Assembly: GCA_047602405.1 (NCBI GenBank)
Contig: JASGHJ010000002.1
Coordinates: forward strand, 1,056,001 to 1,120,000
Reading direction: 5' to 3'
DNA: 64,000 nucleotides
DNA from: Anaeromyxobacteraceae bacterium
GTDB taxonomy: Bacteria; Myxococcota; Myxococcia; Myxococcales; Anaeromyxobacteraceae
The notes beneath the pieces are model-generated. The model did no database searches. It was not told the origin of the DNA and saw only the letters and a list, made by a program, of their open reading frames with translations. Made by a program: the position numbers and the translations under genes. This document shows, in pieces, positions 1 to 64,000 of the stretch; within the stretch, counting starts at the first letter, position 1, and the number at the start of each line of letters is the position of its first letter.

Positions 1-1
1 C

Positions 2-838
2 GTGCCGAGCGAGATGCCCGCCTCCTCGCCGCTCGAGGCGCTGAAGGCCCAGGCGGTGACGGCCCGCTCGAACGTGCTCGCCCAGCTCGGCACCCGGCAC
101 CTCACCGACCCGTTCATGCTCTGCGCCGAGGTCCACTGCCAGGCGTACCGGGGCGACGCGGCCCGCACGCCGAAGACCGACCTCGCGGTGAGCGAGACGC
201 GCGGCGAGGCGCTGTTCGGGCGCGAGGACCGCACGCTCGTCGACGCCGTCTACTCGGCGATGTGCGGCGGCCACTCCGAGGACAACGACAAGGTCTGGGG
301 CAACGCCCCGAACGCGAGCCTGCGCGGGCACCCGGACCTGCCGAACGGCGACGGCCGCCGCTGGGACCGGACGCTCCAGGACGAGCGGGCGCTGCGGTCC
401 TTCCTGGGGGACGGGGGCGGCGACGGCGCCTACTGCCGGATGCCCACCTCACGCCGGGATCGCTTCCGCTGGGAGCGCCGGTTCACCCAGGGAGAGCTCG
501 ATCGCCTGCTCGCGTCCATGGGGGTGGGCCGGGTCACCGGGCTCGTGGTCACCTCGCGCGGCGTCTCCGGCCGCGCGCGGGTGCTCGAGGTCCGCGGCGC
601 CACCGGCCGCGCCGAGGTCTCCGGTGAGCTCCGGATCAGGAAGCTCCTCCGGGACCTCCCCTCGGCGATGTTCGTCGTGAACCGCGAGGGCGACGACTGG
701 GTGCTGGAGGGCGGCGGCTGGGGCCACGGCGCCGGGATGTGCCAGTGGGGCGCCGTCGGCCGGGCGGAGTCCGGCCAGGACTACCGCGAGATCCTCCGCG
801 CCTACTTCAGCGGCGCCGAGGTCGCGAAGATGTACTGA
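2..838 (+). CDS. SpoIID/LytB domain protein (5'-truncated by window edge)
   Basis: EMP..SPLEALKAQAVTARS, CQAYRG, YSAMCGGHSE and GWGHGAGMCQWGA motifs typical of SpoIID/LytB; high GC3 codon usage. Confidence 0.9.
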   Translation: MPSEMPASSPLEALKAQAVTARSNVLAQLGTRHLTDPFMLCAEVHCQAYRGDAARTPKTDLAVSETRGEALFGREDRTLVDAVYSAMCGGHSEDNDKVWGNAPNASLRGHPDLPNGDGRRWDRTLQDERALRSFLGDGGGDGAYCRMPTSRRDRFRWERRFTQGELDRLLASMGVGRVTGLVVTSRGVSGRARVLEVRGATGRAEVSGELRIRKLLRDLPSAMFVVNREGDDWVLEGGGWGHGAGMCQWGAVGRAESGQDYREILRAYFSGAEVAKMY

Positions 839-849
839 GTGGAGCGGAC

Positions 850-1217
850 CTGAGCGTAACGACCCAGGCGCGGTGCCTGGCTCGAGGCCGCGCGCGTCGG
901 AAACGGTCCACCTCCGAGACCAGCTCGTCGGTGGAGCACTCGAATCCGTTGCCAGAGCGGATCCGCCACGCCGCCCGAGAACTCGGCGACGTGGCGAACG
1001 CTGCCCGGATCCGGCCGAGTTCCTGGCTCCAGTCACCGATGCAGACATCGTTCTCGCCGAACTACCCCAGGTGCGGCAGCCGACGCCCCGCGACCTCGAT
1101 ACGGAGATCTCCGTGGACGTGGTCGTCAAGTGTCAGCTCCTTGAGAGCGAGGCGCGATCGATCACGGATGACGGCAAGGTCCGTGAAGGTGATCCTGACG
1201 GTGCCGTCTTGCGTCAT
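850..1217 (-). pseudogene. Decayed hypothetical gene remnant
   Basis: ATG at 1217 reads MTQDGTVRITFTDLAV...RRLPHLG, then in-frame TAG (1062-1064), then protein-like FGENDVCIGDWSQELGRIR; further frame disruption near 945-985; lower GC than neighbours; 3' limit approximate. Confidence 0.45.
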
Positions 1218-1567
1218 TCAGTCGTGAGCCTACCTCGTGCGATCGCCGCCAACATCTGCCGAAATCAAGTGGACAGGGCGCAACGTGACGCCGGCCACCC
1301 CTGCGCCCATCCATCACGCCCCCTGCGCCGCAGCGCGAGGCCCCTCCGCCCGGAGGGCCCTCGGCAGCCCCACCCAATCCACGGACCGCAGTGCGACGAC
1401 CGCGCCAGGACGTGGCTGGACCCGGACCTGCTCGCGCCGCCCGTCCGGCCACGGCCTGGCGCGCCTGTCGTCGCCGCGGCTCACCCATCCACGGCGCTCG
1501 CCTCGATCGACGGCGCACCGGCGGGGCTTTGCCCAAGGGCCCGAGGACGGAGGGGCCTCGCGCGGAG

Positions 1568-1615
1568 GCGCCACGGACACCGGCTGCCAGGGAGCCCACG
1601 CTCGGGGCGAACGGG
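1568..1615 (+). repeat. Degenerate copy of ~50-bp palindromic REP-like element
   Basis: ...GGCTGCCAGGGAGCCCACGCTCGGGGCGAACGG matches the tail CCTACGCTCGGG(AT/GC)GAACGG of the copies at 24068-24270. Confidence 0.6.
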
Positions 1616-1651
1616 TTCCTGGAGCCTGGTTCGCTTCCGGGGAGGTGGGCC

Positions 1652-1882
1652 TCAGGGGAGGTGCAGCGTGTGCTTCCGCGGCCGGGGCTTCAGGGCGCGG
1701 AGGGCCACGACCGCGGCGACGAGGGCGAGCGCGCCCATGAGCGCCTCGACGAGCGCGAGGGCCGCGGGGAGGGCGTCGCCGTGGAGCCCGGGCCAGGTCT
1801 CGCGGGCGCGCCAGAGCATGAAGGCGCCGCCGACGCCGAGGAGCACGGCGCGCAGGAGGAGGCGCGGCCTGGAGATGCGCAT
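1652..1882 (-). CDS. Small two-TM hypothetical membrane protein (76 aa)
   Basis: MRISRPRLLLRAVLLGVGGAFMLW...ALVEALMGALALVAAVVAL; two hydrophobic segments; genome-typical codons; internal ATG 1882 of ORF 1652..1981. Confidence 0.65.
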   Translation of the reverse strand: MRISRPRLLLRAVLLGVGGAFMLWRARETWPGLHGDALPAALALVEALMGALALVAAVVALRALKPRPRKHTLHLP

Positions 1883-2061
1883 GCCCCTCGAATGCCACGA
1901 AGCGGGCCGGCGGGGAAGCGCCCGGGCGCGGGCGAGGGCCCGGGCGCGGCGCGGGCGGTGAGGGCGCACACCCGCGCGCACGCCACACGGGCCGGTGACG
2001 CGGGGCGGCGGTCGTCGCAGGTTCTCTCCGGGCCGCGACGTTGCCCAGGGGTGGAAACGAC

Positions 2062-3459
<1,398 letters not shown>

Positions 3460-3460
3460 C

Positions 3461-3682
3461 TCAGGCCCGCTCGGCCTGGCCCTCCAGCGCGCGGGGCAGC
3501 GCGCCGCCGGTGCGGTCGGCCGCCCGCGCGCCGGCGGGCGCCTGGCGCCGCGCGCTCGCCCACAGGAACACGATCCCGAGCGCCACGAGCACGAGCGGCT
3601 GGGCCCATGGCTGCGGGAAGAGCCCGATGATCGCGGCCCCCGCGCCGAACAGCCCCACCGTCCAGACCGCAGTCCTGAGCAT
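3461..3682 (-). CDS. Small hypothetical membrane protein (73 aa)
   Basis: Strong SD GAGGAGG upstream of the ATG; two hydrophobic helices. Confidence 0.7.
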   Translation of the reverse strand: MLRTAVWTVGLFGAGAAIIGLFPQPWAQPLVLVALGIVFLWASARRQAPAGARAADRTGGALPRALEGQAERA

Positions 3683-3702
3683 GCCGGCGCCTCCTCGCGA
3701 CC

Positions 3703-3788
3703 GAAGGGAAGCTCATCCCTCGACGCCTCGCCCGCAACGGCGCACGGCGCGCGGGCAGGCGGAGTTCCCAGGGAGTGAACTTCCCTTC
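3703..3788. promoter_or_regulatory. Candidate enhancer (UAS) inverted repeat
   Basis: GAAGGGAAGCTCA (3703-3715) and TGAACTTCCCTTC (3776-3788) are reverse complements at 12/13 positions, 115-200 bp upstream of the sigma54 promoter. Confidence 0.4.
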
Positions 3789-3902
3789 CACCGTCGCGCA
3801 CACGCGCGCCCACCATCCGCCATGCGCCTGCCCGGGCGGCGCGCCCTCCGGCGCCCGCGGAGCGGGCGATTCCGCGCGATCGGGATTCCCGCCCGGAGCC
3901 CA

Positions 3903-3918
3903 TGGCACGGCCGATGCT
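3903..3918 (+). promoter_or_regulatory. sigma54 (-24/-12) promoter of polysaccharide operon
   Basis: TGGCACGGCCGATGCT = GG-N10-GC with a perfect TGGCACG, ending ~55 bp before the wza ATG, next to a bEBP gene. Confidence 0.8.
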
Positions 3919-3971
3919 CAGGGCCGCCCGCGTGTTCGGGGCCGCGTCCGGCCCCGCTGGAGGAACACCGG

Positions 3972-4547
3972 ATGTCCCGAGCTCGCCTGCCCTTCGTCCT
4001 CGCCTTCGCCGTCGCCGCCGGCTGCGCCTCGGAGGCGCCCGCGCGCCGCGACGCCGAGGTGCGCCCCGACGCCGAGTACCGCATCGGGCGCGAGGACGTG
4101 CTCGAGGTGGTGGTGTGGCACGAGCCCGAGCTGACCCGCGTCGTGCCGGTGCGGCCGGACGGGCGCATCTCGCTGCCGCTCGCCGGCGAGGTCGAGGCGG
4201 CCGGGATGACGCCGTCCGAGCTGCAGGCCCGCCTCACGAAGAGCCTCTCGCCCTTCGTGCAGGACGCGGCGGTGGCGGTGCTCGTGCGCGAGGTGAACGC
4301 CGCGCGCGTCTTCGTGCTCGGCGAGGTCGCCCACCCGGGCGGCTTCCCGCTGCGCGGGCCGCTCACGGTGGTGCAGGCGATCGCGCTCGCGGGCGGGCGC
4401 ACGGAGTTCGCGGGGCGCTCGATCCAGTGGCTCAGGGCGCGCCCGGACGGCTCGACCGAGCGGGTGGAGCTCTCGTTCGAGGAGCTCGTGAAGGCGAACA
4501 AGGGTGGCCAGTGGCTGCGCGGCGGCGACGTCCTCTACGTGCCGTGA
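3972..4547 (+). CDS. wza: Short OPX/Wza polysaccharide export lipoprotein (ExoA-like)
   Basis: Lipobox AAGC; YRIGREDVL, VRPDGRISLPLAGEV..AG (PES motif), SLBB domain; ends GDVLYVP; SD GGAGGA. Confidence 0.9.
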   Translation: MSRARLPFVLAFAVAAGCASEAPARRDAEVRPDAEYRIGREDVLEVVVWHEPELTRVVPVRPDGRISLPLAGEVEAAGMTPSELQARLTKSLSPFVQDAAVAVLVREVNAARVFVLGEVAHPGGFPLRGPLTVVQAIALAGGRTEFAGRSIQWLRARPDGSTERVELSFEELVKANKGGQWLRGGDVLYVP

Positions 4548-4560
4548 GGCGGAGCCGACG

Positions 4561-5718
4561 GTGATCGCGGGGCCGGGGATGGGAGCGCGGGCGATGGGGT
4601 CGGGGTCGAGGCTGAGCGGGGCCGTGCTGGTCGCGGCGTTGCTCGTCGCGGCCGGGCCGTCCCGGGGGGAGACGGTCGCCGTCCCCATCGCCCGGCTCTC
4701 GCTGTGGGGCGGCTGGGACTCGAACGCGCTCTACGAGGGGCGCGGCGGCGACCGGGCCGGGCGGCTCTCCCCGGAGCTCGGGGTGCGGCTGATGAACGAG
4801 CGGCTCGACCTGAAGCTCTCCGGCGGCGCCGACCTGCTCGTGTACGAGCGCTACGACCGCGGGGGCACCTGGAACCCGCGCGCCGCGCTCTCGCTCGATG
4901 GCCGCGGCGACCGCCGGCTGACCGTCGGCCTCACCGGCAACTTCCAGCACGCGTTCGACCCCGCCGGGCTGGCGCAGCTCGGCGTGTTCCGGACCGGGCG
5001 CGCCTCGGCGACCACCGTGGAGGGGCGCGGGCGGCTCGCCTGGCGCGCGACCGAGCGGCTCGAGGTGGCGGGGACCTACGCGGATCGCACGGTGCGCTTC
5101 GACGACGGCTCGGGCGGCGCGATGCACGCGCCCGGGCTCGAGGCGCTCTACCGGGTGCTCCCCCGCGTCGCCGTGGGCGCCGCCGGGGGCGTGGCGCTCT
5201 TCCAGGGCTTCGCCGCCACGGGCGACGAGCACGCCTTCTCGAGCTCGGGGCGCGCGCGCCTGCGGGTGGACCTCGACCGGCGCCTGCGCCTCGAGGCCGC
5301 CGCGGGGCCCGCGCTCTGGTCCGGGCCGGACGGCCGCGCGGTCGTGCCGGAGGGCACGGCCGAGCTCAGGGCCGGCTACCGGACCTGGGACCTCGCCGCG
5401 ACCCTGTTCCACGGCCTCGGCATCGGCTCGACCGCCCGGCCGGGCCTCGTCACGAGCGCGGAGGTGGCGGCGGAGAAGCGCTTCGGCCTGTGGCTCGCGC
5501 TCCGCGGCCGCGCCGGCGTCTGGCGGTCGGGGCGCGCCCCCGGCGGAGAGGACGCGGTCGAGGGCTACGCCGCCTCGGCGGAGGCGGCGGCGTACGCCGG
5601 CGGGGGCGTGCGCGTCCTCCTCTCCGCCACACGCTTCGCGCGGATCGACGACCCGTCGCCCGCGCTCGGTCGGACCACGGTGGGGCTCGGGCTCTCCTGG
5701 GAGCTCGAGCCCCGCTGA
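4561..5718 (+). CDS. Outer-membrane beta-barrel partner of OPX (ExoB-like)
   Basis: Signal peptide, GGWDSN motif, alternating amphipathic strands, terminal GLGLSWEL; lies between wza and wzc; start uncertain (GTG 4561, ATG 4579 or 4594). Confidence 0.7.
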   Translation: MIAGPGMGARAMGSGSRLSGAVLVAALLVAAGPSRGETVAVPIARLSLWGGWDSNALYEGRGGDRAGRLSPELGVRLMNERLDLKLSGGADLLVYERYDRGGTWNPRAALSLDGRGDRRLTVGLTGNFQHAFDPAGLAQLGVFRTGRASATTVEGRGRLAWRATERLEVAGTYADRTVRFDDGSGGAMHAPGLEALYRVLPRVAVGAAGGVALFQGFAATGDEHAFSSSGRARLRVDLDRRLRLEAAAGPALWSGPDGRAVVPEGTAELRAGYRTWDLAATLFHGLGIGSTARPGLVTSAEVAAEKRFGLWLALRGRAGVWRSGRAPGGEDAVEGYAASAEAAAYAGGGVRVLLSATRFARIDDPSPALGRTTVGLGLSWELEPR

Positions 5719-5738
5719 GACACGGAAGGGAACCTGGA

Positions 5739-7106
5739 ATGGACCGCAACTACTCGCTGCACGACCTCCTCGCCGCCCTGCGCCGCCGGCGCGGGATCGC
5801 GATCGGGATCTTCCTCGCCGCGCTGGCGCTCGGCACGGCGATCGCGCTGCTCGTGCCCGCGGAGTACACGGCGCGCTCGGTCGTCCAGATCGAGCCCCGC
5901 CGGCAGAGCTTCGACTTCTTCCCGGCCCAGAACGCGACGCCGTTCGAGGACCGGATGCGGACCATCAAGCACGGGATCCTGTCCCGGCCGATCCTCGAGC
6001 AGGTCGTGAGGGAGACCGACTTCTTCCCGGAGCTCGCCGGGAACGTCGACGAGGCGGTCGAGCGGATGCGCCGGCACGTCGAGGTCCGGCTCGAGGGTGA
6101 GGTGCCCGCCGGGGCGCCCGCCCTCCTGTTCGTGGTCGAGGTCCGCGGCGAGGACCCGGACCGGGTCGAGCGCGCGGCGGCCCTGCTCCCGAAGCTGTAC
6201 GAGGCGCGGACCCGGGAGGTCCTGCTCGGCCAGGCCCGCGCGCTGCGCGAGACGCTCGACGCCCAGGTGAAGGAGCTCGGCGGGGAGCTCGCCGGCCACG
6301 AGGCGCGGATCACCGCGTTCAAGGCGAGGAACGCCGCGAGCCTGCCGGAGGTGGTCGAGGACCACGCCCGGGCCATGGGCCGGCTGCAGAGCGTGCTCGA
6401 GCTGCGGATCGGCGCGATTGCCGACGCGCGCCGGCGCCGCTCCTCGCTGCTCGCCTCGATCCCGGAGGGGCCGTCGGTCTCGGGGATGGCCGAGGCCGGC
6501 CTCGACGCCGCCCGCCGCAAGCTCGACGCCGTGAAGGCGGCCTACGGGCCGAGGCACCCCGACGTGCTGCGCGCTGGCCGCGAGTACCAGGAGGCGCTCT
6601 CGCGCCGCGACGAGGAGCTCGGGCGCTGGCGCGACGAGCGGCTCGGCGGCGAGCTCTCGCGCCTCGACAAGGAGGTCGAGGAGGACGAGGCCGACGTGGC
6701 CGCCCTGCGGACGCAGCTCGCGGAGCTGCAGGGCAAGATCGACGCCGCCCCGCGCATCGGGCAGGAGCTCTCGACGCTCTCGCGCGACCAGGAGGTGGTG
6801 CGCGGGAAGTACGCCGCCACGGTCTCGCGCCGCGCCGACGCCGCGGCCGCCGAGGCGCTCCTCGCCGCCGACCAGGGCACGATGTTCCGCACGGTGGATC
6901 CCGCGGGCCGGCCGGCGCGGCCCTCCGCCCCGGACCGCGCGCGGCTGCTCTGGCTCGCGTTCCTGGCCGCGCTCGCCGCCGGCTTCGGCGCGGCCGGCCT
7001 CGCCGAGTGGCTCGATCCGTCCATGCGCGGCCCGGAGGACGCGGCGTCCTTGCCGGTCCCGGTCCTCGCCGCCGTCCCCCGCATCGGCCCGCGCAGGGCC
7101 TCCTGA
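5739..7106 (+). CDS. wzc: Polysaccharide co-polymerase, Wzc/GumC membrane part (ExoC-like)
   Basis: N- and C-terminal TM helices, coiled-coil core, YGPRHPDV motif, P-x-x-P before TM2, LPVPVLAAVP end. Confidence 0.85.
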   Translation: MDRNYSLHDLLAALRRRRGIAIGIFLAALALGTAIALLVPAEYTARSVVQIEPRRQSFDFFPAQNATPFEDRMRTIKHGILSRPILEQVVRETDFFPELAGNVDEAVERMRRHVEVRLEGEVPAGAPALLFVVEVRGEDPDRVERAAALLPKLYEARTREVLLGQARALRETLDAQVKELGGELAGHEARITAFKARNAASLPEVVEDHARAMGRLQSVLELRIGAIADARRRRSSLLASIPEGPSVSGMAEAGLDAARRKLDAVKAAYGPRHPDVLRAGREYQEALSRRDEELGRWRDERLGGELSRLDKEVEEDEADVAALRTQLAELQGKIDAAPRIGQELSTLSRDQEVVRGKYAATVSRRADAAAAEALLAADQGTMFRTVDPAGRPARPSAPDRARLLWLAFLAALAAGFGAAGLAEWLDPSMRGPEDAASLPVPVLAAVPRIGPRRAS

Positions 7107-7137
7107 AGCCCACCCGTCGCACGAGGAGGATTCGATC

Positions 7138-7869
7138 ATGATGTCCGCAGACACCCTGACGGCCGAGCTGCCCGCCACCACGCCCGAGTCGCGGCTCGTG
7201 GCCCTCGCGGCGCCCGAGAGCGCCGCCGCAGAGCAGTACCGCGTGCTCCTCTCGCGCCTCGCCCGGCTGGCCTCGCGCCGGCCGATGCGCGCGGTGGCGG
7301 TCACCTCCGCCGGGCGCGGGGAAGGGCGCACCACCACCGCCATGAACCTCGCGCTCACGGCGGCCCAGGAGGGCAGGGCCGCGGTGCTCGTGGAGGCCGA
7401 CCTGCGGCGCCCGGCGCTCGCCGGCCTGCTCGGGCTCTCGCCGCGCGCGGGGGTGGGTGAGCTCCTCGAGGGCCGGGCGGAGCTCTCCGAGGCCGTCGCG
7501 CGGGTGGGGCCGCTCGCCGTGCTCTGCGCGGGCCAGGTGCGCGATCCCGCCTCGGCCGCGCGCGGCGCGCGGGCGGGCGTGCTGCTCGAGCAGCTCCGGG
7601 CCGCGTACGACCTCGTCGTCCTCGATGCGCCCCCGGCGATGTCGTTCCTCGACGGCGACCGCCTCGCGGGCGCGGCCGACGGCGCCATCCTCGTCGTGCG
7701 GGCCGGCGTCACGCCCCGCCCGGTCGTGAAGCTCGCGCTCGAGGCGATTGGCGACCGCGCCGCGGGGATCGTGCTCAACGCGGTGGACCCCGAGGCGACC
7801 GTCCACGGGCGGTGGATCTACGCCGCGCCCGAGGACGAGCCGGGCCTGCCGGGCCGCAAGGTCGGGTAG
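7138..7869 (+). CDS. CpsD/CapB BY-kinase-family protein (ExoD-like), Walker A Lys replaced by Arg
   Basis: AEQYRVL, VTSAGRGEGRTT, VLVEADLRRP, DLVVLDAPP motifs. Confidence 0.88.
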   Translation: MMSADTLTAELPATTPESRLVALAAPESAAAEQYRVLLSRLARLASRRPMRAVAVTSAGRGEGRTTTAMNLALTAAQEGRAAVLVEADLRRPALAGLLGLSPRAGVGELLEGRAELSEAVARVGPLAVLCAGQVRDPASAARGARAGVLLEQLRAAYDLVVLDAPPAMSFLDGDRLAGAADGAILVVRAGVTPRPVVKLALEAIGDRAAGIVLNAVDPEATVHGRWIYAAPEDEPGLPGRKVG

Positions 7870-7890
7870 GGCGCGGGCCGGGAGGGAGCC

Positions 7891-7938
7891 CGGCGAAGCG
7901 CAGCGGAGCCGATTCCGGGGAGGGGGCTACGCCCCCTC
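7891..7938. repeat. Intergenic hairpin element between exoD- and exoE-like genes
   Basis: GAGGGGGC-TAC-GCCCCCTC stem (7920-7938), preceded by GCGCAGCGGAG, which is also present in the REP copy at 24242. Confidence 0.45.
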
Positions 7939-7957
7939 GAAATGCAGGGGGGGAACC

Positions 7958-9347
7958 TTGGTCCGCGTCTTCAACCACTGGCTGTCGCCGCGCAAGGCGG
8001 CGTTCTTCTTCGCCGAGGAGATGGTCCTCGTCGTCGCGCTGCTCGCAGGCGCCTCGCTCGCGCCGGTCGCGGCCCAGGGCCCGGACGCGCCGCCGGTCGC
8101 GCCGGGCGCGCTCCGGGCGCTCGTCGCCTCGCTCTTCTTCGCCGGGGCGCTCTACCTCGGCGATCTCTACGACATGGGCGCCGCCGTCCGGGACCGGAAC
8201 GACGGCCGCCGGCTCCTGCGCGCGATCGGAGTCGCGGTCATCGCGCTCGCCGTGGCCGACGTCGCGCTCGACCTCTTCCTGCCGGGCTGGATGCTCCACC
8301 GCGGGCTCGTGCTCTCCGCCGCCGGCGGCGCGATTGGGGTGGTCGCCGTGCGGGCGCTCATGCCGGCGGTGGTGGGACCGCCGACCCGGGTGCTCTTCGT
8401 GGGCACCGGGCCGCGCGCCCGCGACCTCGCCCGGGCGATCGACCGGGACGCCGCGGGCCTCTACCGCTCCGCGGGCTTCGTGGCGATGCCGTCCGCGCGC
8501 CTGCCCTGGGCGGTCCCGGCCGAGGCCGTGCACCGGGGCGAGCTCGGCGAGGTGGCCCGCAGGGTGCGCGCCCACGTCATCGTCGTCGCCATGGAGGACC
8601 GCCGCGAGGGGTTCCCCGCGGAGGAGCTGCTCGTGCTGCGCACGACCGGCAGCCGCGTCGTCGACGACGTGGGGTTCGCCGAGGCGGCGCTGCAGCGCAT
8701 CCCGCTCGCGCTGGTCCGGCCGAGCGCGCTCATCTTCGACGAGGGCTTCCGCGTCTCGCGCGCCACCGCGGCCGCGAAGCGGATCCTCGACGTCGTGCTC
8801 TCGCTCGGGCTCCTCGTGGCCACCGCGCCGCTCGGGGCGGTGGTCGCGCTCGCGCTCTGGGCGACCGACGGCCGGCCGCTGCTCGACCTGCAGGAGCGCA
8901 CCGGCCGGGGGGGCCGCACCTACCGGATTCCGCAAGTTCCGCACGATGCGGCGGGACGCCGAGCGCCTGGGCGCGGCCTGGGCCACCCAGGACGACCCGC
9001 GCGTGCTCCCGCTCGGGCGCTTCCTGCGCCGCACGCGGCTCGACGAGCTGCCGCAGCTCTGGAACGTGCTCGCGGGCGACATGAGCCTCGTGGGGCCGCG
9101 GCCCGAGCGGCCGGTCTTCCTCGCGGAGATCAAGGCGCGCTGGCCGCTCTTCGGCCTGCGCGAGCTCGTGAAGCCCGGCCTCACCGGCTGGGCCCAGCTC
9201 AAGTTCGGCTACGGGTCGACGCTCGAGGAGCAGTCGAAGAAGCTCGAGTACGACCTCTACTACATCAAGAACGCGGGGCTCTTCCTCGACCTCGTCTGCC
9301 TGCTCGCGACCGCGAAGGTCGTGCTGCTCGGGAGGGGCGCGCGATGA
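7958..9347 (+). CDS. Polyprenyl-phosphate hexose-1-phosphate transferase (ExoE/WcaJ-like), +1 frameshift at ~8929
   Basis: TTG start MVRVFNHW; TM helices; KRILD in the first frame, then KFRTM..DDPRV..GRFLRRTRLDELPQLWNVLAGDMSLVGPRPE in the next frame; deleting one T from GATTC (8926-8930) joins them. Confidence 0.9.
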
Positions 9348-10381
9348 GCCCGGAGGTGGAGGTCGTCTCGCAGGAGCGGCGGCCGGAGCCGCCGCCGCGG
9401 CCGGCGCTCGCCGCGCCGCTGCGCGTGGTCGCGTTCGGGGGCGGCACCGGCCTGCCGCGCGTGCTCGCGGGCCTCCTCCGGCTCCGGCCCGCCGGCGGCG
9501 GGCCCACGCCCGGGGTGGGCGAGGAGGAGCTCACCGGCGGCCCGCCGCTCGCGATCACCGCGGTCGTCGCCGCCTCCGACGACGGCGGCAGCTCGGGCGC
9601 GCTCCGCCGGGCGTTCGGCGTGCCCGCGCCCGGCGACGCGCGGAACTGCCTCGTCGCGCTCGCGGGGCCAGGGAGCCCGCTCGCAGGGGTCTTCCAGCAC
9701 CGCTTCGAGGGCGAGGCGGGGCTCGCGGGGCACCCGGTGGGCAACCTCGTCCTCACCGCGCTGGCGCAGCGGCTGGGCGACTTCGGGGCCGCGGTCGACG
9801 CCGCGGCGGCGCTGCTCGGCGCCCGGGGGCGGGTGGTCCCCGCGACGCATGCGCCGGCCGCGCTCGTGGGCGAGCTCGCCGACGGCACGGAGGTCGCGGG
9901 CGAGTCCGCGCTCGCCGGGGCCGGGATCCCGGTGTCGCGGGTGCGGCTCGCGCGGGCCGCCGCGGCGCCGGCGGCGGTGCTGGAGGCGCTCGCCGAGGCC
10001 GACCTCGTCGTGCTCGGGCCGGGGAGCCTCTACTCGAGCGTCCTCGCGAGCGCGCTCGCGGACGGCGTCGCGCGGGCCCTCGCCGAGACGCCCGCGACGC
10101 GCGTGCTCGTCGTGAACCTCGCCTGCGAGCGCGGCGAGGCCGCGGGGCTCTCGCCCGCCGGGCACGTGCGCGCGGTGCTGCGGCACCTCGGCGACGCCGT
10201 CGACGTCGCGCTCCTCGACCGGAGCACGGTCGGCCCCGCGGAGCGCGCCGCCGTGGAGGCCCTCGGGGTGGTGCCGGTCACGGCCGAGCTGCTCCCCGAC
10301 GCGGCGGATCCCGCGCAGGCCGGGCTGCACGACCCCGCGAAGCTCGCCCGCGCGCTCCTCCGGCTCGCGCGGGTCAGGTGA
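9344..10381 (+). CDS. YvcK/gluconeogenesis-factor family protein (ExoF-like)
   Basis: GGGTGL, DDGGSSG, PGDARNCL, GHPVGNL, GPGSLYSS motifs; ATGA coupling to the upstream gene. Confidence 0.9.
   Translation: MSPEVEVVSQERRPEPPPRPALAAPLRVVAFGGGTGLPRVLAGLLRLRPAGGGPTPGVGEEELTGGPPLAITAVVAASDDGGSSGALRRAFGVPAPGDARNCLVALAGPGSPLAGVFQHRFEGEAGLAGHPVGNLVLTALAQRLGDFGAAVDAAAALLGARGRVVPATHAPAALVGELADGTEVAGESALAGAGIPVSRVRLARAAAAPAAVLEALAEADLVVLGPGSLYSSVLASALADGVARALAETPATRVLVVNLACERGEAAGLSPAGHVRAVLRHLGDAVDVALLDRSTVGPAERAAVEALGVVPVTAELLPDAADPAQAGLHDPAKLARALLRLARVR
9472..9521 (+). repeat. Degenerate REP-like element in frame within yvcK/exoF
   Basis: CTCCGGCCCGC-CGGCG-GCGGGCC-CACGCCCGGGGTGGGCG aligns to CTCCGGCCCGC-TGC-GCGGGCC-TACGCTCGGGATGAGCG. 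Confidence 0.65.
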
Positions 10382-11550
10382 CCTCGATGATCACGACGAC
10401 GATGAGCACCGAGGCCCGCGTCCTGCCGCTCCGGGCCGCCTACGCGGTCGAGGAGGTCCACGGCCGGGACGCCTTCGAGCGCCTGCGCCCGGAGTGGGAC
10501 GCCGCCGTCTCCCGGGGGCCGGCCGACCTCCCGTTCACGCGGCACGCGTTCCTCTCGGCGTGGCTCGAGGCGTTCGCGCCGCGCGAGCCGCTGCTCGTGC
10601 TGGTCGCGCGGGACGTCCGCGGCGCCGCCGCCGGGTTCGCGCCGTTCCTCGAGGTGCGGCGGCCGGGCGCCTCATGGCTCGTCGCGCCCGCGAACGATCA
10701 CTCGAACCGCTTCGAGTGGGCCCTCGGCCGGGACGCCTCCGGCGCGGCCGGTGCGCTCTGGGCCCACCTCAGGGACCGCCTGGCGTGGGACGCGCTCGTG
10801 CTCCGCGACGTCCGGCGCGACGGGCCGACCTCCACGCTCCTCGAGCCGCTCGCCCGGGCGGACGGCCACCCCACCGGGCGCTGGGCGTCGCTCGACTCGC
10901 CGGTGGTGGCGCTCGGCCCCGGCCCCGGCGCCCTCGAGGGCCGCCTCGACGCCAAGTTCCGCGCGAACCTGCGGCGGCGGGCCCGGCGGCTCGCCGAGCG
11001 CGGGGCGCTCGCGGTGCGCCGCACGGACGGCGAGCCCGGCCTCGCCGAGGCGCTCGCCGACTTCCTTGAGATCGAGGGCTCCGGCTGGAAGGGGCGGGGC
11101 GGCACCGCGGTGGCCGCGGACCCGCGGCTCGTCGGGTTCTACGTGCGGCTCGCCCGCGACGCCGCCGGGGCGGGCGCGCTCCGGATCCGGACGCTCACGC
11201 TCGACGGCCGCGCGATCGCGGTGCACCTCGGCCTCGAGCACCTCGGCGTGCGCTACCTGCCGAAGACCGGCTACGACGAGGCGCTCGCCGCGCTCGGCCC
11301 CGGCCAGCTCCTCACCGGGGAGGTCCTCGCGGAGTGCGAGGCGCGCGGGCTCGCCAGCTTCGACTTCCTGGGGCCCGACATGCCGTGGAAGCGGGAGTGG
11401 TCGACCGGGTCGGTGCCCCATGACTGGCTCTACGTCTATCGGCCCTCGTGGCGCGGCCGCGCGATGCACAGCGTGAAGCACCGCCTGATCCCCGCCGCGA
11501 AGCGGGCCAGGCGAGCGCTCGGGGAGACGATCCGGTGGCCCTCGCGATGA
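10378..11550 (+). CDS. GNAT (BcsL/CelD-like) N-acetyltransferase (ExoG-like)
   Basis: W...PF.RH.FL.AW N-terminus, KFRANLRRR, GWKG, GYDE...GPG.LL, FDFLG..MPWK; start may be 10378, 10387 or 10402. Confidence 0.85.
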   Translation: MTSMITTTMSTEARVLPLRAAYAVEEVHGRDAFERLRPEWDAAVSRGPADLPFTRHAFLSAWLEAFAPREPLLVLVARDVRGAAAGFAPFLEVRRPGASWLVAPANDHSNRFEWALGRDASGAAGALWAHLRDRLAWDALVLRDVRRDGPTSTLLEPLARADGHPTGRWASLDSPVVALGPGPGALEGRLDAKFRANLRRRARRLAERGALAVRRTDGEPGLAEALADFLEIEGSGWKGRGGTAVAADPRLVGFYVRLARDAAGAGALRIRTLTLDGRAIAVHLGLEHLGVRYLPKTGYDEALAALGPGQLLTGEVLAECEARGLASFDFLGPDMPWKREWSTGSVPHDWLYVYRPSWRGRAMHSVKHRLIPAAKRARRALGETIRWPSR

Positions 11551-12719
11551 CCCTCTCGCTCCCGGCGCCGGCCTGGCCCGGCACGCCCGGCCCGGTGCGC
11601 CGCTTCGTGCCCGCCATGCCGACCCTCTGGCCGGCCATGCTCTCGCCGGGCGGGCAGGCGACCACGTTCCCCTTCGGCGCGCCGCGCGCGACCTTCTACT
11701 ACCTGGCCCGGAACGCGCTCTTCCACGGCGCCCGCCTGCTCGGCCTCGAGGGCGCCGAGGTGCTCGTGCCCGCCTACCACCACGGCGTGGAGGTGGGGGC
11801 GCTCGTCGCGGCCGGGGCGACGCCGGTGTTCGTCCGGGTGGACGGCGCCATGCGGCTCGACCTCGAGGACGCCGAGCGGCGGATCGGGCCCCGCACCCGC
11901 GCGCTCCACGTCATCCACTACGCCGGCTTCGCCCAGCCCATGGCGGACGTGCTGGCGCTCGCCCGGCGGCGCGGCCTCAAGGTCATCGAGGACTGCGCGC
12001 TCTCGCTCTTCGCCTCGGAGGACGGCCGGCCGCTCGGCTCGAGCGGGGACCTCGCGATCTTCTGCCTCTACAAGACGCTCCCGGTGCCGAACGGGGGTGC
12101 CCTCGTGGTGAACGACCCGGCGCTGCCGGCGGTCGCACGCCCGCAGGGCGCGCCGCTCGTCTCGACGCTCTCCCACGCCACCGGCTCGCTCCTGCAGAAC
12201 CTGGCGCTCCGGCTCGGGCCGCCCGGCGAGGCGCTCCGCGGCGCGGCCCGACGCGGGTACGCCGCCGTGCGCGGCGCGAGCGGCCTCAGGCCCGTCTCGA
12301 CCGGCACCATGGACTTCGACCCGGCGCACGTGGACCTCGGCATGAGCCGGCTCTCCTGGCGCATCGCCCGGCACACCGACGCCGGCGGCATCGTCCGGGC
12401 GCGGCGGCGGAACTTCGCGTTGCTCCTGGCGCGCCTGCGCGACGTCTCGCCCCCGGTGCACGAGGTGCTGCCCCGGGGCGCCTCGCCGCTCTTCTACCCG
12501 CTCGTCTGCCCCGACAAGGCGCGCGTCGCCGCCCGGCTCGCGGCGGCCGGCATCGAGACCGTCGACTTCTGGGATCGCGGCCACCCGCTCTGCCGGGAGG
12601 AGGACTTCCCGGAGGTCGCGCGCCTCCGCCGCCACGTGCTCGAGCTGCCCTGCCACCAGGACCTCGGTCCCGAGGACATGTCCTGGGTCGCGCGCTGCGC
12701 CCGGGAGGCGCTGCGGTGA
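11547..12719 (+). CDS. DegT/DnrJ/EryC1/StrS PLP aminotransferase (ExoH-like)
   Basis: VLVPAY, VIHYAG, VIEDCA, FCLYKTLP..NGGAL (PLP Lys), LELPCHQ; ATGA overlap. Confidence 0.88.
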   Translation: MTLSLPAPAWPGTPGPVRRFVPAMPTLWPAMLSPGGQATTFPFGAPRATFYYLARNALFHGARLLGLEGAEVLVPAYHHGVEVGALVAAGATPVFVRVDGAMRLDLEDAERRIGPRTRALHVIHYAGFAQPMADVLALARRRGLKVIEDCALSLFASEDGRPLGSSGDLAIFCLYKTLPVPNGGALVVNDPALPAVARPQGAPLVSTLSHATGSLLQNLALRLGPPGEALRGAARRGYAAVRGASGLRPVSTGTMDFDPAHVDLGMSRLSWRIARHTDAGGIVRARRRNFALLLARLRDVSPPVHEVLPRGASPLFYPLVCPDKARVAARLAAAGIETVDFWDRGHPLCREEDFPEVARLRRHVLELPCHQDLGPEDMSWVARCAREALR

Positions 12720-13945
12720 GGCGGGACCTCCTCCGCACGGGCCAGGGGCTGCGCATCGAGGAGCACCGCGAGGGCGGGCGGCTCGACGCGCTCGGCGACG
12801 CCTGGCGCCGGCTCTTCGCCGACGCGGGCGAGCCGGTGCCGTTCCTCTCCTGGGAGTGGCTCTCGACCTTCCGCCGCCGGCTCGCGCCGCGCGCCGCGAC
12901 CTGGACGCTCGAGGCCTGGGACGGGGACCGCCTCGCGGGCGCGCTCGCGCTCGTGGCCCGGCCCGCGCTCGGCGGCGGGCGCCGGTGGCAGCTCCTCGGG
13001 AACGGGCTCGCCGGCGCGGACCGCCTCGACGTGCTGGCGCGCCCGGACGTCGCCGCGGAGGTGCGGGCGGCGTTCGCGGGGATCCTGGCGCGCGGGGCGT
13101 GGGACGCGCTCGACCTCGAGGACCTGCCCTGCGGGTCGCCGACGGTGGGGGCGCTCCGGGCGGCCTTCCTGGGGGCCGGGGCGCGCGTGGACGTGGAGCG
13201 GGGCTTCACCTGCCCCGGGTTCGCCGTCCAGGGCACCTGGGAGGCCCACGCGCGGCGCATCGGCCGGCGCGAGACCTTCGGCCGCCGCGTGCGCTGGCTC
13301 GCGCGCCAGCCCGGCTTCGCGATCGAGGTGGCCGCGCCCGACGAGGTGCCCGCCGCGTTCGAGGACTTCCTGCGCCTGCACCGGCTGCGCTGGTCGGCCG
13401 AGGGCGGCTCGGCGGGGATCCCCGACGGCCCGGTCGCGGACTTCCACCGCGAGGTCGTCGGCCACCTGGCGGCGCGGGGCTGGCTGAGGCTCTACCGGCT
13501 GCGCGTGGGTGACGCGGCCGTCGCGGCCGTCTACGGGGTCGAGTGCGGCCGGCGGTTCTTCTACTACCAGTCGGGCTACGACCCGGCCTGGTCCGCCCGC
13601 TCGCCGGGCATGGTGCTCGTGGGGCGCACGGTCGAGGACGCGTACGCGCGCGGCCTCGTGGACTACGACTTCCTGCGCGGCACCGAGGCCTACAAGCTCG
13701 ACTGGGCGAGCGATCGCCGCGAGACGGTGTCGATCCGCGCCCGGGCGCGCTCGGCGCGCGGCGGCGTGGCGTGGGCGGTGGAGCGCGCGGCGGGGCCGGC
13801 CCGGGCGGCGGCGCGGGCGGTGGCGCCGGCGGGGCTGTGGGCCGCGCTCTCCCGGGCGCGGCGGCGGGTCGAGGCCCGCGCGGTGGCGCGGCAGGCGGCG
13901 TCCGCGGAGGCGGGCGCGGGAGGCGGCGATGGCGGGATCGGGTGA
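12716..13945 (+). CDS. GNAT (BcsL/CelD-like) N-acetyltransferase (ExoI-like)
   Basis: PFLSWEW, LHRLRW, FYYQSGYDP..SPG, YDFLRGTEAYK..W; GTGA overlap. Confidence 0.88.
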   Translation: MRRDLLRTGQGLRIEEHREGGRLDALGDAWRRLFADAGEPVPFLSWEWLSTFRRRLAPRAATWTLEAWDGDRLAGALALVARPALGGGRRWQLLGNGLAGADRLDVLARPDVAAEVRAAFAGILARGAWDALDLEDLPCGSPTVGALRAAFLGAGARVDVERGFTCPGFAVQGTWEAHARRIGRRETFGRRVRWLARQPGFAIEVAAPDEVPAAFEDFLRLHRLRWSAEGGSAGIPDGPVADFHREVVGHLAARGWLRLYRLRVGDAAVAAVYGVECGRRFFYYQSGYDPAWSARSPGMVLVGRTVEDAYARGLVDYDFLRGTEAYKLDWASDRRETVSIRARARSARGGVAWAVERAAGPARAAARAVAPAGLWAALSRARRRVEARAVARQAASAEAGAGGGDGGIG

Positions 13946-15103
13946 GCCGGGGACGCGCTGGTTCTTCCGGCGCGCGGTGAAGGTCGCGACCGCGGGGGCC
14001 CTCGTCGGGCTCGGCGCGCGGCACGCCGTGCGCGCGTGGCAGCGGCGGCGGGTCGGCGGGGTGCGGGTGGTGCTGCTCTCGTACCACCGCGCGACGCACG
14101 ACTTCGGCGAGAGCGCGCGGGAGGGGCTCGCCTCGATGTTCGTCTCGCAGGAGACGCTCCGCCGCCACCTCGAGGTCGCCGGCCGGCTGCGCGAGTTCGT
14201 GTCGCTCGCCGACGCGCGCCGGCTCCTCGCGGAGGGCTCGCGGGCCACGGCCCGCGACGTCGTGGTGGTGACCTTCGACGACGGCTACGCAGACAACCAC
14301 CACGTGGCGCTGCCGCTCCTGACGGCGCTCGGCGTGCCGGCCACGTTCTTCCTCGCGACCGGCTACGTCGGCACGAGCCACCGCTTCCCGCACGACCGGC
14401 TCCACGCCGCGCTGCACGAGCTCGTGCGGCGGGGGCTGCCGGCCGAGCGCGCCGGCCTGCCCCCCCGCTGCAGCAGCTCCTCTCGGCCTGCGCCGAGGCG
14501 GTGCCCTCGGCGACGCTCTCGCGCCTCATCGAGCGGCTGCCGCACGACCGGCTCCTCGCGGTCGCCGACGCGCTCGAGCGGCGGCTGAGGCTCCACGAGG
14601 ACGACCTCCCGCTCGACGGCCGCGCGATGACCTGGGACGAGGTGCGCGAGCTCGAGGCGGCCGGGATGGACGTCGCGGGCCACACCGTGAACCACGCGGT
14701 GCTCGCGAACCTGCCGCTCGCCGAGGCGCGGCGCGAGGTGGGGGGCTGCCGCGCGATGCTGGCCGAGCGGCTCGCGCGTCCGCCGCGGCACTTCGCGTAC
14801 CCGAACGGCTACCACACGCCGGTGATGCGCGAGATCGTGCGGGAGGCCGGGTTCGAGGCCGCCGCGACGACCGAGGACCGCGAGAACGTGCGGGGCGGCG
14901 ACGCCTTCGCGCTGCGGCGGAAGGTGCTCTGGGAGAACTCGACGCTCGGGCCGATCTCCTACAGCGAGGCGCTCGCGGCGGTGAGCCTCGACGGCGTGCT
15001 CTCGGCGCTCGGGCTCGCGCGGACCACCTCGGGCGAGCGCCCCGATCCGGCGCCGCCCGCGCTCGCGGAGCAGGCCGCCTCCGAGGCGGCGAGGATGGCC
15101 TGA
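13929..15103 (+). CDS. Polysaccharide deacetylase (NodB/CE4; ExoL-like), -1 frameshift in C-run at ~14461
   Basis: LSYHR, VTFDDGYADN, PATFFL in one frame; MTWDEVREL..AGMD..GHTVNH, FAYPNG in another; C7 run 14460-14466 needs C8. Confidence 0.88.
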
Positions 15104-15104
15104 C

Positions 15105-16400
15105 GTGGACGCCGGGATGAACCTCGAGGCGGCGCTCGGTGAGCGGAGCGCCTGGATCGCGCGGGCCGGGGCGCGCTGGAGCGCGCTCGTGCACGCCTCG
15201 GCGCTCGGGTTCGTCGCGATGCTCTACGCGAACCCGATGTACTGGTGGCCCGAGCTCGAGCAGCTCCGGCTCGCCGCGGCGGCGATGGCGCTGTCGGCCG
15301 TCGCGCTCGTGGCCCACCGGATCGTCTCCGGGGAGCGGGTGCGCCTCGGCCTCCCGCAGGCCGGGCCGCTCCTCGCGTACCTCGCCTTCGTGCCGCTCTC
15401 CTTCGCGTGGACCCTCTCGGAGGACGCGACCACCCGGGCGACCGTGGACGCCGCGAAGCTCGCGGTGGTGTTCGTCATCGTCCAGGCCGCGGTGGACGCG
15501 CCGTCGCGCCTCAGGCGCTTCGTGCTCGCCGCCGGCCTCGCGGCGCTCGGCCCCGCCCTCGGGACGCTCTGGGTCTGGAGCGGCGGCGAGCCGCTCGTGG
15601 ACGGCTTCCGGGCGCACTGGCGCGGCCTCTTCGGCGATCCCAACTGGCTCGCCGGCAGCCTCGTCGCCGTCCTGCCGTTCGCGATCCTCGGCGCGTTCGC
15701 CGCCCGCTCCGTCCTCGCCCGGGTGCTCTTCGCCGCCACGGCGGTCCTCCAGGTGGCGGCCATCGTCGGCACCCACTCGCGCTCGGGCGCGGTCGGCGCC
15801 GCGCTCGCGATCGGGCTCGCCGTGCTGCGCGGGACCACCATGGGTCCGCTCCGCAAGGCGGGCCTCGCGCTCGCGACGGTGGCGGCCCTGGTCGCCTTCG
15901 CGCCCGACAGCTTCTGGCAGCGCAGCCGCTCCATCGCCGAGTACGACCAGGACGCCTCGGTGGAGGGCCGCGAGCACGCGTGGTCGGTGCTGCGGGTGAT
16001 CCTGGAGGAGCGCCCGCTCACCGGCGTCGGCGCGGGCGCGTTCCTGCCGAGCTGGGATCGCTACGCCCCGCTCGACGCGGGCGGCCACCGCTACGTGGTC
16101 CACAACCTGTTCTTCGAGATCGTGGGCGAGCTCGGCCTCGTCGCGTTCGGGCTCTTCCTGGCCTTCTGCGCCTGGCTGCTCCGCGCCGTCTGGCGCGCCG
16201 GGGACGACCCGCTCGTCGGCGCGGAGGCGCGGGCCGTCTTCGCCGGCCTGCTCGGCTACCTCGTCGTGGAGATGGTGAACGGTTACTCCGCCTCGTGGTT
16301 CCTGTACGTGCTCTTCGCCTGCGGCGTCGGCGTGGTGCGCCTCGCCCGCGCGCGGGCGAGCGTGGCGCGGGCCTCGGTCATGTCGGAGCCGGCGGGGTAG
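15105..16400 (+). CDS. O-antigen ligase/Wzy_C polymerase family membrane protein (ExoJ-like)
   Basis: About 10 TM helices; GLFGDPN, THSRSG, GR..AW, PLTGVGAG.F, HNLFFEI..ELG motifs. Confidence 0.85.
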   Translation: MDAGMNLEAALGERSAWIARAGARWSALVHASALGFVAMLYANPMYWWPELEQLRLAAAAMALSAVALVAHRIVSGERVRLGLPQAGPLLAYLAFVPLSFAWTLSEDATTRATVDAAKLAVVFVIVQAAVDAPSRLRRFVLAAGLAALGPALGTLWVWSGGEPLVDGFRAHWRGLFGDPNWLAGSLVAVLPFAILGAFAARSVLARVLFAATAVLQVAAIVGTHSRSGAVGAALAIGLAVLRGTTMGPLRKAGLALATVAALVAFAPDSFWQRSRSIAEYDQDASVEGREHAWSVLRVILEERPLTGVGAGAFLPSWDRYAPLDAGGHRYVVHNLFFEIVGELGLVAFGLFLAFCAWLLRAVWRAGDDPLVGAEARAVFAGLLGYLVVEMVNGYSASWFLYVLFACGVGVVRLARARASVARASVMSEPAG

Positions 16401-16443
16401 GGGACGGGGCGCCGCGGCGCGCCTGCCCCCGGCAGGCCCGCGC

Positions 16444-17493
16444 TCAGGCGGAGCGGCCGGCGGCGAGCCCGCGCCGCGCCGCCCGGAGCCGCCCCACCGC
16501 CCGCTCGACCACCCCGAGCACCGCCGCGACGTACCGGTCCGGGGTGAACCGCTGGCGCACCACCTCGCGCGCCCGCGCGCCCATCGCGGCCGCCTCCGCC
16601 GGGTGCGAGAGCGCCCACTCGATGGCCTCCCGCATCGCCCGGGGCTCGCCTGGCGGCACCACGAGCCCCGTGGCCCCGGGCTCGACGTGGTCCCGCACGC
16701 CCATCACGTCCGGCACGATCACGACCTTCCCGAACGCCATCGCGTTCAGGTAGTTCTGCTGCCCCGCGCTCCGCTCCTGGCCCGGCGCGAGCGCGACCAC
16801 CACCACGTCCGCGGCGCGCATCAGCGCCATGTAGTCCGCGGGCGTCACCCGCCCGACCGCCACGTTCGGCGGGGCGTGCGCGGCGAGCTCCGCCGGCAGC
16901 GCGCCGGTCGCGAGCGTCACGCGCGCGGGAAGCCCGCGCGCGGCCTCCACGAGCGGCCGGTAGTCCCGGAGCGAGTCGCCGCCCGCGAACACGCCGCCGC
17001 CGGTCCGCACCGGCGCCGCGAGCTCCTCGTCGCTCGCCGTGAAGTAGAAGGGCGTGTGCTCGACGCGCTCCGGGTCGACGCCCCAGGTGCGCGGGAAGAG
17101 CCGCCGCTCCTCCGACGAGAGCACGCAGTAGGTCGTCCGCGGCGAGTCGATCGCGAGCAGGCCGAGCTTGCACGCGGCCCGGTCGAGCGCGCCGACGCCG
17201 CGCTTCCAGGTGGCGTCCGTCACCACCACCGCGGGCCCGCCGGGCCGCCGGGCGAGCACCGCCGCCGCCCCGAGGTCCGCGACCCGGGTCGCCCCGCCCG
17301 TCGCGCCGTCGATCACCACGGCGTCGTAGCCGCGCGCGAGACCGAGCCGCACGGCGAGCGCGACGGGGCCGTGCGCGCCCCGGTCGAGCACCTCCACCTC
17401 GGTCATCCAGCGCCGGCGGAGCGGCCAGTGAAGCGTGCTGAGGGTCCGTGCCCTCCCGGACGGGTGAGGGACCATGAGGGCGTGCGTCTCCAT
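16444..17493 (-). CDS. Glycosyltransferase family 4-like protein
   Basis: AGGDSLRDY, SAGQQNYLNAMAFGK.VI, TGLVVPPGE..AMREAI C-terminal GT-B domain; start 17493 or 17406. Confidence 0.8.
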   Translation of the reverse strand: METHALMVPHPSGRARTLSTLHWPLRRRWMTEVEVLDRGAHGPVALAVRLGLARGYDAVVIDGATGGATRVADLGAAAVLARRPGGPAVVVTDATWKRGVGALDRAACKLGLLAIDSPRTTYCVLSSEERRLFPRTWGVDPERVEHTPFYFTASDEELAAPVRTGGGVFAGGDSLRDYRPLVEAARGLPARVTLATGALPAELAAHAPPNVAVGRVTPADYMALMRAADVVVVALAPGQERSAGQQNYLNAMAFGKVVIVPDVMGVRDHVEPGATGLVVPPGEPRAMREAIEWALSHPAEAAAMGARAREVVRQRFTPDRYVAAVLGVVERAVGRLRAARRGLAAGRSA

Positions 17494-17619
17494 GCCGAGA
17501 GGGTGGGCAGGCGAAGGCAGGGGAGGAGGCCCCACCCGGGGGAGCACGGGCGGGGTGGCCCACAACGCCGCACCGGCGCGCCGTGACAGCGCCGGGCGCG
17601 CGTGCTCCCATCCGGCCGG

Positions 17620-18420
17620 ATGCTCTCCGACGGGGCCAGGGTGTGCCGCCACGTGGCGGACGGCGACGCGCCGATCCTGCACGCGCGGCGGGTGGACGAG
17701 GGCGGCGACGCCGACGCGGAGTTCCGCTTCTGGTGCGGTGCCCGCGCGCACGACGCCTGCGAGGACCGGGTGTTCGCGCTCGAGGAGATTGTCGCGCGGG
17801 ACCCGAGCGCGGTGGAGATCGTCCTGCATCCACGCGGCACCGGCCTGGGGCGCGCCGGCCCGCTCGGCCGCTGGCACACCGAGCAGGGCCCGCTGCTCTT
17901 CCCGGCGCTGCCGTCGCGGCGGTTCCCGACGCTCGAGCCGCGCTACCCGCCGCGTCCGAACGAACCCCTCGACGCCGGCGATCTCCTCGTGCTCGCGGAG
18001 GTGGCCGATCACGGCTGGCACGTCGTCCGGCCGGCGCGCGACGCGCAGCCGCTCCTCGCGCACACGGTCGGGCTCTTCCGGAACCAGGACCACCCGGAGC
18101 TGTGCGTCCTCGGGCAGCCGCCGGGCGGCGCGGTCGCGATGCTGGACCGGCTCGCCCGGGAGGTGTTCGCCGGCATGCGCTTCGAGCCCGGTGACCTGCA
18201 CGAGGACCCGGTGACCGGGCGGCGCCTCGCGCTCGTGGCGGTCTCACCGCGGCTGCACGGCGACCTCGTGCCGCTCGCGGTCTGGTACCACGGCGGCGCG
18301 CGGTTCCCGCTCCTGCAGGCGGTCTGGCCGGATCCGGAGGGCCGCTACCCGTGGGAGCGGTGGAGCGAGCCCGGGCTGCGGGGCGACCAGCCCGTGCTGC
18401 TCGACCGGGACCCGGCCTGA
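17620..18420 (+). CDS. DUF4262 domain protein with extra N-terminal domain
   Basis: HGWHVV..HTVGL...HPELCVLG, LQAVWPD.EGRYPWE resemble DUF4262; N-terminal C.HV..G..PIL...F.CG...H..RDPS module. Confidence 0.7.
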   Translation: MLSDGARVCRHVADGDAPILHARRVDEGGDADAEFRFWCGARAHDACEDRVFALEEIVARDPSAVEIVLHPRGTGLGRAGPLGRWHTEQGPLLFPALPSRRFPTLEPRYPPRPNEPLDAGDLLVLAEVADHGWHVVRPARDAQPLLAHTVGLFRNQDHPELCVLGQPPGGAVAMLDRLAREVFAGMRFEPGDLHEDPVTGRRLALVAVSPRLHGDLVPLAVWYHGGARFPLLQAVWPDPEGRYPWERWSEPGLRGDQPVLLDRDPA

Positions 18421-18454
18421 GCCGGCGTGGGGAACGCCGGCCCGGCCGTGGCCT

Positions 18455-19264
18455 CTACTTCCCGGCGTCGTAGAACCGCTGGACCGGCGCCTTCGGCAGG
18501 TTCTTCGAGGGCTCCGGCAGCGCCGTCCTCGAGAACGTGCCCTTCAGCACGTCCCGGTTCATCTGCGCGATGACCTCGAGCTTGATGCCGGCCGGGCAGA
18601 CCGCCTCGCACTCGCCGATCGTCGTGCAGTGGCCGAACGCCTCGCGGCGCGCCTGGTCGGTCATCGCGAGCGCGCGGGAGAGGCGCTCGGGCTGGCCCTG
18701 CGGCAGGTTCGCGAGGTGGGTGATCTTCGCGCCGGTGAAGAGCGCGGCCGCCGCGTTCGGGCAGGACGCCACGCAGGCGCCGCAGCCGATGCAGGCCGCC
18801 GCCTCCATGGCCCGGTCCGCGCTCGGCTTCGGGATGAGGATCGAGTTCGCCTCGGCCGCCGAGCCCGCGCGCGTCGAGATGAAGCCGCCCGCGGCGATGA
18901 TGCGGTCGAGGGCGCTCCGGTCGATGACGAGGTCCCGGATCACCGGGAACGCCGCCGCGCGGAACGGCTCGAGCCGGAGCACGTCGCCGTCCTTGAAGTG
19001 GCGCATGTGCAGCTGGCAGACGGTCGCGTTGCGCTGCGGGCCGTGCGCCTCGCCATTGATGAGGAAGCCGCACATGCCGCAGATGCCCTCGCGGCAGTCG
19101 GAGTCGAAGGCGACCGGCTCCTCGCCCTTCGTGACGAGCTGCTGGTTCAGCACGTCCAGCATCTCGAGGAAGGACATGTGCTCGTTCGCGGTGACCTCGT
19201 AGCGCGCGAACTTGCCGGCGTCCCGGGGGTTCTTCTGCCGCCAGATGTCGAGGATGATCCTCAC
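18455..19264 (-). CDS. sdhB: Succinate dehydrogenase/fumarate reductase Fe-S subunit
   Basis: [35 protein letters not shown] start overlapping the sdhA stop. Confidence 0.95.
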
Positions 19265-21174
19265 TTGTAGCTCCGCTGCGCGAGGTGGATGTTCTCGAAC
19301 TCCAGCTTCTCCTTGTGCACGACCGGCGCGGCCTTCTCGCCCTTCCACTCCCAGGCGGCCGCGTAGGCGTACTCGGCGTCGTTGCGCTGGGCCTCGCCGT
19401 CCGGGGTCTGGTACTCGACCCGGAAGTGGCCGCCGCAGCTCTCGTTCCGCTCGAGCGCGTCCCGGCACATGAGCTCGCCGAGCTCGATGAAGTCGGCGAC
19501 GCGCCCGGCCGCCTCGAGCTGCTGGTTGAGCTCCTGGCCGCTGCCGACCACCCGGACCTCCTTCCAGAAGCGCTCGCGCAGCTCCGGGATGACCGAGAGG
19601 GCGTGGGTGAGGCTCTCCTTCGTGCGGGCCATGCCGCAGTCGTTCCACATCGTCTTGCCGAGCTCGCGCCAGAGCTCGTCGGGGCTCTTCTTGCCGTTCA
19701 CCCCGAGGAGCCGGTCGGTGCGGGCCTTCACCTCGCGCTCGGCGTCCTTCACGGCCGGGTGGGAGGTGTCGAGCTTCGAGATGCCGCCCGAGGCGAGGTA
19801 GTGGCCGACGGTGTACGGCAGCACGAAGTAGCCGTCCGCGAGCCCCTGCATGAGCGCCGAGGCGCCGAGGCGGTTCGCGCCGTGGTCGGAGAAGTTCGCC
19901 TCACCGCCCACGAACAGGCCGGGCACGTTGCTCATCAGGTCGTAGTCCACCCACAGGCCGCCCATCGTGTAGTGGACGGCGGGGTAGATGCGCATCGGGA
20001 CCTTGACCGGGTCCTCGCCGGTGATGCGCTCGTACATCTCGAACAGGTTGCCGTAGCGCTCGGCGAGCACCTTCGCGCCGAGGCGCTGCTTCGCCGCGCC
20101 GAAGTCCAGGTAGACGCCGAGGCCGCCCGGGCCGACGCCGCGCCCCTCGTCGCAGACGTTCTTCGCCTGGCGGGAGGAGATGTCGCGCGGCGCGAGGTTG
20201 CCGTAGGTCGGGTAGATCCGCTCGAGGTAGTAGTCGCGCTCGTCCTCGGGGATCTGGTCCGGCGGGCGGGTGTCGCCCTTCTTCTTCGGCACCCACACCC
20301 GGCCGTCGTTGCGGAGCGACTCGGACATGAGCGTCAGCTTCGACTGGTAGTCGCCGGACTGGGGGATGCAGGTCGGGTGGATCTGCGTGTAGCAGGGGTT
20401 CGCGAAGTAGGCGCCCTTGCGGTGCGCGCGCCAGATGGCGGTGGCGTTCGAGCCCTTCGCGTTCGTGGAGAGGTAGAAGACGTTGCCGTAGCCGCCGGTC
20501 GCGAGCACCACCGCGTCGGCGACGAACGACTCGATCTTGCCGGTGACGAGGTCGCGGACCACGACGCCGCGGGCGCGGCCGTCGACCACGATGAGCTCGA
20601 GCATCTCGGTGCGCACGAACTGCTTCACCGTCCCGGCCGCGACCTGCCGCTGCAGCCCGGAGTAGGCGCCGAGGAGGAGCTGCTGGCCGGTCTGCCCGCG
20701 CGCGTAGAACGTGCGGGAGACGAGCGCGCCGCCGAAGGAGCGGTTGGCGAGCGCGCCGCCGTACTCGCGGGCGAACGGGACGCCCTGGGCGACGCACTGG
20801 TCGATGATGTTCAGGGACAGCTCGGCGAGGCGGTAGACGTTCGCCTCGCGGGCGCGGAAGTCGCCGCCCTTGATGGTGTCGTAGAACAGCCGGTAAACGG
20901 AGTCGCCGTCGTTCTGGTAGCTCTTCGCCGCGTTGATGCCGCCCTGCGCGGCGATGGAGTGCGCGCGGCGGGGCGAGTCCTGGAAGCAGAAGTTGAGGAC
21001 GTTGTAGCCGAGCTCGCCGAGCGAGGCGGCCGCGGCGCCGCCGGCGAGGCCGGTGCCGACGACGATGACGGTGTACTTCCGCTTGTTGGCGGGGTTCACC
21101 AGCTTCATCTCGAACTTGCGCTGCGACCACATCTTGTCGATCGGGCCCGAGGGGATCCTGGAGTCGAGTGCCAT
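19261..21174 (-). CDS. sdhA: Succinate dehydrogenase/fumarate reductase flavoprotein subunit
   Basis: [18 protein letters not shown] (covalent FAD His), QIHPT, HYTMGG, HGANRLG. Confidence 0.97.
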
Positions 21175-21189
21175 GGTGGTGTCGTCTCC

Positions 21190-21903
21190 CTAGGCGACGA
21201 GGCCGAAGAGGATCGCGAGCGGGACGGCGGAGAAGCCGACCGCGAGGAGGACCGCGAAGAAGATGGCCGCCCTCTGGATGCCGGGCGCCACGTCGCGGTG
21301 CGCGAAGCCGAGGGACTGCGTCACCGACCAGAGCCCGTGCCAGAGGTGGAAGCCGAGGCCGACCACCGCGGCGACGTAGAAGGCGCCCACCACGCCGCGC
21401 GAGAGGCTCGCGACGAGGTTCGCGAACACCGAGCCCTCGCGGAAGTCGCCGGTGGCGACGCCCGGGACGCCGACGGTGAGGTCGGCGAGGTGGAAGAGCA
21501 CGAAGAGCAGGATCAGGAGCCCGCTCACCATCATCCCGCGCGACGCCGCGCTCGAGACCTGGGGCCGGTAGTCCTGGTACGGGATCGCGCGCGCGGCCCG
21601 CTTCGCGAACCAGAGCTGGGCGCCCGCGACGACGTGGAGCAGGAACGCCGTCAGGAGCACGATCCGCGTGAACCAGAGGAACGGCATCGAGACGCGCAGG
21701 AGCTCGGCGTAGTGATCGAGCGCCGGGGCGCCCTTGAACGCTTGCAGGTTGCCCGCCATGTGCACGAGCGTGAACACGAAGAGCACCACGCCGGTGACGG
21801 CCATCACGGCCTTCTTGCCGACGGGGTTCAACCAGAGCGCCAGGAACCTCGACTGGGGAGCCGCCGAGCCTCCCGGTGATGCCATCGTCTCGGAGGAAGA
21901 CAT
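21190..21903 (-). CDS. sdhC: Succinate dehydrogenase cytochrome b558 subunit (single 5-TM anchor)
   Basis: KKAVMAVTG...HMAGNL, conserved His residues, HLWHGLWS..QSLG; start 21903 or 21885. Confidence 0.92.
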   Translation of the reverse strand: MSSSETMASPGGSAAPQSRFLALWLNPVGKKAVMAVTGVVLFVFTLVHMAGNLQAFKGAPALDHYAELLRVSMPFLWFTRIVLLTAFLLHVVAGAQLWFAKRAARAIPYQDYRPQVSSAASRGMMVSGLLILLFVLFHLADLTVGVPGVATGDFREGSVFANLVASLSRGVVGAFYVAAVVGLGFHLWHGLWSVTQSLGFAHRDVAPGIQRAAIFFAVLLAVGFSAVPLAILFGLVA

Positions 21904-22055
21904 GGTCGCGTGGTACCTCGTTCTCGAACAGGAATGTTCGGACAGCGACGGGCCGGGGGATGAAGAACTGGGACAATTCGGGTACAGGACCGAGCCCATC
22001 AAGTCAACGCACTTCGCACGCCGGCGCTGGCTTCGGCGCGAGGGGAGATCCTTGG

Positions 22056-22637
22056 ATGCAGCGCGTCTGTGTGTTCTGCGGTTCACGCACCGGGAGTAAG
22101 ACCGCTTACACCGCGTCCGCGCGGGCGATGGGCCAGGCGCTCGCGCGACGAGGTCTCGGTCTCGTCTACGGCGGCGGATCGAACGGGCTCATGGGCGCGC
22201 TCGCCGACGCGGCGCTCGCGGCGGGCGGCGAGGTCGTCGGGATCATCCCCGGCGGGCTCGTCGCGCGCGAGGTCGGGCACCACGGCGTGACGCGCCTCGA
22301 GGTGGTCCCGAGCATGCACGCGCGCAAGGCGCGGATGGCGGAGCTCGCGGACGGGTTCGTCGCGCTGCCCGGCGGCGTCGGCACGCTCGAGGAGCTCGCC
22401 GAGATCATGACCTGGGCGATCCTCGGCATGCACGCGAAGCCCGTCGGGCTCCTCGACGTCGAGGGGTTCTACGCGCCGCTCGTCGGCTTCCTCGACCACG
22501 CGGAGCGCGAGGGCTTCCTCGCCGAGGAGCAGCGCCGGTTCCTCCTCGTCGAGCGCGACCCCGGGGCGCTCCTCGAGCGGATGTCCGCCTTCGTGCCGCC
22601 GCGCGTGCAGGCCTGGATCTCCCCGAAGGAGACCTGA
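22056..22637 (+). CDS. LOG-family (TIGR00730) phosphoribohydrolase
   Basis: VCVFCGS, LVYGGG..GLMG, MHARK, PGGVGTLEE. Confidence 0.93.
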   Translation: MQRVCVFCGSRTGSKTAYTASARAMGQALARRGLGLVYGGGSNGLMGALADAALAAGGEVVGIIPGGLVAREVGHHGVTRLEVVPSMHARKARMAELADGFVALPGGVGTLEELAEIMTWAILGMHAKPVGLLDVEGFYAPLVGFLDHAEREGFLAEEQRRFLLVERDPGALLERMSAFVPPRVQAWISPKET

Positions 22638-22768
22638 GGGCCGGTGTGCCGGAGCGGGCGAGCGTGCCGGCCCGGCACACCCGGGAGCCCCCGGTGGGGC
22701 CCGCGCTGGCGCGTGTATTCCCTGGAGATCCCGGGTGCTTGACGCGCTCCGTCGCCGGCAGGCCCGTC

Positions 22769-22784
22769 CGGCACGGTTCTCGCT
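22769..22784 (+). promoter_or_regulatory. Possible sigma54 promoter
   Basis: CGGCACGGTTCTCGCT (GG-N10-GC), ending ~40 bp before ATG 22825. Confidence 0.45.
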
Positions 22785-22824
22785 GTAGGGGGTCCCCGAG
22801 CACATCACCACGGAGCCCACGCAC

Positions 22825-24057
22825 ATGATCACCGCCCTCATCCTCGCAGCCGCACTCGCCGCTCCCCCCCAGTACGACACCGTGACGACCGCGGACGGCA
22901 CCCGGCTCATCGGCACCGTGGTCGAGGAGAGCCCGACGAAGGGCATCACGATCCAGCTCGCTGACGGCTCGACCCGCCGGCTCGAGCGCGCCGAGGTCCG
23001 CCGCATCGAGTTCTCCGACGGCTCCATCACCGTCTGGGAGGCCCCGGCGCCCGCCCCGGCCGCGCCGCCTGCCCCGGCGCCCGCGCCCCAGGCCTCGCCT
23101 GCACCCCCGGCGCACCTCGACACCGTCTACTTCGCGGGCGGCGGGCGCGTGCGCGGCCGCGTGCTCGAGGAGCACCCCAAGGACGGCGTCACGATCCAGC
23201 TCGCCGACGGCACCACCCGCCACTACGCGCCGGAGGAGGTCGTCCGCATCCAGTACGGCGACGGCTCCACCTCGCGCCGCCGCAGCACGCGCTTCGACGA
23301 GGACCGTCCGGCCCCGCAGCCGCCGCCGGCCTACCCGCCGCCCATGTCGCCGCCGCCTCCGCGCCCGGTGCCGCAGCCGGTCTACACGATGCCGGCCGCC
23401 GAGGTCCCGCACCACCGGTCTGGCATCCCGCAGCTCGTCCCGGTCTACGGGTCGATCGGCGCCGGCGGGACGTGGTTCGGCGGCAGCGCCGAGGAGGGCA
23501 TCCGGATGGACGACCTCTTCCACGGGCAGTTCCACCTGCAGCTCGAGGGCGGCCTGCGCCTGACGCCTGCGGTCTCGCTCGGCATCTACCTCGAGGGCGC
23601 CGCCGGTGACACCGCCTCCCCGGTGCGCAACAGCGGCCTGTGCGGCGCGGGCTACGACTGCGTCGGCACCTCCGGCCGGATCGGCTTCTTCGCGAAGCAC
23701 ACCTGGAACCCGAACGCGCCGACCGCGACGTGGCTCTCCATCGGCACCGGCTGGGAGGCCGCCAACGTCAGCCGCAGCCTGTCGAACGGCAGCGACTGGA
23801 ACAACGACGGCAACAGCTCCGAGCTCATCACCTACCGCGGCCGCGAGATGCTCCGGCTGATGGGTGGCGTGGACTACCGCACGAGCCCCGTCCTCGGCTT
23901 CGGTTTCTACGGCGGCGTGTCGTGGGGCACCTACGACAAGGTGAACGACCGGGGCCTGTTCGCCGCGGCCGACAACACCGGCGGCGAGATCGACGTGCCC
24001 TCGTCGAAGGTCCACACCACCGTGCAGGTCGGCCTGAAGCTCATCCTGTTCCCGTAG
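22825..24057 (+). CDS. Hypothetical outer-membrane protein: two tandem ~50-aa domains, Pro-rich linkers, C-terminal beta-barrel
   Basis: Signal peptide; DTV...G....G.V.EE.P..G.TIQLADG.TR repeated twice; amphipathic strands ending VQVGLKLILFP. Confidence 0.8.
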   Translation: MITALILAAALAAPPQYDTVTTADGTRLIGTVVEESPTKGITIQLADGSTRRLERAEVRRIEFSDGSITVWEAPAPAPAAPPAPAPAPQASPAPPAHLDTVYFAGGGRVRGRVLEEHPKDGVTIQLADGTTRHYAPEEVVRIQYGDGSTSRRRSTRFDEDRPAPQPPPAYPPPMSPPPPRPVPQPVYTMPAAEVPHHRSGIPQLVPVYGSIGAGGTWFGGSAEEGIRMDDLFHGQFHLQLEGGLRLTPAVSLGIYLEGAAGDTASPVRNSGLCGAGYDCVGTSGRIGFFAKHTWNPNAPTATWLSIGTGWEAANVSRSLSNGSDWNNDGNSSELITYRGREMLRLMGGVDYRTSPVLGFGFYGGVSWGTYDKVNDRGLFAAADNTGGEIDVPSSKVHTTVQVGLKLILFP

Positions 24058-24067
24058 TTGCTCGGGG

Positions 24068-24270
24068 GGCGTCCCTCGACTCCGGCCCGCTGCGCGGGCC
24101 TACGCTCGGGATGAACGGAGACCAGCAGTGATGGGAGGCCGTCCGGCAGGCGCCGGGCGGCCTCTTCTCTTTCGTCCGTTCGCCCCGAGCGTCGCCCGCG
24201 CGTCTCCCAGTTTCCCTCCGTTCGCCCCGAGCGTAGCCTCCGCGCAGCGGAGGCGGAGACGAGGGGCGCC
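24068..24270. repeat. Inverted pair of REP-like palindromic elements (REPIN-like) between convergent genes
   Basis: + copy 24068-24119 (stem GGCCCGC-TGC-GCGGGCC); - copy 24217-24270 (stem GCCTCCGC-TGC-GCGGAGGC); partial - copy 24175-24197. Confidence 0.85.
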
Positions 24271-26825
24271 TTACAGCTTCACCCGCCGCAGCCGCAGCGC
24301 GTTCGCGATCACCGTCACCGAGCTGAAGCTCATGGCCGCCGACGCGATCATCGGCGAGAGCACCACGCCGAAGAGCGGGTAGAGCGCCCCGCCCGCGAGC
24401 GGCACGCCGGCCGCGTTGTAGAAGAACGCCCAGAAGAGGTTCTGGCGGATGTTGCGCATCGTCGCGCGCGAGAGCCGCCGCGCGCGCACGAGCGCGGCGA
24501 GGTCGCCCCGCACGAGGGTGAGGCCGGCGGACTCGATGGCGACGTCGGCGCCCGTGCCCATGGCGACGCCGACGTCGGCGGCAGCGAGGGCGGGGGCGTC
24601 GTTGATGCCGTCGCCCGCGAAGGCCACCACCTCACCGCGGGCGCGGTGCTTCGCGACGACCTCGGCCTTGCGATCGGGGAGCACCTCCGCCTCGACCTCG
24701 TCGATCCCGAGCCTCGCCGCGACCGCGCGGGCGGTCGTCCAGCTGTCGCCGGTGACCATCGCGAGCTTCAGCCCCTCGGCGTGGAGCGCCTTCACGGCCT
24801 CCGCGGCGCCCGGGCGCAGCGGGTCCACGGCCTCGAGCGCGCCCGCCGGGCGGCCGTCGACGGCGACCAGCATCGCGGTGCCGCCGTCCTTCCGGAGCTC
24901 CTCGGCGCGGGCGGCGAGCGGCCCCGCCTCGATCCCGAGCTCGGCGAGGAGCGCCGCGTTGCCGAGGGCGACCTTGCGCCCGCCAACCGTGCCCGTGACG
25001 CCCTTCCCGGGGAACGCCTTGAAGCCGACCGCCTCCACGAGCGCGAGCCCGCGGGCCACGGCCCCCGCCACCACCGCACCCGCGAGCGGGTGCTCCGAGC
25101 CGCGCTCGAGGCTCGCCGCGAGCCGGAGCACCTCGTCCTCCGCGAGCCCGTCGAGCGCGACCACGCGGCCGAGCGCGGGCTTCCCGCGGGTGAGGGTGCC
25201 GGTCTTGTCCAGCAACAGGACGCCGACCTGCTCGAACCGCTCGAGCGCCTCCGCCGACTTCACAAGCACGCCCGCGGACGCGCCGCGCCCGGTCCCGACC
25301 ATGATCGCCATCGGCGTCGCGAGCCCGAGCGCGCAGGGACAGGCGATGATGAGCACCGCCACCGCCGCGACGAGCCCGTTCGCGAGCCGCGGCTCCGGCC
25401 CGAACAGCGCCCAGAGCGCGAAGGCGAGGGCGGCCGCGCCGACCACGCCCGGTACGAACCAGCCCGAGACCACGTCGGCGAGCCGCTGGATGGGCGCGCG
25501 GCTGCGCTGCGCGTCCATGACCATCCGGACGATCTTCGAGAGCAGCGTGTCGGCCCCGACGCGCTCGGCGCGCATGACGAGGGAGCCCGTGCCGACGAGC
25601 GTGCCGCCGGTGAGCTGTGCCCCCTCCGACTTCTCCACGGGCACGGGCTCGCCGGTCACCATCGACTCGTCCACCGGCGCGTGGCCCGAGACCACCGCGC
25701 CATCGACCGGGACCTGCTCGCCGGGGCGCACGCGGAGGAGGTCGCCGGGCTTCACCTCCTCGACGGGCACGTCGGCCTCGCTGCCGTCGGGGCGGACGAG
25801 GCGGGCGGTCTTCGGCGCGAGCTTGAGGAGCGCGCGGATGGCGCCGGACACGCGCGAGCGCGCGCGCAGCTCGAGCATCTGGCCGAAGCAGACGAGCTCG
25901 ACGATGACGGCCGCCGACTCGAAGTAGACCGGTGGCGCGCCGTGCTCGAGGAACGCGGGGGGAAAAGCTCCGCCGGGAGCAGCGTCGCCGCGGCAGAGAA
26001 GAGGAACGCCGCACCGGTCCCGATCCCGATGAGCGTGAACATGTTGAGCTTCCAGGTGAGGATCGACCGCCAGGCCCGCTCGAAGAACGGGCGGCCGCCC
26101 CAGAGCACCACCGGCGCCGCGAGCGCGAGCTGGAGCCACGCGAACGCGCGGAACCCGATGGCGTGGCGGATCGACATCCCGGTCGCCATGTCGCCCATCG
26201 CGACCGCGAGCAGCACGGCGGTCGGCGCGAGGCCGCGCCAGAACCGCCGGGTCATGTCGACGAGCTCGGGGTTCGGCGGCTCCTCGGCGGACGGCATGCC
26301 GCCGACCACGAGCGGCTCGAGCCCCATGCCGCAGGTGGGGCAGGGGACCGGCGTCTTCTCCTTCACCTCGGGGCACATCGGGCAGACCCACACGACGGTG
26401 CTTCCGGGGAGCTCGTCCCTCGACTCCGGCCCGCTGCGCGGGCCTACGCTCGGGATGAGCGGCCCCACCCCCGGCGGTTTCCAGCCCGGTCCGTGCTCGA
26501 GGTAGGGCTCCGGGGTCGCCTCGAACTTCGCGAGGCACTTCGGGTTGCAGAAGAACCAGGTCTTCCCGAGGAGCTCGAGCTGGCCGCCCTTCGGCGCCTT
26601 CGGGTTCACCTCCATCCCGCAGACGGGATCGATGGCGAAGTACTTCTCCGGCTCGGCCTCGAAGCGCGCGCGGCAGGCGTCGGAGCAGAAGTGGTACGCG
26701 TAGCGGCCGCGCTTGACGGTGCCGCCGGGCGGCGACGCGGGGTCGACGTCCATCCCGCAGACGGGGTCGCGGGTCGGCGGCGGCGGGGCGGCGGGGGCGG
26801 CGGCGGGCTGGGACGCGGTCTCCAT
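24271..26825 (-). CDS. copA: Cu(I)-type P1B-1 ATPase with 2 YHS + HMBD domains, -1 frameshift at ~25960
   Basis: DPVCGM..FCS/FCN twice, CPMCPE..CPTCGM, TGE, CPCALG, DKTGT, SEHP, GDGIND, YN, MSFSS; homopolymer at 25957-25962 one base short. Confidence 0.93.
26414..26462 (+). repeat. REP-like element in frame within the copA linker
   Basis: 48/49 identical to 24070-24118; read in copA as [17 protein letters not shown] between YHS2 and HMBD. Confidence 0.9.
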
Positions 26826-26911
26826 GGCGGCTCGCTTTCTATCAAGGCTGAGAGCCACGGGCGACCCGGAGGGGTTCCGCTTCCTCGCGATCCGTCCGGC
26901 GGCCGCTCCGC

Positions 26912-27994
26912 TCATCCGTCGAAGAGCGCGAGCTGCCCGTGCCGAGGCGGGCGCCGGAAGGTCGTCGGAGGCTCATGGGCGCAGGCGTCCGCGTCTCCCG
27001 AGAGCCCCGCCATCGGGCCCTGGCCCGCGAGCCCGAGCCGCGCCACCGTCTTCGCGAACACCGCCGCCACGGTCGCCGCGTACGGCCCCTCACCGCGGCC
27101 GCGCTTGCCGAACCGCGCGTCGTACAGCTTCCCCCCGCGGGTCTCGCGCACGAGGTGCAGGATGCGCGGCGCCGCGTCCGGGAGCGCCGCCCGGACCCGC
27201 TCCTCGAACACCGGCGCGACCGCGCCCGGGAGCCGGAGCAGGATCCAGCCGGCGCGCGCCGCGCCGGCCTCGCGCGCGGCCTCGAGCACCCGCGGCAGCT
27301 CGTGGTCGAGCCCGGGGATGACGGGCGCGACGACCACCGACGGCTCGAGGCCCGCCTCCGCGAGCCGTGCGACGAGCTCGAGGCGCGTCGCGGGCGCGGG
27401 CGCCCACGGTTCGAGCGCGCGCGCGAGCGCCGGGTCGAGGAACGGGATCGTGACCGACACCGAGACCCGGGCCTCGCGCTTCAGCGCGAGGAGCACGTCG
27501 AGGTCGCGCCCGAGGAGCGCCGACTTCGAGATGACGCCCACCGGGTTCCGGTACTCGAGGCAGACCTCGAGGAGGGCGCGGGTGAGCCGGAGCTCCGCCT
27601 CGACCGGCTGCCACGGATCGGTCACGCCGCTGAAGGCGAGCGTCTCGCCCTTCCAGGCCGGCCGCTCGAACGCGGCCCGGAGGAGCTCCGGCGCCCGCCG
27701 CTTCACGAAGAGCTGCGTGTCGAAGTCGGTGCCCGCGCCCAGCCCCAGGTACTCGTGCGTCGGCCGGGCGTAGCAGTAGGCGCAGGCGTGCTGGCAGCCG
27801 CGGTACGGGTTCACGCTCCAGGAGAAGCCGATGTCCGGGCTGTCGTTGTGCGAGAGGATCTCGCGGGTGGCGTCGTCGCGGAGGACGACGCCCACCGTGC
27901 GGGGCTCCTCGAAGTCGACGCGCTCGGAGAGGAACCGGTTCGGCGGGTTCGAGGCGGGGCGCCTGATCCCCGGCGGGCGCTCCATCCGCGGCAT
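26912..27994 (-). CDS. PA0069-family radical SAM protein
   Basis: NDSPDIGFSWSVNPYRGCQHACAYCYARPTH (CxxxCxxC), TDPWQP.E, APVIPGL. Confidence 0.92.
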   Translation of the reverse strand: MPRMERPPGIRRPASNPPNRFLSERVDFEEPRTVGVVLRDDATREILSHNDSPDIGFSWSVNPYRGCQHACAYCYARPTHEYLGLGAGTDFDTQLFVKRRAPELLRAAFERPAWKGETLAFSGVTDPWQPVEAELRLTRALLEVCLEYRNPVGVISKSALLGRDLDVLLALKREARVSVSVTIPFLDPALARALEPWAPAPATRLELVARLAEAGLEPSVVVAPVIPGLDHELPRVLEAAREAGAARAGWILLRLPGAVAPVFEERVRAALPDAAPRILHLVRETRGGKLYDARFGKRGRGEGPYAATVAAVFAKTVARLGLAGQGPMAGLSGDADACAHEPPTTFRRPPRHGQLALFDG

Positions 27995-28029
27995 CTCCCG
28001 GCCTCTCCCGCACGCTCGAGGGTCGCCCG

Positions 28030-29118
28030 CTACGGGCGGGCCCGCGGGCCCGCCACCCAGGGCACGGCCGACTGCTTCATCTCGTCGGAGATGAGCGCGG
28101 TGAAGGTGGCGGCGCCGCTCTGCGACGCGAAGGGCTCCACGTCCGACCCCACGACCACGTTCGCCTCGGGGTCCGTCGTGGTGAGCAGCTGCACGTACGC
28201 CTGCGCCGCGTACGAGGTGGGCAGCCCGTTCGCCACCAGCGCGCGGAAGGCGTCGAGCACGAGCTGGAACCCCGGATCGCCGACCGCGTTGCCATCGCCG
28301 TCCACGGGCTGCAGGAGAATCGGTCGCGTCCCGAGGGCGATGTCGGTGCTCGTCCAGAGCGGGTTGAGCGTGGAGACCCTGATCCCCGGCGCGGCTCCGG
28401 CGAGGACCGTGCGCAGGCCGTTGGCGTAGGCCAGCAGCGCGCGCTTGGCCGAGGTGTAGCCGTGGGCGTAGGTGATGCCCACGTCCTCACCGCCCTCGAG
28501 ATACGCCTGGACCGACGTCGTGAACAGGATGCGCGCGTAGCCGCTCGAGGAACGCGCGGCCACCGCTCGCAGCAGCGCGCTGGTCACGGCGACGTGCCCT
28601 CCGTAGAGCGTCGCGAGGGTGGTCTGGATCCCGGCGAAGTAGGTGGCGGGATCGATCGGGACGACCCCGCCCACGACGCCCCGCCCCGCGTTGTTGATCA
28701 GGATGTCGATCCCGCCCGCACCCAGGACCTCCGGACGGCTCGCCACGAGCGCGGGGAACCCCTGGAGCGACGCGGGGTCGGCGAGGTCGAGGGGCAGCAG
28801 CGGGAAGGGATGCGACGGGTAGGACAGCGGCGTCCGCGAGGTGCCGATCACCTGCACGCCGAGCGCCTGGAGCGCCCGCCCCACGGCGAGGCCGATCCCG
28901 CGGGACGCGCCGGTGATGACGGCCACCTTCCCTGCGAGGTCCACCTCCGGGGTGAAGCCGTCGCGCGGGAAGTAGCGGGGCGCCGGGCGGACCTCGAACG
29001 GCGGCGCCGCGCGGGCCTGGGCGGGGAGCGCGCTCCACAGGGCGGGAGCGGTCAACCCCGCGCCCCCCAGCGCGTTCAGGAAGTGACGTCTGCTCTGCAG
29101 GGTGGGGTGCTGCTTCAT
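28030..29118 (-). CDS. SDR oxidoreductase with twin-arginine signal peptide
   Basis: SRRHFL + hydrophobic stretch + ARA site; TGASRGIG, NNAG, YTSAK; SD GGAGGA before ATG 29118. Confidence 0.85.
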   Translation of the reverse strand: MKQHPTLQSRRHFLNALGGAGLTAPALWSALPAQARAAPPFEVRPAPRYFPRDGFTPEVDLAGKVAVITGASRGIGLAVGRALQALGVQVIGTSRTPLSYPSHPFPLLPLDLADPASLQGFPALVASRPEVLGAGGIDILINNAGRGVVGGVVPIDPATYFAGIQTTLATLYGGHVAVTSALLRAVAARSSSGYARILFTTSVQAYLEGGEDVGITYAHGYTSAKRALLAYANGLRTVLAGAAPGIRVSTLNPLWTSTDIALGTRPILLQPVDGDGNAVGDPGFQLVLDAFRALVANGLPTSYAAQAYVQLLTTTDPEANVVVGSDVEPFASQSGAATFTALISDEMKQSAVPWVAGPRARP

Positions 29119-29417
29119 GGGTTCCTCCGCGGAGGGCGGAGCGACGGCTCGGCGGAGGTCGAGGGTGCGTGACGGTCCGTGAAGCTCCGGCCCTCCGGCG
29201 TGGGGCCATAAGCGCGGGGCACCGCTCCCGCCGGGGCGCGGAGGCTCGTCGGGGTAGCGCTCGCGGGCTCCCTCGATCGCAGCGAACTGATCCGTCCGCA
29301 TGCCAAGCAGGGATACGGGTCGCGGTCGGGGCGGATTCGATCCGGGAGCGCCCATCATCCATATCGGAACGCCCGTTCAGGTTCAACCAGGCGCCCCGAG
29401 GCGCCCCGACGAGGGGC

Positions 29418-31637
29418 TCAGCGCACCGTCCCGGTGGGGCTCCGGCCGGCCTTTCCCTCGTCCGCCGCCGTGTCGGGCGCCCCGGCCGCGGGCGCCTCGC
29501 CGGCGCGGAGCGCCGGGCCGAGCTGCAGGCGGGCCGTGGCGAGGTCCCGCAGCTCGAGCGTCGGGGCGTTCGCGGCGAGGTGCGTGAGGGCGGCCCGGCC
29601 CTGCGCGCCGGTCTGGAAGGAGAGGAGGTACTCGAGCCGGGGCAGGGCGCTCGCCACCGGCGCCGCCTCGAGCGCCACGAGCTCGGACTCGAACGCCGCG
29701 CCGATCGAGGCGCCGCAGAGGGTGTACAGGGTCGAGTCGTAGCGCGGGACCGGCGCGGCGCCGAGCGTGGCCACGAGGGCGGCGCGCCAGGCGTCGCCGC
29801 CGGACGACCAGCGCGCGCAGGCCCGCCGGAGCGCGTAGCGCCGGGCGTAGTCGGAGTCGAGGCCGGCGAGGAAGCCCGCGAGGTCCGCGGGCTGCATCGA
29901 CGGGATCGTCCGCAGCAGGGCCCGCTCCTGGTGGCCCGCCGACCGCGAGAGGAACGGCGCCAGGCTGCCGCGGGAGACGTCGTCGGGCGCGAGCGCGCCG
30001 GCGATGGCGGCGTCGGCGTCCGTGTGGCTCGAGGCCTCGCGCTCGTCGAGGGCGGCGTACCCGCCCGGCTCGACGAGGACGCTCCCGGTGCTGCCCGGGG
30101 CGAGGGGGACGGCGTCGGCCACCCCCGATGCGGAGACGCGGGTCGCGGAGAGTGGGGCGATGAACGCGCCCGCGGAGCCGGTGGGCGTGAACGAGAGCTG
30201 GACCCCGCTCGCGACGTCGGCCCGCGTGGCGCCGTCGCCCGGGGCGCCCTTCACCGTCAGCTCCGCGAGCGCCTTCTGGAGGTCGGCCTCGCCGAGGGCC
30301 GGCGCGAACGCGCGCAGGAAGTCCTCGCCGGTCGCGCTGTCGTGGGCGTGGGCGTCGAGGAACGCCCGGAGGCTCGCCCAGAACGCCGCCTCGCCCACGC
30401 GCGCCCGGACCTGCGTGATCAGCGTGGCCGACCGCTGGTAGGGGCCGGTCGTGTACTTCTGGAGGCCCACCAGCGAGGGATCGACGATCGCGTGGTCGGG
30501 GTTGAAGGCGAAGTCGATCCCGAACAGCCGCCCGCTCGCGCTCCGGTCGCGGGATCCCCGCTGCGCCTCCGCGGCGAGCAAGGTCGCCATGCCCTCCTTC
30601 ACCCAGACGTCGTCGTAGGCCCGCATCGTGACCCAGTCGCCGAACCAGTGGTGCGCGAGCTCGTGCGCCGAGAGGCTGAAGTTGCGCCACCCGAGGTGGC
30701 CGCTCTCGGCGTCGAAGGTGATCGTCGCGTTCTCCATGCCGCCGCCGAAGGGCGCCGGGAGCAGCACGACCGAGTACCGGGAGAAGCGATACGGCCCGAG
30801 CAGCGCCTCGAACCGCGCCATCGCCTCCTCGACGTCGTCGAGGTTCCCGGCGGCGTCGACCGCGAGGCCGCGCCGGTACCAGAGCGCGAGCGGCACCGGC
30901 TTCCCGCCGGCGACCGCGCTCACGTAGGTCCGCTCGACGTGCTCGAGCTCGCCCGCCGCGAACGCCATCAGGTAGGTCGGCAGCGGCACGTCGATGGCGT
31001 AGCCGACGCGCCGGCCGCCGCTCGGGAGCGCCTGATCCAGAACGCGTTCGCCGTTCGCGACCACGTCCTCGTCGGCGAGCACGTCGAGCGTGACGGAGAA
31101 CGTCGCGCGGTCGGCAGGATCGTCCTTCTCGACCATCCACAGGTGGCCCTGCCTGGGCTCGGAGTCGGTGAAGACGACCCAGGAGCGCACGGGGTCGTTC
31201 GGCGTCGAGGTCGTCTGGGCGAGGCCGCCCGACTCGGGGGTGCGGTAGTGCACCGCGAGCGTGATGGGATCGCGGCTCCCGGCGAGCTTCCCAAGCTCGA
31301 CCTTCAGCGTGGGGCCCGACGGCGTGAAGCCGAGCGCGCTCCCGCCCGAGGACACGCTCGTGACACCCGCGGGCGCGTCGAGCTCGATCGAGGAGGTGAC
31401 GCCCTTGCAGAGCGCGAGCGTGATCGTCTCGTCCACCTCGAGCATCCCGGTCGTCGCGGGGGGCACGGGCGTCCGGTCGAACCTGCCGGCGAGCGCGTAG
31501 GAGAGCGCGTCGTAGGCGCGCGCGCCGGGCACCGTGCGCCTGCAGTCCTCCGTCGCTGCGCCGGGGAACTCCTCCCGCTCGCCGCAGGCAGCGAGGAGGG
31601 TGAGGACGACGAGGCTGAGCTTGAGGTGGTCGGTCAA
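29418..31637 (-). CDS. M1-family zinc aminopeptidase lipoprotein (paralog 2)
   Basis: TTG start overlapping the stop of paralog 1; LAAC lipobox; GGMEN; HELAHHWFGD-x-KEG. Confidence 0.88.
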   Translation of the reverse strand: MTDHLKLSLVVLTLLAACGEREEFPGAATEDCRRTVPGARAYDALSYALAGRFDRTPVPPATTGMLEVDETITLALCKGVTSSIELDAPAGVTSVSSGGSALGFTPSGPTLKVELGKLAGSRDPITLAVHYRTPESGGLAQTTSTPNDPVRSWVVFTDSEPRQGHLWMVEKDDPADRATFSVTLDVLADEDVVANGERVLDQALPSGGRRVGYAIDVPLPTYLMAFAAGELEHVERTYVSAVAGGKPVPLALWYRRGLAVDAAGNLDDVEEAMARFEALLGPYRFSRYSVVLLPAPFGGGMENATITFDAESGHLGWRNFSLSAHELAHHWFGDWVTMRAYDDVWVKEGMATLLAAEAQRGSRDRSASGRLFGIDFAFNPDHAIVDPSLVGLQKYTTGPYQRSATLITQVRARVGEAAFWASLRAFLDAHAHDSATGEDFLRAFAPALGEADLQKALAELTVKGAPGDGATRADVASGVQLSFTPTGSAGAFIAPLSATRVSASGVADAVPLAPGSTGSVLVEPGGYAALDEREASSHTDADAAIAGALAPDDVSRGSLAPFLSRSAGHQERALLRTIPSMQPADLAGFLAGLDSDYARRYALRRACARWSSGGDAWRAALVATLGAAPVPRYDSTLYTLCGASIGAAFESELVALEAAPVASALPRLEYLLSFQTGAQGRAALTHLAANAPTLELRDLATARLQLGPALRAGEAPAAGAPDTAADEGKAGRSPTGTVR

Positions 31638-33728
31638 GGCGTCTTCCCCCTGGCGTTCGCGAAGGCACCGAGGCGCAGGGTGGGAGGATACGATCGCACG
31701 TGCGTGGCCGCATCCTCTCCTGCGGCGTCGGACGGGAAGGAGAGGAGGTACTCGAGGCGCGTCAGGTCGGTCGGCGCCCGCCGCGCGTCGAGCGCCACGA
31801 GCTCCGCCGAGAACCGTGCCCCGAGCCCGCCGGCGCCGCAGGCCCAGTAGCCGGACGCGAAGCGCTCGCGGGGCGGCTGCTGCAGGGCGGCCCATAGCGC
31901 GTCCTGCCAGGCCGGTTCCGCCCCGTGTCGCTTGCAGGCGGACCAGAGGAGGCGCTCCTGCGCCTGCCACGAACCCAGCGCGTCGAGGATCGGGACGAGC
32001 GAGGAGGGGATCGGCCAGCCCGAGCGTGGTCCTCGAGAGGGCCAGCTCCTGGTGGGCAGCGGAGCGCGCCAGGAACGCCGCGAGCGCGTACGGCGAGCCT
32101 GGAGGCGGGACGAGAATTGCCTCCAGGCCAGCGGGTGGGAGGGGCGGATAAGGGTACAGCCCGCTCTCGTCGGGCGCGAGGTATCCGCCCGGTGGGACCT
32201 CGACCACGGTCTCGATGCCCGCGGGCAGCTCGACCCACCTGGCCGTGCCCTGGGCGTCGACGACCGTGACGGCGTGCGGGACGAGCGGTGCGAGCTCGCC
32301 CCCGGGCGCGGTGAAGGTGAACGCGCGGGTGCTCCCCAGGCCCCACGAGGAGACGAGCGGGAGCCCCTTCACCGTCAGCTGTTCGCGGACCCGCTCCAGC
32401 GTCGCGGCGTCGAGGTGGGGTGCGAACGCCTGGACGAGGTCCTCGCCCCGGGCGCTGCCGTCCGCGTGGGCGGCGAGGAAGGCGCGCCACGTGGACCAGA
32501 AGGTGTCCTCGCCGAGGAGCACGCGCAGCTGCGAGAGGAGGTAGGCCGCGCGCCGGTACGGGCCGTTCCCGTACTTCTCGACCCCCCGCAGCGACGGGTC
32601 GACGATCGCGTCGCCGGCCGCGAACCGGAACTCGCTCCCGAGGAATCGGCCGAGCCCGGCCCGGTCGCGCCCGGCCCGCTCTGCCTCGAAGCCGAGCAGC
32701 GTCGCGAAGCCCTCCTTCACGAAGAGGTCGTCCGGCGTGCGGATCGTGACCCAGTCGCCCGCCCACTGGTGCGCGAGCTCGTGGGCGTGCAGCTGCTCCC
32801 ACGGGTCCCCGGTCGCCCAGAGCTCGCCGATGAACGTGATCCCGACGTTCTCCATGCCCTGGCCGTAGGGTGGCGTCGGGACGAGCACGACGGCGTAGCT
32901 TTTCCAGGGATAGGGCCCGAGGAGCCGCTCGATGCCGGTGAGCTGCGACTCCACGAGGTCGAGGTAGGCGTCCACGTCGAGGAGGAGGCCGCTGCGCCAC
33001 CAGAGCGCCACGGGGTACCGCTCGCCGGAGGGAGACGCGTGGGTGCGGACGCGGCGGTCGAGCGCACCCGCCGCGAAGGCCATCACGTAGGGCGGGATGG
33101 GCCGATCCATCGCGTAGCCGATCCGCCGGCCGCCCGACGAGACCGGCTCATCGAGCACCCGCTCGCCGTTCGCGACGAGGTCGACCCCGTCCGGCACCTC
33201 CAGGCTGAACGAGAAGCGCGCGCGATCCGCGGGCTCGTCGTTCTCGACCATCCAGGTGTGGCCGAGCCGAGGCTCGGAGGCGGTCATGACCAGGGCCGTC
33301 TTCAACGGGTCGCCGGCGCCGGCGCCCTCGCGCGTGAAGAGCAGGCCTCCGCCCGCCGCGGGGGCGACGTACTCGACCTCGAGCTGCACGGTGTCGCCGG
33401 CCTCGCCCGGGACCGGCACGGTCAGCGTCTGCGCCGGGGTGTCGCGGGTGAACGCGGTAACCTTGCCGGCCACCTTCACCGAGAGGACGACGGGGGGCAC
33501 GTCGAGCTCGAGGCTCGCCGCGGCACCCTCGCAGAGCCCCAGCGTGAGGGTCTCCTTCGCGGACAGCGCTCCGGTGGTCCAGTCGAGGCGCCCCGCGACG
33601 TCGTAGGCCAGCGCGTCGTAGGCGCGCGGGCCGGGCGTCGTGTACGCGCACTCCGCCGTGGGCCGGTGCTTCGAGCCGGGGCAGGCGGAGAGGAGGAGGG
33701 CGGAAGCGAGGCAGGCCGGAGCTCGCAT
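31634..33728 (-). CDS. M1-family zinc aminopeptidase lipoprotein (paralog 1), +1 frameshift at ~32007
   Basis: LSAC lipobox; QGMEN; HELAHQWAGD..KEG; removing one C after GATCCC restores a C-terminus with RLEYLLSF, shared with paralog 2; TGA at 31634-31636. Confidence 0.85.
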
Positions 33729-33938
33729 GGGGCGCTCCTTCGCGAGGGAGGCGCCAGCATACGCGGCTGGCAGGCCTTCACGCGCGGTCCATGCAGCCAT
33801 CCGGCCCCGGGCTGCAGGCGCGGGCCGCCACGCCAAGTTCGCGCCACGGCCCGTGTCCCGCGCAGGTCCTTCGCTGCGACCGTCGGCCGCACGCTGCGTA
33901 CAGGGCCGTCCCCACGGCGGTTCTTCCGCGGCCTCCCG

Positions 33939-33980
33939 TGGCCCGCGATCTGCACTCCTCGCGATGTAGCGAACTCGCTA
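33939..33980 (+). promoter_or_regulatory. Candidate promoter/operator of the arsR-psr operon
   Basis: TGGCCCGCGATCTGCA (GG-N10-GC, 33939-33954) followed by a perfect 6-2-6 palindrome TAGCGA-AC-TCGCTA (33967-33980). Confidence 0.5.
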
Positions 33981-33987
33981 GGTGACT

Positions 33988-34290
33988 ATGGCCAACGTCT
34001 CGATCCGGAACGATCCAGCCCGCGCGGAGCACGTCGCCACGGTGCTGCGCGCCATCGCGCACCCGCTCCGCGTGCGCATCGTCGCGACGCTCTGCCGCTC
34101 GGAGCTGCACGTCTCGGCGCTCGCCGAGGCGCTCGACGCTCCGCAGGCGATCGTCTCGCAGCAGCTCAAGATCCTGCGCGCGGAGCGGCTCGTCGAGGCC
34201 CGCCGCGAGGATGGGTTCGCCTACTACCGGATCGCGGAGCCTGCGCTCCGCGACCTCGTCTGCTGCATGGAGAAGTGCCGCGCCGCCTGA
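33988..34290 (+). CDS. ArsR/SmtB-family transcriptional regulator
   Basis: LRAIAHPLRVRIV..L, VSQQLKIL, RREDG..YYRI; C-terminal CCMEKC. Confidence 0.9.
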   Translation: MANVSIRNDPARAEHVATVLRAIAHPLRVRIVATLCRSELHVSALAEALDAPQAIVSQQLKILRAERLVEARREDGFAYYRIAEPALRDLVCCMEKCRAA

Positions 34291-34312
34291 GGCGGCGAAG
34301 GGAGAGCGCAGC

Positions 34313-36631
34313 ATGGCCATCGGCCGCAGGCAGTTCATCCAGATCGGCGCCGGCGCCGCGGGCGTGGCGGGCGTCTCCGGGCTCTCGAGCCGCTGGTGGG
34401 GGCTCGACGGGGACCCCGTCCGCGACCCGGGCACCGAGGGCGATCACGTCGTCGCGACCTACTGCGAGCTCTGCTTCTGGGGCTGCGGGCAGCTCGCCCA
34501 CGTGAAGGACGGGCGCGTGACGAAGCTCGTCGGCAACCCGGCCCACCCGCTCTCGAACGGCGCGCTCTGCCCGCGCGGCGCGGGCGCGACCGGGCTCCTC
34601 TACGACCCCGATCGCCTGAAGAAGCCGCTCGTCCGCCGCGCCATGCGCGGCGAGGACGTGTTCGAGGAGGTCTCCTGGGACGCCGCGCTCAACGAGGTCT
34701 CCGAGCGCCTCCTCCAGGTGGCGAAGCGGCACGGCCCCGAGGCGGTCGCCCTCTTCACGCACGGCTCGGGTGGCGTGTGGTGGAAGACGTTCATGAAGGC
34801 CTGGGGGTCGCCCAACATCGGCGCCCCGTCCTACGCGCAGTGCCGCGGCCCGCGCGAGGCCGCCTTCACGGTGACCTTCGGCACGCCGCTCGGCTCGCCG
34901 GAGCCGCTCGACCTCGCGAACGCGCGGTGCATCACGCTCATCGGGTCGCACCTCGGCGAGAACATGCACAACACCCAGGTGCAGGAACTCGCCCAGGCCG
35001 TGGGCCGGGGCGCCGCCCTCGTGGTGGTGGACCCCCGCTTCAGCGTCGCGGCCTCGAAGGCGAAGCACTGGCTCCCGGTGAAGCCGGGCACCGACATCGC
35101 GCTCCTCCTCGCGTGGATGAACGTGCTCATCACCGAGAAGCTCTACGACGCCGAGTGGGTGAAGGAGCACGCGGTCGGCTTCGAGCAGCTCGCCGAGCAC
35201 GTGGCCGACAAGACACCGGAGTGGGCCCACCCGATCACGGGCCTCAGGCCCGAGCTCATCCGCGCCTCCGCCCGGACCCTCGGCGGCGCGCGGCCCGCGT
35301 CGCTGATCCATCCCGGCCGCCACACGGTCTGGTACGGCGACGACACGCAGCGCGGCCGCGCGATGGCGATCCTCGCCGCGCTGCTCGGCTCGTGGGGCCG
35401 CCGCGGCGGCTACGTCGCGACGGAGAAGTTCCCGCTCGCGCCGTACCCGCTGCCGGAGGGGCTGCCCCACCTCGTTTCCGGGGGGCTCGGCGCCCCCCGC
35501 CCCGCCGAGCAAGGCTCGTCGGGGCCCCACCCCGGCAGCACCGCGGCTGGCTGGACGCCGCGCCCGAAGGCCGACCTCCCGAAGGCGGGCGGCTACCCGC
35601 TCGCGACCGAGATCATCGCCTCCGGCCTCTGCGACGCGACCCGCCCCGGGCACGCGCTCTACGACCTCAAGGCCTGGATCGTCTACGGCTGCAACCTCGT
35701 CCAGGCCATGCCGGACCGCAAGCAACTCATCGAGACCATGCAGCACCTCGACTTCCTCGTCGCCGTCGACGTGCTGCCCTCCGAGATCGCCGGCTTCGCC
35801 GACGTGGTGCTGCCCGAGACCACCTACCTCGAGCGGCACGACGACCTCTCGGCGCCCGCCTGGAAGCGCCCGTTCGTGGCGCTCCGCCAGCCGGTGGTCG
35901 AGCCGATGTACGACGCGAAGCCGGGCTGGTGGATTGCGAAGGAGCTCGCGACCCGCACCGGGCTCGGCGCGTGGTTCCCGTGGAAGGACGCCGGCGAGTA
36001 CCTCGAGAAGCGGGTCACGGCGAAGGGGCTCGACTGGGAGAAGCTCCGGAAGGACGGCGTCCTCCTCGGCGCGCCCATCGCGACCTGCGAGGAGGAGGGG
36101 CTCCCGGTCTCGATCCCGACCGAGGACGGCAAGGCCCAGCTCTGGTCGAAGGAGCTCGCCGCGTTCGGCTTCGATCCGGTGCCGCAGTACGTGCCGCAGG
36201 AGGAGGCCCCGCAGGGCATGTTCCGCCTCCTCTCCGGGCGCGCGCCGACCCACACCTTCGGCCGCACGGTGAACAACCGGCTCCTCGCCGAGCCGTTCCC
36301 GGAGAACGAGGTCTGGATCAACGCCGCCGTGGCGGCGTCGCTGCCCGGCTTCGAGGAGAAGCCGCTCCGGGACGGCGACCGGGTGGTGCTCGTGAACCAG
36401 GACGGCATCCGATCGACGCCGGTCCGCGCGAAGGTCACCGAGCGCATCCGCGGCGACTGCGTGTTCATGGTCCACGGCTGGGGCCAGACCGCCAGGAAGC
36501 TCCGCTACGCCCACGGCAGGGGCGCCTCCGACTCGGCGCTGACGAGCCGCTACAAGGTGGACCCGATCATGGGCGGGACCGGGATGAGCGTGAACTTCGT
36601 GCGCCTCGAGCGCGCCGCCGAGGTGGCCTGA
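34313..36631 (+). CDS. psrA: Polysulfide/thiosulfate reductase-type molybdopterin catalytic subunit (PsrA/PhsA), Tat-exported
   Basis: GRRQFI Tat motif; CELC..GC...LCPRG (FS0); SYAQCRGPRE (Mo-ligand Cys); VDPRFS, KPGTDIA, WYGDD, ADVVLPETTYLER. Confidence 0.88.
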   Translation: MAIGRRQFIQIGAGAAGVAGVSGLSSRWWGLDGDPVRDPGTEGDHVVATYCELCFWGCGQLAHVKDGRVTKLVGNPAHPLSNGALCPRGAGATGLLYDPDRLKKPLVRRAMRGEDVFEEVSWDAALNEVSERLLQVAKRHGPEAVALFTHGSGGVWWKTFMKAWGSPNIGAPSYAQCRGPREAAFTVTFGTPLGSPEPLDLANARCITLIGSHLGENMHNTQVQELAQAVGRGAALVVVDPRFSVAASKAKHWLPVKPGTDIALLLAWMNVLITEKLYDAEWVKEHAVGFEQLAEHVADKTPEWAHPITGLRPELIRASARTLGGARPASLIHPGRHTVWYGDDTQRGRAMAILAALLGSWGRRGGYVATEKFPLAPYPLPEGLPHLVSGGLGAPRPAEQGSSGPHPGSTAAGWTPRPKADLPKAGGYPLATEIIASGLCDATRPGHALYDLKAWIVYGCNLVQAMPDRKQLIETMQHLDFLVAVDVLPSEIAGFADVVLPETTYLERHDDLSAPAWKRPFVALRQPVVEPMYDAKPGWWIAKELATRTGLGAWFPWKDAGEYLEKRVTAKGLDWEKLRKDGVLLGAPIATCEEEGLPVSIPTEDGKAQLWSKELAAFGFDPVPQYVPQEEAPQGMFRLLSGRAPTHTFGRTVNNRLLAEPFPENEVWINAAVAASLPGFEEKPLRDGDRVVLVNQDGIRSTPVRAKVTERIRGDCVFMVHGWGQTARKLRYAHGRGASDSALTSRYKVDPIMGGTGMSVNFVRLERAAEVA
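35479..35540. repeat. Double-hairpin element in frame within psrA loop
   Basis: CGGGGGGC-TCGGC-GCCCCCCG and GCCCCGCCGAGC-AAG-GCTCGTCGGGGC; rare codons (GTT, CAA, GCT) concentrated in and around it. Confidence 0.5.
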
Positions 36632-36633
36632 CC

Positions 36634-37182
36634 ATGGCGAAGGATCTCAAGCGGTACGGCATGGCGGTCGACACCCGGCGCTGCGTCGGGTGCAACGCCT
36701 GCGTCATCTCCTGCAAGACCGAGAACGCGCTCCCCGAGGGCGGCTTCCGCGACTGGGTCGTGCAGGAGACCTGGGGGACCTTCCCGGAGCTCTCGATGCA
36801 GATCCGCTCCGAGCGCTGCAACCACTGCTCGGACACGCCCTGCGTCTCGGCCTGCCCGACCGGCGCGAGCCACGTGGGGGAGGGCGGCACCGTCCTCGTG
36901 AACCCCGCGAAGTGCACGGGCTGCAAGGCCTGCATGGCCTCCTGCCCGTACGGCGCCCGCTACGTCCACCCCGACGGCCACGTCGACAAGTGCACCTTCT
37001 GCCTGCACCGCGTGACGAAGGGGAAGGATCCCGCCTGCGTCGAGACCTGCCCGACCCGCGCGCTCACCTTCGGCGACCTCGCCGATCGGGAGAGCCCGGT
37101 CGCGAGGCTCCTCGCCGCGCGCCGCCACGAGGTGGTGAAGCCCGAGGCCGGCACGAAGCCCAACGTCTTCTTCCTCGTATGA
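36634..37182 (+). CDS. psrB: 4x[4Fe-4S] electron-transfer subunit (PsrB/NrfC)
   Basis: CVGCNACVISC, CNHC...PCVSACP, CTGCKACMASCP, CTFC...PACVETCP. Confidence 0.92.
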   Translation: MAKDLKRYGMAVDTRRCVGCNACVISCKTENALPEGGFRDWVVQETWGTFPELSMQIRSERCNHCSDTPCVSACPTGASHVGEGGTVLVNPAKCTGCKACMASCPYGARYVHPDGHVDKCTFCLHRVTKGKDPACVETCPTRALTFGDLADRESPVARLLAARRHEVVKPEAGTKPNVFFLV

Positions 37183-37751
37183 GCGAGGTCGTGATGGAAT
37201 CGACGAACTCCGTTGGCCCCGAGCCTCAGGGTGCCGTTCGCCCCGAGCCTGTCGAGCGGCCCTTCTGGAACCCCTATCTCGGCGGCGCCGCGCTCGGCCT
37301 CGTGCTCCTCACCGCGTACATGGTGATGGGCAAGGGCCTGGGCGCCTCCGGCGCCTCCTTCCGCCTCGGCGTCGCCGCCGTCTCGGTGTTCGCGCCGGGG
37401 CATGCCGCCACCGCGCCGGGCCTGAGGTCGGTGGCGGCCGCGCCCTTCGACGACTGGCTCGTCTTCGAGGTGCTCGGCGTCGTCCTCGGCGGCCTCGTGG
37501 GCGCGTACACCTCGGGGCGCCTCAGGCTCGAGGTGCTGCGCGGCCCGGCGATCTCCGTGGGCGCGCGCCTCGCGATGGCGCTCGGCGGCGGCCTCCTGAT
37601 GGGCTTCGCGGCGAAGCTCGCGCGCGGCTGCACCTCCGGCCAGGCGCTCTCCGGCGGCGCGATGCTCTCGGCGGGCTCCTGGGCCTTCATGATGATGGTC
37701 TTCGCGGGCGGCTACGCCTTCGCGTGGACGGTGAGGAGGGCCTGGCGATGA
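37179..37751 (+). CDS. YeeE/YedE sulfur-compound transporter family protein (half 1)
   Basis: WNPYLGG, GLGASG, GGLLMGFAAKLARGCTSG motif; ATGA coupling. Confidence 0.88.
   Translation: MSEVVMESTNSVGPEPQGAVRPEPVERPFWNPYLGGAALGLVLLTAYMVMGKGLGASGASFRLGVAAVSVFAPGHAATAPGLRSVAAAPFDDWLVFEVLGVVLGGLVGAYTSGRLRLEVLRGPAISVGARLAMALGGGLLMGFAAKLARGCTSGQALSGGAMLSAGSWAFMMMVFAGGYAFAWTVRRAWR
37210..37256 (-). repeat. Two partial REP-like ends in the yeeE N-terminal extension
   Basis: CCGTTGGCCCCGAGCCT and CCGTTCGCCCCGAGCCTGTCGAG match TCCGTTCGCCCCGAGC at 24175 and 24217. Confidence 0.7.
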
Positions 37752-38947
37752 CGTTCCCCTTCGACGTCCTCGTGCACGGGGGCCGGGAGCTCGGCCTCGT
37801 CGTCGCCGTCGCGATCGGCTTCGGCTTCGGGTTCGTGCTCGAGCGCTCCGGCTTCGGCCGCGCGCAGAAGCTCGTGGCGCAGTTCTTCGGCGACGACATG
37901 ACCGTGTTCAAGGTCATGTTCGGCGCCATCGTCACCGCGATGCTCGGGGCGGTGGTGCTCTCCGGCCTCGGCCTCGCCGACCTCAGGGCCATCGCCGACA
38001 GCGCGACCAGCGCGACCTGGCTGTGGCCCATGATCGCCGGCGGGTTCCTCCTCGGCGTGGGCTTCATCGTCTCCGGCTACTGCCCGGGGACCTCGGTCGT
38101 GGCCGCCGCCTCCGGCAAGCTCGACGGCCTCGCCACGGTGGTCGGCGTCGTCGCCGGCACCGTCGTCTACGGCGAGCTCATGGCGTGGGCGCCCTTCGCG
38201 GCGTTCAGCGACTCCGGCTACCTCGGCCACGTCTACCTGTACGAGCTCCTCCACCTGCCGCCCGCTGTGGTGGCGCTCTTCGTCGCCGCGATGGCGGTGG
38301 CCTGCTTCGTCGGCGCGGAGAAGCTCGAGGCGATCTTCTCGAAGGGGGCGGCCTCGTCTCCGTCGGGTCCGAGGCGCCTCGTGTTCGCCGGCTTCGGCGC
38401 CGTAGCCCTCGCGGGCGTCGCCACGCTCGCGCTGCCCTCGGCCACCGCGGCCGTCGCCGCGCCCGCCCGCATCGACCCCGAGGCGCTCGCGCACCGGGTG
38501 GTCGAGGCGCCCTGGAACGTGCGCGTGCTCGACCTCCGCGCCGCGGAGGCCTGTGGCCAGGCCCGCGTCCCCGGCGCCGAGTGCGCGCCGGCCGCGAGCC
38601 TCGCAGAGCTCGACCTCGGCTTCGCCCCGGCCTCGCGCGACCTCGTCCTCGTCGCGGACGGCGACCTCGCCGAGGTCCCCGCCGCGGCGCGCGCCTACCG
38701 CGGCCGCGTGCTCGTCCTCGAGGGCGGCTGGGAGGCCTGGAAGACCTGGGCCCTCGACCGCGAGGACGCCGTGCAGTCGATGCCGGCCCCGGGCGCGCCC
38801 GCCGCCGACGTCGCCGCCTACCGGTTCCGCAACGCGGTCAACGCCGCCCTCACCGGCGTGAAGGTCGCGCCGCCCCCCGCGCCGGCCGCCGGCGGCGGGA
38901 TGCCCGCCCCGAAGCGCAAGGCCTCGGGCGGCGGCTGCAGCGGCTAG
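37748..38947 (+). CDS. YeeE/YedE (half 2) fused to a rhodanese-like domain with C-terminal GGGCSG tail
   Basis: GFGFGFVLERSGF, GYCPGT; then VLDLR....ARVPGA...VLEGGWEAW rhodanese fold; Pro/Ala linker and RKASGGGCSG end. Confidence 0.85.
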   Translation: MTFPFDVLVHGGRELGLVVAVAIGFGFGFVLERSGFGRAQKLVAQFFGDDMTVFKVMFGAIVTAMLGAVVLSGLGLADLRAIADSATSATWLWPMIAGGFLLGVGFIVSGYCPGTSVVAAASGKLDGLATVVGVVAGTVVYGELMAWAPFAAFSDSGYLGHVYLYELLHLPPAVVALFVAAMAVACFVGAEKLEAIFSKGAASSPSGPRRLVFAGFGAVALAGVATLALPSATAAVAAPARIDPEALAHRVVEAPWNVRVLDLRAAEACGQARVPGAECAPAASLAELDLGFAPASRDLVLVADGDLAEVPAAARAYRGRVLVLEGGWEAWKTWALDREDAVQSMPAPGAPAADVAAYRFRNAVNAALTGVKVAPPPAPAAGGGMPAPKRKASGGGCSG

Positions 38948-38963
38948 CCCCGGGAGACACGCC

Positions 38964-39893
38964 ATGCACGAGCTCGACACCTCTCGCCACAGCCACCTCG
39001 TCGATCCCCAGCTCCACGTGTGGGGCTGGGAAATCCCGGTCTACCTCTTCCTCGGCGGCATGGCCGCGGGGCTGATGATCACGACCTCTCTCCTCGCCGG
39101 CCGCGAGGGCGAGCGCAGCCGGGCCGCCCGCTGGCTCGGGCTCGCCGCGCCGGTGCTCGTCTCCCTCGGGATGGGCGCGCTGTTCCTGGACCTCGCGAAC
39201 CGCCTCCACGCCTACCGCTTCTACCTCGCGCTGCGGCCCACGAGCCCGATGAGCTGGGGCGCGTGGATCCTGCTCGTCGTCTACCCGGTGACGCTCCTCG
39301 GCGGCATCGGCGGGCTGACCGGCGCAGACGCGGCGCTCCTCGCGGCGCGGGCGGGGCCGCTCGGCGGCGCGGTGCGGTGGGCGCGGGCCTTCGCCGCGCC
39401 TCGTGCCGCGGCGCTCCGGGCCTGGACGCTCTGGACCGGCGTCGCGCTCGGCGTCTACACCGGGATCCTGCTCTCGTCCCTCGGCGCGCGGGCGCTCTGG
39501 GCCTCGCCGCTCCTCGGTCCGCTCTTCCTCGCCTCCGGCGTCTCCACCGGCGCGGCCTTCATGCTGCTCTTCGGCCTCGACGCCGGCGAGCGGCACGCGG
39601 TCTCGCGCTGGCACCTCGCCGCGGTGGGCCTCGAGGTGGCGCTCCTCGCGCTCTTCCTCGTGGGGCTCCTCGCCGGCGGCCAGGCGAGCCGCGACGCGGC
39701 GCAGCTCCTGCTGGGTGGCAGGTTCACCGCGGCGTTCTGGGCGCTCGTCGTGATCGCGGGCCTCGGGGTCCCGGTGGCGCTCGAGCTCGGGGAGGCGCGG
39801 CTGCGCCTGCGCCCCACGCTCGCCGCGCCCGCGCTCGTGCTCCTCGGCGGGCTCTCGCTGCGCTGGATCCTGGTGGCCGCAGGGCAGCTGTGA
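38964..39893 (+). CDS. psrC: NrfD/PsrC quinol-binding membrane anchor
   Basis: WGWEIPVYLFLGG, LFLDL, SPMSWGAW, YTGILL, LRWILV. Confidence 0.9.
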   Translation: MHELDTSRHSHLVDPQLHVWGWEIPVYLFLGGMAAGLMITTSLLAGREGERSRAARWLGLAAPVLVSLGMGALFLDLANRLHAYRFYLALRPTSPMSWGAWILLVVYPVTLLGGIGGLTGADAALLAARAGPLGGAVRWARAFAAPRAAALRAWTLWTGVALGVYTGILLSSLGARALWASPLLGPLFLASGVSTGAAFMLLFGLDAGERHAVSRWHLAAVGLEVALLALFLVGLLAGGQASRDAAQLLLGGRFTAAFWALVVIAGLGVPVALELGEARLRLRPTLAAPALVLLGGLSLRWILVAAGQL

Positions 39894-39924
39894 GCCTCGA
39901 CGGTGGGCCGCTCGCCCGGCGGGC

Positions 39925-40560
39925 TCAGCCCCGGAGGAAGCGCCAGAGCGCTCCCGCCGACGGCGCCACGCGGAAGAGCGCCCAGAGCACCCGGCGCCGC
40001 GCGCGGCCCCGGCCCGCGGGGCGCACGCGCTCGAGCAGCAGGCGCGCCGCGTCGCGCTCGCCGCGCCGCGCGTAGACCGGGGCGAGCGCGAGCGCGCCCT
40101 CGAGGTGCCGCGGCTCCTCCCGGAGCGCGCGCTCGAGGAGCGACACGCCGGCGTCCTGCCGCCCGGCCCTCAGCTGCGCCCGGCCGCCGGCCACGAGCCC
40201 GTTCACCGCGTCCTGCCGGCGCCCCCGCAGGAGCTCCAGGCGCGCGAGCTCGAGCCGGAAGCCCGCGTCGAGCGGGAGCGCGCGCACCGCCGCGGCGTTG
40301 ACCGCCACGGCACGGTCGGTGAACCCGGCCTCGAGGTGGCGCTGGGCCGCCACGCGGAACGAGCGCGCCGCGCCGTCGCCGTCGCCCATGCGCGCGAGCA
40401 CGGGGCCGAGCTTCACGTGCACGGCGGGATCGGTGTCGTCGGCGCCGAGCGCCTCGCGGTAGCCCGAGACCGCGGCGTCGAGGCGGCCCTTCACGCGCGC
40501 CCGGTCGGCGGCGGCGATGAGCTCGGCCCGGGTGCGCGGGCGGCGGCGGAAAGGCCACAT
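39925..40560 (-). CDS. TPR-like helical repeat protein
   Basis: MWPFRRRPRTRAELIAAAD...AAVSGYREAL..D..DPAVHVKLG; C-terminal part of long ORF 39925..45549; genome-typical codons. Confidence 0.75.
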   Translation of the reverse strand: MWPFRRRPRTRAELIAAADRARVKGRLDAAVSGYREALGADDTDPAVHVKLGPVLARMGDGDGAARSFRVAAQRHLEAGFTDRAVAVNAAAVRALPLDAGFRLELARLELLRGRRQDAVNGLVAGGRAQLRAGRQDAGVSLLERALREEPRHLEGALALAPVYARRGERDAARLLLERVRPAGRGRARRRVLWALFRVAPSAGALWRFLRG

Positions 40561-40696
40561 GGCGAGGTGGAATTTCGCACGTGCTTCCAGGGGTTTTGGG
40601 TCCCGGATGGGCTCCGTGAAAGAAGCCGGGGCGAGGGCCGTATGCGGTGATGTGCGGCGCAACGGAGCGCCCCCGAGCCTGAAAGGGAACACCGCC

Positions 40697-40810
40697 ATGA
40701 TGCAGGGAATCCTGAACCGGATGGACGAGCGGCAGCAGGGCTTCATCGGCTTCTTCGCGGTCGTCTCCATGCTGAACGCGTACGCGATCGCGCAGCTCAT
40801 GCTCATGTAG
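40697..40810 (+). CDS. 37-aa single-TM small protein
   Basis: SD AAGGGA; MMQGILNRMDERQQGFIGFFAVVSMLNAYAIAQLMLM; nearly all codons end in G/C. Confidence 0.65.
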   Translation: MMQGILNRMDERQQGFIGFFAVVSMLNAYAIAQLMLM

Positions 40811-40845
40811 GACCTGCCCCGTGGCGTGTGGTATGAGCCCGCGAG

Positions 40846-41982
40846 TTGACCGAGGAGATCCTCATCGTCGCCGGCGAGGCGAGCGCCGATCTCCACGCGG
40901 CGCGCGCGCTCGCCGAGCTTCGTGCGCTCCGGCCCGGGGTCCGGGCCTTCGGCGTGGGCGGACCGCGCCTCAGGGCCTCGGCGGACTTCGAGGCGATCGC
41001 GCCCGCCGAGGACATCTCGGTCATGGGGCTCGCGGAGGTCCTCCCGCGCATCCCGCGGATCCTGTCCATCCTGAACCAGCTCGCGCGCGCGGCCGACGCG
41101 CGCCGCCCGCGGGCCGCGCTCCTCGTCGACCTGCCCGACTTCAACCTGCGCCTCGCGCGGAAGCTCAAGGCGCTCGGGATCCCGGTCGTCTACTACGTCT
41201 CCCCGCAGGTCTGGGCCTGGCGGCAGGGCAGGGCGAAGAAGATCGCCCGGCTGGTCGACCGGATGCTCTGCATCCTCCCGTTCGAGCCCCGCTACTACGA
41301 GGGCACCGGCCTCTCCGCCCGGTTCGTAGGTCACCCCTTCGCCGAGAGGCCCGACCCGGGCCCGAAGGAGGGCTACCGCGCCGCGCTCGGCCTCGCGGCC
41401 GCCCGCACCACCATCGCGCTCGTCCCGGGGAGCCGCCCGAGCGAGCTGCGCCGCATCTTCCCGCCCATGCTGGAGGCTGCCGAGCGCATCCGGGCGGCGC
41501 ACCCCGACGCGCAGTTCGTCGTGCCGGTCGCGCCGACGCTGCCGCGCGAGGCGCTCGCGCCGTACCTCGCCGGCCACCCCGGCGTCGAGGTCACGCTCGT
41601 CGACGGCCGCACCGACGAGGCGGTCGGCGCGAGCGACGCCGCCATCGTGAAGAGCGGCACCGCCACGCTCGAGTCCGCGCTCATGCTGCGGCCGATGATC
41701 GTGGTCTACCGCCTGGCCTGGCTCACCTATTTCGTGGGCCGGCTCCTCGTGAGGATTGCCCATTTCTCGCTGGTGAACATCCTGGCGGGCAGGACCGTGG
41801 TCCCCGAGCTGCTCCAGCGCGACGCGAGCCCCGAGCGGATGGCCGCCGAGATCGAGCGGCTGCTCGCCGACCGGGGCGTGCGCGAGACGCAGCTCGCCGG
41901 GCTCCGGGAGGTCCGGGCGTCCCTCGGGGAGCCCGGCGCGCCGCGGCGGGTCGCGGAGACGATCGCCGAGGTGATGCCGTGA
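40846..41982 (+). CDS. lpxB: Lipid-A-disaccharide synthase
   Basis: AGEASADLH, SVMGL.EV, D.PDFN, YYVSPQVWAWR, FVGHP, PGSR.SE, KSGTATLE. Confidence 0.96.
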   Translation: MTEEILIVAGEASADLHAARALAELRALRPGVRAFGVGGPRLRASADFEAIAPAEDISVMGLAEVLPRIPRILSILNQLARAADARRPRAALLVDLPDFNLRLARKLKALGIPVVYYVSPQVWAWRQGRAKKIARLVDRMLCILPFEPRYYEGTGLSARFVGHPFAERPDPGPKEGYRAALGLAAARTTIALVPGSRPSELRRIFPPMLEAAERIRAAHPDAQFVVPVAPTLPREALAPYLAGHPGVEVTLVDGRTDEAVGASDAAIVKSGTATLESALMLRPMIVVYRLAWLTYFVGRLLVRIAHFSLVNILAGRTVVPELLQRDASPERMAAEIERLLADRGVRETQLAGLREVRASLGEPGAPRRVAETIAEVMP

Positions 41983-42729
41983 AGCCCGCGCTCCTGTGCC
42001 TGCCGACCTACGACGAGCGGGAGAACCTCGAGGCCCATCGTCACGGCGATCCTCGCGGCCACCCCGGACGTCGAGATCCTGGTCATCGACGACAACTCCC
42101 CCGACGGCACCGGCCGGCTCGCCGACGCCCTCGCGGCACGGGAGCCGCGGGTGCACGTGCTGCACCGGGCCGGGAAGGAGGGGCTCGGGAAGGCGTACCT
42201 CGCCGGGTTCGCCTGGGCCCTCGCGCGCGGGTACCGGTTCGTGCTCGAGATGGACGCCGACTTCTCGCACGACCCGAAGTACCTCCCGGGCATGCTGGCC
42301 CGCGCCGCGGACGACGCGGACCTGGTGCTGGGCTCCCGCTACGTGCCCGGCGGCGGGACCGTGAACTGGGGCCTCGGGCGGAAGATCATCTCGCGCGGGG
42401 GCAGCCTCTACGCGCGCCTCATCCTGGGCGTGAAGGTCCGGGATCTCACCGGCGGCTTCAAGTGCTTCCGGCGGGAGGTGCTCGAGGCCATCAATCTGGC
42501 CAGCGTGGAGTGCTCCGGGTACTCGTTCCAGATCGAGCTCACCTACCGGGCCATCCGCTGCGGGTTCCGGGTCGCCGAGCTCCCCATCGTGTTCGCCGAC
42601 CGCCGGGTGGGGCAGTCGAAGATGCACCGCCGCATCGTCCTCGAGGCCATCCGGAAGGTCTGGGCGATGCGGGCGTCCCGCTTCGTGCGCTCGCTGCCGA
42701 AGCTTCCCGCGCGGTCCGCGCCGGGGTAG
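41979..42729 (+). CDS. Polyprenol monophosphomannose synthase (GT2), +1 frameshift at ~42035
   Basis: GTG start; LPTYDERENL, then shifted IDDNSPDGT, GLGKAY, MDADFSHDP, GSRY, DLTGGFKCF, GYSFQIE; extra C in GCCCATC. Confidence 0.9.
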
Positions 42730-42741
42730 AACCGGCGCTGG

Positions 42742-43398
42742 ATGTGGCGGGAGCTCCTCAGCCTGAGCCTGGTCTCCCTCTCGGCGATCTTCTTCGTGGT
42801 CGATCCGGTCGCGGCGGTGCCGTTCTTCCTCGCCATGACCCGGGACGCGACCCCGGCGAAGCGCCGCGAGACGGCCCTGCGCGCCTGCGTGACCGCCGGC
42901 CTCATCCTGGCGGGGTTCGCGCTCGCCGGGGAGCTCATCTTCCAGCTGCTCGGCATCAGCCTCGGCGCCTTCAAGATCGCGGGCGGGGTGGTGCTCCTGC
43001 TCCTCGCCCTCGACATGATCCGGACCCAGCCCTCCCGGACCCGCATCACCGAGGGGGAGGTGGCCGCCGGCGCCGACAAGGAGGACGTGGCCATCGTGCC
43101 GCTCGCGATGCCCCTCCTCGCGGGCCCCGGCTCCATCGCCACCGTGATCGTCCTCATGACCCGGGCGCGCTCGGGTCCCTGGTGGTACGCGCTGCCGGTG
43201 CTGGGCGCCGTGTTCGTGACCGCGGCGGCCGCCTACGTCATCCTGGCGGGGGCCTCCACCACCGAGAAGGTGCTCGGCCGGAGCGGCCTCGCCATCCTCG
43301 AGCGCGCCGCCGGCCTCCTCCTCGTGGCCGTCGCCATCCAGTTCATGCTGGACGGCCTCGGGGAGACGCTCCCCTCCCTGCTCTCCCTCTCCCGCTAG
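42742..43398 (+). CDS. MarC family membrane protein
   Basis: VVDP...PFF, AFKIAGG, AIVPLAMPLLAGPGSI, GLLL...AIQF. Confidence 0.92.
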   Translation: MWRELLSLSLVSLSAIFFVVDPVAAVPFFLAMTRDATPAKRRETALRACVTAGLILAGFALAGELIFQLLGISLGAFKIAGGVVLLLLALDMIRTQPSRTRITEGEVAAGADKEDVAIVPLAMPLLAGPGSIATVIVLMTRARSGPWWYALPVLGAVFVTAAAAYVILAGASTTEKVLGRSGLAILERAAGLLLVAVAIQFMLDGLGETLPSLLSLSR

Positions 43399-43539
43399 CG
43401 ACCCCGGGGACCGCCGGAGCGGCGGACGGCCGCAAGGTGACTTTCGCGTGGCGCGCGGGGGGGCATCGGGTGCATCCTCTCGCCACGAGAAGTTCTCTGA
43501 ACGACAAAGGGTTCCTGACGGACCAAGGAGAGACGACCC

Positions 43540-45612
43540 ATGGGCTCCAAGGTGACTCGTACCCTCTCGATGCTCGGCGCGGACGGCGCAGGAAAGACCG
43601 CCCTCGTCGAGTCGCTCCTGCGCATCGCCGACGCCAAGAAGGCCGCGGCCGACGGCTCGACCTCGCGCCTCGACGCGGAGCCTGAGGAGAAGAAGCGCAA
43701 CTTCACCCTCAGCCTCCACCCCGAGAGCTTCGAGGAGAGCGGCCGCGGCTTCCACGTCCTCGACTGCCCCGGCTTCGCGGCGTTCCTGACCGAGGTCGAG
43801 TGGGCGCTCCAGGTGACCGACGGCGCCTTCCTCGCCGTCTCCGCCGCCGACGGCGCGCACAACCGCACCGAGCGCACCTACGACGTGCTGGCCGAGTCCG
43901 GCCGCCCCGCCATCGCGGTCGTCAACCGGCTCGACCACGAGCAGGCCGACTGGCAGAAGGCCGTCGCCGACGTGGAGTCTTCGCTCAAGGTGAAGCCGGT
44001 GCTGCTCCAGCTGCCGCTCGGCCCGAACGGCAAGCCCACCGGGATCGTCGACCTCGTGTCGATGAAGGCGCACCTCCCGGACGCGAAGGCCTACGGCAGG
44101 TTCGCCGAGGCCGAGGTCCCGGCCGACGTGAAGGCCGAGGCCGACCGGCTGCGCACCGCGCTCGTCGAGGCGGCCGCCGAGGCCGACGACGAGCTCCTCG
44201 GGAAGTACCTCGAGGGCACGCCGCTCACCGCGGAGGAGATCGACCGCGGCCTCGCCGCCGGCGCCGCCGGCCAGAAGTTCCTGCCCGTCGCCTTCGCCTG
44301 CGTGAAGAGCGGCGTCGGCGTCCGGGAGCTGCTCGACCTCGCGGTGCGGGTCTTCCCCGGGCCCGAGGCGCGGCAGGTCAAGGGCGCCGACCTCCACGGC
44401 AAGGAGGTCGTCCGCCCGGGCACCGCCGACCAGCCCTTCGTCGGCCAGGTCTTCAAGACCTCCATCGATCACTTCGCCGGGCGCATCGACTACGTGCGCA
44501 TCCTGAGCGGGACGCTCAAGCCCGAGGCGATCCTGATGAACCCGCGCACGCGGTCGGAGGAGCGCATCTCGCACTTCCACCGGACCGACGGCGCGCAGAA
44601 CGCCGAGATCAAGGAGGCCGGGCCGGGCGAGTTCGTGGTGCTCCTGAAGCTCAAGGACGCGCACACCGGCGACACGCTCTGCGACGCCTCGAGCCCGCTC
44701 GTGCTCCCGGCGTTCGCGCAGCACACCCGTCCGGTGTCGTACGCCGTGCACGCGAAGGCCGGCGACGACAAGGCCGCCGCGGCGCTCCACAAGCTCATCG
44801 AGGAGGATCCCTCCCTCGAGCTCGCCCGCTCGCCGGAGACCGGCGAGATGCTGCTCCAGGGCATGGGCCAGGCCCACATCGACGTGACCGTCGAGCGCGT
44901 GAAGCGCAAGCACGGCGTCGAGATCACGCTCGCCCCGCCGACCCCGGCCTACCTCGAGACCATCACCGCGCCCGCGAAGGCGCAGGGCAAGTTCAAGCGC
45001 CAGACCGGCGGCCACGGCCAGTACGGCGACTGCACCGTCGAGCTCTACCCGAAGGCGCGCGGCGAGGGCTTCGAGTTCGAGGACGCCATCGTCGGCGGCG
45101 TGATCCCGCGCCAATTCATCCCGTCGGTGGAGAAGGGCATCCGCGGCTCCATCGGCTCCGGCCCGCTCGCCGGCTACCCGGTCGTCGACTTCAAGGCGAA
45201 GCTCGTCTTCGGCAGCTACCACGACGTCGACAGCTCCGACATGGCGTTCCAGGTCGCGGGCTCGATGGGCTTCAAGAAGGCCGTGCTCGAGGCGCGGCCC
45301 ATCCTGCTCGAGCCGGTGATGAAGCTCGAGGTGCGCGTGCCGGAGGAGTACGTCGGCGCGGTGATGGGCGACCTCAACAGCCGCCGCGCCAAGGTCCAGG
45401 GCATGGAGCCGCTCGCCCGCGGCGTCCTCGTGAAGGCGGTCTGCCCGCACGCGGAGGCCATGACCTACGACGCCGACCTCCGCTCGCTCACCCAGGGCGC
45501 CGGCTACTTCACCATGGAGCCGTCGCACTACGACCCCGTCCCCCCGCACCTCGCGCAGAAGATCATCGAGAAGCGCCGCGCGGAGGGGAAGGTGAAGGGC
45601 ATCGAGGAGTAG
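43540..45612 (+). CDS. fusA: Elongation factor G-like paralog (EF-G2) with divergent G domain
   Basis: EEDPSL, GMGQAH, YLETI, KRQTGGHGQYG, GSYHDVDSS, ILLEP, GDLNSRR; outside the str operon. Confidence 0.92.
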   Translation: MGSKVTRTLSMLGADGAGKTALVESLLRIADAKKAAADGSTSRLDAEPEEKKRNFTLSLHPESFEESGRGFHVLDCPGFAAFLTEVEWALQVTDGAFLAVSAADGAHNRTERTYDVLAESGRPAIAVVNRLDHEQADWQKAVADVESSLKVKPVLLQLPLGPNGKPTGIVDLVSMKAHLPDAKAYGRFAEAEVPADVKAEADRLRTALVEAAAEADDELLGKYLEGTPLTAEEIDRGLAAGAAGQKFLPVAFACVKSGVGVRELLDLAVRVFPGPEARQVKGADLHGKEVVRPGTADQPFVGQVFKTSIDHFAGRIDYVRILSGTLKPEAILMNPRTRSEERISHFHRTDGAQNAEIKEAGPGEFVVLLKLKDAHTGDTLCDASSPLVLPAFAQHTRPVSYAVHAKAGDDKAAAALHKLIEEDPSLELARSPETGEMLLQGMGQAHIDVTVERVKRKHGVEITLAPPTPAYLETITAPAKAQGKFKRQTGGHGQYGDCTVELYPKARGEGFEFEDAIVGGVIPRQFIPSVEKGIRGSIGSGPLAGYPVVDFKAKLVFGSYHDVDSSDMAFQVAGSMGFKKAVLEARPILLEPVMKLEVRVPEEYVGAVMGDLNSRRAKVQGMEPLARGVLVKAVCPHAEAMTYDADLRSLTQGAGYFTMEPSHYDPVPPHLAQKIIEKRRAEGKVKGIEE

Positions 45613-45664
45613 GCGCGCTGCACATCGGGCATCCGGGGGTCCTTTCGGCTAGGATGTCCCGGCC

Positions 45665-47497
45665 TTGAGGACCTACCTCCGCCTCCTGCGGTTCGCGCTG
45701 CCGTACCGCTGGCGCATGCTGGCGGCGGTCGCCTGCATGGCCGTCCTCTCCGGGACGACCGCCCTCTACACCTGGCTCATCGGCCCGGTGCTCCAGTTCC
45801 TCTTCACCGGCGACACCCGCGCGGCGTCCAGCCTCGGGAAGCTCGCGCCGGCGTCGGTGAACCTCGGCGAGCGGATCGCGGCGCTCGACCGGGCGGAGCT
45901 CCTCGCCTGGCTGCCGGCGGTGATCGTGGGCGTGGCGATCCTCAAGGGGTTCGCCTACTTCGGGCAGTTCTTCATCGTCGGCATGGTCGGCCAGCGGGTC
46001 ATGGCCGACATCCGCCGGACGCTCTTCGACCACCTCCTCACGCTCTCGCCGGGCTTCTACACGCGCCGCCACTCCGGCGACCTCATCACGCGCTTCAACA
46101 CCGACGTCGGCGCGGTCGACCTCGCGCTGACGAGCGCCATCCCCACCTACCTGCGCGACGGCATCTCGGTCGTGGTGCTGCTCGCCTCCTGCTTCCTCCT
46201 CGACTGGCGCATGTCGCTCGTGGCGTTCGGCGCGATCCCGGTGACGCTCGTCCCGGTGCTCCGGCTCACGAAGCGGCTGCGCCGCGTGACCGGGAAGGCC
46301 CAGGCGACCTACGGCGACCAGGGCGAGGTCCTCACCGAGGCCATCGGCGGCATGCGGGTGGTGCAGGCGTACGGGATGGAGCGGTGGGAGTCGGCGCGGT
46401 TCGCCCGCGCGAACGACCAGCTCGTCCGCTTCATGCGCAAGAGCCTCCTCATCCGCTCGTTCTCGTCGCCGCTCATGGAGGTCATGGGCGCCGCCGGGCT
46501 CGCCGCGGCGATCTGGTGGGTGGGCGGCAAGATCCTCGAGGGGCAGCTCGAGCCGGGGAAGCTCCTCTCCTTCGTGGGCGCGGTGCTGTTCCTCTACCAG
46601 CCGGTGAAGTCGCTCGGCCGGGTCGGCCAGGTCGTCATCCAGGGCGCCGCCGCCGGCGACCGCATCTTCGAGATCCTCGACACGCCCACCCCGGTGCCCG
46701 ACGCGGGCACCCGCGAGCTGCCGCGCTTCCAGGAGGCGGTCCGGTACGAGCGGGTGAGCTTCAGCTACGGCGAGCGGCCGGTGCTCTCCGAGTTCTCGCT
46801 CGAGGTCCGGCGCGGCGAGGTCGTGGCGCTCGTGGGCAGCTCGGGCGGCGGGAAGACCACCGTCGCGAACCTCCTGCCGCGGTTCTGGGACCCGGTGGCG
46901 GGCCGCATCACCGTCGACGGCCACGACGTCCGGGACGTGACGCTGCGCAGCCTGCGCGCGCAGCTCGCGATCGTCACCCAGGAGAACGTCCTCTTCAACG
47001 ACACGATCCGGAACAACATCGCCTACGGGCGGCCGGAGATCTCCCAGGCCGACGTCGAGCGCGCCGCGAAGCTCGCCCAGGCGCACGAGTTCATCCTGGC
47101 GCAGCCCGAGGGCTACGGCACCCGCGTCGGCGAGCGGGGCGTGCTGCTCTCCGGCGGCCAGCGCCAGCGCCTCGCGATCGCCCGCGCGTTCCTGAAGGAC
47201 GCGCCCATCCTGATCCTCGACGAGGCGACGAGCGCGCTCGACGCCGAGAGCGAGCGCGAGGTCCAGCGCGCGCTCGACTCGCTCATGGGGCTCGAGGGCG
47301 GCGCCCGCCGCACGACGCTCGTCATCGCCCACCGGCTCTCGACCATCCGCAACGCCGACCGGATCGTGGTCATCTCGGGCGGGCGGGTGGTGGAGACCGG
47401 CACGCACGACGACCTCGTGACGCGCGGGGGCGAGTACGCGCGGCTGCACCGCATCTCGGAGGGCGAGCGGCGCGAGGAGAGCCGCGCCGCCGTCTAG
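45665..47497 (+). CDS. msbA: Lipid A flippase ABC transporter
   Basis: TMD + NBD (GSSGGGKT, LSGGQRQR, LILDEATSALD, IAHRLST) adjacent to waaA/lpxK. Confidence 0.9.
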   Translation: MRTYLRLLRFALPYRWRMLAAVACMAVLSGTTALYTWLIGPVLQFLFTGDTRAASSLGKLAPASVNLGERIAALDRAELLAWLPAVIVGVAILKGFAYFGQFFIVGMVGQRVMADIRRTLFDHLLTLSPGFYTRRHSGDLITRFNTDVGAVDLALTSAIPTYLRDGISVVVLLASCFLLDWRMSLVAFGAIPVTLVPVLRLTKRLRRVTGKAQATYGDQGEVLTEAIGGMRVVQAYGMERWESARFARANDQLVRFMRKSLLIRSFSSPLMEVMGAAGLAAAIWWVGGKILEGQLEPGKLLSFVGAVLFLYQPVKSLGRVGQVVIQGAAAGDRIFEILDTPTPVPDAGTRELPRFQEAVRYERVSFSYGERPVLSEFSLEVRRGEVVALVGSSGGGKTTVANLLPRFWDPVAGRITVDGHDVRDVTLRSLRAQLAIVTQENVLFNDTIRNNIAYGRPEISQADVERAAKLAQAHEFILAQPEGYGTRVGERGVLLSGGQRQRLAIARAFLKDAPILILDEATSALDAESEREVQRALDSLMGLEGGARRTTLVIAHRLSTIRNADRIVVISGGRVVETGTHDDLVTRGGEYARLHRISEGERREESRAAV

Positions 47498-47518
47498 CCC
47501 GCCGCCCGGAGCCTGGCC

Positions 47519-48802
47519 TTGCACCTCGTCTACGCCATCGCGAGCTACCTCCTCTTCGTCGTCGCGCTCCCGGTGCTGCTCTCCCACCCGAAGCTGCGGA
47601 GCGGGAAGCGCCTGCGCCTCGGGCTCTACCCGTCCGACCTCGCGCGCGGGAAGGGGACGCCGCGGGTCTGGATGCACGGCGCGAGCGCCGGGGATCTCCT
47701 GGCCCTCGAGCCGATGATGCGCGAGCTGAAGCGGCGCGCCCCGGGCGCGTGCCTCATCGTCTCCACCATGACGAACAGCGGCCAGGCCATCGCGCGGAAG
47801 AAGCTCGCCGACGTCGCCGACGTGGTCGTCCCGGTGCCCTACGACCTGCCCGGCGCGACCCGCCGGGCGGTGGCCGCGCTGCGGCCCGACCTCCTCGTCC
47901 TCGAGTACACCGAGATCTGGCCGAACCTCATCCGCGCCGCGCGGAAGTCCGGCGCGCGCATCGCGCTCACGAACGGCCGCTTCAACCCGGAGAAGCTCGG
48001 CCGCTACCGGGCGCTCTTCGGCGCGATCGGGAACCCGCTCCGCCGCATCGACTGCTTCCTGATGCGCTCCGACGAGGAGGCCGAGCGCGCGCTCGCCCTC
48101 GGCGCCGCGCCGGACCGGGTGTGGGTCACAGGCAACACCAAGTTCGACGCGCTCGTCCTCGGCCCCGACGACGGCCGCGAGGCGGCGCTGCGCGCCGAGA
48201 TGGGGCTCGACCCGGCGGCGCCGGTCTTCATGGCGGGCTCGACGCACGAGGGGGAGGAGGAGCACCTCGTCGCGGTCTACCGCCGGCTCCGCGAGCGCCA
48301 CCCCGGGCTGCAGCTCGTCGTCGCGCCGCGCTACGTGGAGCGGGCGGGCAAAATCATGGCGCTCGCCGGCGAGACCGGGCTCTCGGTGCGGCTGCGCAGC
48401 GGCGGCGCCCGGGCCGGCCACGCGGAGGTGGTCGTGCTCGACACGATCGGCGAGCTCTCCATCGCGTACCGGCTCGCGACGCTGGTGTTCGTGGGCGGCA
48501 GCTTCGTGACCCGCGGCGGGCAGAACGTGCTCGAGCCCGCGGCGCAGGGGAAGCCGGTGCTGTTCGGCCCGCACATGGAGAACTTCAAGGACTCGGTGCA
48601 GGTGCTGCAGGGCCGCGGCGGGCTGCAGGTGCAGGACCCCGACCAGCTCTTCCGCGTCGCCGACGAGCTCCTCGGCCGCCCGGACCAGCTCGCGGAGCTC
48701 GGCGGGCTGGCGCGCCGGGCGGTGGGCTCGATCCGCGGGGCCTCGGCGCGCAACGTCGAGCACATGCTGGGCGTGCTCCCGCGGGGCAAGGCCGCCGCAT
48801 GA
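47519..48802 (+). CDS. waaA: Kdo transferase
   Basis: WMHGASAG, EIWPN, TGNTKFD, AGSTHEGEE, DTIGEL, FVGGS..RGGQNVLEP, FGPHMENF. Confidence 0.94.
   Translation: MHLVYAIASYLLFVVALPVLLSHPKLRSGKRLRLGLYPSDLARGKGTPRVWMHGASAGDLLALEPMMRELKRRAPGACLIVSTMTNSGQAIARKKLADVADVVVPVPYDLPGATRRAVAALRPDLLVLEYTEIWPNLIRAARKSGARIALTNGRFNPEKLGRYRALFGAIGNPLRRIDCFLMRSDEEAERALALGAAPDRVWVTGNTKFDALVLGPDDGREAALRAEMGLDPAAPVFMAGSTHEGEEEHLVAVYRRLRERHPGLQLVVAPRYVERAGKIMALAGETGLSVRLRSGGARAGHAEVVVLDTIGELSIAYRLATLVFVGGSFVTRGGQNVLEPAAQGKPVLFGPHMENFKDSVQVLQGRGGLQVQDPDQLFRVADELLGRPDQLAELGGLARRAVGSIRGASARNVEHMLGVLPRGKAAA

Positions 48803-64000: not shown

Follow-up and report, generated by a model that had tools for sequence, protein, structure and literature searches.

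The hairpin repeat described here is probably what a small stand-alone GIY-YIG nuclease targets in single-stranded DNA; the enzyme likely spreads the repeat through a cut next to the hairpin, after which repair would patch a copy into a new site. The phenomenon is real and in part already explained, in that it is a variant of the Ssn-type nuclease–hairpin system that behaves like the palindromic elements of Rickettsia. What is new here is the long form of the repeat, the set of filled and empty alleles and the test of reading frame.

The window analysed is a 64-kb stretch of contig C2 in a host genome (G000) of 6.16 Mb and 74 per cent GC, and its copies of the repeat are collected in Table 1 together with the gene that hosts one of them. 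A preliminary description of this DNA had reported an inverted intergenic pair whose partner carries a different stem, and a 48/49-identical copy lying in frame in copA; the pair was confirmed, with scores of 46–51 bits across its members and the copA copy, and the position of the latter in the linker between the second YHS domain and the HMBD was confirmed by sequence identity and domain positions. A fourth, partial copy between the two members of the pair had been missed, as had a one-base frameshift in copA. Three further copies had been called degenerate, and taken alone they are weak (14, 11 and 4.6 bits), but they gain support from orthologues and from a close relative, G010 (6.0 Mb, of which 2.4 Mb were compared; 92–95 per cent identical around copA). 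The yvcK copy has an intact counterpart in G010, to which it is 87 per cent identical across 55 nt, and the yvcK product is 12 to 14 residues longer than all nine orthologues examined; the yeeE site in G010 holds an intact short form read as VRPEPVEG.

Table 1. Copies of the hairpin repeat in the 64-kb window, and the copA gene with its replaced segment (positions are those of the window).
Feature	Position	Strand	Score or basis	Remarks
Half copy, intergenic	1582..1615	+	14.2 bits	Half copy in G010 too
Decayed long-form copy, in frame in yvcK/CofD-family gene (PF01933)	9472..9521	+	11 bits	
Long-form copy 1	24069..24119	+	50.5 bits	11 nt beyond the stop codon of a + strand gene lying upstream; absent there in G010
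Partial copy, tag end only, between two full copies	24175..24194	-	9.7 bits	G010 has a related short-type copy here
Long-form copy 2, different apical stem, beside the copA stop codon	24217..24268	-	46.0 bits	G010 has a copy with another stem here
copA-type heavy-metal P-type ATPase gene hosting the insert	24271..26825	-	NCBIfam and Pfam	
Whole replaced segment, copA YHS-HMBD linker	26391..26470	-	G010 alignment	38 native bases replaced by 80, a gain of 14 codons
Long-form copy in frame in copA	26413..26462	+ (peptide read on -)	47.1 bits	48/49 identical to copy 1
Decayed short-form copy, N-terminus of yeeE-like gene (PF04143)	37234..37256	+	4.6 bits	Further fragment before it from about 37206

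Three other features of the window may be recorded. Some 700 bp between the stop codon of the first gene and the half repeat (839 to about 1560), with no clear open reading frame, are missing from G010. A sugar-transferase gene upstream of yvcK (about 8900–9000) apparently changes frame, as copA does, which fits indel errors in the assembly. An rRNA operon with two tRNA genes lies at 57175–62616.

The copA insert is read as a peptide of about 16–17 residues between the second YHS domain (residues 65–111) and the HMBD (145–171). The element is present in none of 15 orthologous linkers, and an empty allele with the same joint occurs in contigs from three of the four public runs; as judged from these alignments, the copA copy is a derived insertion. 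It had been considered that orthologues might carry the same peptides, and this was not seen in either CopA or YvcK. The linker is tolerant, because one orthologue carries an unrelated Gly/Met expansion of similar length. The outer parts of the replaced segment resemble, by eye, the ends of a second repeat family (treated below) whose profile does not score them.

Reading on from the insert, translation of copA meets a one-base shift after about 450 nt, in a G/A run near 25955–25966, and the gene is split there. The frame is intact in G010 and in contigs of all four public runs. Since one-base indels are common between the G000 and G010 assemblies (438 in 1.85 Mb), the shift is likely an assembly error, with a real pseudogene as the less likely reading.

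Across the genome, a profile built from 206 distinct seed copies found 307 copies of the repeat at a threshold of E<0.01 and none in a 6-mer-shuffled genome; a loose regular expression gave heavy background, and the profile was used instead. The copies fall into 275 loci, 255 of which are singletons, and an Rfam search returned no family on the repeat. The unit is a hairpin of ∼50 bases, here called the long form, while a short form without the apical hairpin accounts for 20 further genomic copies under a strict pattern that matched 0–1 times in shuffled sequence. In the 265 of 307 copies that could be parsed, the tag strand runs through CCG, five bases, a stem, GAGC-GTAG, a variable hairpin, CGRAG-WCGA and the returning stem. 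The CCG tag is 95 per cent conserved at each position. The four outer stem pairs are Watson–Crick in 258, 261, 263 and 250 of the 265 copies, with both sides changing together, and the six apical pairs are held in 244–262 of them despite 160 different inner sequences. GTAG stands before the apical hairpin in 212 of the 265, and a C-GNA-G triloop caps the apical stem in 156. Almost every copy can be read through, with 294 of the 307 open in at least four of the six reading frames.

The GA/GA motif beside the stem is compatible with tandem sheared pairs. The working form of the repeat would be the tag strand folded as single-stranded DNA, comprising an unpaired CCG tag, a 4-bp stem, tandem G.A pairs, a variable apical stem and the C-GNA-G triloop. 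According to one study, DNA loops of the d(GNA) type have very high stability when a C:G pair closes them (PMC3201870).

Several unusual arrangements of the repeat were also observed. Seven copies form a tandem array with a 157-bp period (G000:C2:3676050-3677041), and nested forms exist, with a copy lodged in the loop of another, oppositely oriented one (G000:C1:60467, C1:720604, C1:787670 and others). One subfamily (G000, at C2:2830334, C2:3045683, C2:3332384, C1:1659353, C1:429858 and C2:657619) shares a common 3′ flank of up to 124 nt or more with mostly little 5′ flank, an asymmetry that hints at a fixed end on the tag side.

The candidate partner of the repeat is a GIY-YIG gene of 102 residues (G000:C1:1892788-1893096, minus strand) that matches PF01541 only. 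Upstream of it are six tandem repeats, the nearest at 33 nt, and downstream an inverted copy at 9 nt with its partner further on, the CCG tags around the gene pointing outwards; no repeat copy lies within 1.5 kb of the other two of the three GIY-YIG matches in the genome. This protein has 18 high-scoring matches (E<1e-27) in 61 genomes drawn from the genus and order, distinct from a near-universal UPF0213-like paralogue. All 17 examined loci of the high-scoring type are flanked by the long, short or variant form (11 by profile, six by eye), and a profile match lies within 250 nt at none of 13 paralogue loci. A structural motif, defined after the flanks had been inspected and loose in GC-rich DNA (6/14 distant windows positive among the relatives), was found at 15 of the 17 nuclease loci, on both sides at 10, as against 4 of the 13 paralogue loci, on both sides at none.

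The association extends well beyond the genus, and the earlier description of the element as myxobacterial is not supported: nucleases of this branch have related hairpins in their flanks in Pseudomonadota, Actinomycetota and Chloroflexota as well as in one Bacteroidetes record. In a set of GTDB homologues, biased by the search patterns and with the near-identical L080 excluded, this same structural motif (stem-GAG...HCGA-stem) lies within 250 nt at 77 of 79 loci, on both sides at 65 and mostly with the tag outward; controls gave 10 of 71 distant windows, and 7.4 loci were expected after shuffling. Within the genus, all 14 of the genomes with the gene (of 37) have at least 55 repeat matches, and 7 of the 23 without it have at least 50, a threshold that was set post hoc over related and hence non-independent genomes; the repeat-rich genomes without the gene include G015 and G023, both single-contig and 99–100 per cent complete. 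The form of the repeat beside the gene is also the dominant form in that genome, such that G005 has no long copies, 505 short ones and a short-flanked gene, and G000, G001, G010 and G033 are long-dominated with a long-flanked gene.

The protein has the conservation expected of its Ssn counterpart's catalytic site (see below): over 38 sequences Tyr7, Arg27 and His31 never vary, and conservation is at least 90 per cent at Tyr17 and Glu64. A structure modelled with an alignment (pLDDT 88.6) has UPF0213 proteins and Slx1 as its best matches. The gene occupies one common neighbourhood at 12 of 17 loci, so the nuclease cassette itself moves rarely, as would be expected of a domesticated, RAYT-like gene.

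The repeats turn over rapidly. Of the 275 loci in G000, 65 have both flanks in compared G010 DNA, and 26 of these are shared and 39 empty; in the reverse comparison a position was found for 61 of the 75 loci of G010, of which 28 are shared and 33 empty. Some 60 per cent of orthologous repeat sites differ between two close relatives. The preliminary description had suggested a recently mobile element with copies of different ages, which the 39 empty sites support, and had named as counter-evidence only a few copies with no empty-site alleles, which is not the situation in a genome with 307 copies. Its expectation of clean insertions was not borne out, because target bases are replaced, both in copA (Table 1) and elsewhere. 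For the 30 of 40 parsed junctions that were kept (insert of at least 40 nt, target loss of up to 80 nt), the medians are 22 nt of target lost, with an additional 15 nt on one side and 12 nt on the other, figures read against a ∼93 per cent identical relative and open to blurring by later mutation or by loss instead of gain; the polarity of insertion is fixed for copA, yvcK, queA and ligA only. Target loss is zero in three of the 30 (0, 0 and −1 nt), and a duplication of more than 1 nt is found in none. The replacement of about 20 target bases with no target duplication suggests cut-and-patch over transposition. The exact ends and target-site duplication of a MITE are likewise not found, target being lost at 27 of the 30 junctions.

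Such junctions are most likely produced as follows. The nuclease would bind the folded tag strand and, by analogy with SsnA, may cut just 5′ of the CCG tag, after which repair templated by another copy would patch the hairpin and some of its flank into the site, erasing about 20 target bases. We infer that copying would proceed via repair and not by strand transfer. Selection would then remove frame-breaking and core-breaking insertions, and in-gene copies would remain where the frame is kept.

Many of the empty alleles are unique coding sequence without a repeat (copA, purL, queA and pheS), leaving nothing to recombine with, and this bears on an alternative that we consider unlikely, namely that the nuclease cuts the repeat, for example in restricting incoming single-stranded DNA as SsnA does, while the repeat is spread by host recombination or gene conversion between its copies. 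Such an account could draw on the statement, in the accessible part of the Ssn report, that SsnA limits transformation by NTS-bearing DNA (PMC11893778), on the several ‘empty’ sites in G010 that hold another repeat and so have been reused, on the flank of at least 14 nt that 125 of 270 copies share with another copy, and on the repeat-rich genomes without the nuclease gene, but it sits poorly with the presence of repeats in 14 of 14 genomes that have the gene.

A sizeable share of the loci lie in frame within genes, and the tally of coding against intergenic copies that had been proposed as a check comes to 33–61 of 275: 33 by a strict test (both 120-nt flanks coding-like and the frame open), 57 by a crude gene caller, 61 in their union and 29 in their overlap. 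The hosts include ligA, purL, queA, pheS, dapF, ligD, uvrD and xseA, and the copies are read in both orientations and in several frames. Against solved structures QueA has about 28 and LigA about 32 extra residues; in the same comparison the insert in DapF was not clearly placed. The length difference between filled and empty alleles is divisible by three at 13 of the 14 in-gene sites, of which the two weakest (+3 and +15) may be decayed old copies, as compared with 18 of 58 other sites (P=3e-5), and the frame is therefore a selective filter, not a property of insertion. Together with the examples of copA, yvcK, queA and ligA, this supports the earlier proposal that the element adds peptides in frame to tolerant linkers, and the decorated proteins presumably stay functional. 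The UvrD/PcrA linker before the tudor domain carries a repeat in both genomes (G000:C1:1236151; G010 locus L250), as different variants in opposite orientations, which suggests, from the sequences, independent insertions at one tolerant spot.

Outside genes, 94 of 218 loci lie in convergent gaps, as against 304 of 2594 background gaps, and 19 of 218 in divergent gaps, as against 770 of 2594. This distribution is what could be expected if the repeat were retained chiefly for its action in RNA, as a terminator or stabiliser at the 3′ ends of genes, with the in-gene copies as tolerated accidents. We find that reading quite improbable: there is no strand preference between tandem genes (56 vs 41), the majority of orthologous sites differ between the two relatives, the conserved loop is a DNA-type triloop, and retention would be accounted for in this way but not origin. 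Very improbable, finally, is the mobilisation proposed in the preliminary description, in which a RAYT/IS200-type HUH enzyme copies the repeat in trans via the internal GTAG and hairpin, since the GTAG, frequent as it is, has an internal and not a terminal position and does not occur in the short form that flanks the same nuclease branch, and of six weak Y1_Tnp matches in the genome one has a single copy 621 nt away and none is bracketed by the repeat, the gene so bracketed being the small GIY-YIG one. Three near-identical Y1_Tnp-like genes (G000:C2:2524469, C1:2221901 and C2:3257262) were observed, and from their near-identity they are probably a recently active IS200/RAYT-like element unrelated to the repeat.

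Ssn is among the closest known systems. Its nuclease SsnA recognises single-stranded DNA through the NTS hairpin, of one strand only, cuts just upstream of that hairpin and requires Tyr6, Tyr17 and Glu64 (Chenal et al. 2025, PMC11893778). The available sections of that paper show cutting by SsnA and not spreading of its repeat, and its authors suggest, without a test, a domesticated mobile element (PMC11893778). As in Ssn (cd10448), a small single-domain GIY-YIG gene has on either side of it an oriented hairpin repeat whose 5′ tag is unpaired and which is present in hundreds of copies in the genome, and the equivalent catalytic residues of the single-domain Tyr/Tyr/Arg/Glu set are conserved (Y7, Y17, R27 and E64).

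By layout, then, the system works like Ssn, but it is not a member by clade or motif. The nuclease forms a separate protein branch nearer UPF0213: in a rough tree of 73 proteins, in which bootstrap had not settled and the Ssn outgroup was thin (a GIY-YIG gene was present at 2 of 80 NTS loci, with cd10448 represented by proxies), a long branch (1.89; 100/100) separates two NTS-adjacent proxies from the 57 repeat-flanked proteins, themselves weakly supported (70/80), which also stand apart from the housekeeping paralogues, and the proteins studied here do not group in a cd10448 clade. The repeat differs in its tandem G.A pairs and optional apical hairpin, and it is not an SRM, the consensus of which fits 24 of the 307 copies and has 72 matches genome-wide. 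Two Anaeromyxobacter rows (of four) in the accessible Ssn supplement give an apparent 0.67–0.78-fold SRM enrichment, and the accessible text places 2 per cent of NTS loci of N. meningitidis in genes (PMC11893778), whereas the figure here is 12–22 per cent.

Other palindromic repeats offer partial parallels. The CGTC-tagged REPs are, in the available text, short tagged palindromes near gene 3′ ends, some of them in frame in genes that include DNA ligase, helicases and tRNA synthetases, and they lack an adjoining tyrosine transposase (PMC3733652, Di Nocera et al. 2013), all of which resembles the present case. Their CGTC tag, 8–9 bp stem and 4–5 nt loop are unlike the CCG-YT tag and the bulged 4-bp stem with internal loop found here, and they are mostly head-to-head dimers, unlike our predominance of singletons; the repeat was not assigned to them on tag, stem or dimer form, and the available text names no myxobacterium and no GIY-YIG protein (PMC3733652). 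The palindromic elements of Rickettsia, as far as the accessible accounts describe them, share the frequent in-frame insertion into unrelated housekeeping genes (PMC10969869, PMC3733652), and repeated presence of this RPE-like kind, with absence from orthologues, is what we find; they are about 150 bp long, however, whereas the present repeat is about 50 bp, is read in both orientations and several frames, inhabits a free-living GC-rich host and has a candidate partner enzyme. In the REP/RAYT arrangement (REPtron), too, the repeat brackets the gene of its enzyme, which for the most part is inherited in place and at times is lost while the repeats persist, but here the bracketed enzyme is GIY-YIG and not an HUH tyrosine transposase. 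Assignment to REP/RAYT was rejected, as no HUH gene flanked by the repeat and no terminal unpaired GTAG was found.

How palindromic repeats spread in the absence of a RAYT was left open in 2013, in the part of that study available (PMC3733652). The nuclease–repeat pair, its fast turnover, dozens of filled and empty alleles and a defined strand make the question directly testable. If the proposed role is true, the candidate ssDNA-specific nucleases gain a further branch whose target is a different one. The repeat also shows Rickettsia-style, frame-filtered decoration of proteins in a free-living bacterium. A bolder proposal, about which we are more doubtful than convinced, is that this second, cross-phylum branch of stand-alone GIY-YIG proteins may be the missing mobiliser of non-GTAG palindromic repeats, acting by cut-and-patch with neither transposase nor target duplication, and that in this genus it may generate new peptide loops in core enzymes (DNA ligase, PurL, QueA, PheS and CopA). 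A literature search, which covered few subscription papers, found no publication on this GIY-YIG branch or its repeat beyond the papers cited.

A second repeat family of ∼70 bp was encountered in the same genome. It starts with GCTGCCGGGGTGGGG, contains an inner hairpin and ends with GAGCCCCCCG; it has 86 matches, against none in shuffled sequence, and lies in the window at 35472–35540 on the minus strand. No partner gene was seen at the three clusters examined. The first repeat occurs within the 45 nt following the left motif of the second family at 9 of 49 sites. The two families also replace each other between the genomes at several orthologous sites, each genome carrying a different one.

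Follow-up and report, generated by a model that had tools for sequence, protein, structure and literature searches.

A psr operon of an Anaeromyxobacter with a split YeeE channel and a Cys-tipped rhodanese-fold arm, a candidate tethered sulfur carrier

Electrons in Psr-type enzymes follow an established path from PsrC through PsrB to the Mo site of PsrA, and the sulfur donor to Psr in Wolinella is Sud, which acts via a rhodanese active-site Cys. The carrier tip of SoxY has the sequence GGCGG. Clusters of phsABC, pmpAB and a sulfurtransferase gene have been published for Ca. Electryonea, Ca. Lernaella and Caldithrix abyssi, where the role of the cluster is given as unknown (excerpts of PMC9324843 and PMC5317091). 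The substrate of a Psr or Phs enzyme is not readable from sequence (PMC13047784; excerpts of PMC12949373), PsrA, PhsA and SrrA are not separable by their catalytic-subunit sequences (same excerpts of PMC12949373), and the characterised members of the PsrA family are reductases (table in PMC10100899). The Srr system of Bacillus selenitireducens has a PsrA-family catalytic subunit and rhodanese-domain partners in its operon (excerpts of a review). Among YeeE proteins, TsuA has a periplasm-facing Cys293 and a cytoplasmic Cys22 (PMC7449682), PmpAB is defined as two half-size YeeE genes with one Cys each and without C22 (excerpts of PMC11582611), and the two-Cys split YedE1E2 imports zero-valent sulfur, requires both cysteines and does not export sulfur (excerpts of PMC10812762). 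In SoxYZ a conserved Cys binds the sulfur, and the complex has been proposed to feed SoxT (excerpts of PMC11582611).

The operon and its PsrABC-type enzyme

The window, the whole 64,000-nucleotide stretch analysed here, comes from an Anaeromyxobacter, and its open reading frames at 33988-39893 form a run of six genes on one strand, arsR-psrA-psrB-yeeE1-yeeE2::rhodanese-psrC, placed as in the preliminary description (Table 1). That description also had the regulator gene leading the operon and the two YeeE genes translationally coupled, with GCTSG and GYCPGT motifs, and all of this is borne out: ATGA stop/start overlaps occur at the psrB-yeeE1 and yeeE1-yeeE2 junctions, and both motifs are present. 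The remaining intergenic gaps are 22 (arsR-psrA), 2 (psrA-psrB) and 16 nt (yeeE2-psrC). The arrangement is not due to chance, because it recurs in relatives. An Rfam search gave no match, and a search for promoter- or terminator-like sites found none. Pieces of relatives are present in two root metatranscriptome runs from one study (28-29 of 30 bins, word shares 0.06-0.09), in contigs that cannot show co-transcription.

Table 1. Features of the operon, in positions of the window
Feature	Positions	Strand	Description
arsR	33988..34290	+	ArsR/SmtB-family regulator, 100 aa, conserved Cys93 and Cys97; Pfam HTH_5
psrA	34313..36631	+	Mo-bisPGD catalytic subunit, 772 aa, twin-arginine leader, FS0 motif, Mo-ligand Cys177, His150; Pfam molybdopterin and Fe4S4
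palindromic repeat	35474..35541	+	in frame in variable PsrA loop; genome-wide repeat, incidental to system
psrB	36634..37182	+	four-cluster Fe-S subunit, 182 aa; Pfam Fer4_11; NrfC/DsrO/TtrB-like
yeeE1 (PmpA-like)	37179..37751	+	C-terminal half of TsuA-type channel; PF04143; Cys151 = TsuA Cys293, periplasm-facing
yeeE2 membrane domain (PmpB-like)	37748..38371	+	N-terminal half of TsuA; Cys112 = Cys91; Cys22 position = Gly
extra transmembrane helix (209-229)	38372..38434	+	predicted to bring chain back to periplasm; hydropathy; AlphaFold helix 209-228
rhodanese-fold domain without catalytic Cys, plus closing helix	38465..38854	+	Foldseek best matches are rhodaneses
disordered Pro/Ala/Lys tail ending GGGCSG	38855..38947	+	Cys397 (38936-38938), proposed sulfur-carrying tip
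psrC	38964..39893	+	NrfD-type quinone-binding membrane anchor, 309 aa; Pfam NrfD E 3e-36

The best PDB match of the catalytic subunit is Thermus PsrA (2VPW, E 1e-210, 705 bits), with which the CxxCxxxC...C motif (FS0), C177 and H150 align; C177, H150 and the RRxF leader are invariant across 26 PsrA homologues. The operon thus encodes a Tat-exported Mo-bisPGD subunit with FS0 and a Cys ligand, a four-cluster B subunit and an NrfD-type C subunit, as expected of a PsrABC-type enzyme. Identity with the enteric PhsABC can be rejected, as the PhsA equivalog comparison gives 438 vs 694 bits, identity to Salmonella PhsA is 31%, and the anchor is NrfD, not cytochrome b; the PhsA family search had no match in any control genome. 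The palindromic repeat within psrA has 63 genome copies of at least 50 nt and is missing at this site in a 94%-identical relative.

Among aligned homologues of the ArsR protein, C93 is kept in 45/47, C97 in 47/47 and C36 in 34 of about 48, and we infer that it is a candidate sulfane-sulfur sensor. Compared with the BigR/SqrR sensors, the spacing of its conserved cysteines is unlike that of the BigR Cys pair, and its score against the BigR model is 64 bits, with a cut-off of 155.

The split YeeE channel and the Cys-tipped tail

Both YeeE proteins match PF04143 (E 3e-21 and 8e-15). The YeeE1 profile aligns to TsuA 239-329 and the YeeE2 profile to TsuA 5-126, and Cys151 of the former and the CPGT of the latter are invariant in 61 rows. 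The two genes are adjacent, half-size, and have one C91- and one C293-equivalent Cys between them, as in PmpAB and YedE1E2; by analogy with these, YeeE1 and YeeE2 are a candidate heterodimer for the import of zero-valent sulfur. Assignment to TsuA/TsuB (YeeE/YeeD) fails, since it needs a single chain, three cysteines and an adjacent TusA-like partner, while here the chain is split, C22 is replaced by Gly, and the four TusA matches in the genome all lie away from the operon. The tail described below is not a substitute for TsuA Cys22 either, because that residue is cytoplasmic (PMC7449682) and PmpAB is without it anyway (excerpts of PMC11582611).

The rhodanese-fold domain and the tail are predicted to be periplasmic, the side being taken by analogy from the topology of TsuA; in unfused homologues the extra transmembrane helix is an N-terminal anchor. 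YeeE2 had been described as fused to a rhodanese-like domain, which is correct for the fold: the Pfam match is weak (19.1 bits, cut-off 22.2), and the AlphaFold model and Foldseek support it. The domain is not an active rhodanese, because the catalytic Cys is absent (a Cys stands at the active-site column in 0/61 aligned sequences, 2/105 single-domain homologues and 19/45 multi-domain controls); what is conserved instead is a Cys at the tail's tip. AlphaFold gives no secondary structure beyond residue 369, with pLDDT 44-50 in the final two blocks. The terminal Cys is kept in 44/44, 35/35 (metagenome Psr/Otr loci) and 96/105 (single-domain) arm homologues and is missing in 9 of the 105, and it is found in 1/45 multi-domain rhodaneses; by a crude filter, 10/4209 ORFs end in GC as background. 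Tails differ in charge, some being Lys-rich and others Glu-rich, and this speaks against a single specific docking site. The arm homologues include proteins of C. abyssi. When 251 Myxococcota-phylum genomes were searched with the arm profile at 1e-12, most matches were to generic rhodanese domains; the resulting tally of 198/251 therefore enters no count given here, and the unpublished genome G488 among them supports no statement.

The YeeE pair and the Cys-tipped arm, together called the module here, accompany this type of PsrA in 22/24 complete loci, and in 20/20 complete loci of the main PsrA group in the Bacteroidota draw. Among metagenome loci with enough flank, the module is present in 26/26 Psr-linked and 9/9 Otr-linked cases. 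These counts are not independent since many loci are close kin. The pair is a conserved part of this Psr lineage, and fusions of the arm to YeeE2 occur across many lineages. The preliminary statement that the pair splits psrB from psrC is true here and in the 12/22 Myxococcota-type loci, but in the other 10/22 the yeeE genes follow psrC, so the split is a rearrangement specific to a lineage. Of 301 Bacteroidota genomes drawn evenly, 23 have the main PsrA group, which also occurs in Myxococcota and Calditrichota. The module also lies beside Otr, an octaheme cytochrome unrelated to Psr that is heme-only, has no Mo site and whose natural role is debated, so the module is not Psr-specific. A nested PsrA clade is without it (0/14 loci with enough flank; no PF04143 in 5/5 genomes), and is placed among module-bearing sequences by a quick tree built without Thermus, Wolinella or Srr sequences; this PsrA fold can therefore do without the module.

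The same tip is found on other scaffolds. In 26/120 PsrA homologues the catalytic subunit has its own C-terminal tail ending (D/E)EGC, and in the AlphaFold model of a tail-bearing PsrA this tail is disordered (pLDDT 33-39), which neither supports nor tests docking. Locus L051, from a genome only 68% complete, has psrABC without yeeE; the ORF after it begins in a signal-like way and ends in EGC. In locus L196 a cytochrome b anchor is fused to YeeE1, a bare anchored linker without the rhodanese fold ends in EGC, and PsrA and the separate protein alike have the tip, so the tail of PsrA does not simply take the place of a separate one. After five of six rhodanese-less YeeE pairs comes a gene for a small, unrelated protein that ends in GC or GCS; as these and the L196 linker keep the tip, the rhodanese fold is dispensable.

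Possible roles of the arm

A sulfur-relay role is the best reading of the YeeE pair. We give roughly an even chance to a system in which the Cys-tipped tail, as a tethered, periplasm-facing carrier of sulfane sulfur, serves both the PsrABC-type reductase and the split YeeE channel. Polysulfide, S0 or thiosulfate would give sulfane sulfur to Cys397, to be held there as a per- or polysulfide, quinol electrons passing from PsrC through PsrB to the Mo site would cleave the arm-bound S-S with release of HS-, and the arm may load Cys151 of YeeE1, from which sulfur, as inferred from YedE1E2, would move to Cys112 of YeeE2 and a cytoplasmic thiol for use, detoxification or ArsR sensing; the rhodanese fold would be a spacer or docking scaffold. 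The conservation of the module, the low background of GC-ended ORFs and the import of zero-valent sulfur by YedE1E2 speak for this reading. The PsrA tails, the EGC-ending ORF of L051 and an internal GGCSG loop in Thermus PsrA suggest a link between tip and enzyme, and the anchor-YeeE1 fusion of L196 suggests one between channel and complex. Against a carrier stand the nested module-less clade, the nine single-domain homologues without the tip, the varying tail charge, the absence of a TusA gene near the operon, the behaviour of C. abyssi described below, and Shewanella, in which psrABC alone restored thiosulfate reduction (excerpts of PMC12949373). The preliminary description proposed a respiratory coupling of chalcogen reduction to transmembrane sulfur or selenium handling; this is borne out in part, in its sulfur relay, and "respiratory" draws no support from C. 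abyssi, which has the cluster but, when given H2 or acetate, showed no respiration of S0 or thiosulfate and reduced sulfur only during fermentation, its sulfide from S0 and thiosulfate being credited by the authors to cytoplasmic enzymes (excerpts of PMC5317091).

It is unlikely, although it should be taken seriously, that the arm serves only the channel, PsrABC reducing free thiosulfate or polysulfide while the arm catches the sulfur product or co-substrate for import, a reading close to the proposal in excerpts of PMC9324843. The fusion of the arm to YeeE2, the travelling of the module with unrelated enzymes (Otr), the module-less PsrA clade and the Shewanella complementation all agree with this, but the tip fused to PsrA itself does not, nor does the GC-tipped ORF after the yeeE-less psrABC of the incomplete L051 genome. 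An outward relay, by which the YeeE Cys pair hands cytoplasmic sulfur or reducing equivalents on to the arm, which then activates or clears the periplasmic enzyme, is improbable: Cys112, Cys151 and Cys397 would by homology form a chain across the membrane, thiol-disulfide partners have been proposed for SoxT systems (excerpts of PMC11582611) and the operon has no maturation chaperone gene, but YedE1E2 imported and did not export sulfur, and heme-only Otr has no Mo site to sulfurate. Still less probable is an oxidative direction, in which sulfide is oxidised onto the arm, the sulfane sulfur is imported or detoxified, and the electrons end on nitrate or oxygen. For it speak Sqr-like and SorA-like genes in the genome, the lack of sulfur respiration in C. 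abyssi, and the GGGCSG tip, which the model predicts to be disordered and which resembles the SoxY motif. Against it, neither SoxY nor DsrA was found in the genome (98% complete), the members of the family that have been characterised are reductases, and C. abyssi did make sulfide. Selenite is an unlikely substrate and an Srr-like or selenium-handling system very improbable, for although the catalytic subunits are inseparable and some YedE proteins are tied to selenium, the srrD, srrE and srrF genes that define srr (excerpts of PMC12949373) have no counterpart here as chaperone or separate rhodanese genes, which removes the earlier Srr/selenite analogy, selenium-YedE models score 27-29 bits against cut-offs of 200-350, and the tips seen are Cys.

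If the tethered-carrier reading is true and arm-bound sulfane sulfur is the true substrate, tests that offer free polysulfide or thiosulfate overlook the reaction used in the cell, and the many proteins labelled "rhodanese-like sulfurtransferase" in such operons need re-reading as carriers; the PsrA lineage concerned is common, with 23/301 Bacteroidota genomes and further members in Myxococcota and Calditrichota. More tentatively, with the balance somewhat against it, the Cys-tipped swinging arm and split YeeE may together be a general and portable unit for sulfur handling in the periplasm of anaerobes. The arm, rebuilt on an inactive rhodanese, a bare linker, a small unrelated domain and PsrA itself, would then be the reductive equivalent of SoxY, and Psr, Otr and one or more enzymes of the type II DMSO-reductase family would act on protein-bound rather than free sulfur.

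Relation to described systems

The closest solved structure is that of Thermus thermophilus PsrABC (PDB 2VPW-2VPZ), which has the Mo-ligand Cys, the His and the NrfD-type anchor in common with the present enzyme; where Thermus PsrA has its GGCSG loop the window PsrA has a Cys-free variable loop. The GGCSG loop is not a mark of all module-less PsrAs, being absent from the module-less Bacteroidota clade. The Thermus control genome, whose strain and psr content are not established, gave no PF04143 match.

The cluster itself is already known in print: those of Ca. Electryonea, Ca. Lernaella and C. abyssi share this set of genes, and in Ca. Lernaella a Pmp protein is fused to the sulfurtransferase, but in the window yeeE lies between psrB and psrC and arsR comes first (compared with excerpts of PMC9324843). 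Those excerpts call the protein a sulfurtransferase and mention neither the missing catalytic Cys nor the terminal Cys arm nor its transfer between scaffolds. We found no description of the Cys-tipped arm in the full-text papers searched; subscription papers, among them the original reports on Srr, Sud and Thermus Psr, and supplements lay outside that search and could bear on it.

The YeeE pair agrees with PmpAB and YedE1E2 in having two halves with one Cys each (equivalents of TsuA C91 and C293) and no C22, but its halves are longer (190 and about 200 aa vs about 130), it has the added arm, and it is paired with a periplasmic redox enzyme rather than a persulfide dioxygenase (excerpts of PMC11582611 and PMC10812762). 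Srr is alike in catalytic family and in having rhodanese-domain partners; here there is no srrD and no separate srrE or srrF, the single genome match to the srrD-like chaperone family PF02613 being on another contig, and the operon has a YeeE pair, which is not among the genes described for srr. Sud works through a rhodanese active-site Cys, and the arm has none. SoxY holds sulfur on a conserved Cys, as is proposed for the arm, but here there is no SoxY homology (the SoxY domain PF13501 matches neither the YeeE2-arm protein nor anything in the genome), and the arm is tethered to the membrane.

The psr operon and its YeeE pair

The preliminary description had placed six genes in one operon, and this is confirmed: arsR, psrA, psrB, yeeE1, yeeE2::rhodanese and psrC all lie on one strand, with ATGA overlaps joining psrB to yeeE1 and yeeE1 to yeeE2 and with remaining intergenic gaps of 2–22 nt. 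Their Pfam calls are ArsR, molybdopterin subunit, Fe-S subunit, PF04143 (twice) and NrfD. The closest named record is from Anaeromyxobacter (94% in PsrA), and the best solved relative of this PsrA is that of Thermus (E 1e-210); the window PsrA shares 31% identity with Salmonella PhsA and scores under the cut-off of the PhsA family model.

By profile mapping, YeeE1 corresponds to TsuA 239–329 and YeeE2 to TsuA 5–126, such that Cys151 of YeeE1 matches TsuA Cys293 and Cys112 of YeeE2 matches TsuA Cys91, and the TsuA Cys22 position is Gly in the window channel. TsuA itself has Cys293 on its periplasmic side and Cys22 on its cytoplasmic side (PMC7449682). Past its channel part YeeE2 has an extra helix (209–229), a rhodanese fold and then a tail without predicted structure. 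Because of the TsuA topology and the extra helix, the rhodanese domain is predicted to lie in the periplasm, alongside Tat-exported PsrA.

Features of the window and of the rest of its genome (contigs C1 and C2)
Feature	Location	Strand	Observation
psr operon	window 33988-39893	+	
Palindromic repeat	window 35474-35541		~68 bp, in-frame insertion in psrA; resembles coding palindromic elements; the genome has 63 copies of at least 50 nt, up to 6 of them in coding-like frames
Repeat, same peptide reading	C2:855812		host gene taken, by motif, to be kinase-like
Repeat, same peptide reading	C2:2726529		host gene taken, by motif, to be helicase-like
Long ORF	window 29418-33836	-	presumably, by motif, two tandem M1 aminopeptidase-like units; frame irregularity between them
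Low-GC stretch	window 56001-64000		GC 0.55-0.68 (~0.75 elsewhere); candidate foreign DNA or rRNA
Second module (L216)	C1:203832-209300		octaheme cytochrome Otr (TIGR04315, 538 bits), cytochrome c/b, YeeE pair, arm ending GGCG
Frame break in L216 yeeE2::arm	near C1:208.8 kb		
Sulfur island (L217)	C1:214130-226600		SorA-like, Sqr-like, rhodanese, full-length YeeE

In the sulfur island a Cys-less rhodanese-like ORF ending GGGCL is followed by a type II DMSO-reductase-family enzyme (TIGR03479, 729 bits, under cut-off), which is a possible third enzyme partner, and one more ORF has a GCL end.

Conservation of the pair and its arm

The PsrA search gave 31 loci, of which 7 are incomplete. The YeeE pair and an arm (rhodanese-fold domain and tail, fused to YeeE2 or separate) are within the operon in 22 of the 24 complete loci, counting one whose read contains a frameshift; 12 of the 22 have the window's gene order, and in 10 the arm has its own gene and the order is psrABC-yeeE1-yeeE2-arm. 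Among 301 Bacteroidota genomes, sampled evenly, 43 contain a match; the full-length strong matches also number 43, and 40 of these underlie the locus counts. The module (pair plus Cys-tipped arm) is present in all 20 complete loci of the main Bacteroidota PsrA group (two further loci are incomplete) and in none of the 14 loci with enough flank, among 17 examined, of a second group; PF04143 is absent from 5/5 genomes tested of the latter. A quick tree places this module-less group, which has an altered active-site motif, within the module-bearing PsrAs, at the end of a long branch, suggesting that the group lost the module. In its loci L179–L195, presumably from green sulfur bacteria, DxCCGP replaces AQCRGP.

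YeeE1 retrieved 510 metagenome loci, and the best 80 of them divide into 46 linked to Psr, 14 linked to Otr and 20 that are short or of other kinds. Given 1.5 kb of flank, a Cys-tipped arm is found in 26/26, 9/9 and 5/9 of these, respectively. Eighteen Myxococcota-phylum loci, hand-picked out of the stronger arm matches, all contain the pair (12 Psr-linked, 6 Otr-linked). Close kin are over-represented in all these counts. The module is a real, widely conserved accessory of a known enzyme family. We note that Anaeromyxobacter has a second Psr paralog (L036–L038, L025, L068) with psrA, a psrB-cytochrome b fusion, the YeeE pair, a separate arm with a GGCG end and arsR, and that a tandem double arsR precedes psrA in several relatives (L023–L027, L068).

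The Cys tip and its carriers

The rhodanese active-site column is Ser, Gly, Ala, Asp or Arg, and Cys in 0/61 homologs; these 61 were pre-selected for a terminal Cys and so are left out of the tip counts. The window YeeE2 tail ends in GGGCSG. Full-length homologs retrieved with a Calditrichota arm, not pre-selected for the tip, end in EGC in 44/44 cases, two short generic rhodanese matches being set aside. Among the best 150 matches in a 50%-cluster library, a Cys is within the last three residues of 96/105 single-domain matches and of 1/45 multi-domain rhodaneses, by a profile that includes the tip and hence favours tip-bearing matches; the crude background is 10/4209 ORFs of the window's genome. 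Two arm homologs (P0211, P0257) have a terminal Gly instead, which may be loss, error or a recoded stop.

A variable linker and (D/E)EGC end 26 of the best 120 homologs of one PsrA, and such EGC-tailed PsrAs form one clade (4/4 sampled, quick tree), whose tail is acidic (L178, L196; P0050–P0074, P0162); both loci seen have a fusion between YeeE1 and the cytochrome b anchor. The order in L196 (a single 4.55 Mb contig) is EGC-tailed PsrA, PsrB, cytochrome b-YeeE1 fusion, YeeE2 and an anchored linker of 133 aa with an EGC end and no Pfam domain; a chaperone gene lies upstream of psrA. Downstream of 5/6 YeeE pairs that have no rhodanese arm lies a small unrelated protein with GC or GCS at its end (L048, L053, L080, L081, L095; secreted-looking, ~100 aa), and several of these loci also contain an uncharacterised multiheme cytochrome. 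In L051 an ORF of low complexity with an EGC end comes after psrABC, and the locus has no yeeE; a YeeE1 search of that genome (68% complete) gave no match. PsrA-borne, bare-linker and small-domain tips join the dead-rhodanese arm as tip carriers. Because the tip occurs on these, on the L051 ORF and as a GGCSG loop internal to Thermus PsrA, the conserved unit is a flexible Cys tip close to enzyme and channel alike, the rhodanese fold being dispensable.

Possible roles of the module

We give an even chance to the arm being a sulfane-sulfur carrier that serves both PsrA and the channel, and we infer every chemical step: the tip would bind sulfane sulfur, PsrA would reduce it there with quinol electrons arriving via PsrC and then PsrB, and the arm would additionally load the channel for sulfur import. 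Against such a carrier stand the module-less PsrA clade, the varying tail charge, the two tips of L196 and the restoration of thiosulfate reduction by Shewanella psrABC by itself (PMC12949373). In a single-chain model of a tail-bearing PsrA the tail is disordered, which gives docking no support. An arm serving the channel only is unlikely. An outward or redox relay is less probable still, and YedE1E2, a two-Cys split pair of the PmpAB type, imported zero-valent sulfur, exported none and required both Cys residues (PMC10812762). The oxidative direction is improbable: SoxY and DsrA have no match in the window's genome. That genome has four TusA matches, all of them away from the operon. A selenium system is the least probable.

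Caldithrix abyssi has the cluster and makes sulfide from S0 and thiosulfate only during peptide fermentation, not respiring them; the authors of that study suspected an inactive enzyme (PMC5317091). Because C. abyssi is only a fermentative sulfide producer, respiration that supports growth and a role as electron sink or in sulfur acquisition are equally plausible.

The cluster is in print as phsABC-pmpAB-sulfurtransferase, fusion included, its function given as unknown (PMC9324843). The window pair has the two-Cys split YeeE form called PmpAB (PMC11582611). In full-text literature, supplements aside, we found no account of the dead rhodanese active site or the Cys arm. The SoxY motif is GGCGG. 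We tentatively suggest that the module may be a general reductive counterpart of SoxY, for several unrelated periplasmic enzymes.
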